Notes under the pieces: generated by a model
What the model was told of the DNA's origin: nothing
Database searches by the model: none
Seen by the model: only the letters and a program-made list of their open reading frames with translations
Translations under genes and position numbers: made by a program
Assembly (NCBI GenBank): GCA_951406725.2
Contig: OX597820.1
Coordinates: 53,630,001 to 53,694,000 of the forward strand
DNA: 64,000 nt
Direction: 5' to 3'
Origin: Octopus vulgaris
Taxonomy: Eukaryota
In this document: in pieces, positions 1-64,000 of the stretch
Position numbering within the stretch: position 1 is the stretch's first letter
Layout: the number at the start of each line of letters is the position of its first letter

Positions 1-359
1 ATTTTGCTCACTGTGAACTTTCATTTCAGTGAATTGATGGCTGTGATTCTTACCTGTAATCCTTCAGGGCGAAGGCACAAGTTTAAATATAGTTCAGACC
101 ATACAAATTATATATTGATTGAAGAAATCTACATAGTTATTTTCGTCCCGAGAGAACTGCTTCACCTTTATCACATCTATGTGTACATAACAAACTTAAT
201 TCATTATTGCAAAGGATACTGCGACACCGGTGTTTCAACATAAATCGAAAATTCTTTGCACTACTGTGTATTGGAGTCATAGTCATCGTAAAAGAGTTAT
301 TTGCTGATGAACACAACAGCGATGAGCATGTACACGTTCGAATCTACCAGAATTATTAT

Positions 360-798
360 GGAGTGGCTGTGTGGTAAGTAGTTTACTTACCAACAACATG
401 GTTCCGGGTCCAGTCCCACTGCGTGGAACCTTGGACAAGTGTCTTCTGCTATAGCCTCGGGTCGACCAAAGCCTTGTGAGTGGATTTGGTAGACGGAGAC
501 TGAAAGAAGCCTGTCGTATATATGTTTACATAAATATATATATTTATATATATATATGTATGTATGTGTGTGTAAATATTGTGTGTCTGTGTGTGTACCC
601 CCCTCCCAATATCGCTTGACAACCGATGCTGGTGTGTTTACGTCCACGTAACTTAGCGGTTCGGCGAAAATAGACCGATAGAATAAGTACTAGGCTTACA
701 AAGAATGAGTTCTGGGGTCGATTTGCTCGACTAAAGGCGGTGCTCCAGCATGGCCGCAGTCAAATTACTGAAACAAGTAAAAGAGAGTAAAAGAGAGT
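360..798 (+). mobile_element. tRNA-derived SINE, family A (near full length)
   Basis: A-box-like TGGCTGTGTGG, B-box-like GGTCCAGTCCC, internal (TA)/(TG) microsatellite and 3' tail GGCGGTGCTCCAGCATGGCCGCAGTCAAAT..GAAACAAGTAAAAGA. More than 10 homologous copies occur in this window. Confidence 0.9.
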
Positions 799-1540
799 GA
801 GGCATCGTTTCAAATTAAATTATAGGACAAACTGTAAGAATAATTACCGTTCTTGCAAGTTTCACTTCGATAAATTTTACATATGCTTCGGCAGTAAATC
901 ATTCTGCGAGATGGCTTGGAATAAGATTTCTCTGAGTAGCAGTTCTGCAATCACTCATATCATTTCCCTCTGATGAAATCCATATAAAATGAAGTGATAG
1001 TTAATTTCTTCTTATAAAGTCCATTCTCCAAGAAGAAATGTTCTTTCATATCAAGAGCCAAATTAATTTTCTTTCCAAATAGTTTTAAAATTCAGGTTAC
1101 AACTTCCAAACAGGATAACAAAATTATATCGTGAAGGAAATATGGAAAAACAGGATCAGAAAAGAGAAATTATATACTGAAGGAAAAAGTTTAAGGCCAG
1201 GGTAGCGAAAAAATGTGGATTATTTCTAAAAGGTGAGTAAAGATCAGTGAATTTGTGACTGGACATCATGAGGGGAAATCACTAAGTCGCTAAGCCAAGT
1301 CACGAAGTATCAAAGGTAATAGACGCTCTATCGAGTGATGTTTAGAATTGAAGAATTTTCAAAAAAGAAACTATTGCATTGTATCTCATGTCTCTTTTTA
1401 AAAGTTCTTCAACGTTAAGCCCATATTTCATTGTGAAGACCCAAGAGCTCTCCATGGGCCTTAGAATGAAACTTCGAATAGCGGGACATTTTTTAGCTAG
1501 GATATTTTTTTGCATGTAAGTGTACATATACGCATTTATG

Positions 1541-1581
<41 letters not shown>

Positions 1582-1747
1582 ATGTTTCTAAATATATACA
1601 TACACCTGTAAATGTGTATGGATATATATATATATATACATATATACATATATATATTTATTTATATATATATATATATATAGAGAGAGATAGATAGATA
1701 GATAGATAGTTATAGATATAAACATACATATATACATATATATATAT

Positions 1748-1800
<53 letters not shown>

Positions 1801-2430
1801 TAATTATATATATATACATACATTGCATATGGGTACATACATACGTACACAACACATCCTATGCGATAGACAGCAAAAAAACACAGACAACAGGTCGCCA
1901 TTTATAAAGCAGCAGGAAGGATATCATTATGCCACAAAAACTAATTACGTTGCTCTATATACAGTAAGTTATAGCTAATACAATAACTTCTGCTTTAACT
2001 TCATATTTTACAGCCACCTTTACACATTTTGCCTTTTAGTTTGGCATTTGGATTCCTTTGTTTGTCTCGCTCTTGGGGTGACGGTCCTTATTTTTTAATA
2101 TATATATATATATTTTTTTTGCTGGCTGTTGTTTTCTTGCTGTTGCTTTTGATATTGTTGCTGTTGTTGTTTCTTTGATTTTATTGCTTTTGCTATTTAT
2201 TTGTTTATTTTTTTCCTAATCTTGGTCATGTTATTATATTTTTCTGAGTGATGTATTATTTTCGGTATTGATTCTGTTATTCAAAAAAGAATCTCTATCT
2301 CTACCATATATTTTTCTTCATCTGTCTCCATATCACTACCACACTGTCTCTATCCCTCTGTTCCTCTCTTTCACTCTTTATATATATATATATATATGTA
2401 TTTATATATACATACATTTGTGTGTGTAAG

Positions 2431-2479
<49 letters not shown>

Positions 2480-2715
2480 GTATGTATACATATATTAATG
2501 CATACATACATATACATGCATATTTAGGAGATTATGTAAATGTAACCTTAGAAATCATCTATTTTGTCAGATTAGCTGATGAACATAAATTTTTAATTTC
2601 CTTTTGTATATTTTCTCACACACGCATACACATACACTCATGCAAAAAAACATCTCATACACATCATCCACGCACACATATACATTCATATATATAAATA
2701 TATATATATGTGTGT

Positions 2716-2758
<43 letters not shown>

Positions 2759-2868
2759 TGTGTGTGTGTGTGTAAACACACATACATACATACATACACA
2801 TGTATGAAACTAGCAAGATAGATAGATAGATAGAAAGAAAGAAATGTACGTGTATTTATATCTCTCTC

Positions 2869-2901
<33 letters not shown>

Positions 2902-3179
2902 CAACAAAGACACGCACATATAATATAGTTTACAGTGTCTATTTTGGTTTGTGTGTACCGCGATTTCATTAAAAGTAGCCCATTGTGGCAATAAAACTTT
3001 TCGATTTATGTAGTTATAAATACAAGCCTTTTTACCAAAAATAACTTCTAGGTGTTTTGTTTTTCTCCCAGCCCTTGAAATTAGAAAACCCAAAAATATT
3101 ACTCCTTTCATAAACAGAGGAAATTTTTTTATAGCAAATACCGTTAACATAAAATTATGTAAGGAAATAAGCACTATAT

Positions 3180-4691
3180 CACCTTGGTCACCTTGACCGA
3201 CCAGTCCGTCAGGCGTCCATTTGACACCGCTGGTCACAGCACGCTGTCCACTCCTCTCTGGATCGCGCCTTTCTCATCCACGTGATCCCAATCCTGAAAT
3301 CGCAACTCCACCGTCGTAGAGGTCTTCCGGGTGGTCTTTTCCGCTCACGCGGGTACCACTCGACAATTGCTTGCGCCCACCGATTATCGGTGAGCCGGGC
3401 GACGTCTCCAGCCCATCTATACTTGCTGCGTGTATACTCTGCGATGACATCTCTCACGCCGGACTTCTTTCTGATGATCTTGTTACTTATGTGCTCTCTC
3501 AACGAGATACAAAGCATTGACCTTTCCATGGCTCTTTGAGCCGTTACTAGTCTTTGCTCTTCTCTCTTTGTGGTAGCCCATGTTTCACTACTATATAACA
3601 TTGCAGGCAGAACTGCACTGTAAATGAGGTTGGCGCGGGCGGTCCTGTCCAACCTTCCCTTGAGCACATCCCTTATGCCTTTGAACGCCTTCCATCCGGC
3701 CCTTACTCTCCGTGAGATCTCCTTTTTGATATCCCGGCACATATTTACTTCCTGTCCCAGGTAGACACATTCCCTCACCTCCTCTATTTCATCACTGCCG
3801 ATCACCATTCGACCTGTTGGTACATTGTCTGACCGCATGTACTTTGTTTTCATGCGGTTCATCTTGAGACCTGCTGCAGAACTTTTGATGTCGAGCTCTG
3901 TCAGCATGGTCTGAAGCTGATCCATGTTTTCAGCGATGACTACGATGTCGTCAGCGAAGCGGAGGTGAGTGAGGAGCTCGCCGTTGATGTTGATACCACC
4001 TTGCCAGTCGATGCCTCTGATGATCTGTTCGAGACATGCAGTGAAAAGTTTTGGGGAGATTGTATCTCCTTGCTTCACTCCTTTCTCGACCGGCACTCGT
4101 ATGGGTGATGAAAATAAAGCTATGTCGGTGGTGCATCCGGAATTTGCCTCTCTGAGTAGCTGCACATATTGCGCTTCGATTCCTTGCCTCTGCAGCGAGT
4201 CCAGCACTGCGTTGGTTTCAACGCTATCGAAGGCCTTCTCATAATCTATAAACGCAACGCAAAGAGGCAGCTTGTACTTATTTGCTCGCTCAAGCAGTTG
4301 CGTTAGAGTAAATATATGGTCCATTGTGCTGTAGTTCTTCCGGAAGCCTGCTTGTTCCCTCGGTTGTTGTTCGTCGAGACGACGTGACAACCTGTTCAGA
4401 ATTATCTTCGTGAACAGCTTGTACACGTGAGACAGCAGGCATATGGGTCGGTAGTTCTCTAGATCTTCTCTGTCGTCCTTATTATACAGAAGAGGAAAAA
4501 TATGAAGAGGACTATTGAAGATCACCTTGAATATTCCATTCTTAGCAGTGATTCGTCAGCAACTAAAGAAAGACTTTGAGGCATACCGGATGGAGAAGCT
4601 CTTGAAAGCCGCAGAGGAAAAGAAGAGCCTCAAGAAATGCAAGAGGGACATGGTACTATATAGATCGGAGGTGACGGCCCTGAAAAATACA
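3180..4691 (-). mobile_element. RTE-clade non-LTR retrotransposon, 5'-truncated with an inverted 5' segment
   Basis: RT ORF on the minus strand followed by a short repeat tail (CAAGGTGAC-CAAGGTGA). Segment 4485-4690 encodes RTE linker-like peptide on the + strand. 11-bp TSD AAGCACTATAT at 3169-3179 and 4692-4702. Confidence 0.93.
3209..4487 (-). CDS. Reverse transcriptase (RTE-type, N-terminally truncated, frame open)
   Basis: ORF 3209..4525 contains NYRPICLLS, EQAGFR, FIDYEKAFDSV, KGVKQGDTISPKLF, LRFADDIV, YLGQ, Y-S-ETW and GRPLRRW, the canonical non-LTR RT motifs of RTE elements. Residues upstream of about 4487 are read-through into the inverted segment. Confidence 0.92.
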
Positions 4692-4837
4692 AAGCACTAT
4701 ATAGCAATGTGTAAATACAAATTTAATTGTTATCAATAGAAATTCAGATTGACAAAATAAGACCTTAAAAATAACAAAAAAAATGTCCGTGACAGAGAGA
4801 GAGAGAGAGAGAAGAGAAAGTGTATGGTTTTCATATA

Positions 4838-5053
4838 CGTGGGGTTGCTGAAAATTTCTTGGCTTTCGGTAAAAGACAACCGAGGAGGATCTGTTAACTA
4901 TGATTTCATTCAACATATTCACCTCTCCGATTAACACACGTATTTCAGCGGGTCTTCAGTTTTTCTGAGCCCCGTAAAAGGACTTGGAATTTTAGGCATC
5001 CAACCAGGCCTTTCGTGATAACCTTAAAACAAGGAATTGTTCAGCACCCCTCG
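4838..5053. mobile_element. Tc1/mariner-type MITE
   Basis: Imperfect TIRs CGTGGGGTTGCTGAAAATTTCTTG (left) and CAAGGAATTGTTCAGCACCCCTCG (right), flanked by TA at 4836-4837 and 5054-5055. Non-coding interior. Confidence 0.7.
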
Positions 5054-5061
5054 TATATGTG

Positions 5062-5105
<44 letters not shown>

Positions 5106-5116
5106 TGCGTGTGTGT

Positions 5117-5399
5117 TGCCGAGATCTTACCTACTCCATTCCGTAAATCTTGTATACTTATTCGCACACCGGTCACTTAGGTCACTTACTTCAAAAGTGT
5201 AACTGCACGTGATTGTTGGTGATTTGTTTCCCCCTTCGTCTTGGAAATACCTGTTTCTTTCTGTTTCCGAAGAAAAGCTATACTCGAAATGTAAAACTTC
5301 TACACTTTGCCTTCTCTAAGCGTCTTATTAATACATTGCTTGAGCCACACCCAAACGTTTGTATTTTTTTCCTTTTCTTGTTGCTGTTTATAAAATTGT

Positions 5400-5401
<2 letters not shown>
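5117..5401 (+). mobile_element. Penelope-like pseudo-LTR 3' fragment with degenerate hammerhead-like motif
   Basis: Shares CTACTCCATTCCGTAA with 5759-5774. TTTCCGAAGAAAAGCTATACTCGAAATGT is similar to the motif at 28100-28135. T-rich tail ends in (TA)n. Confidence 0.55.
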
Positions 5402-5465
<64 letters not shown>

Positions 5466-5468
<3 letters not shown>

Positions 5469-6560
5469 AATATAAGAGTTACGGAGTGGAGTAGTTAAGA
5501 TCCAGGCTACATACCGGGGCCGGAATCTCAGAAACGGTAAAAAATCCAAGCGAGGAGGCTATCGCTGGCTATCCTTCAGGCCAAGCATATTTTGATTAAA
5601 TTAAAGGTTACATTTGACGCACGGATATACACATTGACATACGAAGATTCAATCAGATGTCCTTGGCCTGAAGACTTACCGGCAGAATACTCCTTGCTTG
5701 GATTTTTAGCACCTTCTGAGGTTCCGCCGCGATGAAATATGAGTAGCTCGGATTTTGTCTACTCCATTCCGTAACTCAAATGTCCCGGTCACGCTCCATT
5801 TCCGCTCTACTGGTCATTCACTACAACTGTCTGTGTTCGGATTGTCTTTTCACAGTGGCCATCTGGACTTCCGCCTTCGCCGTGAACAGAAATTAATCTT
5901 GTCTCTTCGCTCCTTTGCGTCATATGGGCTGAACTTCCATCTGACTCGCCTCCTCTAGTCTCTTCAGCTGACACCTACTTCCTCTCTTCATTTCCACATA
6001 CCTTTATTCTTCATTGATACTACCCCCACGCCTAACACCCCACACCTCACACACCCACATCCCCACAGCTACACACCCGCACACCACATCAAACAACCAC
6101 AACACATCACACCACTCCACAACACTAGCACTACCACCGCCTGGCATTCACACCAAACACTATTATCCGCACGTTACAGATGCATACACATATACACGCA
6201 CACATCCACACACGTCAAAGTCACTTGCCCCTATCCACACACACACACATTCTCAAATACACACGCACGCGCACGTGCACTTCTTTTGGGGATCACCAAT
6301 ACTTTATTATCTCTCCTTCTTTCGACTTCTGTCAATCCGATCTTTTTTATAACGAGTCGACATGCTTCACTGCTAAATCCACATGTTTTTTTTCTTAATT
6401 CTCTTTCTGTTTATCTTATCGTATTCCTTTCTGCTGACAAGCGTAGGTTCGAAACGTAAAAGACATTTTTATTTTTCCCGAGTGTCAAACTAATACACCT
6501 ATTTCTTTTTCTTACACCCATCTTTGTCTTTTGTTTTTCTGTAAATTTCAACTATATAAA
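5466..6560 (+). mobile_element. Non-autonomous Penelope-like element: long 5' hairpin, GIY-YIG C-terminal remnant, CA-rich spacer and pLTR-like tail
   Basis: ORF 5755..5958 (PVTLHFRSTGHS..LSVFGL...RLRREQKLILSLRSFASYGLN) matches the C-terminus of PLE GIY-YIG endonucleases. CTGACAAGCGTAGGTTCGAAACGT at about 6435-6458. Bounded by TA-rich microsatellites. Confidence 0.75.
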
Positions 6561-6581
6561 TATGTGTGTGTGCGTGTGTGT

Positions 6582-6625
<44 letters not shown>

Positions 6626-6789
6626 ATGTGTGTGTATGTATAGATAAGCTTATATATGTCTATGTGCATGTTTGTGTATATTGTATTTGGCGAAGTCCTG
6701 TGTTTTGAGGAGGGTAGAACGAACTCTGAGTTACTATTGATCCCAGATCTACTCTGACCTTGATTAGTAGCACCTTTCAGGGATTCTGT

Positions 6790-7120
6790 TATGGCTTAAT
6801 TGGCATATCATGGCTTGCATACGTATACATGTGGAGATTGGATCAGGTGAACTTTGCGGAAGACACTTCCTTTGTTCAATGGAGTGGAAGGCGGCCGCAG
6901 CAACGCATTGTGGAATACAGAAAACAAGATGAAGCAAGGAAGTAATCTTGGTTATCGACCGCATCAGTTTCCATCTCCAGTCGTCATGACCTAGTCTTGC
7001 CATTGGATGGAAGGTGGCTACGGACGATCGTGAAGCTGACAGGAGGCAGCTCTGCCTTACTTTCAACAAGTCACCACGCAACACATCAGTCTCTTAAGCA
7101 TGACTTGATGATCATCATTG
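6790..7120 (+). mobile_element. Highly degenerate LINE (RTE-like) 3' end
   Basis: Higher-GC block with a WL-x-x-V-like peptide remnant, ending in TCTCTTAAGCATGACTTGATGATCATC, which resembles RTE (GAT)n tails. Weak. Confidence 0.35.
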
Positions 7121-7436
7121 CTCGAACGGATGAACATGATCATGTGTATAATATCCATATCTCTTTCTCTTAGTTTCTACAGATGTATGGATAATATTTT
7201 TATTGATTCCCTAACTTTTTTATATCGTTTGTACTATTTTTCATCAAATTGAAGTTTTCGGAGATATCTGATCTAATGACATGACGCAGGTTAGATAATC
7301 TATGCTTCTGTGTTTGTGCGTTTGTATGTATGTATGTATGTATGTATCTATGTATGCTATGTATGTATGTATGAGTGTATATTTATATATATGTATATAT
7401 TGTGCATGTGTATATATGTATATATATGTGTGTATG

Positions 7437-7477
<41 letters not shown>

Positions 7478-8439
7478 GATACATACATATATATATATAT
7501 ATATGTATATATATATGTGTGTGTATATAATGTATGTATATATATACATACATACATACATACATATATATATATATATACATATATAAAACTGAGTGAC
7601 AATGATTGCATGTCCTGGTTAGAATCGTGAGTGGAGAAATGTTGCCTGATATTCTTTTATGGTCGACGGAACAAGCAATGAAATATTAGAAACTGAATTG
7701 AATACAACCTTCTCAGAAAACAATATAGAGGAAATGGATGAGCAGATATAGTATTGTATTACTGACTTCTTGTATGTCAGTTAAGATCGACTGCAGACTT
7801 TTCGATGACCTCTCTTCATCCGCTGTTATATGAAACCAATATGCACCAACCAGCTGTTGTGGTATAAGTTAGACTGTGGCTAGGCGATCCATTACAATTT
7901 GGCTACTTTAAACACATTGAATAAGAAGCTGAGGGTTAAAGTTGACATATTGCAACGTGGCGTAACCAAGCATGTTTCAGTGGCCCGCACTACTTAAATG
8001 ATTTCCATGTATATATTATATGATTATCGGTGCAATAAATTTATTTAAGACAAGGGCGCATTGGTTGATTTTAACTGTAGATAGTTTTAGATTGCATCTG
8101 CAGTGCCAGTCGGTCGCTCACTCGTGTTTGTAGGCCTTTTACCCAGTAGTGGGAAAGCAAGTCTTTTTACTCACACGCGCACACACACATACACGAACAA
8201 ACAAACCAGCACACACAACTATACACGCACAAATATTCATGGGAACCAGTACGCGAGTGTTCCTATGTGTGTACGCATGTATGCATGCATAGATGTATAA
8301 GGGAGTTATATGCATTATTATTGTTACACAGAAGAAGATAAAGAGTTTTAAAAAACATTATTCCCAGTGACAGTTTGTCATGAAATAGAAAACAAAGATT
8401 ACTAATGGCTGATATCGGAAAACCTTAACTGGAAAGAAA

Positions 8440-8670
8440 ATGATCTTAGAATATCCCTCATAAAAATTAGTCAAACCACTTGAGATACTTTACTAAGTCT
8501 CCTTACAGGAGATAAATGTCAACAAAAAGTAGGTATAATATATCATAGCCATAAGGGATAGAGCAGAACAGTTGCCAGCGCTTACATTTTATAACTTTGC
8601 AAGGTCATGGAACGAATTGTTAGGTAAAAAAAATGTTATTACTTTATTAGCAGAGAATAATTTGCTTAAG
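8440..8670 (+). mobile_element. Degenerate CR1-like LINE RT N-terminal fragment
   Basis: TGCAAGGTCATGGAACGAATTGTTAGG encodes CKVMERIVR and is followed by LAENNLL. Frameshifted. Confidence 0.45.
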
Positions 8671-9580
8671 TCGATCATAACGTAGTTGAAAAATTAAGAC
8701 TATGGTTGCAAAATTCTTAAAAGGATGGAAGTCAAGTTTTTATGGTGCCAAATCTTAATTGGATATTTCAATAAATTAAACAGAATTCCTTATTATATTT
8801 AGGAACAAGCACTGATATACACTCACTTATTAGAATTACTATTATTACTAGTTACGAAATAAAGTTAGGAATCTCAACGATATCAACATTCGACAAAACT
8901 CACTATGATGGACATTTTAAAGCTCTTTACATACGTTCACTATTGCAGTGTAACATGGGTAGACGGTCAGATGATGGAGTTGTCTCACATTCAAAATGGA
9001 TACGGAGCCTGAGTATTATAGTAAGTAATAGCTTACCATTTCTAGCAGAAACTGCTACTTAGCAACAACGTGTAGGAGACAATCATCTTCAACAAGTGAA
9101 CTCGTGGTCACATTAGTTTACGTCTGATTGCTGCTCCCTGATATAAATCGCTCATAGCATTTACTACAGAAACGGAAGCAATTCAAACATCCTACATTTA
9201 AAAAAATAGCGGCTATGGAGTAGTTAATCCATAGGGAGAGGCTAAAGCTTAAGTTCTTTCGAGCGCAGAAAAAGTAGTATTCTGTAATATGAAATATAGA
9301 TTTGCTGCTAATAGCTTGTTGAACGGATTAGTGTTTTATGCATTGCGCGCTGACATGAAATTCAATGCGGTCAAGACAAAGATTATATCTGTTGGCAAGT
9401 CGATCGCTGAAAGGTTGTCTGTCATACTCTATCCCGAGATACATTGAGTGAGGTCGATCAATTCAAATAGGTTTGGGATAGATTCTGTGTTACAGACAAG
9501 GAAGACACGCAACGACACACACACGTACACATATATGTATGAGCGTGAGTTGTTTGCGTTTGTGTGTGTGTGTGTGTGTG

Positions 9581-9678
9581 TTAAGGGTACACGTGTCTGT
9601 GGAGTGGTCAGCCACTTGCACGTTAATTTCACAAGCAGGCTGTTCCGTTGATTTGATCAACTAGAACCAACGTCGTCG
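9581..9678 (+). mobile_element. SINE-like repeat family D, 3' fragment
   Basis: Homologous to 12958-13070 (CACGTT-ATTTCAC-AGCAGGCTGTTCC-TTGAT...CGTCGTCG). Confidence 0.6.
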
Positions 9679-10333
9679 CATATATATATATATATTGTTA
9701 TATATATTGTTATATATATATATATGGTGTAGTGTTCTGTTTTTGAAGGATTGCAATTCATGCTAGAAAACCTCGTCTGCAGATTGTACTATTACAACAC
9801 GAAACTTATTAAGTTCATATTTAAATCCTATGTTTGTTAAATGATGTGCGCATATATAAACATGTGTGTGTGTGTGTGTGTGTGCGTACGAGTGTATGTA
9901 CCTGTGTGTGAATGTATGTGTGTGTTGTGTCTATGTGTGTAATAAACTATACATAATATATTTCAAAGTTTTCCCGAACACGATACAGTTGTTTCAGAAT
10001 ATAATTTCATTGAAATATATAGACAAATTATGCTTTCAACAGCTGTTTGCAAAGTTGTATTAGAATTTTTCAGATTATATAGCCTATGGTGTACACAGAG
10101 AATATATGCATCAAAAATGGAAAATGGTAAACAAAAATGCGCTCCTTATTTTTTTTGTAAAAGTTGTTGCAAGAGAACATGAAGGAAGATGATATTTACA
10201 TGAAGATGGAATTAAGAATTCACTTAGAAACAGTTATTCTGTAATCTTCTATTGTTTGTCTGACTTCATGAGTTTGTATGTAAATACATATACACACATA
10301 AACATACGTACAGACAGACAAGTACGTAGGTAT

Positions 10334-10334
<1 letters not shown>

Positions 10335-10394
<60 letters not shown>

Positions 10395-10409
10395 CAGATA
10401 GATAGATAG

Positions 10410-10505
<96 letters not shown>
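10335..10505. repeat. (GATA)n microsatellite
   Basis: Long, nearly pure GATA tract seen directly. Confidence 0.95.
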
Positions 10506-10979
10506 TCGTTGATTTCAATCAGAGATTTAAAACTAGTTGTTCCCCTTGCGAGATCAGCGACTGTGAGTCGCTTTGAAAAGTATATTCTGTGAGTAAGGTT
10601 TAGCTGACTGCTGTGTCTAGCCAGGCGGTTGTCCAGCATCGAAGTAGAGAAGTAACCCAGAAACCATGTGTCTGCTGGTACTGCCAACGGTTAGAAGGGA
10701 GCAGTGATCCCCCTTGCTTACAGTATGTCTGACACAGATCATGGGTCGATAAACCAGCTAGAAAAGATGTTTTCCTGGGGTTAATAAGTAGTAACATAGT
10801 TCTAGTAAGGACTGCCAAGTTATGTTGGCAAATAAACTTTACTGTATCTATATATATATATACACCTCAAACACTCACTCACACACAAAACACACACACA
10901 CAAAACACACACATACACACACACATGCAAGCACACACATACATACATACATACATACATACATACATACATACATACA

Positions 10980-11011
<32 letters not shown>

Positions 11012-11029
11012 GATATAGCTTTTTACCTT

Positions 11030-11355
11030 TCACTTGTGTCAATCAAAGGAAAGCGAATAAGCTTGGGTAGCGTTTTAAAGTGTTTAATCGAACAAATAGA
11101 CCCCAATGTTCGCAATTTAAATCTGGTACTTATTCTATCGGCCCAATACGCTGCAGTAATACGTTATATCGGTCGTGACCAAAATTCCAGTTGTTAAGCA
11201 ATGGTGGAGTACAAATCCAAATTCAAACGTAGTCAATTCGCTTACAAGGCTTTAGTCCGCCCGGGGCTAAATTAGAACACGCTTGCCCAGAAGTAATACT
11301 GAACCGCAAATCACAGGGTTACCAAATGAACTGTGAGATAATTAACCGCACTGTC
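11030..11355 (-). mobile_element. SINE family A, old degenerate copy
   Basis: Diverged reverse-complement similarity (TACTTATTCTATCGG, ACAAGGCTTTAGTCCGCCCGGGGCTA, CTTGCCCAG). Confidence 0.55.
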
Positions 11356-11359
11356 ATGC

Positions 11360-11414
<55 letters not shown>

Positions 11415-11416
<2 letters not shown>

Positions 11417-11808
11417 CGCAGGAGTGGCTGTGTGGTAGTAGCTTGCTTACCAACCACATGGTTCTGGGTTCAGTCCCACTGCGTGGCACCTTGGGCAATT
11501 GTCTTCTACTATAGCCTCGGGCCGACCAAAGCCTTGTGGGTGGATTTGGTAGACGGAAACTGAAAGAAGCCCGTTGTATATATGTATATTTATATATATG
11601 TATATATATATGCGTGTGTGTGTTTGTGTGTCTGTGTTTGTCCCCCTAGCATTGCTTGACAACCGATGCTGGTGTGATTATGTCCCCGTCACTTAGCGGT
11701 TAGAATAAGTACTAGGCTTACAAAAAATAATTCCCGGGGTCGAGTTGCTCGATTAAAGGCGGTGCTCCAGCATGGCCGCAGTCAAATGATTGAAACAAGT
11801 AAAAGAGT
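11415..11808 (+). mobile_element. SINE family A (full length, small internal deletion)
   Basis: GGCGCAGGAGTGGCTGTGTGG head, GGTTCAGTCCC B-box and the same tail as 360-798. Embedded in (TA)n. Confidence 0.9.
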
Positions 11809-11878
11809 ATATATATATATATATTGATAGATAGATGTGTGTATATATACATATATATATTGATAGATAGATGTGTGC

Positions 11879-11932
<54 letters not shown>

Positions 11933-12111
11933 ATACTCGCGCGCGCACTCACACGTATTTACAGGGAAATGTTGAGCATTTCCTAGTTTCAAGGGTGTAG
12001 TGAAAGTCCTTGTTGGAAGCCTAACCTTCCGAGTTCTTTTACAGGCTTAGAAAAACTGAAGGACTACTGGCTTGAATTCTCTTAATAACTTAAATAAATC
12101 TCAACGAGAAG

Positions 12112-12216
12112 CATACATACATACATACATACATACATACATACATACATACATACATACATACATACATACATACATACATACATACATACATACATAC
12201 ATACATACATACATAC
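12112..12216. repeat. (CATA)n microsatellite
   Basis: Pure tetranucleotide tract. Similar tracts occur at 10935-11005, 26885-26995 and 36105-36175. Confidence 0.95.
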
Positions 12217-12879
12217 AAAGTTGAGTAGCATTTTCATGCTTGGATTAGTCCCAAAGAATAGAATATCTGTATCTTATATGTTTTTGCATGCAGAATTCAA
12301 AAATAATGTCAAATAATCTGTATTACAGACTGTTTCTCTGTTCCGTGATATCCCAATCAGTTCCTGTTACGTGGGCTAAATTTCAGTTAAGTTGTTGAAA
12401 TGTGAAGCTAACGGTTTAAGAAATACTCCTAAGTAAATTAAATTCTTTATGAATAGAATTAACTTAGTGAAATCATAAATCCAGCTATTTGAGTCAATGT
12501 GTCCCAAAAATATATGAAATGAAAAATATGTAATACACAAAAGCACAGAAAAATATGAGATATACTAACACACAGAAAAATTAAAACACGCGGGTGAAAT
12601 CAACATAGACAACAGCGGTACAAACATCAGTGAACCGCAACACATTGCGGTTGTCATGGTAACAAGCTGCTAATGCCACACTGTCTGTTGATTGGCTAAA
12701 ATTACCCAAATTTCCCCAACTTTAATTCCAAATAACATCAGATTCTTTAATTTACGAGATAAAGTAATTGGTTGATCGTAATCAAAATTCAGAGATGCGT
12801 CGATACACCAAAATTGAAAGCAATCTGAGCAAAATTAAGGGCAGGGGGGGCTCATTTTGCGAATGAGAAAGATTAGATC

Positions 12880-13070
12880 CTAAATGAGTAGTACCTGTAT
12901 TTCAGAAGGCCAGCTTTGTCCCATTCTATGTCACGCTGAATCTCCCTGGGAACAACCTTAAAGTACAAATGTCTGCGGATTGTTCAGCTACATTCACGTT
13001 CATTTCACGAGCAGGCTGTTCCATTGATCGGATGAATTGGAACACCCGTCGTCGTAACCGACGGAGTCGC
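12880..13070 (+). mobile_element. SINE-like repeat family D
   Basis: Homologous to 9581-9678; ends CGTCGTCGTAACCGACGGAGTCGC. Confidence 0.6.
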
Positions 13071-13914
13071 TTTCTTTTTACATACACACACACACACATG
13101 TATGTAAATATATGTATTCATGTATGTACGTATGTATGTATGTCTTCTAACTAATCGCTAGTTCTAAACATACGCATTGCTTTCTTTTTCGGCTGCTCCT
13201 AGTTATGTACCGTACAATTTTATGTGTGTGTACATACGTGAATGCTTCCTAATATAGGCGTGTATGTATGTAGAAATAGTTATCAATGTGTAAATATGTT
13301 GGTCTCCGTGTGTTTAGGTTTAGGGCTACACATGTGTATGTTTAGTATGCAAATATGATTTACTGTGACATGTACAAGACACAAGATCGCCAAACATCTA
13401 AAGTACATCCTTATGAGTAGATGTCTAACTGGAAGCATATGTGGGACGGCGGTAAGAAACAAACGGCCCTGCACAGGCCTTTTATATTAAATCTGGTTTC
13501 GTTCGACGCTTGTTGGAATATTATTGTTGTTTTGTACTTCTAGGTCAAGTGACGTTGGTTTGTTTCGGTTGTTGTGTTCTTTTTTTGTTTTGTTTTGTTT
13601 GTTTTTTTATTGTATGTCTTGTTTGCCCTCGTTGTGAATTAATTGCTTTTCATTTTCAGATGTGTAAGATTGCTGTCCATAAAACACACACACACACACA
13701 CACACACATATAGATGTTTTCGAAAACATGATGATGGTTGTGGTTGTTGTTGTTGTTGTTAGTAGTAGTAGTAGTAGTAGTAGATTCATAATTTTTGTTG
13801 TTGGTGTTTGGGGTGGCGGTGATGGATAGTAGTGGTGATGGCCGTCACCATATATGCGCTCCTGCTAATCATAGTAACAGGACAACTACCACAATTGATA
13901 ATAAAAAACGACAA

Positions 13915-13962
13915 TCATGATGACGTTGACAATGATGATGATGAAGACCAAACGACGACAAC

Positions 13963-14003
<41 letters not shown>

Positions 14004-14165
14004 CGATGATGATGATCATCATCATCGTCATGAAGTGCTCAACAACGACGATGATGACGACCGCGATGATGATGATAATGACGATGATGATGATGACAGA
14101 GACTTCGACGACGACGACGGCTACCACGATGATGTGATGATGATGATCATCATCATCATGATGGA
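13915..14165. repeat. Compound (GAT)/(GAC)/(CAT) trinucleotide low-complexity tract
   Basis: Seen directly; it is the source of the poly-Met and poly-Ile pseudo-ORFs. Confidence 0.9.
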
Positions 14166-14282
14166 AATGGTTCGGGATTCTGTTTGCAAACGGGTGTCGC
14201 TGTATATATAATTATCGAAATGCATATACTTAATTACGCTTATTTAAGCGCATACACACTGTATGATCATGTGGTTATATAT

Positions 14283-14440
14283 TGCTCGAAATGAGGAGTA
14301 GACAGACAGTCGACAATTGACGAAGGGTCGCTCTTTATGTTACTTGTCCTGTTTTCCATTTGTTTCTCTCGTTGGCGTGTTGAACTCGTTTGCTTTCGCA
14401 ATTCATGTTGATTACTGTTTGGTGACGTCCTCTACCCATA
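14283..14440 (+). mobile_element. Dispersed repeat, probable Penelope-like pLTR tail
   Basis: Homologous to the reverse complement of 29460-29625 (GCTCGAAATGAG-AGTAGA-AGACAGTCGACAA-TGA ... TTGGTGACGTCCT-TACCCAT). Both copies end next to TA-rich microsatellite. Confidence 0.6.
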
Positions 14441-14462
14441 TACGCATGTGCGTGTATTTATG

Positions 14463-14499
<37 letters not shown>

Positions 14500-14579
14500 C
14501 ATAAATATATATATATATATATGTGGGGGGGAGGTATGCGTGTATGTATATATGTGTGTGTGTGGGAAGGTATATGTAT

Positions 14580-14671
<92 letters not shown>

Positions 14672-14686
14672 CATATATATATATAT

Positions 14687-14984
<298 letters not shown>

Positions 14985-15018
14985 TATTTTTTTTTTTTTT
15001 TATTTATATATAGAAGGA

Positions 15019-15067
15019 GCTTCTACAGGACTAGTACTGTTTCATTCAAGAGAAATCTTCAGGAAGC
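15019..15067 (-). ncRNA. Type I hammerhead ribozyme motif (inverted copy)
   Basis: Minus strand reads GCTTC-CTGAAGA-TTTCTCTTGAAT-GAAA-CAG-TACTAGTC-CTG-TA-GAAGC. Confidence 0.65.
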
Positions 15068-15078
15068 CTGAAGCCTGT

Positions 15079-15125
15079 GCTTCCTGAAGATTTCTTGAAT
15101 GAAACAGTACTAGTCCTGTAGAAGC
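15079..15125 (+). ncRNA. Type I hammerhead ribozyme motif
   Basis: Stem I GCTTC/GAAGC, core CTGAAGA, weak stem II, GAAA, stem III ACAG/CTGT around near-palindromic TACTAGTC, and a GUA cleavage triplet ending at 15120. Confidence 0.65.
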
Positions 15126-15207
15126 TCCTTCTATATAATAAATTAATTTTACTCTGCTATGTATTGAGTACCTTACTTACTGTGGTTAACCCCGAATCAA
15201 CCCGGGA

Positions 15208-15396
<189 letters not shown>

Positions 15397-16399
15397 ACAT
15401 TTCTAAATCTCTCAGATATACATATATTTATATATACGGTTACATGATTATATATATATATACGCTCAAAAACATATCTAATAATATCTGTACAATTAAT
15501 ACAGGCACTATGCATATGTGCGCATGTATGTATGTATACATTCATGTGTGTATGCGTGTTCGTGGGAAGGTATATGTATTCATATACATGTGCGTGTCTG
15601 TATGTATTTGTCTTTGGCATATGTGCGTTTGTTCGTGTGTAAGTAGTTATGTATCACAACATTGTTGACATTGACGATATTCGCGGTGTCGGTTACTGAT
15701 GGCGTGTGTAGAGACGATGGTGGTACAACAATAAATATATCATACGTAGAAAATAAATATTACATACCTCCTGTATATAATTAGTACTTCATTAGTGCTA
15801 AATACCGCAAAACATTTATGAGATTATATATAAAGGATAACCTTGTATCCTCCCTACTACCTCACCCCCAAACCTTTCCATCAGTTCCTTGTTCATTCCC
15901 TTCTCGTTACCTTTACCACCGTCAACAACAGCGGTACCGCCATAAAACAGAATGTCCACCCTTCACCTCTCGTCATATTTTATAATCTTACATACCCAGA
16001 TATCAAACAAAGCCACTTCAGTAAAGCTTAACATCTTGGTCCTAAATATTAATTGGGTCTTAAACACTGTTAAGTGTTGGGCGTGGATGTTTCTAGAGGG
16101 TCATGGGAAAAAAAGAGTGGTGGCGTGATGTGGAAGGGGTTCTGAGCTGGAATGAGGTGGTGGAGGTGGTGGTAGTGGTGGTAGTGGTGTTTGAGATGTA
16201 GGTGTTAGGTTGGTGAAGTGTATATAGGGGTTTAAGAGGAGAGGGTCGGGCAACGCTAAATCATCATCACATCAGAAAAATTCTTGAAATACATAACGGG
16301 ATGGGGGGGGGGGAATGAGTGGGGGGAAAAAGACAAGTAAAAGAAGAATACAAATCTATTTACAACAGTTTTGTTGTTATTGTATTTCTTCTCCTCCGT

Positions 16400-16945
16400 T
16401 GGGGGGGGAGTTGGTGCTGTTGGTGTTGGAGCGACGGCAGCGATGGTGGCGATAGTGGTGATGATGGCAGCGATGGTATTGGTGATGGCGGTGGCGGTGG
16501 CAGTGGCAGTGGGGCGTGTTGTTGAGGGTGGCGATGGTGGTGGTGGTGGTGGTGGTGGTGATGGTGGTAGTGGTGGTACATGTGGTAGTTTTGCCATAGA
16601 TGCTAATAATTTTGTTCAGCGAAAGTGAGAGTGCTGTTGGTAGTGTTGTTGGTCGTGGAGGTCGTGGAGGTCGTTGGTCGTGTTGGTGGTGGTGCTGCTG
16701 CGGTGGTTGCTGTTGTTGTTGATGTTGGCGTTGTTCTTGTTCTTGCTACTGTTGCTGCTGCAGTTGTTGTTGTTGTTACTGGTGGTGGTGATGGTAATTG
16801 TGGTGGTTGTGGTGGTTGTGGTGGTTGTGAAGGCGGCGGTGATGGGGTGACGGTGGTGACGGTAACGTCAGCGGCGGTGATGTCGGCGGCGGTGGGGGCG
16901 GTGACGGTGGCGGCGGTGACGGTGGTGGCGGTGACGGCGTCGGTG
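16400..16945. repeat. GC-rich (GGT)/(GTT)/(GGC) low-complexity region
   Basis: Degenerate trinucleotide repeats that generate Pro/Thr/His-rich pseudo-ORFs. Confidence 0.85.
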
Positions 16946-16946
16946 G

Positions 16947-17126
16947 TGACGTCGGTGGCGGTGACGTCGGCGGCGCTGACGTCGGCGGCGCTGACGTCGG
17001 CGGCGTTGACGTCGGCGGCGTTGACGTCGGCGACGTTGACGTCGGCGGCGTTGACGTCGGCGGCGTTGACGTCGGCGGCGTTGACGTCGGCGGCGTTGAC
17101 GTCGGCGGCGCTGACGTCGGCAGCAG
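16947..17126. repeat. 15-bp CpG-rich minisatellite (TGACGTCGGCGGCGY) x12
   Basis: TGACGTCGG recurs every 15 bp from 16947 to 17112. Confidence 0.95.
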
Positions 17127-17288
17127 TGACGGCGGCGGCGGCGGTGTCATCGATGGCGGCTGCGGCGAAGCTCTTAATGTCAGTGTCGCTGTTATTGTCG
17201 TTATTGTCGTTGTTCCTAATCGGACCCGATCCAACTGTCATCGGACCCGCTGTCAAGCAAATAGACCTTCCAGCAGGGACCACCTAAG

Positions 17289-17557
17289 GTGTAGGTTCTC
17301 AACCCTCTTCTTTTTTTTTAACCTATGGGCTCCTTTGATTTTGATTTTACTTGGATGGACCCTCGTAACCATTCAATATTTTAAAATATCCCATTGTATT
17401 TTTATAAATAATTATCTTTAGGAATTTTATGAAAATGAAATTATTAAAACATTTTCTTTATTGTAGAAGTATAATGAATTTATTGGAGACAGCTTTTAAC
17501 AACAAAATCTTATATGGACTCGCAAGGGCCATGCAGACCCCGGTTGAAAACCATGTG
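17289..17557. mobile_element. Degenerate hAT-type MITE
   Basis: Terminal inverted motifs GGTTCTCAACC ... GGTTGAAAACC resemble hAT/Charlie CAGTGGTTCTCAACC ends. AT-rich core. TSD not resolved. Confidence 0.5.
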
Positions 17558-18195
17558 TGAGCTTTCAGACATAAAGTGACAAGGCACATATAATCTCGGG
17601 AAACCCACCATCTTGTATCTTTAAGAGGGAAATCATAAAACGAAGGAGATTTAGTTGATGTTTCTAGCAAATAGAGCAACCAGTTCCGTAGCCTTCTAAG
17701 CTCCGATATACGGAGCTTTTAACTGGTAGCACTTGCATGTGCAAGTTGTTTGCAAGACGACTTCTGGCTGTGGTCAAAGACTTCCAAAAAATGCAATCTA
17801 CCCATGACCAACACAACTTTATAAGAATACTTCGCAATCCATTGAGTAATGTGTACTTCGCTTACATCAGGCAATCGGCTGATGTTTGATAGAGATTTAG
17901 GTAGTGGTGGTGGTGGTGGTAGCTTTGATGCTTGTGGAGGTGGCTATAATATTGGTGATGATGATGATGGTGATGGTTATGGTAGTAGTTGTGTTCTTGG
18001 GGGTGTTGGTGTTTGTGGTATTGTTAATAGTGATGGTTGTTGTTGCGGTGGTGGCTATGTGTTGGCTATGATGGTGGTGGTGGTGGTCGTCGTCGTGGTG
18101 ATATTCATAATGATCGTGTCGTATTCGTGTTCGTAGTAGTAGTGGCAGTAGTACTGGTAGTAGTAGGCATATCAAGTATTAAGGGTAATGATCAC

Positions 18196-18288
<93 letters not shown>
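18196..18288. repeat. (AGT)n microsatellite
   Basis: Pure trinucleotide tract. Confidence 0.95.
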
Positions 18289-18289
<1 letters not shown>

Positions 18290-18918
18290 CAACAGCGGCG
18301 GCAACGTCGGCGACCAAGGCGGCGGCGAAAGAGGCGGCGGCGACAAAGGCGGTGATGGTGGTGGTGGTGGTGGTGTTGCTGCTGCTGCTGCTAGTGCTGA
18401 TGGTTCTTACATTGCAGAAGATGAAGGTAAAAGGTGGGTGGTAGTGACAGAGTAATAGCGATATATAATAGCCCTTTGGTTATGGACGTACTTGTAAATA
18501 TTGATGTGACTATAAAGTAAAGGGGTTGTAAATTAGCCGGTGTCCTTTTGTCTGTGTGTAACATACTCTGAATGACAGACAGCACATACTTGTATAGCAA
18601 TAAAGATAGTGTCTAGGTGTGTGGAGGGTGATATGAGGGCAGTTATTCGTATGACCTTGTCTGTTCGTACCTTTTGCAAGACATGGCTAACATCTGTGTC
18701 GTTAAGCAACACTTTCTCGGAGTAATCCCCGTGTGCATTGCAGTGATTGTATGTAGATCATCGGTGTGTATATCTGCCAACAGACACGCATATACACAAA
18801 CTGTCTCAATCAAACACACCCACACACACATATTCACACTCGCACACGGATACACACAAACGGTCGTAAAGACACATGCAAACATATAAACGTAAATAAA
18901 CAGGTAGATATTTTTTTA

Positions 18919-19035
18919 TTCTCTTACTTGTTTCAGTCATTTGACTGCGGCCATAATGGGACACCGCTTTGAAGGGCTTTAGTCGAACAAACCGACCCCA
19001 GGACTTATTTAAAGCCTAGTTCTTACTATATCGAT
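18919..19035 (-). mobile_element. SINE family A, 3' fragment
   Basis: TTACTTGTTTCAGTCATTTGACTGCGGCCAT... is the reverse complement of the family A tail. Confidence 0.8.
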
Positions 19036-19134
19036 ATTTTCATGTCCCTGTAACCAGCAATAACCCTGTATCGGTTACAGGGTTAATATCGTTCAATTTG
19101 CAGCTCCTCAAAGCGAATGGACTGGTTCTTTTAA

Positions 19135-19385
19135 GAGGAATCGCGGATTCGAATCTCAGACCGGGCGATGTGTGTGTTTATGAGCGGAACACCTAAGCTC
19201 CACGCGGCTCCAACAGAAGGTAAAGGCGAACTTCTGCTGACTCTCTCGCCACAACTTTCTCTCACTCTTTTCTCCTGCATTTTGCAGCTCACCTGCGATG
19301 GACCGGTGTCCCGTTCGGGTGGGGAACCAATACGCCAAGAAAACCTGCCCTTATGAGCCAGGCATGGCTCGAGAAGGAACAAACA
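19135..19385 (+). mobile_element. tRNA-derived SINE with a Meta/V-like central domain (5'-truncated)
   Basis: B-box GGATTCGAATCTC. CCTGCGATGGACCGGTGTCCCGTTC-GGG and ATGAGCCA..TGGCTCG resemble the MetaSINE conserved domain (recalled similarity, not searched). Confidence 0.55.
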
Positions 19386-20334
19386 TTACTAATAGCAATT
19401 CACCATACGTAGGAATAAAGGAAAAAATGAGCTCATTACTAATCTTGATATAACGACCTGCCTGAATGCGTCCACGTGTCATCTCAGACACGTTCATGCC
19501 ATGTACAATAGACAGTCTAGTTAAAAGACATACCGCGGGGGTAGGGAGGATGTAGCATAAACCCGCGCTTTAAAGCAATTTTATGCAATTTTTGGGGTGG
19601 GGTGAAATTACCCTTATGATTAAAAGTTATGATCAATAATTTTTGATTTAAATCAGGCCAGGTTTATTAGCTATCCTGTGATAAGGGTTTTTAATTTTCC
19701 CTAACTGATATTTCTCGCAAAAAAAGTTGCAGTTTGTAAATATGTACAAATTATCTTGAATAAACTGTTCAAACATACGCAAACAATAGAAAAAAAATCA
19801 TCCGTTTATTATCTCCCCTTGTTCAGACCGGTCGACGTAACAGAGCCTCTTTTAGTAGAAGCTATCGCAGTGTTCATGAGTTATTTCATCGAACTTTTCA
19901 GATATCAATTGGTAAAGCTCCGGCTCGTTCTTTGCCTCGCCTTGGATAACCGAGCGTTTCCAAACAATATTTTAACAGAAAAAGTGACTTCATAAAACGG
20001 TTATAAAGAGCAAAGAGCTTACTATTCGAGTTTATCCAACTCACGTTTGTTGTCCCAAACTCGGGGTTAGATCGAATTTCGAGTAACAGTGGGATCTACT
20101 GGATGAGTTAGATAAGATAGACATGTATTCCCTTACGGCTGATGTAGTTTAACTCTTTTTTTTCTCAAGGCTTAAGCACCAATTGAAAAATCCAAATTTG
20201 ATTGCAAAGAATTCAAATTTGATAGCAAATAATCCAAACTAGATCGAAAACATCTATATATATATATATATATACGTGTGTATGTGTGTGTATTTACATA
20301 CACCGGGATTGTTTCAATTTTCGTGAAACAAAGC

Positions 20335-20440
20335 CACTCACAAGCTACAGCAGAAGACACTCGCCGAAGGTGCCGCGCAGTGGGTCTGAACCCGGAACCA
20401 TGTGATAGAGAAGCAAGCTTCTTAGCACACAGTCACGCTA
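20335..20440 (-). mobile_element. SINE family A, head fragment
   Basis: GAAGACACTCGCCGAAGGTGCCGCGCAGTGGGTCTGAACCCGGAACCATGTG is the reverse complement of the head. Confidence 0.75.
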
Positions 20441-20503
20441 AAGCATGTGTATATATATATATATATATATATACACAAATATATATCTATATATGTATGT
20501 ATG

Positions 20504-20534
<31 letters not shown>

Positions 20535-20910
20535 TTATACATGCATATATATATATAAGTGTGTGTGTATATATATACATACATATATATATATGTGTGT
20601 GTGTATAAATATATATATTATGTATGTATGTATGTATGTATGTATGTATGTATGTATGCACACACATAAGGGTGTTTTGAGCAACTTCTTTACATATATA
20701 TTTCTTATGACAGCGAAGTATTCAATAATGCTTGCGCTCGCCTCATACATACTTACACACACACGCATACTCACAAACGCGCACGCAGAGACACACGCAC
20801 ACACAAACACATACACACACAAACATATACAGAGACGGAGTGAGATGGAGAGAAAGTGGATGTGTATAGTTAAGAGGGACGTCTTTTATGTTAGCATATA
20901 TGCAAATTTT

Positions 20911-21120
20911 AGGGCGGTGTGCTGGCTAAATTTTACCGCGCCGGACCAAATGCTTCGAGGCACTTAGTCCGTCTTTGTTTTGTGTTCAAATTCAAGGTCA
21001 CCTTTACCTTTCACTTTTTCGGGCTCGATAAGATACGTGCAAGTTGAGAACTAGGGTGGAAGTATTCGACTTTCCCCTTCCTCGAAAATGGTGCCCTTGT
21101 GCCAAAAATGGAAACCGACA
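20911..21120 (+). mobile_element. SINE family B (B2-type tail), old copy
   Basis: Diverged AGGGCGGTGTGCTGGC head, GTTCAAATTC B-box and CCCTTGTGCCAAAA tail. Confidence 0.6.
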
Positions 21121-21136
21121 TGTTAACATATAGATT

Positions 21137-21918
21137 AAGGCGGCGAGCTGGCAGAAACGTTAGCACGCCGGGCGAAATGCTTAGCGGTATTTCGTCTGCG
21201 TTACGTTGTGAGTTCAAATTCCGCCGAGGTCGACTTTGCCTTTCATCCTTTCGGGGTCGATAAATTAAGTACCAGTTACGCACTGGGGTCGATATAATCG
21301 ACTTAATACCTATGTCTGTCCTTGTTTGTCCCCTCTGTATTTAGCCCCTTGTGGGTAATAAAGAAATAGGTATTTCGTCTGCGTTACGTTGTGAGTTCAA
21401 ATTCCGCCGAGGTCGACTTCGCCTTTCATCCTTTCGAGGTCGATAAATTAAGTACCAGTTACGCACTGGGGTCGATGTAATCGACTTAATACCTATGTCT
21501 GTCCTTGTTTGTCGGCTCTGTGTTTAGCCCCTTGTGGGTAATAAAGAAATAGGTATTTCGTCTGCGTTACGTTGTGAGTTCAAATTCCGCCGAGGTCGAC
21601 TTTGCCTTTCATCCTTTCGGGGTCGATAAATTAAGTACCAGTTACGCACTGGGGTCGATGTAATCGACTTAATACCTATGTCTGTCCTTGTTTGTCCCCT
21701 CTGTGTTTAGCCTCTTGTGGGTAGTAAAGAAATAGGTATTTCGTCTGCAGCTACGTTCTGATTTCAAATTCCACCGAGCTCGACTTTGCCTTACATCCTT
21801 TCGGGGTCGATAAATTCAGTATCAGTTACGCACTGGGGTCAATATAATCGACTTAATCCATTTGTCTATCCTCGTTTGTCCCCTCTATGTTTAGCCCTTT
21901 GTGGGCAATAAAGAAATA
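21137..21918 (+). mobile_element. SINE family B tetramer (one head plus four tandem 183-bp units)
   Basis: Head AAGGCGGCGAGCTGGCAGAAACGTTAGC. Units start at GGTATTTCG at 21186, 21369, 21552 and 21735. B-box GAGTTCAAATTCC. Central GCCTTTCATCCTTTCGGGGTCGATAAATTAAGTACC is Deu/Nin-domain-like (inference). Confidence 0.92.
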
Positions 21919-22352
21919 AGAATCGTTAAAATGCCGTGAAATATGCTTAACGGTAGTTTCTTCGACTTTATGTTATGAGTTCAAACTGCCGCCGGGATTA
22001 CTTTTGTCTTTCATCCTTTTGGGGTCAGTAAAATAAGTACCAATTGAGCACTGAAGTTCAATGTAATGGTCTAACCCCTTCCTCAGAATTGCTGGTTTTC
22101 TGCCAAGCTATGAAAGCAAGACATATATATTTTGAAAACCACGTGGGGATATTATTAAATATGTTGGTTTCAAATTTAGGCACAAGGCTAGCAATTTTGG
22201 GTGAGTGTTTAGGCGATTACTTCGAGCCCGGTTTGAAATTGGTACTCATTGTATTGACTCCGAAGGGATGAAAGGCAAAGTGAACCTCGTCGGAATTTGA
22301 ACTCAGAACCTAAGGACATAAATGCCGCTATGCATTTTGCCTGGTGTGCTAA
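21919..22352. mobile_element. Two old family B (B2-tail) SINE copies, tail to tail
   Basis: The + copy at 21919-22120 and the - copy at 22165-22352 both carry diverged GAGTTCAAA and TTTCATCC motifs. Confidence 0.65.
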
Positions 22353-22555
22353 AAGAAATTTCGAAATATTGAAAAGTCATTGAACCCCAGAAGAGTGAAA
22401 ATTAGTCCAATTTCGTGCGATTTCCGATCACGCGGTAATGCGTTGTCACTAATTATCGCGAAGCTTTTCGTCTGATATCATAACGAACCTTGTAATCCAC
22501 CATACTAACACAGGAAAACATAATAAAATACAAATAAAATTTATATTTTAAGAGA

Positions 22556-22599
<44 letters not shown>

Positions 22600-22625
22600 T
22601 GCATTTATATATATATATATATATA

Positions 22626-22877
22626 TATATTATGTGTGTGTATGATAGTTATACACTGAGGGAAAGCCATTAAGTGGTTTTCCATCACGCTAGAAATGGA
22701 AGTTAAATCCCAAACCATGAAAACCTATTCTTAGTTTGGCACATTAAGTAAGAATAGCTTTTCGTTGTTTGGGATTTAACTCACATTTCTAGCGTAAAGG
22801 AAAACCACTTAGTGGCTTTCCCTCAGTATATAACTCTTATACACACATATAATATACACACCACTCCCTCTTTTGCT
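22626..22877. mobile_element. Older fold-back insertion in (TA)n with an imperfect ~108-bp inverted repeat
   Basis: 22626-22733 pairs with 22749-22856 across a 15-nt spacer, with scattered mismatches. Flanked by (TA)n. Confidence 0.75.
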
Positions 22878-22929
22878 ATATATATATATATATATATATC
22901 CTTTATATATTACTTATCAAATTCATTAC

Positions 22930-23298
22930 ACCGTGGCCATGTTGGGGCACCGCCTTCAAGAACTGTTTGACGAATGAATTGTCAACAGTACCTTTTTGGG
23001 TGTTTTTAAAACTGGTATTTGTTTTATCGGCTTCTTTTGTTGAACTGCTAAGTTATGTGAACGTAGACACTCCGACATCGGTTGTCAAGCCGCTGTACAA
23101 ACACAGCACAAAGGCATACAAACATCGATATATATACGATGGCCTTCTTTCAGTTTCCGTCAACCAAATCCACTCAATAGTGTTTAGTCGGCCCGAGGCT
23201 ATGTAGAAGATACTTGTACTTGGTGCCACGCAGTGGGACTGAACCCGGAACCATATATTTTGGAAGCCAACTTCTTACCACACAGCCATAATTGTGCC
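22930..23298 (-). mobile_element. SINE family A
   Basis: Reverse-complement match from the tail (GGCCATGTTGGGGCACCGCC) to the head (GTGGGACTGAACCCGGAACC...CCACACAGCCA). Confidence 0.85.
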
Positions 23299-23301
23299 TA
23301 C

Positions 23302-23338
<37 letters not shown>

Positions 23339-23340
23339 TC

Positions 23341-23397
23341 CTTAAATCCTTAAAAATGTTTTAGCCCGAAGGCCGCGGCCATGCTGGGCACCATCGC
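23341..23397 (-). mobile_element. Extremely truncated CR1-like LINE 3' end
   Basis: Minus strand GGTGCCCAGCATGGCCGCGGCCTTCGGGCTAAAACATTTTTAAGGATTTAAGG has the same tail motif as the LINE end at about 40370 and SINE A. Confidence 0.5.
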
Positions 23398-23523
<126 letters not shown>

Positions 23524-23934
23524 TTGTATGTATGTTTATATGTATGTATTTATGTACATATGTGAGCGTATTCATTTTCTTCACTGAAAGGGGAGATAAG
23601 AAGTATTCAATATTCACTTTCAAAAGCTTAATACAACTTAGTAAGCATGGTGCTGATTGTGGTGGTGCTGATGGTGGTGGTGGAGAGGAGTAATGATGAT
23701 GGTGATTGTTTTGGTGATTGTTTTGATGTTGAACTTTGTTCAGTGTTGATTATGAGGATAAATGATGATGGTGATCCTAAAGCTTGTGTCCATGTTACTT
23801 GAAACTGAAGATTCATTCCACCGTTGCACTGTGTTTTCTTATACACCCTGTATTTCAAGATACATAAATTCATCGACACGCACGCACACACACACACACA
23901 CAGTCACACAGACAAACATACACACAAACACACG

Positions 23935-23967
<33 letters not shown>

Positions 23968-24235
23968 ATGCATATATATATGTATGTGTGTGTGTTTGTG
24001 TATGTGTGCGTGTGTGTTTGCGTGTGTATGTATATATGTTATATATGTGTATATATATATATAAAGCGTATATATTTTGTAGAATAACGTATATAAATAT
24101 ATATATATATATTAAGTAAAGAAATATATATATGTCATAGACGCAGGCGCGCGTGAACACATGTGTAGGGATTCCCTCCCTCGTCGCACTGAGTCTTCGC
24201 TATGTGCGTTCCTTTAAAGAGAAAAAAACATAACA

Positions 24236-24319
<84 letters not shown>

Positions 24320-26527
24320 GTATGTATATATGTATATATGTATGTATATGTGTTTGTGTGTATACATACTGATGTGCGTATCTCTCTTTATTTGTGAAAT
24401 TATGGGAAATCTCTGGCAACAGTCTAATTCTGTGAAGTTGCTTATAAGGATGTGGCGTAATTCTTTAATTTCAACGCATACTACACCCAGGCTTTGATCA
24501 TTACCGCGATCAATGTTGCTAAAGCAGAAACGGGAGAAAATGCAAGGACAAAATTTCCATTTGGAAGCAGTGACTGGAAAGAAGTGTTGTTGAATATTTT
24601 GTTTCAATAATTAGGAAGACTTTACCAAAGATGGGGAACTAGATAGATATATGTAAAATGTATAAGTTGTTTTAGAATAGTTTTAACAAAGTCACAGTTT
24701 ATCAGCAAAGAGTAATAGATATTTTGAAAGTAAAACCTAAACTAGAAGACACTTACAACACTAAATATCAAAGAAAAATGTCATAATTTTTGCATTTAGA
24801 ATTTGTTCCATGTCTGTGACACCTTGTTCAAATTACAGGTGTATTAAGAATATACCTCTCGCAATGAAAGCTACAAGTGATAGCGAACATGGATGTACAC
24901 CTTGAAAAAGAAATTTTTTGTTTAACACGTTTAAATGCGATTACAATCGTTCAGTTTTATTTTATTAGATGCACCTTTTTACGGCTAAGGAGTCATTACT
25001 TATAATTAGAACCGTTTTCATGAAACTGCTTTTCGTTCATCAATAGTTTCTCATTTCATAAGATAATTCTGATTTTTAGATTTAGAATCAAAAACATATT
25101 CAAGCGAATTGTGTCTGCGCTTCTGAATGGACTGTTAAATATATGTCTATGTTGATCATACAATGTTTTAAATGGCTTACCGTCAAACCTATATAATTTC
25201 AAACGTTGATTCATTGGTTGTTGAAATACTTCTAACATATACTACGATGCTAAGCGATTGCCATTTAAAGATGTTATCGTATTCATTCAGACCCATTTCA
25301 TATTACGTGTTGCTCAATTCGTAATTTTTGTATTTTTAATGCTTATATACACATATATATCCAGGAAAATTCTTAGATATTCCACTAACGACCTCATAAA
25401 TTGCTAACAGCTATGTAAGATATATTTACATTGGTATAAGAATATAATTTTTCAATAAGGCGTTCATAAACTGAAAATACTACATTCTACAAATAGGATA
25501 GTGAAATACATTGCCCTCTCCCTAATTTTATGAACGAGAAGACAAAATAGCATTTTCGTTTATATTATTCTCCTTTCTTGGCCACTGGGTTGGACAAGTT
25601 TAAAAAGATGAAAACAGTCTTAATTGTATTAAACATACTAATTATCTTCCCCTTTGCAATTTACACAGGTTTCCTTATGATAAGCATTGTGTTAAGTGGT
25701 ATTCGTTTACCCTGCGCAAAGTTGTCAACAAGCATATAAAATCAGTTTTATGTTTAATATAGAATAACTAGGAACTGGGACATGAAACAATCTCCTGAAA
25801 TTTTAAGCTACAATTTCGTCCAAATATATTTAAGATTTGAGAGACGGAAATTCCCTATAACCAACAGAGATATATTTATCAAATGTTCTCACTGCAAAAT
25901 CAATCCATTTATTTCCATAACAAAAATATTTTCAATTTTATATCAAACATAACTATGATGGGTGTCGTCGTTTCTTTCTGGAAAAAAAGGAAATAAAAAG
26001 AAACATGAAATAAATGGAACGGATAGCATAATGAAATCGCCTTTTGTTTTTTGCAGAATCGAGGCATGATCTCCAAATAATACCTCTTGATTTGTCATAT
26101 TAGTACACATATTATAATGCACATAGTATAATCATTTGGAAAAGAATTATTAATTGCAATCATATTTCAACAAACGAACATGAGCACCAACATTCACCAT
26201 GCGCCGACGATTCCTTCAACACATGGAAACTTATAAAAAATGAATTTGCTTATTTCATACACTTATAAACACCTGAACAACTGAAAAGCGACACTGTAAG
26301 GTTTGTTTCAACTTTAAAAAAAAGGCTAACTTCAAATAATGAATGCTTCTTCTTGAGCATGTAGTGTACTGTGTATCTATTTGCAATATAATGTACAGAT
26401 ACATGTGTGTGTGTGCATTTGTGTTTGTCTGTGAATAAACATATATATACATATGCGTACATATAATATGTACACATGTGTGTGTGCTGTGATTGCATGT
26501 GTGCGTGTACATAATAGATACTATATA

Positions 26528-26570
<43 letters not shown>

Positions 26571-27445
26571 TATATTGATATGTGTATAAATATTATATGC
26601 CCCATACGTTAAACAAACTTTCAAATATAAAACATATTTAAGCGTTACGTTCTTATTCATGGGACGCCTTGCGTATATAAACATTCGGCTGTTTGTCATA
26701 TTACACATCAAATCCGCCTCAGAGATAAACATGTGTGTGCGTGTGTGGATGTGTGTGTGTGTATGTGACCTTATGTGTAACATGGATGCATGTGGTTGTG
26801 TTAATGTCATTGAGTATCTGCATAAATGTGTAATTTCCTCTCTATCTATATGTGCGTGTTGTATGTGTATGCTTGTATGTATGTGCGTATGTATGTATGT
26901 ATGTATGTATGTATGTATGTATGTATGTATGTATGTATGTATGTATGTATGTATGTATGTATGTATGTATGTATGTATGTATGTATGTATGTATTTATGC
27001 ATGTATGTATGTGTGTGTTTGTTTTTTTACGCAGTCGACATCGTACATAAACTCGATCCCACAAAAACATTATCCTTATCCCGATGGTACCGGATGCCAA
27101 ACGGATGTAGAATGAACATCTCACAGACTATCAAATGTCGGCATTGTTGAATAGTTTTTATTGACATAAAACCATCTGATCTGGAGCTGACTTTGAAGCT
27201 ATTTTTTATTTTCCCTTATTTCAATTATTGAGTTTATTCTAGTATTTATTTGTATAACCACAGAAATATTCGTACACCTAGGTTTATTCTATAAAAAAAA
27301 ACATACATAACTCCCTTCTGATTTACGCGCATTCTAACGATTTATCACATTCATATATGAATACATTCACGCATCTATAAATCTGTGTGTTTGAGTCTCT
27401 CCTTTTCTCCCATCCAACACACACACAAACACACACATACATATA

Positions 27446-27560
<115 letters not shown>

Positions 27561-27945
27561 AATTAGCGAAAACCACTATTATGCAATTCAAACCATGATA
27601 GACATAAACCAAATCATAAATAAAAAATAAAATATATTTTTTAAAACATATAACTAGATCACAAAATGTACAAAAATGAATATATATATATATATATATT
27701 TATATAACTTACTATTAATATAAAACAAGGGGGCGTTTCATTACTTAATAAGTGAAAAATTGTATATGAAACGCACAGGCGAAAAGTAATAAAAAGATAT
27801 AATGAATGTTTAATATATAGGTGTGTGTTGTGCATTCATTACATATATATATATATGTGTGTGTGTGTGTATGTATATATATATATATGTTGTGTGTGTA
27901 AGTATGTATATACAATATATATATGTGTGTATGTATATATATACA

Positions 27946-27999
<54 letters not shown>

Positions 28000-28003
<4 letters not shown>

Positions 28004-28292
28004 TAATCCAAACAAGAAAAGACAAAAAAACACAACAACGCGAGGACGTGGAACAAATATAGTATTATTGGACGCTCAGGAAAGAAGGAAAGAAGGAGGG
28101 TTTAACGTTTCGAGCGGAGCTCTTCGTCGGAAACATAGGAGAAGGAAAGATCCAGAGAAGGGAAGACAGAGGGAAAAAATCGCCAACGGTACAGGTGTAA
28201 GTCGTGGCGACACAAGTGGAAAAATGAAGGTAGAAGAAGAAAGGTAAAAAAGGACGAGGAAAAAGTACGAGGAGAAAGTACGAGGGAAAGGT
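28000..28292 (-). mobile_element. Penelope-like pLTR 3' fragment between (TA)n tracts, with a minimal hammerhead-like motif
   Basis: Minus strand GTTT-CCGACGA-AGAGCTCCGCTC-GAAACGTT-AAAC at about 28100-28135. The tail is homologous to 5263-5400. Confidence 0.65.
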
Positions 28293-28294
28293 AC

Positions 28295-28359
<65 letters not shown>

Positions 28360-28597
28360 TTTATACGTGTGTGTGTATGTATGTCCATGTTTTCATGTAT
28401 ATACACTTGTGTATATATGTATATATGTTTGCATGAATGGGAGTAGTTATATATGTGGTGGAGGACGGAATATTTGTGTTTGTGTGTGTGTGCGCAGGTG
28501 CGCATTTATGCGCCTCTGCATATAATTACGTTAAATTTTTTCGTATAAATGAGAGACCAGTGTTCAATATATGTTTAAATTGAAACAGAAATTTGTT

Positions 28598-28636
28598 TTG
28601 CAACACGAGTTTCACGGCACAGCGATCTTCAGGCAA
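28598..28636 (-). ncRNA. Minimal type I hammerhead ribozyme motif
   Basis: Minus strand TTGC-CTGAAGA-TCGCTGTGCCGT-GAAA-CTCGTG-TT-GCAA gives a 4-bp stem I, an intact core, a short stem III and a GUU triplet. Confidence 0.55.
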
Positions 28637-29169
28637 GAACTTATAAACTCGGTATTGGTAAAATAATTATATCCTTTGGTGTTTATGTTTGTGTGTGCAT
28701 GTGTGCGTGCGTGCGTGCGTGTATGTGTTTGTGTTTGAGTGTGGGCTCTAACACTTATGTTTGTTTCTGAAATTACTTTCCATGGTTATTCAGTGGGTGC
28801 CTTTTTCCCCCTCGGGCCTCATTGTTTGTACCAAAAAATCACCCTCGGTCTATGAACGCAAAACACATGACAATGAATAAGCACGATCACTAAGACAAAA
28901 AAATGGAATCACCACATCGCCATAATTTAATCTAAACAACAAATGAAGAAGTCAGAAAAACACTATAAACAATTGTATTAACAATCTTAATCGATGCCAA
29001 TAGTTCAAACCATCCATACAAGTGGATTTTGAGGGATATGTTCATGCACAGCGTCAACGTTCATTTGGATTCCTTTTGTTATAAGTATATCGGCACACTA
29101 CTTCAGATTTACTTAAACGTAGTTTTTTTTTTATTTTGCTGAAAACTAAATATCCATTTTTGTTTTGCG

Positions 29170-29390
29170 TCTTTCAGTCATCAGATTGCGGCCACGCTAG
29201 AGCACTGCTTTGAATAATTTTTATTCGAATCAATCGATACCGGCACTTCATTTTCTTTTTTTAAGCCTGATACTTATTCTATCGGTGTCTTTCTCTGATC
29301 AGCTATGTTACGGGCACGTAAAGACGCCTATACCGGTTGTCAAGCGGTTATGGGTGGACAAACAGAGCCACAAAATATACACACACACAG
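29170..29390 (-). mobile_element. SINE family A, degenerate 3' half
   Basis: TTTCAGTCATCAGATTGCGGCCACGCTAGAGCAC..., TACTTATTCTATCGG and CGGTTGTCAAGCG match the family. Confidence 0.7.
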
Positions 29391-29401
29391 AGTGAAAGGA
29401 G

Positions 29402-29448
<47 letters not shown>

Positions 29449-29454
29449 ATAAAT

Positions 29455-29940
29455 AATATACATGGGTACAGGACGTCACCAACGGTGCAAATGAAATGAA
29501 TTCCGTAAACGAAAGAGTGAAATATGTAAATAACGAGAGAAAAAGATGGAAAACAGGAAAAGTAAACAAAGAGAAAGGACCCTCCATCAGTTGTCGACTG
29601 TCTATCTACTTCTCATTTCGAGCATTAAATGATAATATGAGTCTTCAAAAGCAGTTGCTCCCATAAATTCTAAAAACAAATTAGTATTTATGGCGGTTCA
29701 TAGTTGGGAACAAAAAATGACAGTGGAGATACCCAAGGAAATCGAACGAAAACAAACACGGAGGGTCGTTTGACCAGAACGAGAGGAAAATAGTGATCGC
29801 CGGAAGAAACATTTTTTTTAAACAGAAAATACAGAAGAGAGAGAGAGAAAAACCATGTCCGTTGTTTTAAACGTCCGTGCAGAAAACGAAAGATGCTCAC
29901 ATGAGGAAAAGAAAGATGGTTGATTGTCACGTGTGAGCAG
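29455..29940 (-). mobile_element. Probable Penelope-like non-coding 3'/pLTR region
   Basis: Homologous to 14283-14440. Degenerate TTGAAGA...GCTCGAAATG motif on the minus strand. Bounded by (TA)n and (GA)n. Confidence 0.5.
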
Positions 29941-29962
29941 CGAGACAGAGGTAGAGAGAAAC

Positions 29963-30035
<73 letters not shown>

Positions 30036-30337
30036 AACAGTTAGAAAATGGTTAATGATGGAGGATGAGAAAAAGGGAATGAGAGAAAGATGGGGGCAGA
30101 AAACAGTATATAGTAGAGACGCATCAAAAAGTTGAAGATGAACTTACTTCGAAATGGATGCGTCGCGTCCATTTAGATTTACTATATTTATATAAATATA
30201 TATATATATATATACTAAGTAATTAAGTAATACTAAGTAATATTCGAGGAAAGTTGGGGGCTTTTACATGCTGAAATCTACTTGGTGAAATTAATGATTA
30301 TTCCAAATTAATTAATTTCACCCTATATTATTACTGA

Positions 30338-30384
<47 letters not shown>

Positions 30385-30386
<2 letters not shown>

Positions 30387-30545
30387 CAACTTCTTTCAGT
30401 TTCCGTCTAACAAATTCACTCACAAGGTTTTTAGTAGTCCTACGGCTATAGTAGAAGACCCTTGACAAAGATGCCACGAAGTGGGACTGAACCTGAAACC
30501 ATGAGGTTGTGAAGCAAGCTTTTTACCACACATCCATGCTTGTGT
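30385..30545 (-). mobile_element. SINE family A, 5' half
   Basis: CTTCTTTCAGTTTCCGTCT...GTGGGACTGAACC...TTACCACACA matches the family. Confidence 0.8.
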
Positions 30546-32229
30546 CATGCAAATTTTTTTTATTACAACCTAAATATCCATGGGTATTTTTCCCTAAAAA
30601 CATAAAATCTTTTGAGTGGGGTTTCCATTGTAGATGTTTATTGCCAATAACACTTACGAATGGGTTCATATAATCTCTGTTCTTTATCAAAAAATAACAT
30701 ACTTATTGTATACAATCCTTACTAAACTTCAGTAGACCAACTAAAATCTCGTTTAGTTAGATTAGTTATATTCATGGTTAGACTATTTCATGATGAAAGT
30801 GATATCACGGCGTGAACAAGATGGAAACTAACTTTTCTCTTTCTACTTTTGTCATGTTAGTTTATCATACTGATGCGCACTCAACAGAGTATTTACATAA
30901 ACGATGATGATACTGAAGCCCAATGGAAATTTCTGCCAGAGACCATTAATTATTCCATTTATGCACCTCAACTTATTCTAGTGAAAGTGATATGTTTAAT
31001 TCTATCTGCCAGAAGTGATTTACACGAAGTAATAATTTTCATTTATTAAAGATATCCGGAAACATTGTGAATAGAAGTAAATGGTTCAATGATTCAAATA
31101 ATAACTAGATATCTACATATAACAGTAACATTTTGTTCAATTCGTAATAATATTCAAGATATATCATGCTGGATGCGCCAGTTTATACTGGTGATAATGC
31201 AAAACCATTTTGCTTGAGCTTTGAGAAGACTTTACTTTCCTTCAGATTTTCTTAATCTTATAAGGGTTTTCTTTAGATGCCATGCGAGTGATGTGGGAGA
31301 AAAAGTCCGTATACTTCTCTGAGAGAAACTTTTTAACTTTCTGGCAGATTAAATGAAAATCATGTAATATACTGGACAGCTTTTTTCAAGAGAATGTCAG
31401 CAGGCATGGTTAGAGGTGTCGCTAATTGACAAGAGAATTATTTTAAAAATATGACAGACAATTTGCCAAATCCCTTTTGGAAATTCTGTTTATTTAAATT
31501 ATATTTAATTTTGAGGTCTATTTAGCTTAAATAGATTACACAAAAATCCTTGCCAAAGCTACGCTGGGATCATTGGCGGCTAGTATGTATTGTTCCAGGA
31601 AGTTTTCTCCTTTCTCGTAACGATTTGAATTCACGTGTCTACATATGTAGATAAAAATGCGTTCATATGTTTGATGCTTTTTGAATTTGAATTTAGTTTT
31701 TCTATTACTTATAGTTCTTCCTTGTTTATTTTATTCATTATCGTTTTCGCTTTTATTTTATCATACTGCTGTTATTTTTTTCATCATATTTAATAATTTT
31801 GATTAGTTTATTAATTGTAATGGAAATTTAAAATTTTGATATTTATTATTTTATTATTTTGACTTACCATAAATACAAGACTTCTCCAACCCGTTCAGTA
31901 TTTTCCTTCTCTGGTTTAAGACCTTACATCACTGGTTAAGTATTAATACTTACATTTATGATAGGATTTCACTTCACTCTTCTTTGTTGAACTCATCTAA
32001 AATGGTTCAAGGCCTAATTAATTTGATATTATTAATATACAATTGAAATGCCATTTTATTATCTGAGAATGAGTCAGTTTTCATGTCAGATAAAATCCAT
32101 TTTTTCCGCTCGTCTGATTCCAAAAGTTTCGGAGCATAATTTAGCTAAAGCATTTTAAACTAAAAAGAACCCCCTATATGCTAGCTTCAAGACATAAGAC
32201 ATACTTCCAATATTTAATGTCCAAGAATT

Positions 32230-32651
32230 CATCGCTCCTTAAGTAGGGACCCTACCTGGAATCCTTCTACAGCTGTCTGTCTCTGGCCTGTCGTGACCAT
32301 GTAGAACTCAGACAGCGGTTGAGATCATCTCCCATCTTATCTTGATCTTTTCCCTTGTCTTGGTGTTTATTTCATCACCCTGATTGTCCATCTGCTGTCC
32401 TTCAGTCGTGCGATGTGACCAACCCATCTATTTTTGTTCTCCTTGATAGTTTCTATGATGTTGACTGTCGTCTGCTGCCGAATCCAGGCGTTGGTCTTCT
32501 CATGAAATGTGATGCTGTGCATGGGTCGATCCATTTTCCGTTGGGCTACAATAAGGGCGTCCACCAAGGTAGTATTGAGAGCCCATGTTTCACTTCCGTA
32601 AATATCACTTGCAGGAATATATACTTCATCTTGGATTATGTCTGATCCCAA
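32230..32651 (-). mobile_element. Decayed RTE LINE 3' region
   Basis: ORF 32367..32651 contains YGSETWAL...AQRKMDR...WIRQQT...RWVGHIARLKDSRWT, paralogous to the C-terminus of the RT at 3209. Weaker remnants may extend to about 33100. Confidence 0.85.
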
Positions 32652-34333
32652 AATTCAATAAACACAGAAATGGTGATGGTCACTAAATTAGTTACTTCAT
32701 CTCTTCAATGATAACTGTTAATCAAAAGTATTTACTTTTCATCAAATATGATACTTAGATGTCCGCCTACAAGTATTTCTACAGAGATTAGATCAATTGT
32801 AAGAGTTTTCGAAACAAATTTCAATCACTCAGACACGTCATTGAAGAATTACGAGAGATAGCAGGATTTAACACTAATGCTTCTTGATAGCAATAAGACA
32901 GCAAATTCAGTTTATTTACGTGAGAATAAAATGATATGGGCAACTGTTGAAAAGAATCAAGAAACTAAAAAGAGCCAAGTTAGTCAGATAGAGAAAACAC
33001 CTGACTGAATTACCAGCCGGCCTCATAAAGACCAGCCAAATAACATACTTAGCTGTGTGTGTAACAATCGAGCATGGAAGTCCGTGACTGTATAAGAACA
33101 CTGGTGCATCAACTTTACATATTAACTTTCACCTTGCCTTCCTACCTATTGTATATTTTATTGACGTTTATTCATCAATATGTTTGAGTCATTATTAGAT
33201 GGTTACTTTATATGGAGCGCGTCTTTATTTACCCTGAGTGACTTTCTATCTCTCCAAGCTTTTGAAGAGTCAGTCCAATATCACTTTCCAGTGATTTTTG
33301 TCACTCTCATAATTGACCTCTGTCTAGCTTTAGACATTTACATTTGGAAAATAGAACACTTGACCACAAATTCTTAAATTAAGTCGCGTAGTAACGTTTC
33401 ATGAAATAACTCGGACTCGCGTATCATGAAAATAATACAGGAACGAAATCAATTAGGTTATCATATCTATGAGATCGGTGATGCCTTCTGTTTTTTTTCT
33501 TTTGATCTCTTGAAAACTTTTCTCGAGATAGTCCTGATTGATATACTCGACAAGTCTTCAACTGCGCCGCTCAATATTTCACGTAATGAATTTACTGAGT
33601 GATGGAAGCCATGGCGAGAAATTGGTTCCTCGAATTAGTATTCTCTTTTTGTTTTGTTTTTGTCTTTGTTTTTTGTTTATTTGTTATTTTTTTTCTTTTC
33701 AATTCTTCTACTATAAAAAAAAAAACAAAGATACCGGAGAGAAACTCTAACTATGGCAACCGAAATACCAAAACATAATGAAAAAAAAAAAACAAGGAAA
33801 GAAATTAGAAAAGAAAGACTGTGTAAGATTTCTCTGATAACCACACCTGATCGAATTTATTTAGAGAAACTTGTTGTTCATGTTGATCTTATTGAAGGCG
33901 TTTTTGTTTAGAATTTTTAGGTTGTTGATGATGTTATTACTGCAAAAGTTTTCATATTCTTTTGAAATTTTGTTTTAAATAGAATCGGAAAACATTTTAA
34001 TGTTGTGAATATTTTTTTCCATTTCGTTTCAAATTAAATAACCAAAATTCTTTGTTTCCCATTTCATTTAACAAAATTTTTCACGTATTTTTCCTTCATT
34101 CCGCTTGTATGTGTGTAATATCTTTCTTTGTATATATTTGGTTCTGCTGTGTATTATTTTGCAGTCAGTGTGTTGCTTTGCATAGTTTTTTTCACTTTTT
34201 CCTAGGAAACCTTAGAGTTTGAAAGTAAATGTAAAAAAGAAAAGTAAGTTCTGTAATTGTTTTAAAAGTCACCACATTTCAAATTCCTAGGCAAAATACA
34301 AGACAGTAAATATATATTATCACCACCATATAC

Positions 34334-34731
34334 GCGTAGGAGTGACTGTGTGGTAAGTAGCTTGCTTACCAACCACATAGTTCCTGGTTCAATCCCACTG
34401 CATAGAACCTTGGGCAAGTGTCTTCTACTATAGCCTCGGGCCGACCAAAGACACGTGAGTGGATTTGGTAGACGGAAACTGAAAGAAGCCCATCGTATAT
34501 ACGTATGTATATATGTGCGTGTGTATGTCTGTGTTTGTCCGCCCCCCCCCCCCGCAACATCGCTTGACAACCGATGCTGGTATGTTTACGTCCCCGTAAC
34601 TTAGCGGTTCGGCAAAAGTGACCTCTAGAATAAATACTAGGCTTACAAAAATAAATCCTGGGGTCGATTTTCTCGACTAAAGGCGGTGCTCCATCATGGC
34701 CACAGTCAAATGACTGAAACAAGTAAAAGAA
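34334..34731 (+). mobile_element. SINE family A (full length)
   Basis: Head, B-box GGTTCAATCCC and tail as in 360-798; followed by (AAT)n. Confidence 0.9.
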
Positions 34732-34756
34732 TAATAATAATAATAATAATAGTAAT

Positions 34757-34920
34757 GGTTTCAAATTTTGGCACAACGCCAGCAATTTGGGGAAGTAGAT
34801 AAGTCGATTATATCAACTCCAGTGTCCAACTGGTACTTATTTTATCGATCCCCGAAGGATAAAAGGCAAAATCGACCTCGAATGATAATAATGATGATGA
34901 TGATGATGATGATGATAAAG

Positions 34921-34951
<31 letters not shown>

Positions 34952-35215
34952 TAATAATAATAATAATAATAACTAGCTGGACCCGTGAAAAATTCACGGA
35001 AAACATAAAGAATGTAAGCATCTGTAAACAGTCAACTGGTGCCATGAGAACTGTTTTGTATATTATGACTGTCTGTCTTTACGTTCTGAGTTCAAATTCT
35101 GCCGAGTTCGACTTTGCCTTTCGTCCTTTCGCGGTCGATAAATTAAGTACCAGTTGTGTACTGGGGTCGATCTAATCAACTGTCCCCCTCCCCACAACAA
35201 TTTCAGGCCTAGAAA
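34757..35215. mobile_element. Two family B (B2-tail) SINE fragments separated by (GAT)/(AAT) microsatellite
   Basis: Minus fragment at 34757-34880; plus fragment at 35068-35215 (GAGTTCAAATTCTGCCGAG...GCCTTTCGTCCTTTCG). Confidence 0.75.
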
Positions 35216-35271
35216 GTACATTGTGACAGTTACAGAATATAGAAAGTAATGTAACAACAATGACTATATAA

Positions 35272-35759
35272 AGCATTAATAAATCTCCGAACGAGATATG
35301 AACAGTAACCGCTCGACAACGTAAAGTGTACTAGCCATCTGAATGTGGCTAGCCACTGGGTATGGGGTGTTACTGACGCTTTTAGCCCCAGGAGATCGAC
35401 GTCTCCAGCTGGCCTTAGACACAATTTCAGTGCCCTTGTGTTATTTGCAAAGGGAGGTCATCCTCTCTCGAAAACCAAAGTGATACATACGGACTATAGT
35501 TTCAAGGTTATTTGCAAAGGTCTCCTTAATGAAAACCGGTGTTTACCATACGTTGACGAGAGGCAAAAACCTTGAAACTATAGTCCGTATGTATCACTTA
35601 GGTTTTTCGAGGGAGGATGACTTCCCTTTGCAAATAACACAAGGGCACTGAAATTGTGTCTAAGGCCAGCTGGAGACGTCGATCTCCTGGGGCTTAAAGC
35701 GTCAGTAACACCCCACCCCCAGTGGCTAGCCACATTCAGATGGCTAGTACACTTTACGT
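35272..35759. mobile_element. Penelope-type inverted pLTR insertion: ~197-bp inverted repeat, hammerhead and 15-bp TSD
   Basis: 35319-35515 pairs with 35563-35759 (fewer than 10 differences) across a 47-nt spacer. TSD ACAATGACTATATAA at 35257-35271 and 35760-35774. Confidence 0.88.
35547..35591 (+). ncRNA. Minimal type I hammerhead ribozyme (PLE-type)
   Basis: CATACG-TTGACGA-GAGG CAAAAA CCTT-GAAA-CTATAG-TC-CGTATG gives a 6-bp stem I, a core with one C3U deviation, a 4-bp stem II, palindromic ACTATAGT stem III and a GUC cleavage triplet ending at 35585. Confidence 0.75.
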
Positions 35760-35904
35760 ACAATGACTATATAATCCAACCAAAATATCTCAGTTTCACA
35801 AACGTAAACGGAATTAGTATTTAACCTTAAAATATATCGTACATATTCAAAGAACCTTCTTGGTTTAGTGGTACGGAACGTTGTTCTGTTATTCTTTTAT
35901 TATT

Positions 35905-36147
35905 TTACTTGTTTCAGTCATTTGACGGTGGTCATGCTGGAGCACTACCCTTTAGTTGAAGAAATTGACCCCTGGACTTATTCCCTGTAAGCCTGGTGCT
36001 TATTCTATCAGTCTCTTCTGCTGAACAGCTAAATTACAGGGACACAACCGCACCAACATCAGTTGTCATGCAATGGTGGTGGTGGGACAAACACAGACTC
36101 AAACACATACATACATACATACATACATACATACATACATACATACA

Positions 36148-36178
<31 letters not shown>

Positions 36179-36180
36179 GA
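35905..36180 (-). mobile_element. SINE family A, 3' half with expanded (CATA)n
   Basis: Reverse-complement tail TTACTTGTTTCAGTCATTTGAC..CATGCTGGAGCAC. Confidence 0.8.
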
Positions 36181-36899
36181 CAGGCTTGGTAGTGGTGTTG
36201 CTGGCTGGTGCGATTTTGTGGTTTGCTGGTATGCCGAGAGAGATCCAGTGGGACCCTAACTTGTTCCCCGATCATAAATGTATAATGTAGATGTGCAATG
36301 ATGACACATCAACAAATGAGCCAGAAATTCTAACTTTAAAAAATATAGAAAGCAAAAGACAACGTTGTATTCAGAAGCCAAAAGATTGTACTTGGGGAGT
36401 ACAATTCTATCGGTCTACAAATTTTCAACCACACAACCGACACCACTCATCAATCTGCTCACGAGCATATTGGTTAGAATCTTAAATTATGCGCTCAGTG
36501 GAGAAATGTTAGAGAAAATATCAAAGATGCCTACCTCCTGCGCGTCTTTGCCCCGCATCACCAAGTCTCAAGTAACATAATTTCACACTGTTGCCAGATA
36601 CGACAGATGTCTGCATCCCTTTTGTTACTTGTATCTTCTTCCTCAGTTTCATATCATAAGTTTAGAATATCTTCTCTCTCTTTCCTAATGGCGCTGCCAA
36701 ACTTAGGATTTTGTGCTTGGAAAAATTGTTGCTGCTCATGAAGCTGACAATTTACAATACTCGGAGTGTTGGTTGCAGCAGTGTTGAGTGAGCTTGATTT
36801 CACCTTCTATATCGTAGGAAAGAACGTTCTGTTGTAATCTTTTTATCATGAATACAATATTTCAGATTAACTTTTCGCCAACCCTTCACATCTACTCCT

Positions 36900-37080
36900 A
36901 CATTTTGAGTGAAGTAATGTGGTACGCTAGCTTTTGTCATCCAGCGTAACATTTACAGTGAAACATTAGCGAGATTCTGGGTGATACATAAGGCTGTGAC
37001 AATTTAGGGGACATCCTGCTTGGTACTGTAAGTTAGCCACATGCTGATGACTTTTATCCCTCTGGATAAGACAATTTATG
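36900..37080 (-). mobile_element. Possible very old LINE RT remnant
   Basis: Minus strand ACCAAGCAGGATGTCCCCTA (T-K-QG-CPL-like, frameshifted) followed by TACGCTGGATGAC (YADD-like, frameshifted). Confidence 0.3.
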
Positions 37081-37194
37081 TGGCTCAAATGTTTCCTAAG
37101 CATTTTTCAATTTGCCCTGGACAAAGGAACTTCAGATTTCGCGTTCTACACTTTATTCATTTCTATAGAATATTTCGTTTTATGGATGCTGTTT

Positions 37195-37611
37195 AAGGTG
37201 GCGAGCTGGCAGGAACTTTAGCACGCCGGGCGAAATGCTTAGCGGTATTTCGTCCACCGCAGTGTTCTGAGTTCAAATTCCACCGAGGTCAACTTTGCTT
37301 TTCATCCTTTTGGGGTCGATTAAATAAGTACCAGTTACGCACTGGAGTCGATATAATCGTCTTAATCCGTTTATCTGTCCTTGTCTGTCCTCTCTGTGTT
37401 TAGCCCCTTGTGGGTAGTAAAGAAATAGGTATTTCGTCTGCCGTTACCTTCTGAGTTCAAATTCCACCGAGGTCGACTTTGCCTTTCATCCTTTCGGGGT
37501 GGATAAATTAAGTACCAATTACGCACTGGGGTCGATATAATCGACTTAATATGTTTGTCTGTCCTTCTTTGTCCCCTCTATGCTTAGCCCCTTGTGGGCA
37601 ATAAAGAAATA
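37195..37611 (+). mobile_element. SINE family B dimer with a 12-bp TSD
   Basis: Units start at GGTATTTCG at 37244 and 37428. TSD GGATGCTGTTTA at 37184-37195 and 37612-37623. Confidence 0.92.
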
Positions 37612-38172
37612 GGATGCTGTTTACTTCCACAACAGAAAGTGCCATCATCCCAGAAGGTACAGCATTTTTTTTTCCAATATGATGCGCACCTCTGTTGATT
37701 TGATTTTACTAACCACGAGGCTATTTTAGCAATTTTTAAAAATTATTTCTGTCGTAGTTGTCATCGTCTTTATCACCATGGTGGGGTTTTTTCCGTCATT
37801 GTAGCTATTTTGCTACTGCAGTTTTCATACAGTTTCCCGTGTCTATGTAGTGGCGTCAGTATATCTGTACAAAGCGGTATAGCAGTAACGGTCAGATTAC
37901 CGACACATTACGTTTTACAAACTAGAAGAGAATTACATATTAGATAATGCAATCCTAGATACGCTTTGTCTGAAATATAGATGGCATTATCATGTATGGA
38001 ACGCTTTGAACATTAGCGTGCTGGATACGAGCTGATAAAATGTTAAAGAACAGCAAAATTAGCTGCAGCATAGATTGAAGAATGTTACGTGAATACACAT
38101 TTGACTCTACTTTGTTAAATCTCATCTTTGAGAAAACCCTACCAAAATAATGGCAGTTGTTACTAACCAATG

Positions 38173-38232
<60 letters not shown>

Positions 38233-38568
38233 CTGCCTATTACTGTTGCAGCTATCAATGAAGTCAGTTCACTACTAAGCGTTCGTAACTGCGATTACTC
38301 ACTGTTCTTTGAGAAGGGAGTGCCTATCATGGTTGTCGAAATATAGAAGAAAATTTCTGTAGTGTAAAATATCTGTTTTTGTTTATAACGTTATGTATAG
38401 CAGTTATGCAATGACTGAAATGCAACATTATCTGGCATTAATTCGGAGAGATATTCTCTTGCAGACATTTTATCATCCCGCAAAATAATTTACAAAGAAG
38501 AGAAAATACTCATGTAATGTCCCAGAATATAACAATGTCTTTTGATGTGTGCGTGCCTATACGTCTGT

Positions 38569-38633
<65 letters not shown>

Positions 38634-39948
38634 TGTATGTGTGTGTGTACCATATATACATGAACTTGAAACTCGCTATATTCTTATACTAATAGTATAC
38701 AATATAGAGACCGTCAGATGCACGCGTGCTAGAAGCTACTTAATGAAGTTTCTTCTATGTAAGATATATATCATTGCAATAATCAACTTTCCTATACAAC
38801 AGCCTCCCGCTAATTACCTCCATCAATTCTCAATTATGAATAATAATATGGTATTAGTTTTAAAAAATAGATAAATGAATTAAAATTGTTTTTATTTGTC
38901 TCGTAGAAATTCTGTCTTTATAGCAATCAAGACTAAAATAGTGTTCGCGTTTGGTTTGATTTTCAGTTAATAAGATGGCGCCGAGATTTGCTTCGATTTC
39001 ACCATAGCTCAGCAGGGGGGCTTTTGCTGATAAAATGTATCTGATTATTCCATGCTAAATCGTCTAAATATCAATTACAAATGCGGATAAATGCAAATTA
39101 TTGTTGTCTGTGGACTATTCCAGGAAACAGCATCACAGAGTTCTAATGATGTGTCAGAGTAACATCAAGGAGAAAGAAAGCCAGAAATAAGTACTATGCT
39201 AATTGACGAGTCCGCAAGGAATGCTGGGATACTGGTGGAGTAGAATTGCAGAATTGTAAATAATAAAATATGACAGCTTCTTAATGAAATTAAAGCAGGC
39301 AATGTATATTTTCATATACTTGAATTTCCATATGTATGCGTGCGCGTGTTTGTGTCTGCCTGAGTGTTTTGGTGTGTCTGTGTTCATACATATATTGCAT
39401 TTAGCATCTTAAATATTCATATCGCCATAAATTTGAACATCTATACACAGAGATAAGTATGAATGTATGTAACTGTATTTCCATATTTATATATATGTCA
39501 TACAAGCAAGAAATTCATGCGTACATAAATACATACACCCATATTCACGTGCGTATATGCGTGTTTGTGTATGCGTGTTTGTGTATGCGTGCGTGTGTGT
39601 GTGTGTATGAATGAATGTAGGTATATACTTATATACGAATCCATGTATGTTTGAATGTATGTAGCTTCAGCGTGGTGTCTACATACATGCATAAGTAATT
39701 TGTCTCGCAATCACTAGCTGCCAAGTTCGATTCCAGTGCAAAGCATTTCTGTAAATAATTCAAATTGACCCTACCCTTCTGACTAAAACAAAGTCGACGG
39801 AGAAAACTGGGGAAATCCACTAAATATACCGTACCTATAATTCAAAAGGCCAACACTATACACTGTGTGACGCTGATTCTGCGTTGTGTTTAACTTAAGA
39901 GTAAGAGCTAATTCAAGGAGAAGGTGATTCAATGCATTAGTCATCATA

Positions 39949-40290
39949 GGCGCAGGCGTGGCTGTATTGTAAGTAGCTTGCTTACAAACCACATGGTTCC
40001 GGGTTCAGTCCCACAGCGTGGCACCTTGGACAGGTGTCTTCTACTATAGCTCTGGGCCGACCAAAGCCCTGTGAGTATATTTGGTAAACGGAAACTGAAA
40101 GAACCCCGTCGTATATATGTATATATATGTATGTGTATGTGTGTATATGTTTGTATGTCTGTTTTCGTCCCCCAAACATCGCTTGACAACCGATGCTGGT
40201 GTGTTTAGAATAAGTACTGCGGTCGATTTGCTCGATTAAAGGCGGTGCTCCAGCATGGCCGTAGTCAAATGACTGAAACAAGTAAAAGAA
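39949..40290 (+). mobile_element. SINE family A (internal deletions)
   Basis: GGCGCAGGCGTGGCTG head, GGTTCAGTCCC and the canonical tail. Confidence 0.88.
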
Positions 40291-40367
40291 TGAAAATAAC
40301 TGAAGTCATTTACTCCATTCATGCACACATGCAGACGGACAGATACACACACACACACACACACCAC

Positions 40368-42630
40368 GAGAGCTGCGGCCATGCTGGGGTAGCACCGTTA
40401 GCTCTCCTGCTCTTTCGCTACTTGAAAACTCCTCTGATATGTGGCGTTTGGTGAGTGGGAGAGATCGGTGTTGTTGCCCTCATCTCTGTTTCCTGCCGCG
40501 CGGTAGGTTCATCCGGAATTCTTGACCGTAGAAGATACAGTTGTGTTTTGAATACACCTATATCCACACCATGTAGGTCTTTCAGGCTTTTTAGAGTATA
40601 TTGAAGAGCTGTGGGTTCTTGAAACCCAAGCTGTTGCAGTATCTGCTCCTGTATCCTGTTGGCAATGCTGAGATATTTGGCACAACACAGTGGCGTCCCG
40701 TTCTGTTGTTTGTGAAATTCTCAATGTCAAAGTTTTCTACAAATCCTTCTAAGATTTTCCAGATATATATCATTCCATATCTTTCCAGCTTTCGTCCTTG
40801 GGAGTAGAGTCTTAACTTTTGCAGCCTCAACCAATAGCTGACGTATCGCATTGAGAAGAACTTTTTATGTAGCTTCGCAGGATTGCTTTGAGTTACACTG
40901 TTCATTTTGCACTGTGGAGTGACTTTAGTTGGGAACAGTAGCCTAAAAGGCTGAGGACGAATGTCCTGTAGAGGAGCATCATGGTTTCTTGTTCTCTCGT
41001 TCTGAAAGGCCAGCTGCCCGCATTTTATTGCCAACGGCAATTCCTAGGTCACGCAGTGATTTTGATACTGGGATTAGAATCCTTCCTGGGTTAGTATATC
41101 CCAGCGAGCTGGCAGAGTAGTTAGCACGCTGGACGAAATGCTTAGCGGTATTTCGTCTGCCGCTACGTTCTGAGTTCAGATTCCGCCGAGGTCGACTTTG
41201 CCCTTCATCCTTTCGGGGTCGATTAAATAAGTACCAGTTATATACTGGGGTCGATATAATCGACTTAATCAGTTTGTCTGTCCTTGTTTGTCCTCTCTGT
41301 GTTTAGCCCCTTGTGAGTAGTAAAGAAATAGGTATTTCGGCCGTCGTTTCGTTCTGAGTTCAAATTCCGCCGAGGTCGACTTTGCCTTTTATCCTTTTGG
41401 GGTCGATAAATTAATTACCGGTAAAATTCTGGTGTCGATGTAATCCACTAGTCCCTTCCCCCAAACCTTCGGGGCTTGTGCCCATAATAGAAAGGATATC
41501 CCGTCTACATCTCATTCAGCAACGTGTGTTGGCATGACAGTTGCTGGAATTTTCTATCATTAAATTGCATATTATTGTCCTCTGCCTAATTGTATATTGC
41601 GTCCAATTCCGGTTGAAAGAGCGCAACATCTCCAAGGTTCTGTATCCTCTGAGAGACTTTTGCATCGTCTGCATAGCTAGCAAGAGTGACTATCTAAACG
41701 GCTGAGGACATGTCTGAGAGGGTCAATATGAATAGCAGTGGCACAAATACGGTGCCCTTTGCGTCGCCAAGTTTTCTATGTTTACGCAACTTGTGGCCGA
41801 ATTTATCAAAGCCTTTTGTAAAATCGAGATATATCATGGCCACGTTTCGGTTGTTGAACAGCTGCTTTAACATCCAATTGTAGTGCTGTAAAAACTGCGT
41901 CAGATAGCTGAGAAGGACTGCTGGGAATCCATCAGGGCTTGTAGCTGATATTGCATCTACTTCATCTGATATTGCATCTACCTACTTCTTTGATGTAGAT
42001 GCTACCAATTATTACTGCCTCCCTTTTTACATCTGTTGTGGTAACGAACAGTAGGGGTGAAAGCACTACTCATTGGGGCACACGTGAGGGAAGCTTTTTC
42101 TGGAAGACTGGCCTAACCCTGCAATGCTCGGAGCAGCTGTTTTGACATACTTAATGAACGCTTAAGGATTTGATTTTTTTATAAACCACGCTATTTTATC
42201 TTCTCAATCTTTTATATGAGAGCGTTTCAGATTTTTATCAATCTCCAGCGGTGTTGTTTTCCGGAAGGATTTTTGCTACAGTTGAGTTCTCTGTTTAGGC
42301 TGTTTACAATCTTTGTACGCCGTCTCATTAGAATTTCCCTGGGAATTCTGTTCTTATGTACAGTGACTTTTGTTCTGGGACAAATTTGTAGCACATAGTT
42401 TACATTACGGACATGAAGCCTTTGAGTTTCATGGCGATGTCGGATGTGGAGAGACATTGAGGTCAATTCTATTTGATGATCTCTTTCTCAATCAATTTCC
42501 AGTCTGTTTTATGGAAGTTCTTCTCACAGGCTGCATGTCTACAAATTCCTTTGTTCGATATACGGTCAGTTCTCTTATATTGGGATCAGGGACTAGCGTT
42601 GGTATCACTTTCACATTATGGATGAGTTCC
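40368..42630 (-). mobile_element. Decayed CR1-like LINE (RT and 3' end), interrupted by a SINE
   Basis: Minus strand encodes IYLDFTKGFDK (about 41805-41835), SYADDAKVS (about 41655-41682), LRDLG (about 41045) and SYW.RLQKLRLYS...ERY..IYIWKILEG (ORF 40591..41040), with multiple frameshifts. 3' tail GGTGCTACCCCAGCATGGCCGCAGC. Confidence 0.85.
41103..41495 (+). mobile_element. SINE family B chimeric dimer (B1 unit + B2 unit) inside the CR1-like LINE
   Basis: Junction AAAGAAATA|GGTATTTCG at 41331. The second unit ends with the B2 tail. Candidate TSD ATATCCC at 41096-41102 and 41496-41502. Confidence 0.88.
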
Positions 42631-43222
42631 ATATTCTTTTCTACTCTAGGCACAAGGCCCGAAATTTTTGGGAAGGGGCCAGTCGATTAGATCATCCCCA
42701 GTACGCAACTGGTACTTAATTTATAGACCCCGAAAGGATGAAAGGCGAAGTCGACCTCGACGGAATTTGAACTCAGAACGTAGCGGCAAACGAAATACCT
42801 ATATCTATTTCTTTACTACCCACAAGGGGCTAAACACAGAGAGGACAAACAAGGACAGACAAACGGATTAAGTCGATTATATCGACCCCAGTGCGTAACT
42901 GGTACGTATTTAATCGACCCCGAAAGGCTGAAAGGCAAAGTCGACCTCGGCGGAATTTGAACTCAGAACATAGCGGCAGACGAAATACCTATTTCTTTAT
43001 TACCCACAAGGGGCTAAACATAGAGGGGACAAACAAGGACATACATAGGTATTAAGTCGATTACATTGACCCCAGTGCGTTACTGGTACTTAATTTATCG
43101 ACCCCGAAAGGATGAAAGGCAAAGTCGACCTCGGCGTAATTTGAACTCAGAACGTAGCGGCAGACGAAATACCGCTGAGCAATTCGCCCGGCGTGCTAAC
43201 GTTTCTGCCAGCTCGCCACCTT
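42631..43222 (-). mobile_element. SINE family B chimeric trimer (B1-B1-B2)
   Basis: Head at 43222, junctions at about 42990 and 42800. The terminal unit has the B2 tail (CCCCTTCCCAAAAATTTCGGGCCTTGTGCCTAGAGTAGAAAAG). Confidence 0.9.
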
Positions 43223-43706
43223 AGATTTAGATTCATGGTTAACAGTTTCGAATAGTGGGTTTCATTTGATATCATCGACCCCCAGGATTTAACAGATATT
43301 TTATTTTATCGACTCCGGGGCGGGATGTGGATGAAACAACTGAGAATGTAAAGAGATATATCGCAAAGCAATCTTTAGCTGTTTCAACGACTCTAATTAT
43401 ATTGGTTTATTATTTATCAGTAACGAGGTCAAATGCGTTGAATTTCTGAAACAATCCACTTAATTTAATTGCTTTACTACTACTACTGTTTAAATTTTTG
43501 TCCGTAGAGAAATAAAAAAAAATGGAACCTGTTCATATTTAAGCTCCGAATCTAGTGGGACGAGTTGGAATATTATAATGCACTTAGTGTTCTCTCTAAA
43601 ACACGATTATTCATTTCACTTTTTTATTAAAGCCGTGATGTGTCTGCCGTTCGCGCGTGCGCACACAGAGAGAGAGAGAGAGAGAGAGAGAAACACACAC
43701 ACACAA

Positions 43707-43820
43707 GGATCCCGGTTCAGTCCCACTGTGTGGCACCTTTGGCAAGTATCTTCTTTGGGCGACCTCGGTCCGACCAAAGCCTTGTGAGTGGATTTGGTAT
43801 ACGGAAACTGAAGGAAACCC

Positions 43821-43870
<50 letters not shown>

Positions 43871-43890
43871 CTTTGTGTGTGTGTGTGTGC

Positions 43891-43933
<43 letters not shown>

Positions 43934-44130
43934 TGTGTCTATGTTTGTCCCTCCAGCATCGCTTGACAACCGATGTTGGTGTCTTTACGTCCCGTAAATT
44001 AGCAGTTCGGCAAAAGAAACCGATAGAATGAGGACTAGGCTTACAAAGAATAAGTCCTGAGGTCGATTTCCTCGACTAAAGGCGGTGCGACAGCATGGCC
44101 GCAGCCAAATGACTGAAACAAATATAAAAA
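43707..44130 (+). mobile_element. SINE family A (5'-truncated at the B-box)
   Basis: Runs from GGTTCAGTCCCACTG through the tail CAGCATGGCCGCAGCCAAATGACTGAAAC, with an expanded internal (TA)/(TG) tract. Confidence 0.88.
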
Positions 44131-45166
44131 GTAGAAAGCACATTCTCTCTCAAATTATGCACAAATTTCTTTCAAAATAAAGATGCAGAAGAGATATGAT
44201 CCTAGAAAAATCTACAAAAATGGTTGACAGTCACAGCTTGAACGTTTTTAGCCATAGTAGCCTGTGATTTGGCTATAATTGTAATAAAATCTAATACAAT
44301 TCAATGATGGAGTGAACACATCATTGAAATTTGAACACAGACCTTTACGAAATGAATACTTTGCAGAAGTTAAACAATTTAAACGGGTGCTCGCTTTTTT
44401 TGTCTTGAATATCTGCCTAGTCGTTTGCTCGCATAATCATCTACGAACGTTATAACCAATATAAGCCAATTAATGCCCATCTTCAAAAGAAGGATGAAAA
44501 CCATTGATCCATCCAGCTAAGCCAATGGCTTAGATATGACGTCACAGGGAGAAGCTTCAATTCATTCCAGTTTTGCACCTATGGATTTTATCTCGCAAAA
44601 TCAGCATTTTTCAATCGAGATCTGTATTTTGTTATTTCTCGATTTTATTGAATTTGGAAATTTTTATATTTTTTCTCATGCACATCTCACTCTAACGATC
44701 ATTTTTTGGATTTATGCTAACTTTTAACTTATCAAGGCTCACTGCTTCGCGAAACCCGCCTTTCAGTAGAATTTCCATTTTCTACTTTACTATATTTTTG
44801 CGTTCCATGTTCGGCATATTTTAATTAATTTTTTTTTTTTCCCCCATACATTTAAAATCAATTTACAGTTTGTCTTTGATCAACTTCGTGTCTGAATCCT
44901 GAGTCATCTCATGCAGTTACAACAGTTGAATAAAACCCACACACTCTTTCAATTTCTACTGACTATCTATCTATCTAACTATTTATCTACCTATCTATCT
45001 ACCTGTTTATCTATCAATTTCCATGTACATTTCTGTCTCATTTTTAAATATTTTTTGCCTCTTTCATTCTACATATCTCGATGTATATTTTTTATATTTA
45101 CGTTTCAAAGTTCCTCTCTCTCACTCTCTCTCTCTCTCTCTCTTCTGTTTATGTCTTTCTTTCTGT

Positions 45167-45211
<45 letters not shown>

Positions 45212-45374
45212 GTTCTATCCTCATTTCTTTGTTACTGTACTTCACTTTACCTATCCATCTATTGATCTACCTACCTACGAACATCCTCGTACATACCTAT
45301 CTATATGCAAGTCAAAATACCTACACACATACATACATAACTACATACCTATATACCTACTTACCTGCATACCA

Positions 45375-45436
<62 letters not shown>

Positions 45437-45564
45437 GTATGTATATCCACCTAACTATTTACCTATGTCTCTCCCACAATTTAAATTTATTCGCTTATTA
45501 AAATTTTAAGCACACAACACTAACGTCAATATAACTAGCAGCAACAAAAACAACCCCCACTTTA

Positions 45565-45566
45565 GT

Positions 45567-45617
<51 letters not shown>

Positions 45618-45649
45618 CACTGCTACTACTATTACTACTACTACCGCTG

Positions 45650-45696
<47 letters not shown>

Positions 45697-46057
45697 GCTA
45701 CTACTGCTACTGTTGTGCTGCCACTACCACAACTATTGCTACTACTACTACTACTACTACTACTATTACTACTACTACTGCTGCTGCTGCCACTACTACT
45801 GTTGTTACTACTAGTACTACCGCTGCTACTGCAACTACTACTAACGCTACTGCTGCTGCTTCTGCTACTACTACTACTACAACTACTACTACTACTACTA
45901 CTACTACTGCTGCTGCCACTGCCCACTACTACTGTTGTTACTACTAGTACTACCGCTGCTACTGCAAATACTACTAACGCTACTGCTGCTGCTGCTACTA
46001 CTACTTTTACCGCTACTGCTGCTACTACTACTACAACTGCTACTGCTACTACTACTA

Positions 46058-46102
<45 letters not shown>

Positions 46103-46122
46103 GTAGTAGTAGTAGTAGTAGT
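45565..46122. repeat. Compound (ACT)/(GCT) trinucleotide array with internal duplication and a terminal switch to (AGT)n
   Basis: Seen directly. The block CCACTACTACTGTTGTTACTACTAGTACTACCGCTGCTACTGCAA occurs twice. Confidence 0.92.
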
Positions 46123-46590
46123 GTACGAATGCCCTAGACGTGCCCCAAACCACCACAAGTTGTGGCGACACGATCAGGTAGCGAAAGCGCTGCATTGGAA
46201 ACTATGCGAAAAGTGGGGGCTAGAGAGAAGCAAGACGTGGTATGAGCACAAACCGCAGAGAGTAGCGGAGTCGGAGACTAGCAAAATGCTCTGGGATTTC
46301 CCAATCGAAACAAATAAGGTGCTAGAGCATAACAGACCGGACCTAGTGGTGGTGGACAAGATGCACCACATATGTTATACAGTTGATGTTGCATGCCCCT
46401 TTGACCCACGAATAGTCAAGAAGTAAGGCGAAAAGGTCGATAAATACAACCCTCTTAAGTACCAATAACTGTCGGAACCCTGGGAACAGTGAGTAAAAAT
46501 CTTGAGAAGTACATGGAACAAATAGGGGCTGCAATAAGAGTGGAGCACTTGCAGAAAACAGCACTGCTTGGAGCCGCACAAATACTTCGG
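46123..46590 (+). mobile_element. R4/Dong-clade non-LTR retrotransposon, restriction-like endonuclease fragment (pseudogenised)
   Basis: Translation ECP..A...HKLWRHDQVAKALHWKLC...WYEHKP...LWDFPIETNK.LEHNRPDLVVVDK...VDVACPFD, then a stop, EKVDKY and QKTALLGAAQILR: the RHD and PD..D motifs of RLE-type elements. Confidence 0.85.
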
Positions 46591-46719
46591 ATACATTTGG
46601 CGGATATTTGTCCTCTTCTTGTGTGTTGTTAACACAACGTTTCCTCTTATATACCTTCAAGCCTTCATCAAGAACCTGGGTTGTCATTCCTAAGGTGTTT
46701 TTCGATGTTTTTCGATGTT
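46591..46719 (-). mobile_element. Penelope-pLTR-like tail with a degenerate hammerhead motif
   Basis: Minus strand TTGATGA-AGGCTTGAAGGTATATAAGAG-GAAACGTT-GTG at 46671-46633. Confidence 0.45.
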
Positions 46720-46823
46720 GGGGCATATGCCGTAGTGATTAAGAGCGCAGTCTACTAACCCCAAGATTCCGTGTTCGATTCCAAGCATTGACCTGAACAA
46801 CAACAACAAAAACAATAATAATA

Positions 46824-46907
<84 letters not shown>

Positions 46908-46908
46908 A
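46720..46908 (+). mobile_element. tRNA-derived SINE head followed by (AAC)/(AAT)n
   Basis: A-box-like TGCCGTAGTGA (46728-46738) and B-box GTTCGATTCC (46773-46782) with tRNA-like spacing. No intact cloverleaf. Confidence 0.6.
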
Positions 46909-47082
46909 GAAAGAAAATTTGTTTTCGACATTAATGACAATCATTTGCGCCCGCGCGTGTGAGGACGCATTATCGACAAATATTTTAGGTCACTATCAAA
47001 ATTATGTAACCACTTATTGAATTGTATACAAGCTTTAAGCTTATCGGAAGAATTGTAGCTCTTATTTACAGGTTACTGTTTG

Positions 47083-47132
<50 letters not shown>

Positions 47133-47312
47133 TGACACTGATCGTACTTGAGAACTGCGTCATGAATTATGCTTATGGAATATTCTGCTATATACTCTCT
47201 AATTCAATGGACCGGTAGGTGAGGTTTTTTATGGCTTCCCCTTTTTGTCTATGTCAGCGAATACATTCATACACATATACACACATACACACACACACAT
47301 ACATATATATAC

Positions 47313-47368
<56 letters not shown>

Positions 47369-47457
47369 ATATATAAATGCACATATATATATATATATAT
47401 ATGGCATATATATACATATCATATATATATATATATCGCAAGGACTCCATGTGGACA

Positions 47458-47534
<77 letters not shown>

Positions 47535-47844
47535 TTATATATATATATATATATATAATTATAAATTAGGGCATCTACGATACACCACCATGCTGAAAAT
47601 AGCAGCCATGATCTGACTCTAAAACCACCTTAATTTTCCATATATCAACACGGAGAGAAAATAAAGAGACAATATGAAACTAGTAAAAAATTACTGGATA
47701 ATCCTAGATCCCGGATTTCTGAATTTGCATTAGGAATGCAAATTTATAATTTATAATTTTAATAATTATTACCTTCGAAGGTTATTTTTTCTATGTTGTC
47801 CGCTTGATAAAATCGTTATTTTATTTTTAAATTAACGATCTTAT

Positions 47845-47911
<67 letters not shown>

Positions 47912-48859
47912 TGCTACACACACACATTTATAAATATAGTATGTAATACATTGTTATTCGTCGTATGTACAATATTTTTACTGTTGGTTACTGGTACGTA
48001 TACACTGCATTCGTTCTTTATTTCATTTTAAATCTAAAAAGAAAGCACACATACGCTTTGAAATTAAATGAAACCTGATTTTGGTTATTTCTGTTCTATA
48101 CTACTATCTCTGCTGCGGAGTTTTAGCTCCACTATATAGGGTTCCTATAGCCTGAAGATGAAACGTGAGTTCTTTCTATTTTCTTAGGAACCAAGTTATA
48201 GTTGCAGAATTATTTCGAACTTTTTTATGAACGACCTAGAAACATGTCTCCAAGTAGGCTATAATATCATCTATAGTATATCTATCGTTTAGGTTTTGAT
48301 ATTTTTATTATTACAAGTCAGGCTAACGGATATCAGATACAGATATATATCCACTGAGTAAGGGTGTTAGTGTTCTTACAATGTCTTCGTGCTGTTCTTG
48401 GAATGTTGAAAATGTGTCTCTTAGTTTACGGGTGATGTAACACATAATAGCATGGATTGTGTGGGGATAGATCTTTCTGTGGGAACAGATTATGTACTTC
48501 GAGACAACGTTGGAACTTCTATACTTGTCCTTCTATACTTTTCCTTCAATCTTTCTCAGAATCTCATTTATCATCTGAAAAATATTCTAGCTAGAAATAG
48601 CAGATATAGTAATCAAATTGTTAAATTGTATGAATTGCAGACAAATTTATAAGCAGATATTAAAAGTAGTAACAAAATCTCTCAAATTATATCGATCCAT
48701 CTTAAAAGTAACGGAAAGACATATAAAATATTTTAGATACCAGTTAAAAGACGAAATGGTGTCGATTAGAAAGACATTGATTATATATTTGCTCAGTCAG
48801 ATTTAATTAATATTATGCAGTCCAAATGTAACAACAGTAAACATCTCGAATGCAACACA

Positions 48860-49930
48860 TCATTTCACATAACAACATAGATATACCACAGCTATACACT
48901 GTAAAACAATACTACGAAGTAACTACAAGACATCTACAGCTTTGGCATTATGTGTAGAAAACATATTGAAGAAAGCAAAACTATGCACACACCATCGATG
49001 TGTACTCAGAGATATCATATTCCACCAGTACCAAGGAAAGAATATATTTGATTCACCATTACAGATTAGACTAGCCCTGCTTAGATTCTTATATTTTTAC
49101 AACAAACAACGATAAATTCCAACTTTGTGAAGTAGCGTATATTGTTATTATCACAGCTGGTTAACAGAAGTATTTACAAATCACCAATAGATTGGATGAA
49201 ACCATTTAAGGTGATAGATAGTCTGGACACAAGAAGAGCATAGCTTGTTTTTCTTAGCAAGCTGTAACCCACTCAATTCGTATCATTACATGTTCAACTG
49301 CACGTAATCAGAAATGACTACAACATACACAGCCACTACTAAAGGACCATCCAACTAGCATACTTTATCACACTCAATCCAGATAACCATCAAGAACATT
49401 TGCATATGGTATCAGTATCGATATGTTAATTTTCCCACAAACATGTGTACATTACTAGATATAGATGCACCTAATGGAGCCCAATCTCTTGCAAACATTT
49501 GGTCCAGGTGTATGGTTTGAGAATACATTCCGCTCGCTCTCACTTAACATTCCTGGAGACCTTGTAAAGGGTCATAGACACTGCTTCCTTCTTCAAAAAT
49601 AGAAAAAAAGCCCTGCCGCGCTCTCACCGATATCACCTGATTCATCTACCACTTTTGCTGCTACAAGAATCTGCAGGTACGATAGCTGAAACAAGAAGAA
49701 AACTTCTACATGATCAATCGATCTGTTCAAAATAGGAACCAAATATTCCTCAAATCCAACTTTACCCCAATACGAAATAAGGGACAAACTAGGTCCTCTA
49801 GTCCATTATCTGAGATAAAAGACAGTTTGTCCATAGTTGATATTCTTTTAGTCAAACCTATGCTCGATCAAATGTGTTCAACAACAGCAGCAGGTAGAAT
49901 GGAATACAACATGCAATTCTTAACATACAA
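48860..49930 (+). pseudogene. Decayed coding-like block, possibly a densovirus-like capsid (VP) endogenous viral relic
   Basis: Repeat-free, A/C-skewed 1-kb block. Frameshifted peptides IDIP..., IYSFGI, SPL...LYFY/TN..KFQL, MKPFK.., QAV..LN, NFPT.., EYIP and ILLVKP appear in an order reminiscent of ambidensovirus VP motifs. By eye only. Confidence 0.25.
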
Positions 49931-50015
49931 AGATGCTTTTCTCCGTTGTCAGTTCCGTTGATTTGTAGTGTCTAAATCTTTTTAAAAATGAGACACGCAG
50001 ACACACACACACACG

Positions 50016-50072
<57 letters not shown>

Positions 50073-50681
50073 CTGAACATCAAAATATCTTACACGTGAC
50101 GTGATTTGTCAGAGACTTTAGATTTCGGAAAATTAACGAGACACCGTAATGTAGAAGTTATTTGACAAATTAATTCGTTCATGAGAAGCATAGATTTTGA
50201 TCACATATTTCGATGCACATATAATAATACTGCTTTGGTTGGTATATCTGTCTATTTGTGTGCGGGAGATATGTATCTATGTATGTATAAATATATATAT
50301 ATTTGTATATATATATATTTATATATATATATATATAAATACATGCATGTATATGTGTATATATATAGATAGATATAGATATAGATATGTATATATATGC
50401 ATGTATACTGCCACACAGAGACATGTCTGTGTGTCTGTGTGTGTGCATTTATTTTGGCCATCATTTAATATTCTTTTAAATAAACAAAGCAATAAATGTA
50501 TAGTAATATGCTTTATTTAAAAGGAAAAAATGTGTGATGAATACTGTACATATTTCATGAGTTGAAATTTTCAAAAAATATAAACAGAAGTTTCATAAAC
50601 GCAGAACACACCCACACACACACACACAAGTATATTATATAAACACAAATATAAACATATATATGTGTAAATGCATGTGTA

Positions 50682-50714
<33 letters not shown>

Positions 50715-51611
50715 TGGGCTGAAAATTATGTATATACCTTTTTTTTGATATCTTTTTGTCTCGTGAAAAATGCACAATACTGATATTGTATTTTTTCTGA
50801 TATGCCTACGCCTATACATACATACAAACAGATAGATAGATAGAGAGAGAGAGAGAGGGAGATAGAGAGAGAGAGAGAAAGAGAGAGAGTGAGAGAGAGA
50901 GAGAGAGAGATGGATGGATGGATGGATGGATGGATGGATGGATGGGTGGATACATGGATGGATACATACATAAATACATACATATACCTGTACACATATA
51001 CGTGTATGTATATGTGAGTGTGTGCGTGTCTACGCACATACATATCAATACACACACACAAGTGAGCACTGTGTATTGATGTATTCCGTGCTTCCTATTA
51101 AAAATAGACAATAAAAAGTTTTTCAATGGAATTTTATTGCAATTGAGAGAAATATCTCTGATCGAGTATAATAATATATGTTGCTATGATCGAAGTAAGG
51201 TTTTAAGTATGGAACCACATGTGACATAATCAATGATGTATACAACGTCTAGAATAATGATAAGCTGCAGTCTATGAATGTAATATTTTATTTATGAAGT
51301 ATAAACGAAGACATTTATGAATCACTCGATATTTATATAATTTATAAGAGAATTCTATGATAAATATTTTGAAATTAAATGTGATATTTGTGTATGTAAG
51401 TATATATGTAGCAATCACACGAAAATTAATACGAAGTTGTTGCATGACTTTATTCAAGGCTACGATTGTTTCTCGTGGCTAGAGGAACTGTTTTATCACC
51501 ATAGATATTGGTTTGTAATTTTTGTAAATCCATAGAAAAGTATTTGATTAATTAATGAAACAGTTCGCTTTATCATTCTCCTCAGATTCTAACTCTATTG
51601 TGATAGGTATA

Positions 51612-52019
51612 CTCTTTTACTCTTTTACTCGTTTCAGTCATTTGGCTGTGGCCATGCTAGATCACCGCCTTTAGTCGAGCAAATCGATCCCAGGACTTAT
51701 TCTTTGGAAGCCTAGTACTTGTTCTATCGGTCTCTTTTGCCGAACCGCTAAGTTACGGGGACGTAAACACACCAGTATCGGTTGTCAAGCGATGTTGGAG
51801 GGACAAACACAGACACACAAACATATACACATAAATATATATACATATACATATATACGATAGGCTTCTTTCAGTTTCCGTGTACCAAATCCATTCACAA
51901 GGCTTTGGTCGGCCCGAGGCTAGAGTAGAAGACACTTGCGCAAGATACCACGCAGTGGGACTGAACCCGAAACCATGTGGTTGGTAAGGAAGCTATTTAC
52001 CACACAGCCACTCCTGCGC
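51612..52019 (-). mobile_element. SINE family A (full length, young)
   Basis: Complete reverse complement from the CTCTTTTACTC tail to the CCACACAGCCACTCCTGCG head. Confidence 0.92.
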
Positions 52020-52359
52020 TATATTTTCCAACAGGAATATATTTTGGTGGAAGTGAAATTGCATAGTGTCAAATTGTTAGCATCGATATAAGCATCAATA
52101 TTCCCTTTCGAGATAATTACCCACTATGATTTACTATAAGCTTCCATGTGCCACCGCGACTGACTGGTCATTGAGTCAACTTTAAATGTACACGAATAAA
52201 GTGAATAGAAGTGAAATTTACTACAATGTATTCTCTATTATAATCACAAACCGGAAGTAAGATTGGTAGTATGCAAATAATGTAATAGAGAGAGGAGGTT
52301 CGAAAGTTACTAAATGCGGAATGAACGGTAGGGGCCAATCTAAAAAGGATATATAATAA

Positions 52360-52995
52360 AATTGACCTCTGTCGCTCCATGCCCTGTTCATTCTTTTCCT
52401 ATATCCCTAGCGAGTACTTCATTATCATTTCTCGGATTACTCAGAAAGTAGCACTCCATTGCAGCCACATTCATTTCTTTCGCCCACCTTATTTTAGTAG
52501 TTGCATGACGACGACTGGGTCCACGCTGCTCACCCGTGGGGTACCCGCCGAGTGAGATACCTTCACAAGGTGTTCCAGCCTTATTCACGCTGTTTTCATT
52601 TCTATTTTTATTTGACATTTCAGCATTCATGATGAAAGTTAGTGAATTTTAGGTTGCACAACTACCAGGAATTTTTTAACCCCTGGCACAATCACTGACA
52701 GGATCTCCACCCTAAGATATAAGATTCCTGTAATCCTGGTTTAATCATTGCTTCTGGACTTTAGGTATATGCTATTTTGGTTGCCGTTGCATCGTAAGAG
52801 TTCGTTAGCTTTTATACGGGTCTTGTTTTTCTTCCTGTAGTGTGTCAAAATAGCAAGACACATGCACCCTCCTTACAGAGCAAGGTCTATGGGGATGCCG
52901 CTTTAGTCGCCGAAGTACCGACCGAAAAATGAATTTCCTCGCTCCCAGTTTAAATACGGGGAAGAGGTGGCAGGTTAGGAGGGTGGTCGCATCCG
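52360..52995 (-). mobile_element. 5' end (UTR and ORF N-terminus) of a probable R4/Dong-like element
   Basis: ORF 52388..52630 contains KIRWAKEMNVAAMECYFLSNP, followed by a frameshifted RGYRKRM/RAW.D-like segment typical of Dong-family N-termini. It lies next to the (AAT)/(GAT) tract at 53150-53360. Confidence 0.55.
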
Positions 52996-53149
52996 TCTCA
53001 TGGCAAATTGGTCTTTTCTTTACAGTAGCAACATAGCAATATTTTGAGAAGATAAATTAAAAAAAAAGAAAAACAAAAGAGGGAGAGGAAATTTTTAACT
53101 GACTTTCTTTGGCCTTGTACTGCATCGGCCTCATGGCAAAGCAGTCTTC

Positions 53150-53173
53150 TTATTATTGTTGTTATTATTATTA

Positions 53174-53211
<38 letters not shown>

Positions 53212-53244
53212 ATTAATATTATTATTATTATTATTATTATTATT

Positions 53245-53282
<38 letters not shown>

Positions 53283-53317
53283 CATCCTCCTCCTCCTCCC
53301 CCTCCTCCTCCTCCTCC

Positions 53318-53357
<40 letters not shown>

Positions 53358-53362
53358 TATCA
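53150..53362. repeat. Compound (ATT)/(CAT)/(CCT) microsatellite
   Basis: Seen directly. Confidence 0.93.
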
Positions 53363-54618
53363 CCGTTTTTTGTACATAATAGATGTGTACTGTTTGTGAC
53401 AAACCCAGATTGGTGTATATACCTTAAATGAGCAAACGTACATTCAATATTTTTAATAGTGTTCAGCACCTTAATGCTAAAAGCTGCTATTAAATCCGAT
53501 AAAATAGGTTTGGAGGAATAAACAAATACACGGCATGTCTACTAAATATCTTGTTAAGTCTGTTAGAGGTGAAGATACTCCTCCAGGGTCATAAACCAGT
53601 TACCTGTGGTTTCCTACACTCCTTAAGGAGCATTAGACCACGTGATATTTCTATTATATAATCTAGTTCTATTATATTTTTTGTTAATTTGGAGTCGATA
53701 CATTAAGTACAAACCTATGAAAGTGGGTTAACTGAAATTTTAGAACTTCCTAATGAGTCAGTGTCTGTTAACTATCCCTGCCACGTGCGTTCTAAGTTCT
53801 CTTTTAGTATCTTGTCAAAAGGTAACTCTTCTATCAGGAGTTACAATCGACAAGTAGTATCAGAAGACCGGCTGCAGCACAATGTTTGTCTTTTATTTGC
53901 CACTGTTATTTTCATTTAATGATGTCGTTTATCCCCGGGCTAATCAAACTTGGTCAAGCAGCAATATAAGGCAGTAAATTAGCAGATTCGTTGGTGCGTT
54001 GTATGAATACCTCGTGACATTTGTTCTGACATTTTAAGTTTAAATCTCACCAAAGACAATCTCACCTTTCATCCATTTTAGGTCGATAGCAAACGAGACA
54101 ATCCAAACTGGTGGAGAGGTGAAACGGCAAGATCGATGGACCGGATCTTATGTGGCATTTATTCAGGAATATTATGTGCTGAGTTCAAATCTCGCAGAAT
54201 CATTCGGGTCAGATCTCTAGTTCAAGGTTACCCTTCTTCCTTCTCGCCTATCTACTTCGGACACCATATAAGGACAAGAGACTCTGCCCGTTTCTCCTGA
54301 AGAAAAATATAAAAATGCATCATATCTATTTTTTGCAGGCATAATGTCCGAGATACATTATGCATCTCGGGCTATATTATTTGTTTGGTATTTTTACCTT
54401 AATGGTTTATAGAGATGTGGCTGCTATGTTTATCAGATCGCGCGTCCACGTAATGTCTACTTTTCACTGTTATTGCTGTTGATGTTATTTCTCTCGCGAG
54501 AAACGAAAGGAAATGAAAACAAAACAAAACTAAAAGCAATAGCCAGAATATATATAAAAAAAAGCGATAGATCTCCTGTGAAGAAACTATAGTTTAGGTC
54601 TTATTAGTGTATAGGTGT

Positions 54619-54661
<43 letters not shown>

Positions 54662-55289
54662 TGTGTTCGTTTGAGAAAGAGAAGGAGAGAGAGAGAGAGG
54701 GAAGGAAATAACGTTGAAGAAAATGACTGTAAAATAAGGCAGTAAACACACAAAGAAGACAACAAATAATTATAAAAAAATGGAAGCTGGGTCATGATTG
54801 ACGAGATAAGAAAGCAGCTAGATGAAAGTTACCTTAAAAGGTAAGAAAAGAAAGAAAGAAAACGATGCAGTTGAGCTACTTTAATTCGAAAGGGAGTTCT
54901 GTTGTCACGCCTTCCCTATCTTTTTTCTCACCACCACCTCCACCATCTCCACCACTTTTTCCATAAGCCATGATAGAATTCTCATAAACCGATTAGGTTA
55001 TATCCAACAACTTCATAGCAGGAGGGACAGTTTCTTTTATTTCTTTATTTATTTATTCCTGTCTTTTTGTTTTATCTTTTTTTTCTTTTTCATTTTATTG
55101 ATCCTTGTTTTGTTTTTTTTTTTATATTTTACTTTTCATTTTCTTTCTCCCTTTCTTCTTTATATTATTAGTATTATACAACCAAATGTGTTAAAGGGAT
55201 GGATAAGAAGGGCCGTAAATGTAGTTTGTGAGTGGGACACAAATGGAAGGAGACTGATGGTGAAGTAAGTAGAACTAGATTCAAGATGC

Positions 55290-55360
55290 ATGGCAAAGGC
55301 TTGGTGAGGCTTGGTGAGGCTTGGCGAGGTTTGGCGAGGCATGGCGAGATATGGCGAGGC
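55290..55360. repeat. 10-bp tandem repeat (WTGGYGAGGC) about x7
   Basis: TTGGTGAGGC TTGGTGAGGC TTGGCGAGGT TTGGCGAGGC ATGGCGAGAT ATGGCGAGGC. Confidence 0.85.
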
Positions 55361-57127
55361 AATAGTGGGACGTGGACAACCTATCCGGTATTCTGCTTTC
55401 TATTTACTCTACTTCAACCTACAGCTTCCAACAAATTGGTTTGTTGTTGTCGTCGTTGTTACTGTCAACGTTATTATTGTCGATGGTTGTTTGTAATGTT
55501 GTTGCTGTTGTTGTTGTTGTTGTTCTCATGATGATGGAGGGGGAAGGGCCGATGCCTTGCTGGTAGTTAAAACGTTTCTTTTATTCAAAGTGTTATAAAA
55601 AAAAATTCGTTTAGAGATGACTACTGCTATTCCGATTGAATTGATGATTATAATGCTTATTATGCTGATGCTAATGATTATGTAGCTAATTTGTCATTTT
55701 AGTCATTCTCTGAGTGGTAGGGTAGTGGCCTTAATCTGATCGATTCCCTCTCTCTCTCTCTCTCTTTATATCTCTCTCTATCTCTATCTCTCTTTCTCTC
55801 TCTCTCTCGCAGACACACAGCGAAAGAAGCTGGATCAAATTGCTGCGGTTAAATTTCACCGACAATTCTTTTATGTGAGTTTAGGGAAAAGCAATGATTT
55901 ATGCTTCTAAGAATTAAGATTAGGGCACAATGTTGATGTTTTTTGTTGTTCCTGTTGTTATTTAGACTCAGATCAACTTTGAATGAGCTCACCTATTGTC
56001 AAAGGCAATCCAGGCATAACCAATCCGTCTTTAGTTCCTATATGCATGGAACCAACAGCATTGGATGTATTCTGTGTTTACGACACTAGGGTATAATCTG
56101 AGTGTAAAATTTGGCTAATATTTCTACTAGATTAAGCGAAATGTGTCAAAGCGACATTATTTGCTCAACTAGCTCGACATGTTTAGACTAGATGAGAAGA
56201 AAGTCCATACGAGTTCGGGGTTTAGAAGAAACCGATGCTTCGAGAGTGTTTAAATGGTATAATATAGTGAAATCCTTAAAGGAACAGTGGGCATTGAAGT
56301 GTATAGAATACATGATATTGTGCATAGATTGGGAGAATGGGAGAATGGTGTTTGGTTAGCTTCTTACGCCTAAGTGGGGTTTTTTTTTGGGGGGGGTAGT
56401 TTAGAACTGTACTGTGAGCAAAGAGGAACATCTGTGTTTCATCAGATATACTTTACCTCGTTAAGAGTAAGCCACACGGCAAACAATGCAAAACAAGGAA
56501 ACAAGTTGCGTTACTGTAAATGAGAAACGGAGACAAAGAAGAGAAAGGAAAGTTTTGTAGATATAAGCTGAAGTAAATTTACTAAGTGTTTCGATAGAAA
56601 TGTTACGGATCGTGGATTAATTTGTTAAACTTAAGTATTAATTGAATTAATATTCTTTGAGTTCCACTTCCAATATTTTTTCATCGGGGTAAATGGGGAA
56701 CCCATCACAAATTATTAATTATATATGTTAATTATATGATAAATCATTTACGATAATAAAACAGCGACAGAGAACAATTGAATAGTAAACCATATATGAA
56801 ATGTATGCTCTTCTGGTTTTAACTATTGCAAATTTGACGTATCTTATGCATTTTCTCTTAAGATTTACTACAATATTCATTATATTTGACACAATCATTT
56901 TTGTAGCTAATAAACTTGCAGCTCTTGCTCATATAAGCTTGACGGTTTTTCTTACATCATGCAGATGTTCCTTGACCCATAACAGACTTTGGATATGCAT
57001 TGTCCTAAATACAATAAAATACAACTGAATAAGTGTTATAAATCCTCGAGAAAATTTTTTAAAACTTGATCATGGTCGAGTTTCTAGTAACATGGTTCAA
57101 AATAAAATCTGTTACTCAATTACAAAT

Positions 57128-57229
<102 letters not shown>

Positions 57230-57322
57230 ATGACCAGATAACTGAAAAGATGGCAGCGTGGATTTCCTCCTCGGCATCCAGAACTCGGAGTTTTATCATG
57301 GCTACCGAATAATTGTCACATT

Positions 57323-57358
<36 letters not shown>

Positions 57359-57361
<3 letters not shown>

Positions 57362-57427
57362 CTCCAGTCCTCTCATGAACTTACTCTGTCCGATCGACAG
57401 AGTAAGTTCATGAGAGGACTGGAGTCT
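57359..57427. repeat. Perfect 32-bp hairpin abutting (TA)n
   Basis: 57359-57390 is the exact reverse complement of 57396-57427; loop CGATC. Confidence 0.92.
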
Positions 57428-58411
57428 AAAACAGTGTAATTCCACTTTTGTCTATGCTTCTGTTTGTGATTCTCTGATGACTGCAGTGGAAGCATTGCGT
57501 GCACGCCGAAGCACACATTTTATGTTTTCCTTTTGCTTTTTCGAGGCATCCTATCGAAAATCTGTAATTGAATGAATCTTTAAAAAATCGATTAAATTTA
57601 CCTTGTTGCTGTTTGCAATCACTAAATATGGTATTTCAACACAAAGAATTCCTACCACGCTAAAGCGCACAATTATTTGCAATGGTATTGCATCAAATGG
57701 CACGTGAATGCAGACAGTTGTGAATGAGCATTCACATCTATAGGCTCATGTGGACAGAACGTATTTCGAGAAAATCGATTTTCTATCGACCAAAAGTACA
57801 ATTGTGATAAAATGTAAACGATCGATGCAAACACCAGTGCACTGACAGGTAGCAGGAGGTAAAGGGTATTTCTAAGAAATATCACACTTAAGTGCGAAAT
57901 TTGAGTAAAAAGCATATGCAAATCGAAATAGTTCCTAGGACTTCTCTGAAAATGAAAGACAGCCAAAAATGGACTTTCTTTGGGAGAAAAGGATGTTAGC
58001 ATTGAAATTACCTTATATTAATTTGGAAGTAACGAAAATTCATTATAAATAAAGTTATTTAAGTCCACGTAACCGCAAAATTTCAGATGGCATATAGGGT
58101 TCGGCAATATGCTATGTTGACCGATAAAGTAGCGAAACGTGTTGATAAATAAGTATCAGAACCGACTGTTCGTAAAAATGATAAGAATTTGCCAAAATGT
58201 CGTTCAATTATGTTTACTGATGAAGAATAACTCATAATTTCAAATGTTGGTACTAATACTCCTTCTTCATGAAATGGAATTAAAGAATAAACAATGAACA
58301 TGTAGATGTCAAATCAAGTGAGTCACGCAAAAATCGAAAAATACCGTTCATTTGTTAGTTTTATATAACTGTCAGCTAAAGGTTTAAATATTTGTCAGTA
58401 AAACATTTGTT

Positions 58412-58477
<66 letters not shown>

Positions 58478-58803
58478 TATTTGTTCAATTACCAATCAAT
58501 TTGTCGTTTTCTACTGTCAACTGAATTTTGTTGTGAGAATATATTCACACAGTTGATCTATCGCCAATTAGTATCGTTTATTCATTAAAGTTAATATTTC
58601 ATTTTATTTTCACTTATTCAAAATAATTGCCTTGTCTTCTTACTCTTTTGTGTCAGCTTATTTATTAAACACAGAATGACATGCCTGGATGCACGTGTTC
58701 GAGTACAGTTCATTCTAGTATGATATCGAATTTTACTGCAATCACATACGTTCTTTCATGAAATTGCTTAGAATGCTTAATGCAATTAATGCTCTGATGC
58801 TGA

Positions 58804-59073
58804 CTAGACGAACATAGCGGCTGGTCGTACGTGATTTGCGGAATTATAGCCAACAAGCGCTATTGAAATTGGATTTTCCATCAAGATTTTGGTTAAAAAC
58901 GGTAAATCTCACGTTCAAACTAAAGATTACGTTATGAAATTTAACTGATACACCTACTGGGACGTCTTTTACCTATGTCTAAATTTTCAGCGCAATCACT
59001 TGAAAAATACTACCGTTATAATCTTTAACACACATACACACAAAACGACAGAACAGGGTTTATTTATTATAGA
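58804..59073 (-). mobile_element. Possible non-autonomous Helitron-like element
   Basis: Minus strand begins TCTATAATAAAT and ends CTAG between host A and T. Weak subterminal hairpin ACGA..TCGT. Confidence 0.35.
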
Positions 59074-59149
59074 TATGCGAATAAATATGGCTGAGAAGTC
59101 TTTGTCTTCCGTGATAGTCCGGCGGGAACCATGTAAAAAGAACATTCAG

Positions 59150-59315
59150 TAAAGTGGCTGACGTTAGGAAGGGCATCCAGTCGAAGAAACACGTGAAAGG
59201 AGACAATCGGAGCACTTGGTATATCCATCCGGCTTGCCAGCTCCTGTCGAACATTCTAACCCATACCAACATGGAAAACGAACCTTAAATTAGGATGATC
59301 TTGATGATGATGATA
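59150..59315 (+). mobile_element. SINE family C 3' part with an RTE-type (GAT)n tail
   Basis: GTTAGGAAGGGCATCCAG ... AACCCATACCAACATGGAAAACG ... GATGATGATG. Confidence 0.6.
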
Positions 59316-59508
59316 ATATATAAACAAACACACACACACACACTCATTAGCATACGTACTAACAATGGTAATGGCCGTCATTCCATCGAGCCAAGGACAG
59401 TATTTCCCATAGGGTTTCCTTCTTCCTGATAGGAAAGTGAAACAGACAAAACAAAGGCTACCATCCGATGTTCTAACAATTCTACCGACACACACACACA
59501 CACACACT

Positions 59509-59758
<250 letters not shown>

Positions 59759-59985
59759 AAGGCGGCGAGCTGGCAAAAACGTTAGCACGCCGGGCGAAAT
59801 GTTTAGCAGTATTTCGTCTGCCGCTACGTTCTGAGTTCAAATTCCGCCAAGGTAGACTTTGCCTTTCATCCTTTCGGGGTCGATAAAATAAGTACCAGTT
59901 ACGCACTGGGTTCGATGTAATCAACTTAATCCTTTTGTCTGTCCTTGTTTGTCCCCTCTATGTTTAGCCACTGTAAGTAGTAAAG

Positions 59986-59990
<5 letters not shown>
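59759..59990 (+). mobile_element. SINE family B monomer within (TA)n
   Basis: Full head and one unit ending AAAGAAATA. Confidence 0.9.
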
Positions 59991-60039
<49 letters not shown>

Positions 60040-60183
60040 CTAGTAATAAGAGTTAGCAATGCAGGTGCTTCTATCACCGTAGTCACATTTATTGACAAAT
60101 ATAATTCTCCCTTTTGGTAAAACATTGTAATCAAATGTTTATATTATATATGTGTGTGTGTATACATACATAATTACATAAAT

Positions 60184-60215
<32 letters not shown>

Positions 60216-60249
60216 ATGGAGGTGGAAATAGCACAGAAGTAAGATTAAG

Positions 60250-61215
60250 ACATTTCAATCTAAGAGAGAATTTCATATAAATGATTTAACACAAATGTGA
60301 CTGCTTAAAGGAATTTTCCTTCTGCTTTTGTCTTGGATCTATTGGTGATGGGTCACCATTCTGTTGTGTAAGGATCTGCCAGTCTGACCAATGTAATTAT
60401 GTTGGCAACCATTATATGTGATTACGTAGATCAGGTTTCCCGCGTTGCAGTTGAGATTTGACTTGACTTTGAAGGTTTGGCCATCTTTAAATTGAAATTC
60501 TGGCTCCTCAACTAAGTAACGGCAAGTGCTGAGTTCGTTCTCCCACATTTTGTGACTGTCATGTTGGGGGTTTTATTTGTGTGTATTTGTTCCAGTGAGA
60601 ATGAGTTTTAGTGTTGGGCTGCCTTTTGCTTTTGTTGATTTGTTGTTTTTCTAAGATTTTTCTAATTTTTTAATCTGCAAATAACAAGGGGAGGTTTTCA
60701 TGGATGTGATCGGAAATTTTGATGTCCCTGGGATTGAAATTTGACACGAATGGTGAGACATTTGTCATTTTGTTTGCTTTCCTAAGTTGTTTATTCCGTT
60801 GATGATTATAGCAGGAGGGAAGGCTCTTTGGATAAGTGTGTCATTCAATTCTTCTAGTCTTTGTTTGCGTTTGGATGGTTCTGATACTATGGTACAAATT
60901 CGTTTTGTCAGGTTTAAGGGAATGTTAAGTTTCGGGTGTTTCGGGTGACATGATGTGAAAAAGAAGGTACTGTTTGAGGCCACTGGTTTTGTAGAATATG
61001 CCTGTTCCTATTTTCCAATTTTGGTTTTTGATTAGGATATTCAGAAAAGCAAGTTCTTTGGGGTTAAACTCCATTGCGAAATGGATGTTATTGCTGGGGT
61101 TGCTTATCATGTTTTTGAATTCAGTTAACTCGTCAATATTTTCCTGCCATAAAATAAAGCAATCGTCCAGGTATCTTTTCCAATTGTTTCTGAGTTGGGT
61201 ATGGAACGTGTCACC
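60250..61215 (-). mobile_element. Penelope-like element, decayed RT C-terminus and GIY-YIG endonuclease
   Basis: Minus strand encodes WKRYLDDCF (about 61157-61183), I.F.ME...ELAFLNI, IFYK...KQYLLF, SCHPKHPKLNIP..L..RICTIVS and C...NLIYVIT..GC...YIGQTGRSL..RM..H, with frameshifts. Flanked by (CA)/(TG) microsatellites. Confidence 0.9.
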
Positions 61216-61259
61216 AAATATATATATACATATACATGTTTATATATATGTGTGTGTGT

Positions 61260-61358
<99 letters not shown>

Positions 61359-62301
61359 TTTCCTTTAACCGCAGAGATTGTTCTCGTCACTGAAATGTGT
61401 AATGTTAATTCATATTCCTTGTTTGACCACACCAAATTTAGAGGCGCCCACATTGTTATCATGTTATCATGTAATTTGTAATTATGTATGGATGTGTATG
61501 TGTGCACGCGCGCAGTGTATGTGTGAGTTTGTGTGCGAGCGTGCGAGTATTGAATGTAGGTTTGTGTGTATCAATGTGTCTGCCACATAAACATTTATCA
61601 TAACAGCCTTACTCAAAATCCATCGAAGAGAAAAGAGTGTTGAAGGATGAAGCCTCTTAGACCTTCTATTGTTCTCTTGACTTGCTAGAAATAACAGACA
61701 AGACACTGTACTATCAGACCATACAGTCTTACAAATTTGATGAAACCTGAGTGACGCACGCAAATGAAACCGCGAATGATTGGACATCCTCGGACAGTTA
61801 ACCAATATCAACTAGAAGAGAACTAGCAGAGCAGAAACGCTATGTTAAGTTCAAAGCTTTAAGGTTCTTATTTGATCCCTGATCAACAGTGTGCATATTT
61901 ATGATGAGTAGTAATCGAATATCTAGTTAATAATTACTGAACAGTTTAATTTAATTAAAATTTCAGGTACACAGAAACTTGCTATAGCAAGTAAATTAAT
62001 CACTAGAGTAACGAGTTTTCTTTAATTAGAATTACTGACGAACGCATAGGCTAATTAGAGAAACGTAGGTTTAGTCACGTGCTGTATGATAGTTTTGCGC
62101 AGAGGATATGAAAATAGCTAAATTAATCTAATCCTTTTCTGAATCACAATTAACTAATGATTATTACCTCTACTTTGACTATGTTACTGATCTAACGATA
62201 GCAAGCATTCACAACCAATCATTTGTTTAGCCCACATGTACTCTACTTCCTGCTAAAACTATTTACCCATAGTACAGGCATAAAGATAGATGGTATGGAA
62301 C

Positions 62302-62533
62302 AAGGCGGCGAGCTGGCAGAAACGTTAGCACGCCGGGCGAAATGCTTAGCGGTATTTCGTCTGAGTTACGTTGTGAGTTCAAATTCCGCCGAGGTCGACT
62401 TTGCCTTTCATCCTTTCGTGGTCGATAAATTAAGTACCAGTTACGCACTGGGGTCGATGTAATCGACTTCATACCTATGTCTGTCCTTGTGTGTCCCCTC
62501 TGTGTTTAGCCCCTTGTGGGTAATAAAGAAATA
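62302..62533 (+). mobile_element. SINE family B monomer with a 12-bp TSD
   Basis: TSD GGTATGGAACAA at 62292-62303 and 62534-62545. Confidence 0.93.
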
Positions 62534-62887
62534 GGTATGGAACAATGTTGTAAAATATTTTGTCTTCTGATGCAATGCGGCGCTGCTGAATGCATATTGA
62601 ACGCTTTTCGAAATGTTGGCTATCCACAGACTAAATTTTTTTTTCCGTATAGATTACTCTGCAATAAAGAAACAGTTTGTAGAATATCATATAATTTCCT
62701 TAGTTCATGCATCACTAAAGAAATTCGCTAATTCTCTTAATAGAATGCTAATGATACGATAAGTTTAATTTAGATACTAATAAAACGATAAGTTTAGAAA
62801 AAGAAATTTTCATTGTGAAATTATAAAGTATAAAGTATGAATTTTATTGAGACTCGGAACACTTCAATTATTCTTTTCTGGCACTCA

Positions 62888-62922
<35 letters not shown>

Positions 62923-64000
62923 TACATACACACATACGTACTATGTACTACATACACACATATATACATACACATATACACACATGTACATACATACATG
63001 CACACAACTACTACTACTGCTACTGCTACAACTACTACTACTAGTGTTTCCGTTGCAGAATACGTGAACAGCACATTCTTTCATGTCAATGAAAACAATA
63101 TGGCTGGTGTTATCTAATTTACTCTTTCAAGCGATCAAGTTCAAATAACAAAACCTTGAGTTCTCTTTTCTCTAGGGCCTACATCTTGGACGCCATGATT
63201 GTTGCTTTTTAACTTCTATTTGATAGTTTCGCCTTCAAATAATAAAAAGGGGTGTCACAATACGAATGAAATCAATATTTACATATGACAGAGAGATAAA
63301 TAAAATTGAACGTTGAAGAAGGAACCTTAAGAATTTGTGCCGTTTAAACGACATTAAACATGGTCTATTAGAAGTGTGAATTAATATACTACTTTTAAAG
63401 AGAGATTCAGTCTAATGAAGATGTTTTGAGTTATGTATTAAGCAGAAAACTTAATGATCTGCTTCAGCTGTCAGGAAAGCCATTAGCCCAGCGAGAATTA
63501 CCTTTGGAAATCTGCTATAAACTCCAGCTGCAATGATTGTTATTGTTTATAATCCAATAATAATATTAAGAGCGTTAGGAAGATGAGAGATTTCATTGGA
63601 AACAGAGTTAAGCTTCAGTTATCTTGCTGTGCCGCACGCCGCGTTCTGAGCGGCGTTTTCAGTGTGCAGCAATACTGGAGCGCTTTTACGGCGGAATAGA
63701 TTAATTTACATTGAAAACGAAAATCAAATCGTGAATGGCGGTCGAGTAATTTTATATATTGCAAATGGCATTGAATACTAATAACAGAGAATGGCCAAAA
63801 TTTCATGGCGAGTTTATTCGATGCAACAACTGGGAGAATGGTGTGATGGGGATGCAGTCAAATGGTAATTTAACTGTAGCCAGCAAGAATTTAGAATTTT
63901 ATTCTAATAAGAGTGATTAGTTGTGCAGAATTCAGATATTCAATTTCAATTTGAAGAATTTTGATATCGTGTTAGTCAAACGGAAAACTACCGAATTTAT

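What the first reader, a model, noticed from the sequence alone, without database searches (positions are those of the whole stretch)
35257..35774. 488-bp inverted-pLTR insertion with a 15-bp TSD whose inversion breakpoint falls inside the hammerhead
Seen: ~197-bp arms and a clean TSD (ACAATGACTATATAA). A near-canonical minimal hammerhead (35547-35591) straddles the spacer and right arm, while the left arm restarts in the stem II loop and extends 47 bp further. Knowledge: tail-out inverted pLTR structures are characteristic of Penelope integration. Inference: this is the clearest mechanistic example in the window, tying the palindromes to retrotransposition (long TSD) rather than to MITEs, and suggesting ribozyme structure influences where RT stops or switches template.
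Basis: partly seen in the sequence, partly recalled or inferred. Interest (0 to 1): 0.75.

Follow-up and report, generated by a model that had tools for sequence, protein, structure and literature searches.

The report
Penelope-pasted hammerhead retrozyme, double-primed insertion
This is a real 488-base mirror-image insertion of a small non-coding jumping repeat that carries a hammerhead ribozyme motif, a kind known from many animals; its sister copies almost always pair two different fixed ends, which likely records a Penelope-type enzyme copying RNA from both sides of one DNA break, and its break inside the ribozyme is mostly incidental.

Summary
Observation confirmed: 488-bp tail-out insertion, exact 15-bp TSD, empty site seen in public runs, type I hammerhead at 35547-35591, 47-nt extra on the left arm. 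It is one copy of a 353-nt non-coding hammerhead repeat (non-LTR retrozyme; 446 exact 24-mer hits) in a 2.8-Gb animal genome. Outer ends fall at two fixed sites 47 nt apart (A, B), the Penelope 'tail' signature. Of 70 inverted copies with two standard ends, 69 are A+B, 1 A+A, 0 B+B; arms share subfamily variants; unique-site TSDs are 6-15 bp (mode 12). This rules out a MITE and fits priming from both target nicks. The ribozyme-breakpoint idea is weak: 16 of 128 inner ends lie in the hammerhead (16.0 expected if uniform); a 2-fold excess covers a 45-nt zone that is not ribozyme-specific and is bounded by a likely snRNA-type transcription start, which a site-specific LINE also targets. No autonomous partner found in 50 Penelope loci; cleavage and circles untested. 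The scan already reported this pattern, and the LINE, on other DNA of this genome. Known kind; modest mechanistic value.

The parts
35257..35271 (.). Left target-site duplication (15 bp; last 2 nt also match the element end)
   Evidence: (D7), empty-site join
35272..35509 (-). Left (B) arm: inverted partial unit, monomer positions ~m336 to m220 (m1 = first base after the cleavage site); outer end at site B
35272..35318 (-). 47-nt 'tail' between end sites A (m174) and B (m221)
   Evidence: tail concept from PMC8557442 and PMC11167929
35486..35509 (-). 3' half of a hammerhead (loop II edge, stem II 3' strand, GAAA, palindrome, GUC, stem I 3' strand); lacks the core and cannot fold alone
   Evidence: sequence
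35508..35509 (.). Inversion junction; 2-nt overlap shared by both arms
   Evidence: junction vs family sequence
35508..35759 (+). Right (A) arm: partial unit m275 to m173, running through the hammerhead cleavage site; outer end at site A
35529..35532 (+). Position of the family's likely transcription start / LINE target site (m296), altered by a 1-nt loss here; the upstream ATCAGT motif (m239) is not included in this copy
   Evidence: start site inferred, not mapped
35547..35591 (+). Complete type I hammerhead motif, U3-G8 core variant, palindromic helix III, predicted cleavage after 35585
   Evidence: activity untested
35760..35774 (.). Right target-site duplication

Best explanation
This is one insertion of a 353-nt non-coding hammerhead repeat (a non-LTR retrozyme) whose inverted copies pair two different fixed ends, and it was likely written in by a Penelope-like RT-endonuclease acting in trans that primed reverse transcription from both nicks of one staggered cut. 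Shown: two end sites 47 nt apart; one arm ends at A and the other at B; arms overlap in sequence and come from the same subfamily; TSDs about 12 bp in AT-rich or (TA)n targets; arms often run through the cleavage site; inner ends are spread over the whole unit. Inferred: a dimeric enzyme on one uncleaved multimeric (or circular) RNA, or two sister RNAs, starts one cDNA at A and one at B; both stop at loosely determined points and are joined head to head, often at short overlaps. Stops are about twice as frequent in the first ~45 nt after a likely snRNA-type transcription start (m296), a zone that contains the 5' half of the hammerhead; the left arm of this copy ends at the edge of that zone. 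This copy lacks the promoter-like motif and has one complete hammerhead, so it is probably inactive.
For: Family and unit. End rule: 69 A+B, 1 A+A, 0 B+B of 70; 27 of 27 in the sample chosen without regard to ends, no tail-in copy in 149 loci. Arms of one insertion differ 3.2% vs 7.3% from arms at other loci (51 pairs, p=7e-10; common variants shared 267, unshared 93). TSD 6-15, mode 12 in 20 non-microsatellite sites; 36 of 56 in TA repeats (two of four samples were selected by patterns that favour TA). 40 of 64 simple A+B copies have an arm through the cleavage site; stops near it are below expectation (6 vs 12.0). Stops in m293-337: 40 vs 19.2; 34 of 89 arms vs 21 of 110 before and 8 of 55 after (p=0.004, 0.003). 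ATCAGT lies 57-61 nt before the start in 11 of 12 U2 genes and 57-62 nt before m296 in 28 of 30 LINE-flanking repeats. Hammerhead stems covary over 25 diverged copies (8 of 14 pairs changed on both sides). Penelope ORFs with RT and GIY-YIG are abundant, many 781-codon frames. A purified Penelope protein nicks and extends both strands, starts at two internal RNA sites that bound the tail, and is predicted to be a dimer (PMC11167929).
Against: No Penelope element with a homologous terminal repeat in 50 GIY-YIG loci of 6136 candidates; Penelope fragments beside 5 family loci were seen only as neighbours, with no match of their ends to the unit. In vitro, PMC11167929 saw no difference in start site between strands, which does not by itself predict the A+B rule. 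65 of 149 loci are single-arm and only 4 of 65 show a short opposite arm (control 2 of 65), so double priming is not obligatory or not always kept. 14 of 84 tail-out copies have a non-standard end. Shared variants could reflect gene conversion between arms. B arms do not pile up where they would meet the A start (9 vs 7.0). The m293-337 excess is significant for A arms only (B: p=0.32, 0.24), the zone was chosen after seeing the data, and the null assumes a constant stop rate. An unaligned matrix from U2 upstream DNA did not pick the motif (46 and 140 of 300 shuffles scored as high). Start site, cleavage and circles are untested.
Confidence: 0.75

Rival explanations
1. The hammerhead fold stalls the RT or triggers template switching, so inversion points concentrate in the ribozyme.
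For: 21 vs 10.6 stops in m316-337 (p=0.003); 5 of 10 arms long enough to reach the motif a second time stop there; this copy's left arm ends at loop II.
Against: 16 of 128 inner ends in the whole motif vs 16.0 uniform; 185 of 206 ends lie outside m316-337; 3' half of the motif is depleted (6 vs 12.0); same excess just upstream (m293-315: 19 vs 8.7); second sample alone p=0.12; best 22-nt hotspot starts at m213. Hammerhead mutants did not change Penelope insertion products in vitro (PMC11167929).
Confidence: 0.15
2. Fold-back (self-priming): one cDNA is made, hairpins and is copied back to give the inverted arm, as proposed for Penelope in PMC3846280.
For: Arms share subfamily variants. The single A+A copy (L138) has 158 of 158 identical arm bases and its junction lies in an internal inverted repeat, as fold-back predicts.
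Against: Here the arm that reaches further 5' (right, A) lacks the 47-nt tail that the other arm has, so neither arm can be a copy of the other; A reaches further in 24 and B in 13 of 37 copies; some copies have non-overlapping arms (L063, L132).
Confidence: 0.08
3. The template is a monomeric RNA circle copied by rolling-circle RT (variant of the best explanation).
For: Arms pass the cleavage site and reach up to 3 units; stops cluster where an arm would return to site B (m213-242: 22 vs 9.0); circles are shown for other animal retrozymes (PMC7229834).
Against: Tandem units inside one arm differ at several common family variants in L029 (4), L030 (9) and L088 (5), which fits linear read-through transcripts of mixed arrays or template jumps; stops near the likely start site fit linear RNA; the U3-G8 core (93 of 105 copies) may be slow (own knowledge).
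Confidence: 0.3
4. A foldback DNA transposon or MITE.
For: Long terminal inverted repeats, no ORF, TA-rich targets.
Against: Ends are asymmetric in 69 of 70; interiors differ between copies; TSD 6-15 bp; 65 of 149 loci have one arm only; tandem arrays occur.
Confidence: 0.01

Closest known systems
Metazoan non-LTR retrozymes (PMC7229834, passages; bioRxiv 10.64898/2026.07.22.740005, parts 1-3 of 5)
   Same: Non-coding 150-450-bp unit (353 here; mussel 350-390), one type I hammerhead per unit, tandem and dispersed copies, GC <50%, TSD longer than 4 bp, proposed dependence on Penelope-like elements.
   Different: No homologous Penelope pLTR found here; U3-G8 core; expression, cleavage and circles untested. 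The passages read do not describe inverted A+B insertions or a start site.
EN+ Penelope-like element insertions with inverted pLTR and tail (PMC3846280 and PMC8557442, passages; PMC11167929, parts 1-2 of 4)
   Same: Tail-out inverted structure, tail at one end only, 8-10-bp-class TSDs, AT-rich/(TA)n targets, two internal RT start sites bounding the tail, hammerhead upstream of them.
   Different: No ORF; tail 47 nt rather than 30-40; TSD mode 12; unit is a full tandem repeat with a canonical rather than minimal hammerhead.
L1 twin priming (own knowledge; search listing only)
   Same: Both target nicks prime cDNA; products join head to head.
   Different: In L1 the second primer lands at variable internal sites and the segments do not overlap; here both starts are fixed and the arms overlap.
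Newt satellite 2 (snRNA-type promoter; seen only as a cited statement in PMC2220036)
   Same: Tandem hammerhead repeat with an internal snRNA-type promoter; here a motif shared with U2 upstream DNA at the same distance.
   Different: Promoter activity is not tested here.

Membership tests
Non-LTR retrozyme | Short non-coding unit in tandem and dispersed copies | tested here: met
   353-nt unit, arms up to 1108 bp, 446 exact hits
Non-LTR retrozyme | Type I hammerhead in each unit with conserved fold and palindromic helix III | tested here: met
   ACTATAGT in 96 of 105 copies; covariation in all three helices across 25 copies
Non-LTR retrozyme | TSD longer than 4 bp | tested here: met
   6-15 bp in 20 unique sites; empty site
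Non-LTR retrozyme | Self-cleavage of the RNA | not testable with these tools
   U3-G8 core and G-U closing pair of stem II in most copies; needs an assay
Non-LTR retrozyme | Expression as monomeric linear and circular RNA | tested here: inconclusive
   Only contigs of runs guessed to be RNA were available
EN+ Penelope-like insertion footprint | Tail-out inverted copy at the 5' end with a tail at one end | tested here: met
   84 of 149 loci tail-out, none tail-in; 69 of 70 A+B
EN+ Penelope-like insertion footprint | AT-rich/microsatellite target preference | tested here: met
   36 of 56 in TA repeats, rest AT-rich (partly biased by selection patterns)
pLTR of an autonomous Penelope-like element | Sequence continuous with, or homologous to the end of, an RT + GIY-YIG ORF | tested here: inconclusive
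   No match in 50 of 6136 candidate loci; tblastn of 3 PLE proteins on family loci found only neighbouring fragments
MITE / foldback DNA transposon | Fixed symmetric termini | tested here: not met
   1 of 70 symmetric
MITE / foldback DNA transposon | Constant short TSD | tested here: not met
   6-15 bp

The most novel reading that the evidence does not exclude
Each Penelope RT dimer copies a single RNA twice, one subunit obligately starting at site A and the other at site B on opposite strands of a ~12-bp staggered cut; the retrozyme RNA is a capped, snRNA-promoter-driven read-through transcript whose 5' end (m296) sets where copying runs off, and that same start site is parasitised by a sequence-specific LINE.
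Probability: 0.4. Interest if true: 0.62.

Novelty: new member of a known kind. Interest (0 to 1): 0.36.

Why it matters
How Penelope-like elements make inverted repeats and one-sided tails is stated to be open (PMC8557442, PMC11167929), and what moves animal retrozymes is inferred mainly from co-occurrence and homology. A short non-coding family with hundreds of young copies gives a quantitative footprint (A+B in 69 of 70, overlapping same-subfamily arms, read-through of the cleavage site) and a compact substrate for the existing in vitro assay. The single insertion is ordinary, its break in the ribozyme is largely incidental, and the scan has noted the same footprint in sister families of this genome.

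Tried and rejected
Rfam scan: no hit. Folding 35530-35615 alone: z -0.84, not informative; the hammerhead monomer fold scores -4.7 vs -10.0 kcal/mol for the minimum, the helix III self-duplex -8.6. Autonomous partner: GIY-YIG search, 50 loci read of 150 scored and 6136 candidates; several Neptune/Nematis-type families with their own palindromic hammerheads, none homologous to the unit; two loci (L188, L194) hold a related retrozyme as a neighbour beside TA-rich DNA. The apparent ORF-bearing 'long form' (L087+L120) proved to be an inserted LINE. No RNA holder listed on record; contigs of four guessed-RNA runs cover the unit and join its end to its start, which tandem DNA also gives: no evidence either way. 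Idea that all single-arm copies hide a short opposite arm: 4 of 65 vs control 2 of 65, rejected. Idea that B arms stop on meeting the A start: 9 vs 7.0, not supported. Exact-microhomology count failed: 43 of 62 junctions gave negative values, likely from subfamily mismatches, so only BLAST overlaps (mode 1 nt) are quoted. U2-upstream matrix without alignment did not find the motif. Literature searches showed no paper that counts the A+B rule or describes a LINE targeting hammerhead repeats; most subscription papers and Repbase are not searched, and no supplements were read (those of PMC11167929, PMC7229834 and the bioRxiv preprint may bear on this).

Full report
OBSERVATION. The insertion is real. 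The 15-mer at 35257-35271 recurs exactly at 35760-35774, the arms align over 195 columns at 95.9% and the left arm has 47 extra bases. The window holds no other copy and no other hit to my hammerhead descriptor. Contigs that skip exactly 503 bases and keep one 15-mer occur in 4 of 4 laid runs; because the flank is repeated these may be paralogues of the host repeat. The junction has a 2-nt overlap at 35508-35509.

THE FAMILY. The window lies in a 2.8-Gb, 227-contig genome; the right arm has 3191 candidate matches and one 24-mer has 446 exact hits. Tandem copies define a 353-nt non-coding unit with one hammerhead. I number it from the base after the cleavage site (m1). I read 156 loci in four samples: best BLAST hits, the first listed exact 24-mer hits on contigs 1-3, copies ending at site B and at site A. 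Seven were dropped: three overlapping fetches, two segmental duplicates, one without a match, one half of a LINE-split copy; one cluster per locus was scored, leaving 149.

ENDS. Outer ends fall at m174 (A) or m221 (B). 84 of 149 loci are tail-out inversions and none is tail-in. Of the 84, 69 are A+B, 1 is A+A, none B+B, and 14 have at least one non-standard end (short hairpins, deletions, LINE insertions among those inspected). In the sample chosen without regard to ends the count is 27 of 27. The finding is A on the right, B on the left; the 47 extra bases are the A-B interval. PMC11167929 (main text read) shows for a lizard Penelope protein that both target strands are nicked and extended, that RT starts at two internal sites, and that the interval between them is the genomic 'tail'. 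PMC8557442 and PMC3846280 (passages) describe the inverted copy and the tail at one end. In 56 of 64 simple A+B copies that could be anchored, 36 sit in TA repeats and 20 have TSDs of 6-15 bp, mode 12. A MITE or foldback element is excluded.

ARMS. Arms of one insertion differ by 3.2%, against 7.3% to arms elsewhere (51 pairs). Common variants are mostly shared (267 vs 93) and rare ones mostly not (16 vs 206), so both arms derive from one source lineage and then aged separately; gene conversion is not excluded. Fold-back copying cannot make this insertion, as the arm that reaches further 5' lacks the tail. The one A+A copy has identical arms (158 of 158) and looks like a true fold-back. Single-arm copies (65) rarely show a short opposite arm (4, control 2).

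BREAKPOINTS AND THE RIBOZYME. In 64 simple A+B copies 16 of 128 inner ends lie in the 44-nt hammerhead; uniform expectation 16.0. A stop-rate analysis of 206 of 213 arms (7 below the entry length) gives 21 vs 10.6 in m316-337, 6 vs 12.0 around the cleavage site, and its best 22-nt window at m213 (1 of 300 simulations). The second sample alone gives 8 vs 4.8 (p=0.12). The excess extends upstream of the motif: m293-299 8 vs 2.4 (three of these eight are ambiguous junctions), m300-315 11 vs 6.3, m293-337 40 vs 19.2; against neighbouring 45-nt stretches it is significant for A arms, not B arms. These zones were chosen after seeing data and the null is a constant rate. So stops are spread widely, with weak hotspots that are not specific to the ribozyme. 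40 of 64 copies have an arm through the cleavage site: the template was uncleaved or ligated RNA. Units inside three long arms differ at several common variants, which favours linear mixed multimers at least sometimes; the m213-242 cluster would fit one turn round a circle.

WHAT BOUNDS THE ZONE. A LINE (ORF1 with zf-CCHC, ORF2 with APE-type endonuclease and RT, broken by stops in the copy read) inserts at m296. Of its 30 best 3' ends, 26 precede a related retrozyme (72-96% to this family), 2 a different hammerhead-like repeat and 2 a second LINE; of 30 best 5' ends, 28 follow retrozyme sequence and 2 another LINE end. Earlier notes of this scan proposed that this site is an snRNA-type transcription start; I tested it in part: ATCAGT lies 57-61 nt upstream in 11 of 12 U2 genes and 57-62 nt upstream of m296 in 28 of 30 flanks, and occurs once in the unit; a cruder matrix test failed. 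PMC2220036 cites an snRNA-type promoter for newt satellite 2. Nearness to an RNA 5' end explains the m293-337 excess at least as well as the ribozyme fold does; this is inference. The label Tx1-like rests on structure, the target habit described in PMC4494074 and earlier notes, not on a tree.

THE HAMMERHEAD. U3 is a family trait (93 of 105), not decay of this copy. Over 25 diverged copies 92.8% of cells pair and 8 of 14 pairs change on both sides, including the helix III palindrome (relatedness inflates such counts), and C3-G8, U3-G8 and U3-A8 cores all occur. This fits a selected motif that works as a dimer (PMC4209133). Activity is untested.

DRIVER. Penelope ORFs with RT and GIY-YIG domains are abundant and carry the Cys motif given for Neptune/Nematis in PMC8557442, but none of 50 loci has an end homologous to the unit. 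Mobilisation in trans is inferred from the footprint.

MECHANISM. Shown: two fixed ends, their A+B pairing, overlapping same-lineage arms, ~12-bp TSDs, read-through of the cleavage site, spread of inner ends. Inferred (0.75): a Penelope RT-endonuclease, probably dimeric, cuts AT-rich DNA with a ~12-nt stagger, primes one cDNA at A and one at B on multimeric or circular retrozyme RNA, and the two truncated cDNAs are joined head to head. One RNA copied twice versus two sister RNAs is unresolved.

VERDICT. A new member of a known kind: a non-LTR retrozyme with the Penelope insertion footprint. The scan has reported the two-start footprint and the targeting LINE on other DNA of this genome. Interest 0.36.

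Noticed in passing
L087:1945-3201 with L120:1-4098; L207-L266: A LINE family (APE endonuclease, RT, CCHC ORF1) inserts at one site just 5' of the hammerhead in many diverged retrozyme subfamilies, sometimes in tandem (30 of 30 best 3' ends, 30 of 30 best 5' ends); a second subfamily uses the same site (L108, L145). Earlier notes of the scan report it too.
   Followed up: partly
L272:1420-1500: One of 12 U2 genes has a 3' end like that of this LINE directly before its first base, in place of the usual upstream DNA.
   Followed up: no
L138:1501-1879: The only A+A inversion; arms 158 of 158 identical, junction in the unit's internal inverted repeat: a likely true fold-back product.
   Followed up: partly
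L161-L186, L188, L201-L206: Abundant Penelope-like families with GIY-YIG; many 781-codon open frames; their 3' ends carry hammerhead-like motifs with U3-A8 or C3-G8 cores and short palindromes.
   Followed up: partly
L211:1386-1500, L228:1734-1848: A different hammerhead-like repeat with no BLAST match to this family is hit by the same LINE at the same kind of site.
   Followed up: no
L093, L064, L150, L188, L194: Retrozyme subfamilies about 70% identical to this one keep the same two end sites and different helix III palindromes.
   Followed up: partly
window 60291-61218 (-): Decayed Penelope-like RT/endonuclease fragment, 31-36% identical to the loci above; no link to the finding shown.
   Followed up: no
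window ~3210-4555 (-): 448-codon open frame with LINE-type RT motifs (identification from recalled motifs).
   Followed up: no
window 41104-43216, 21160-22352, 34495-36130: Other inverted repeat pairs (76-88% identical); no similarity to the retrozyme and no hammerhead hit, so this insertion does not explain them.
   Followed up: no
L039:2538-6997; L034:2946-5180: Retrozyme copies multiplied together with their flanks as 1.4-1.6-kb tandem duplications.
   Followed up: no
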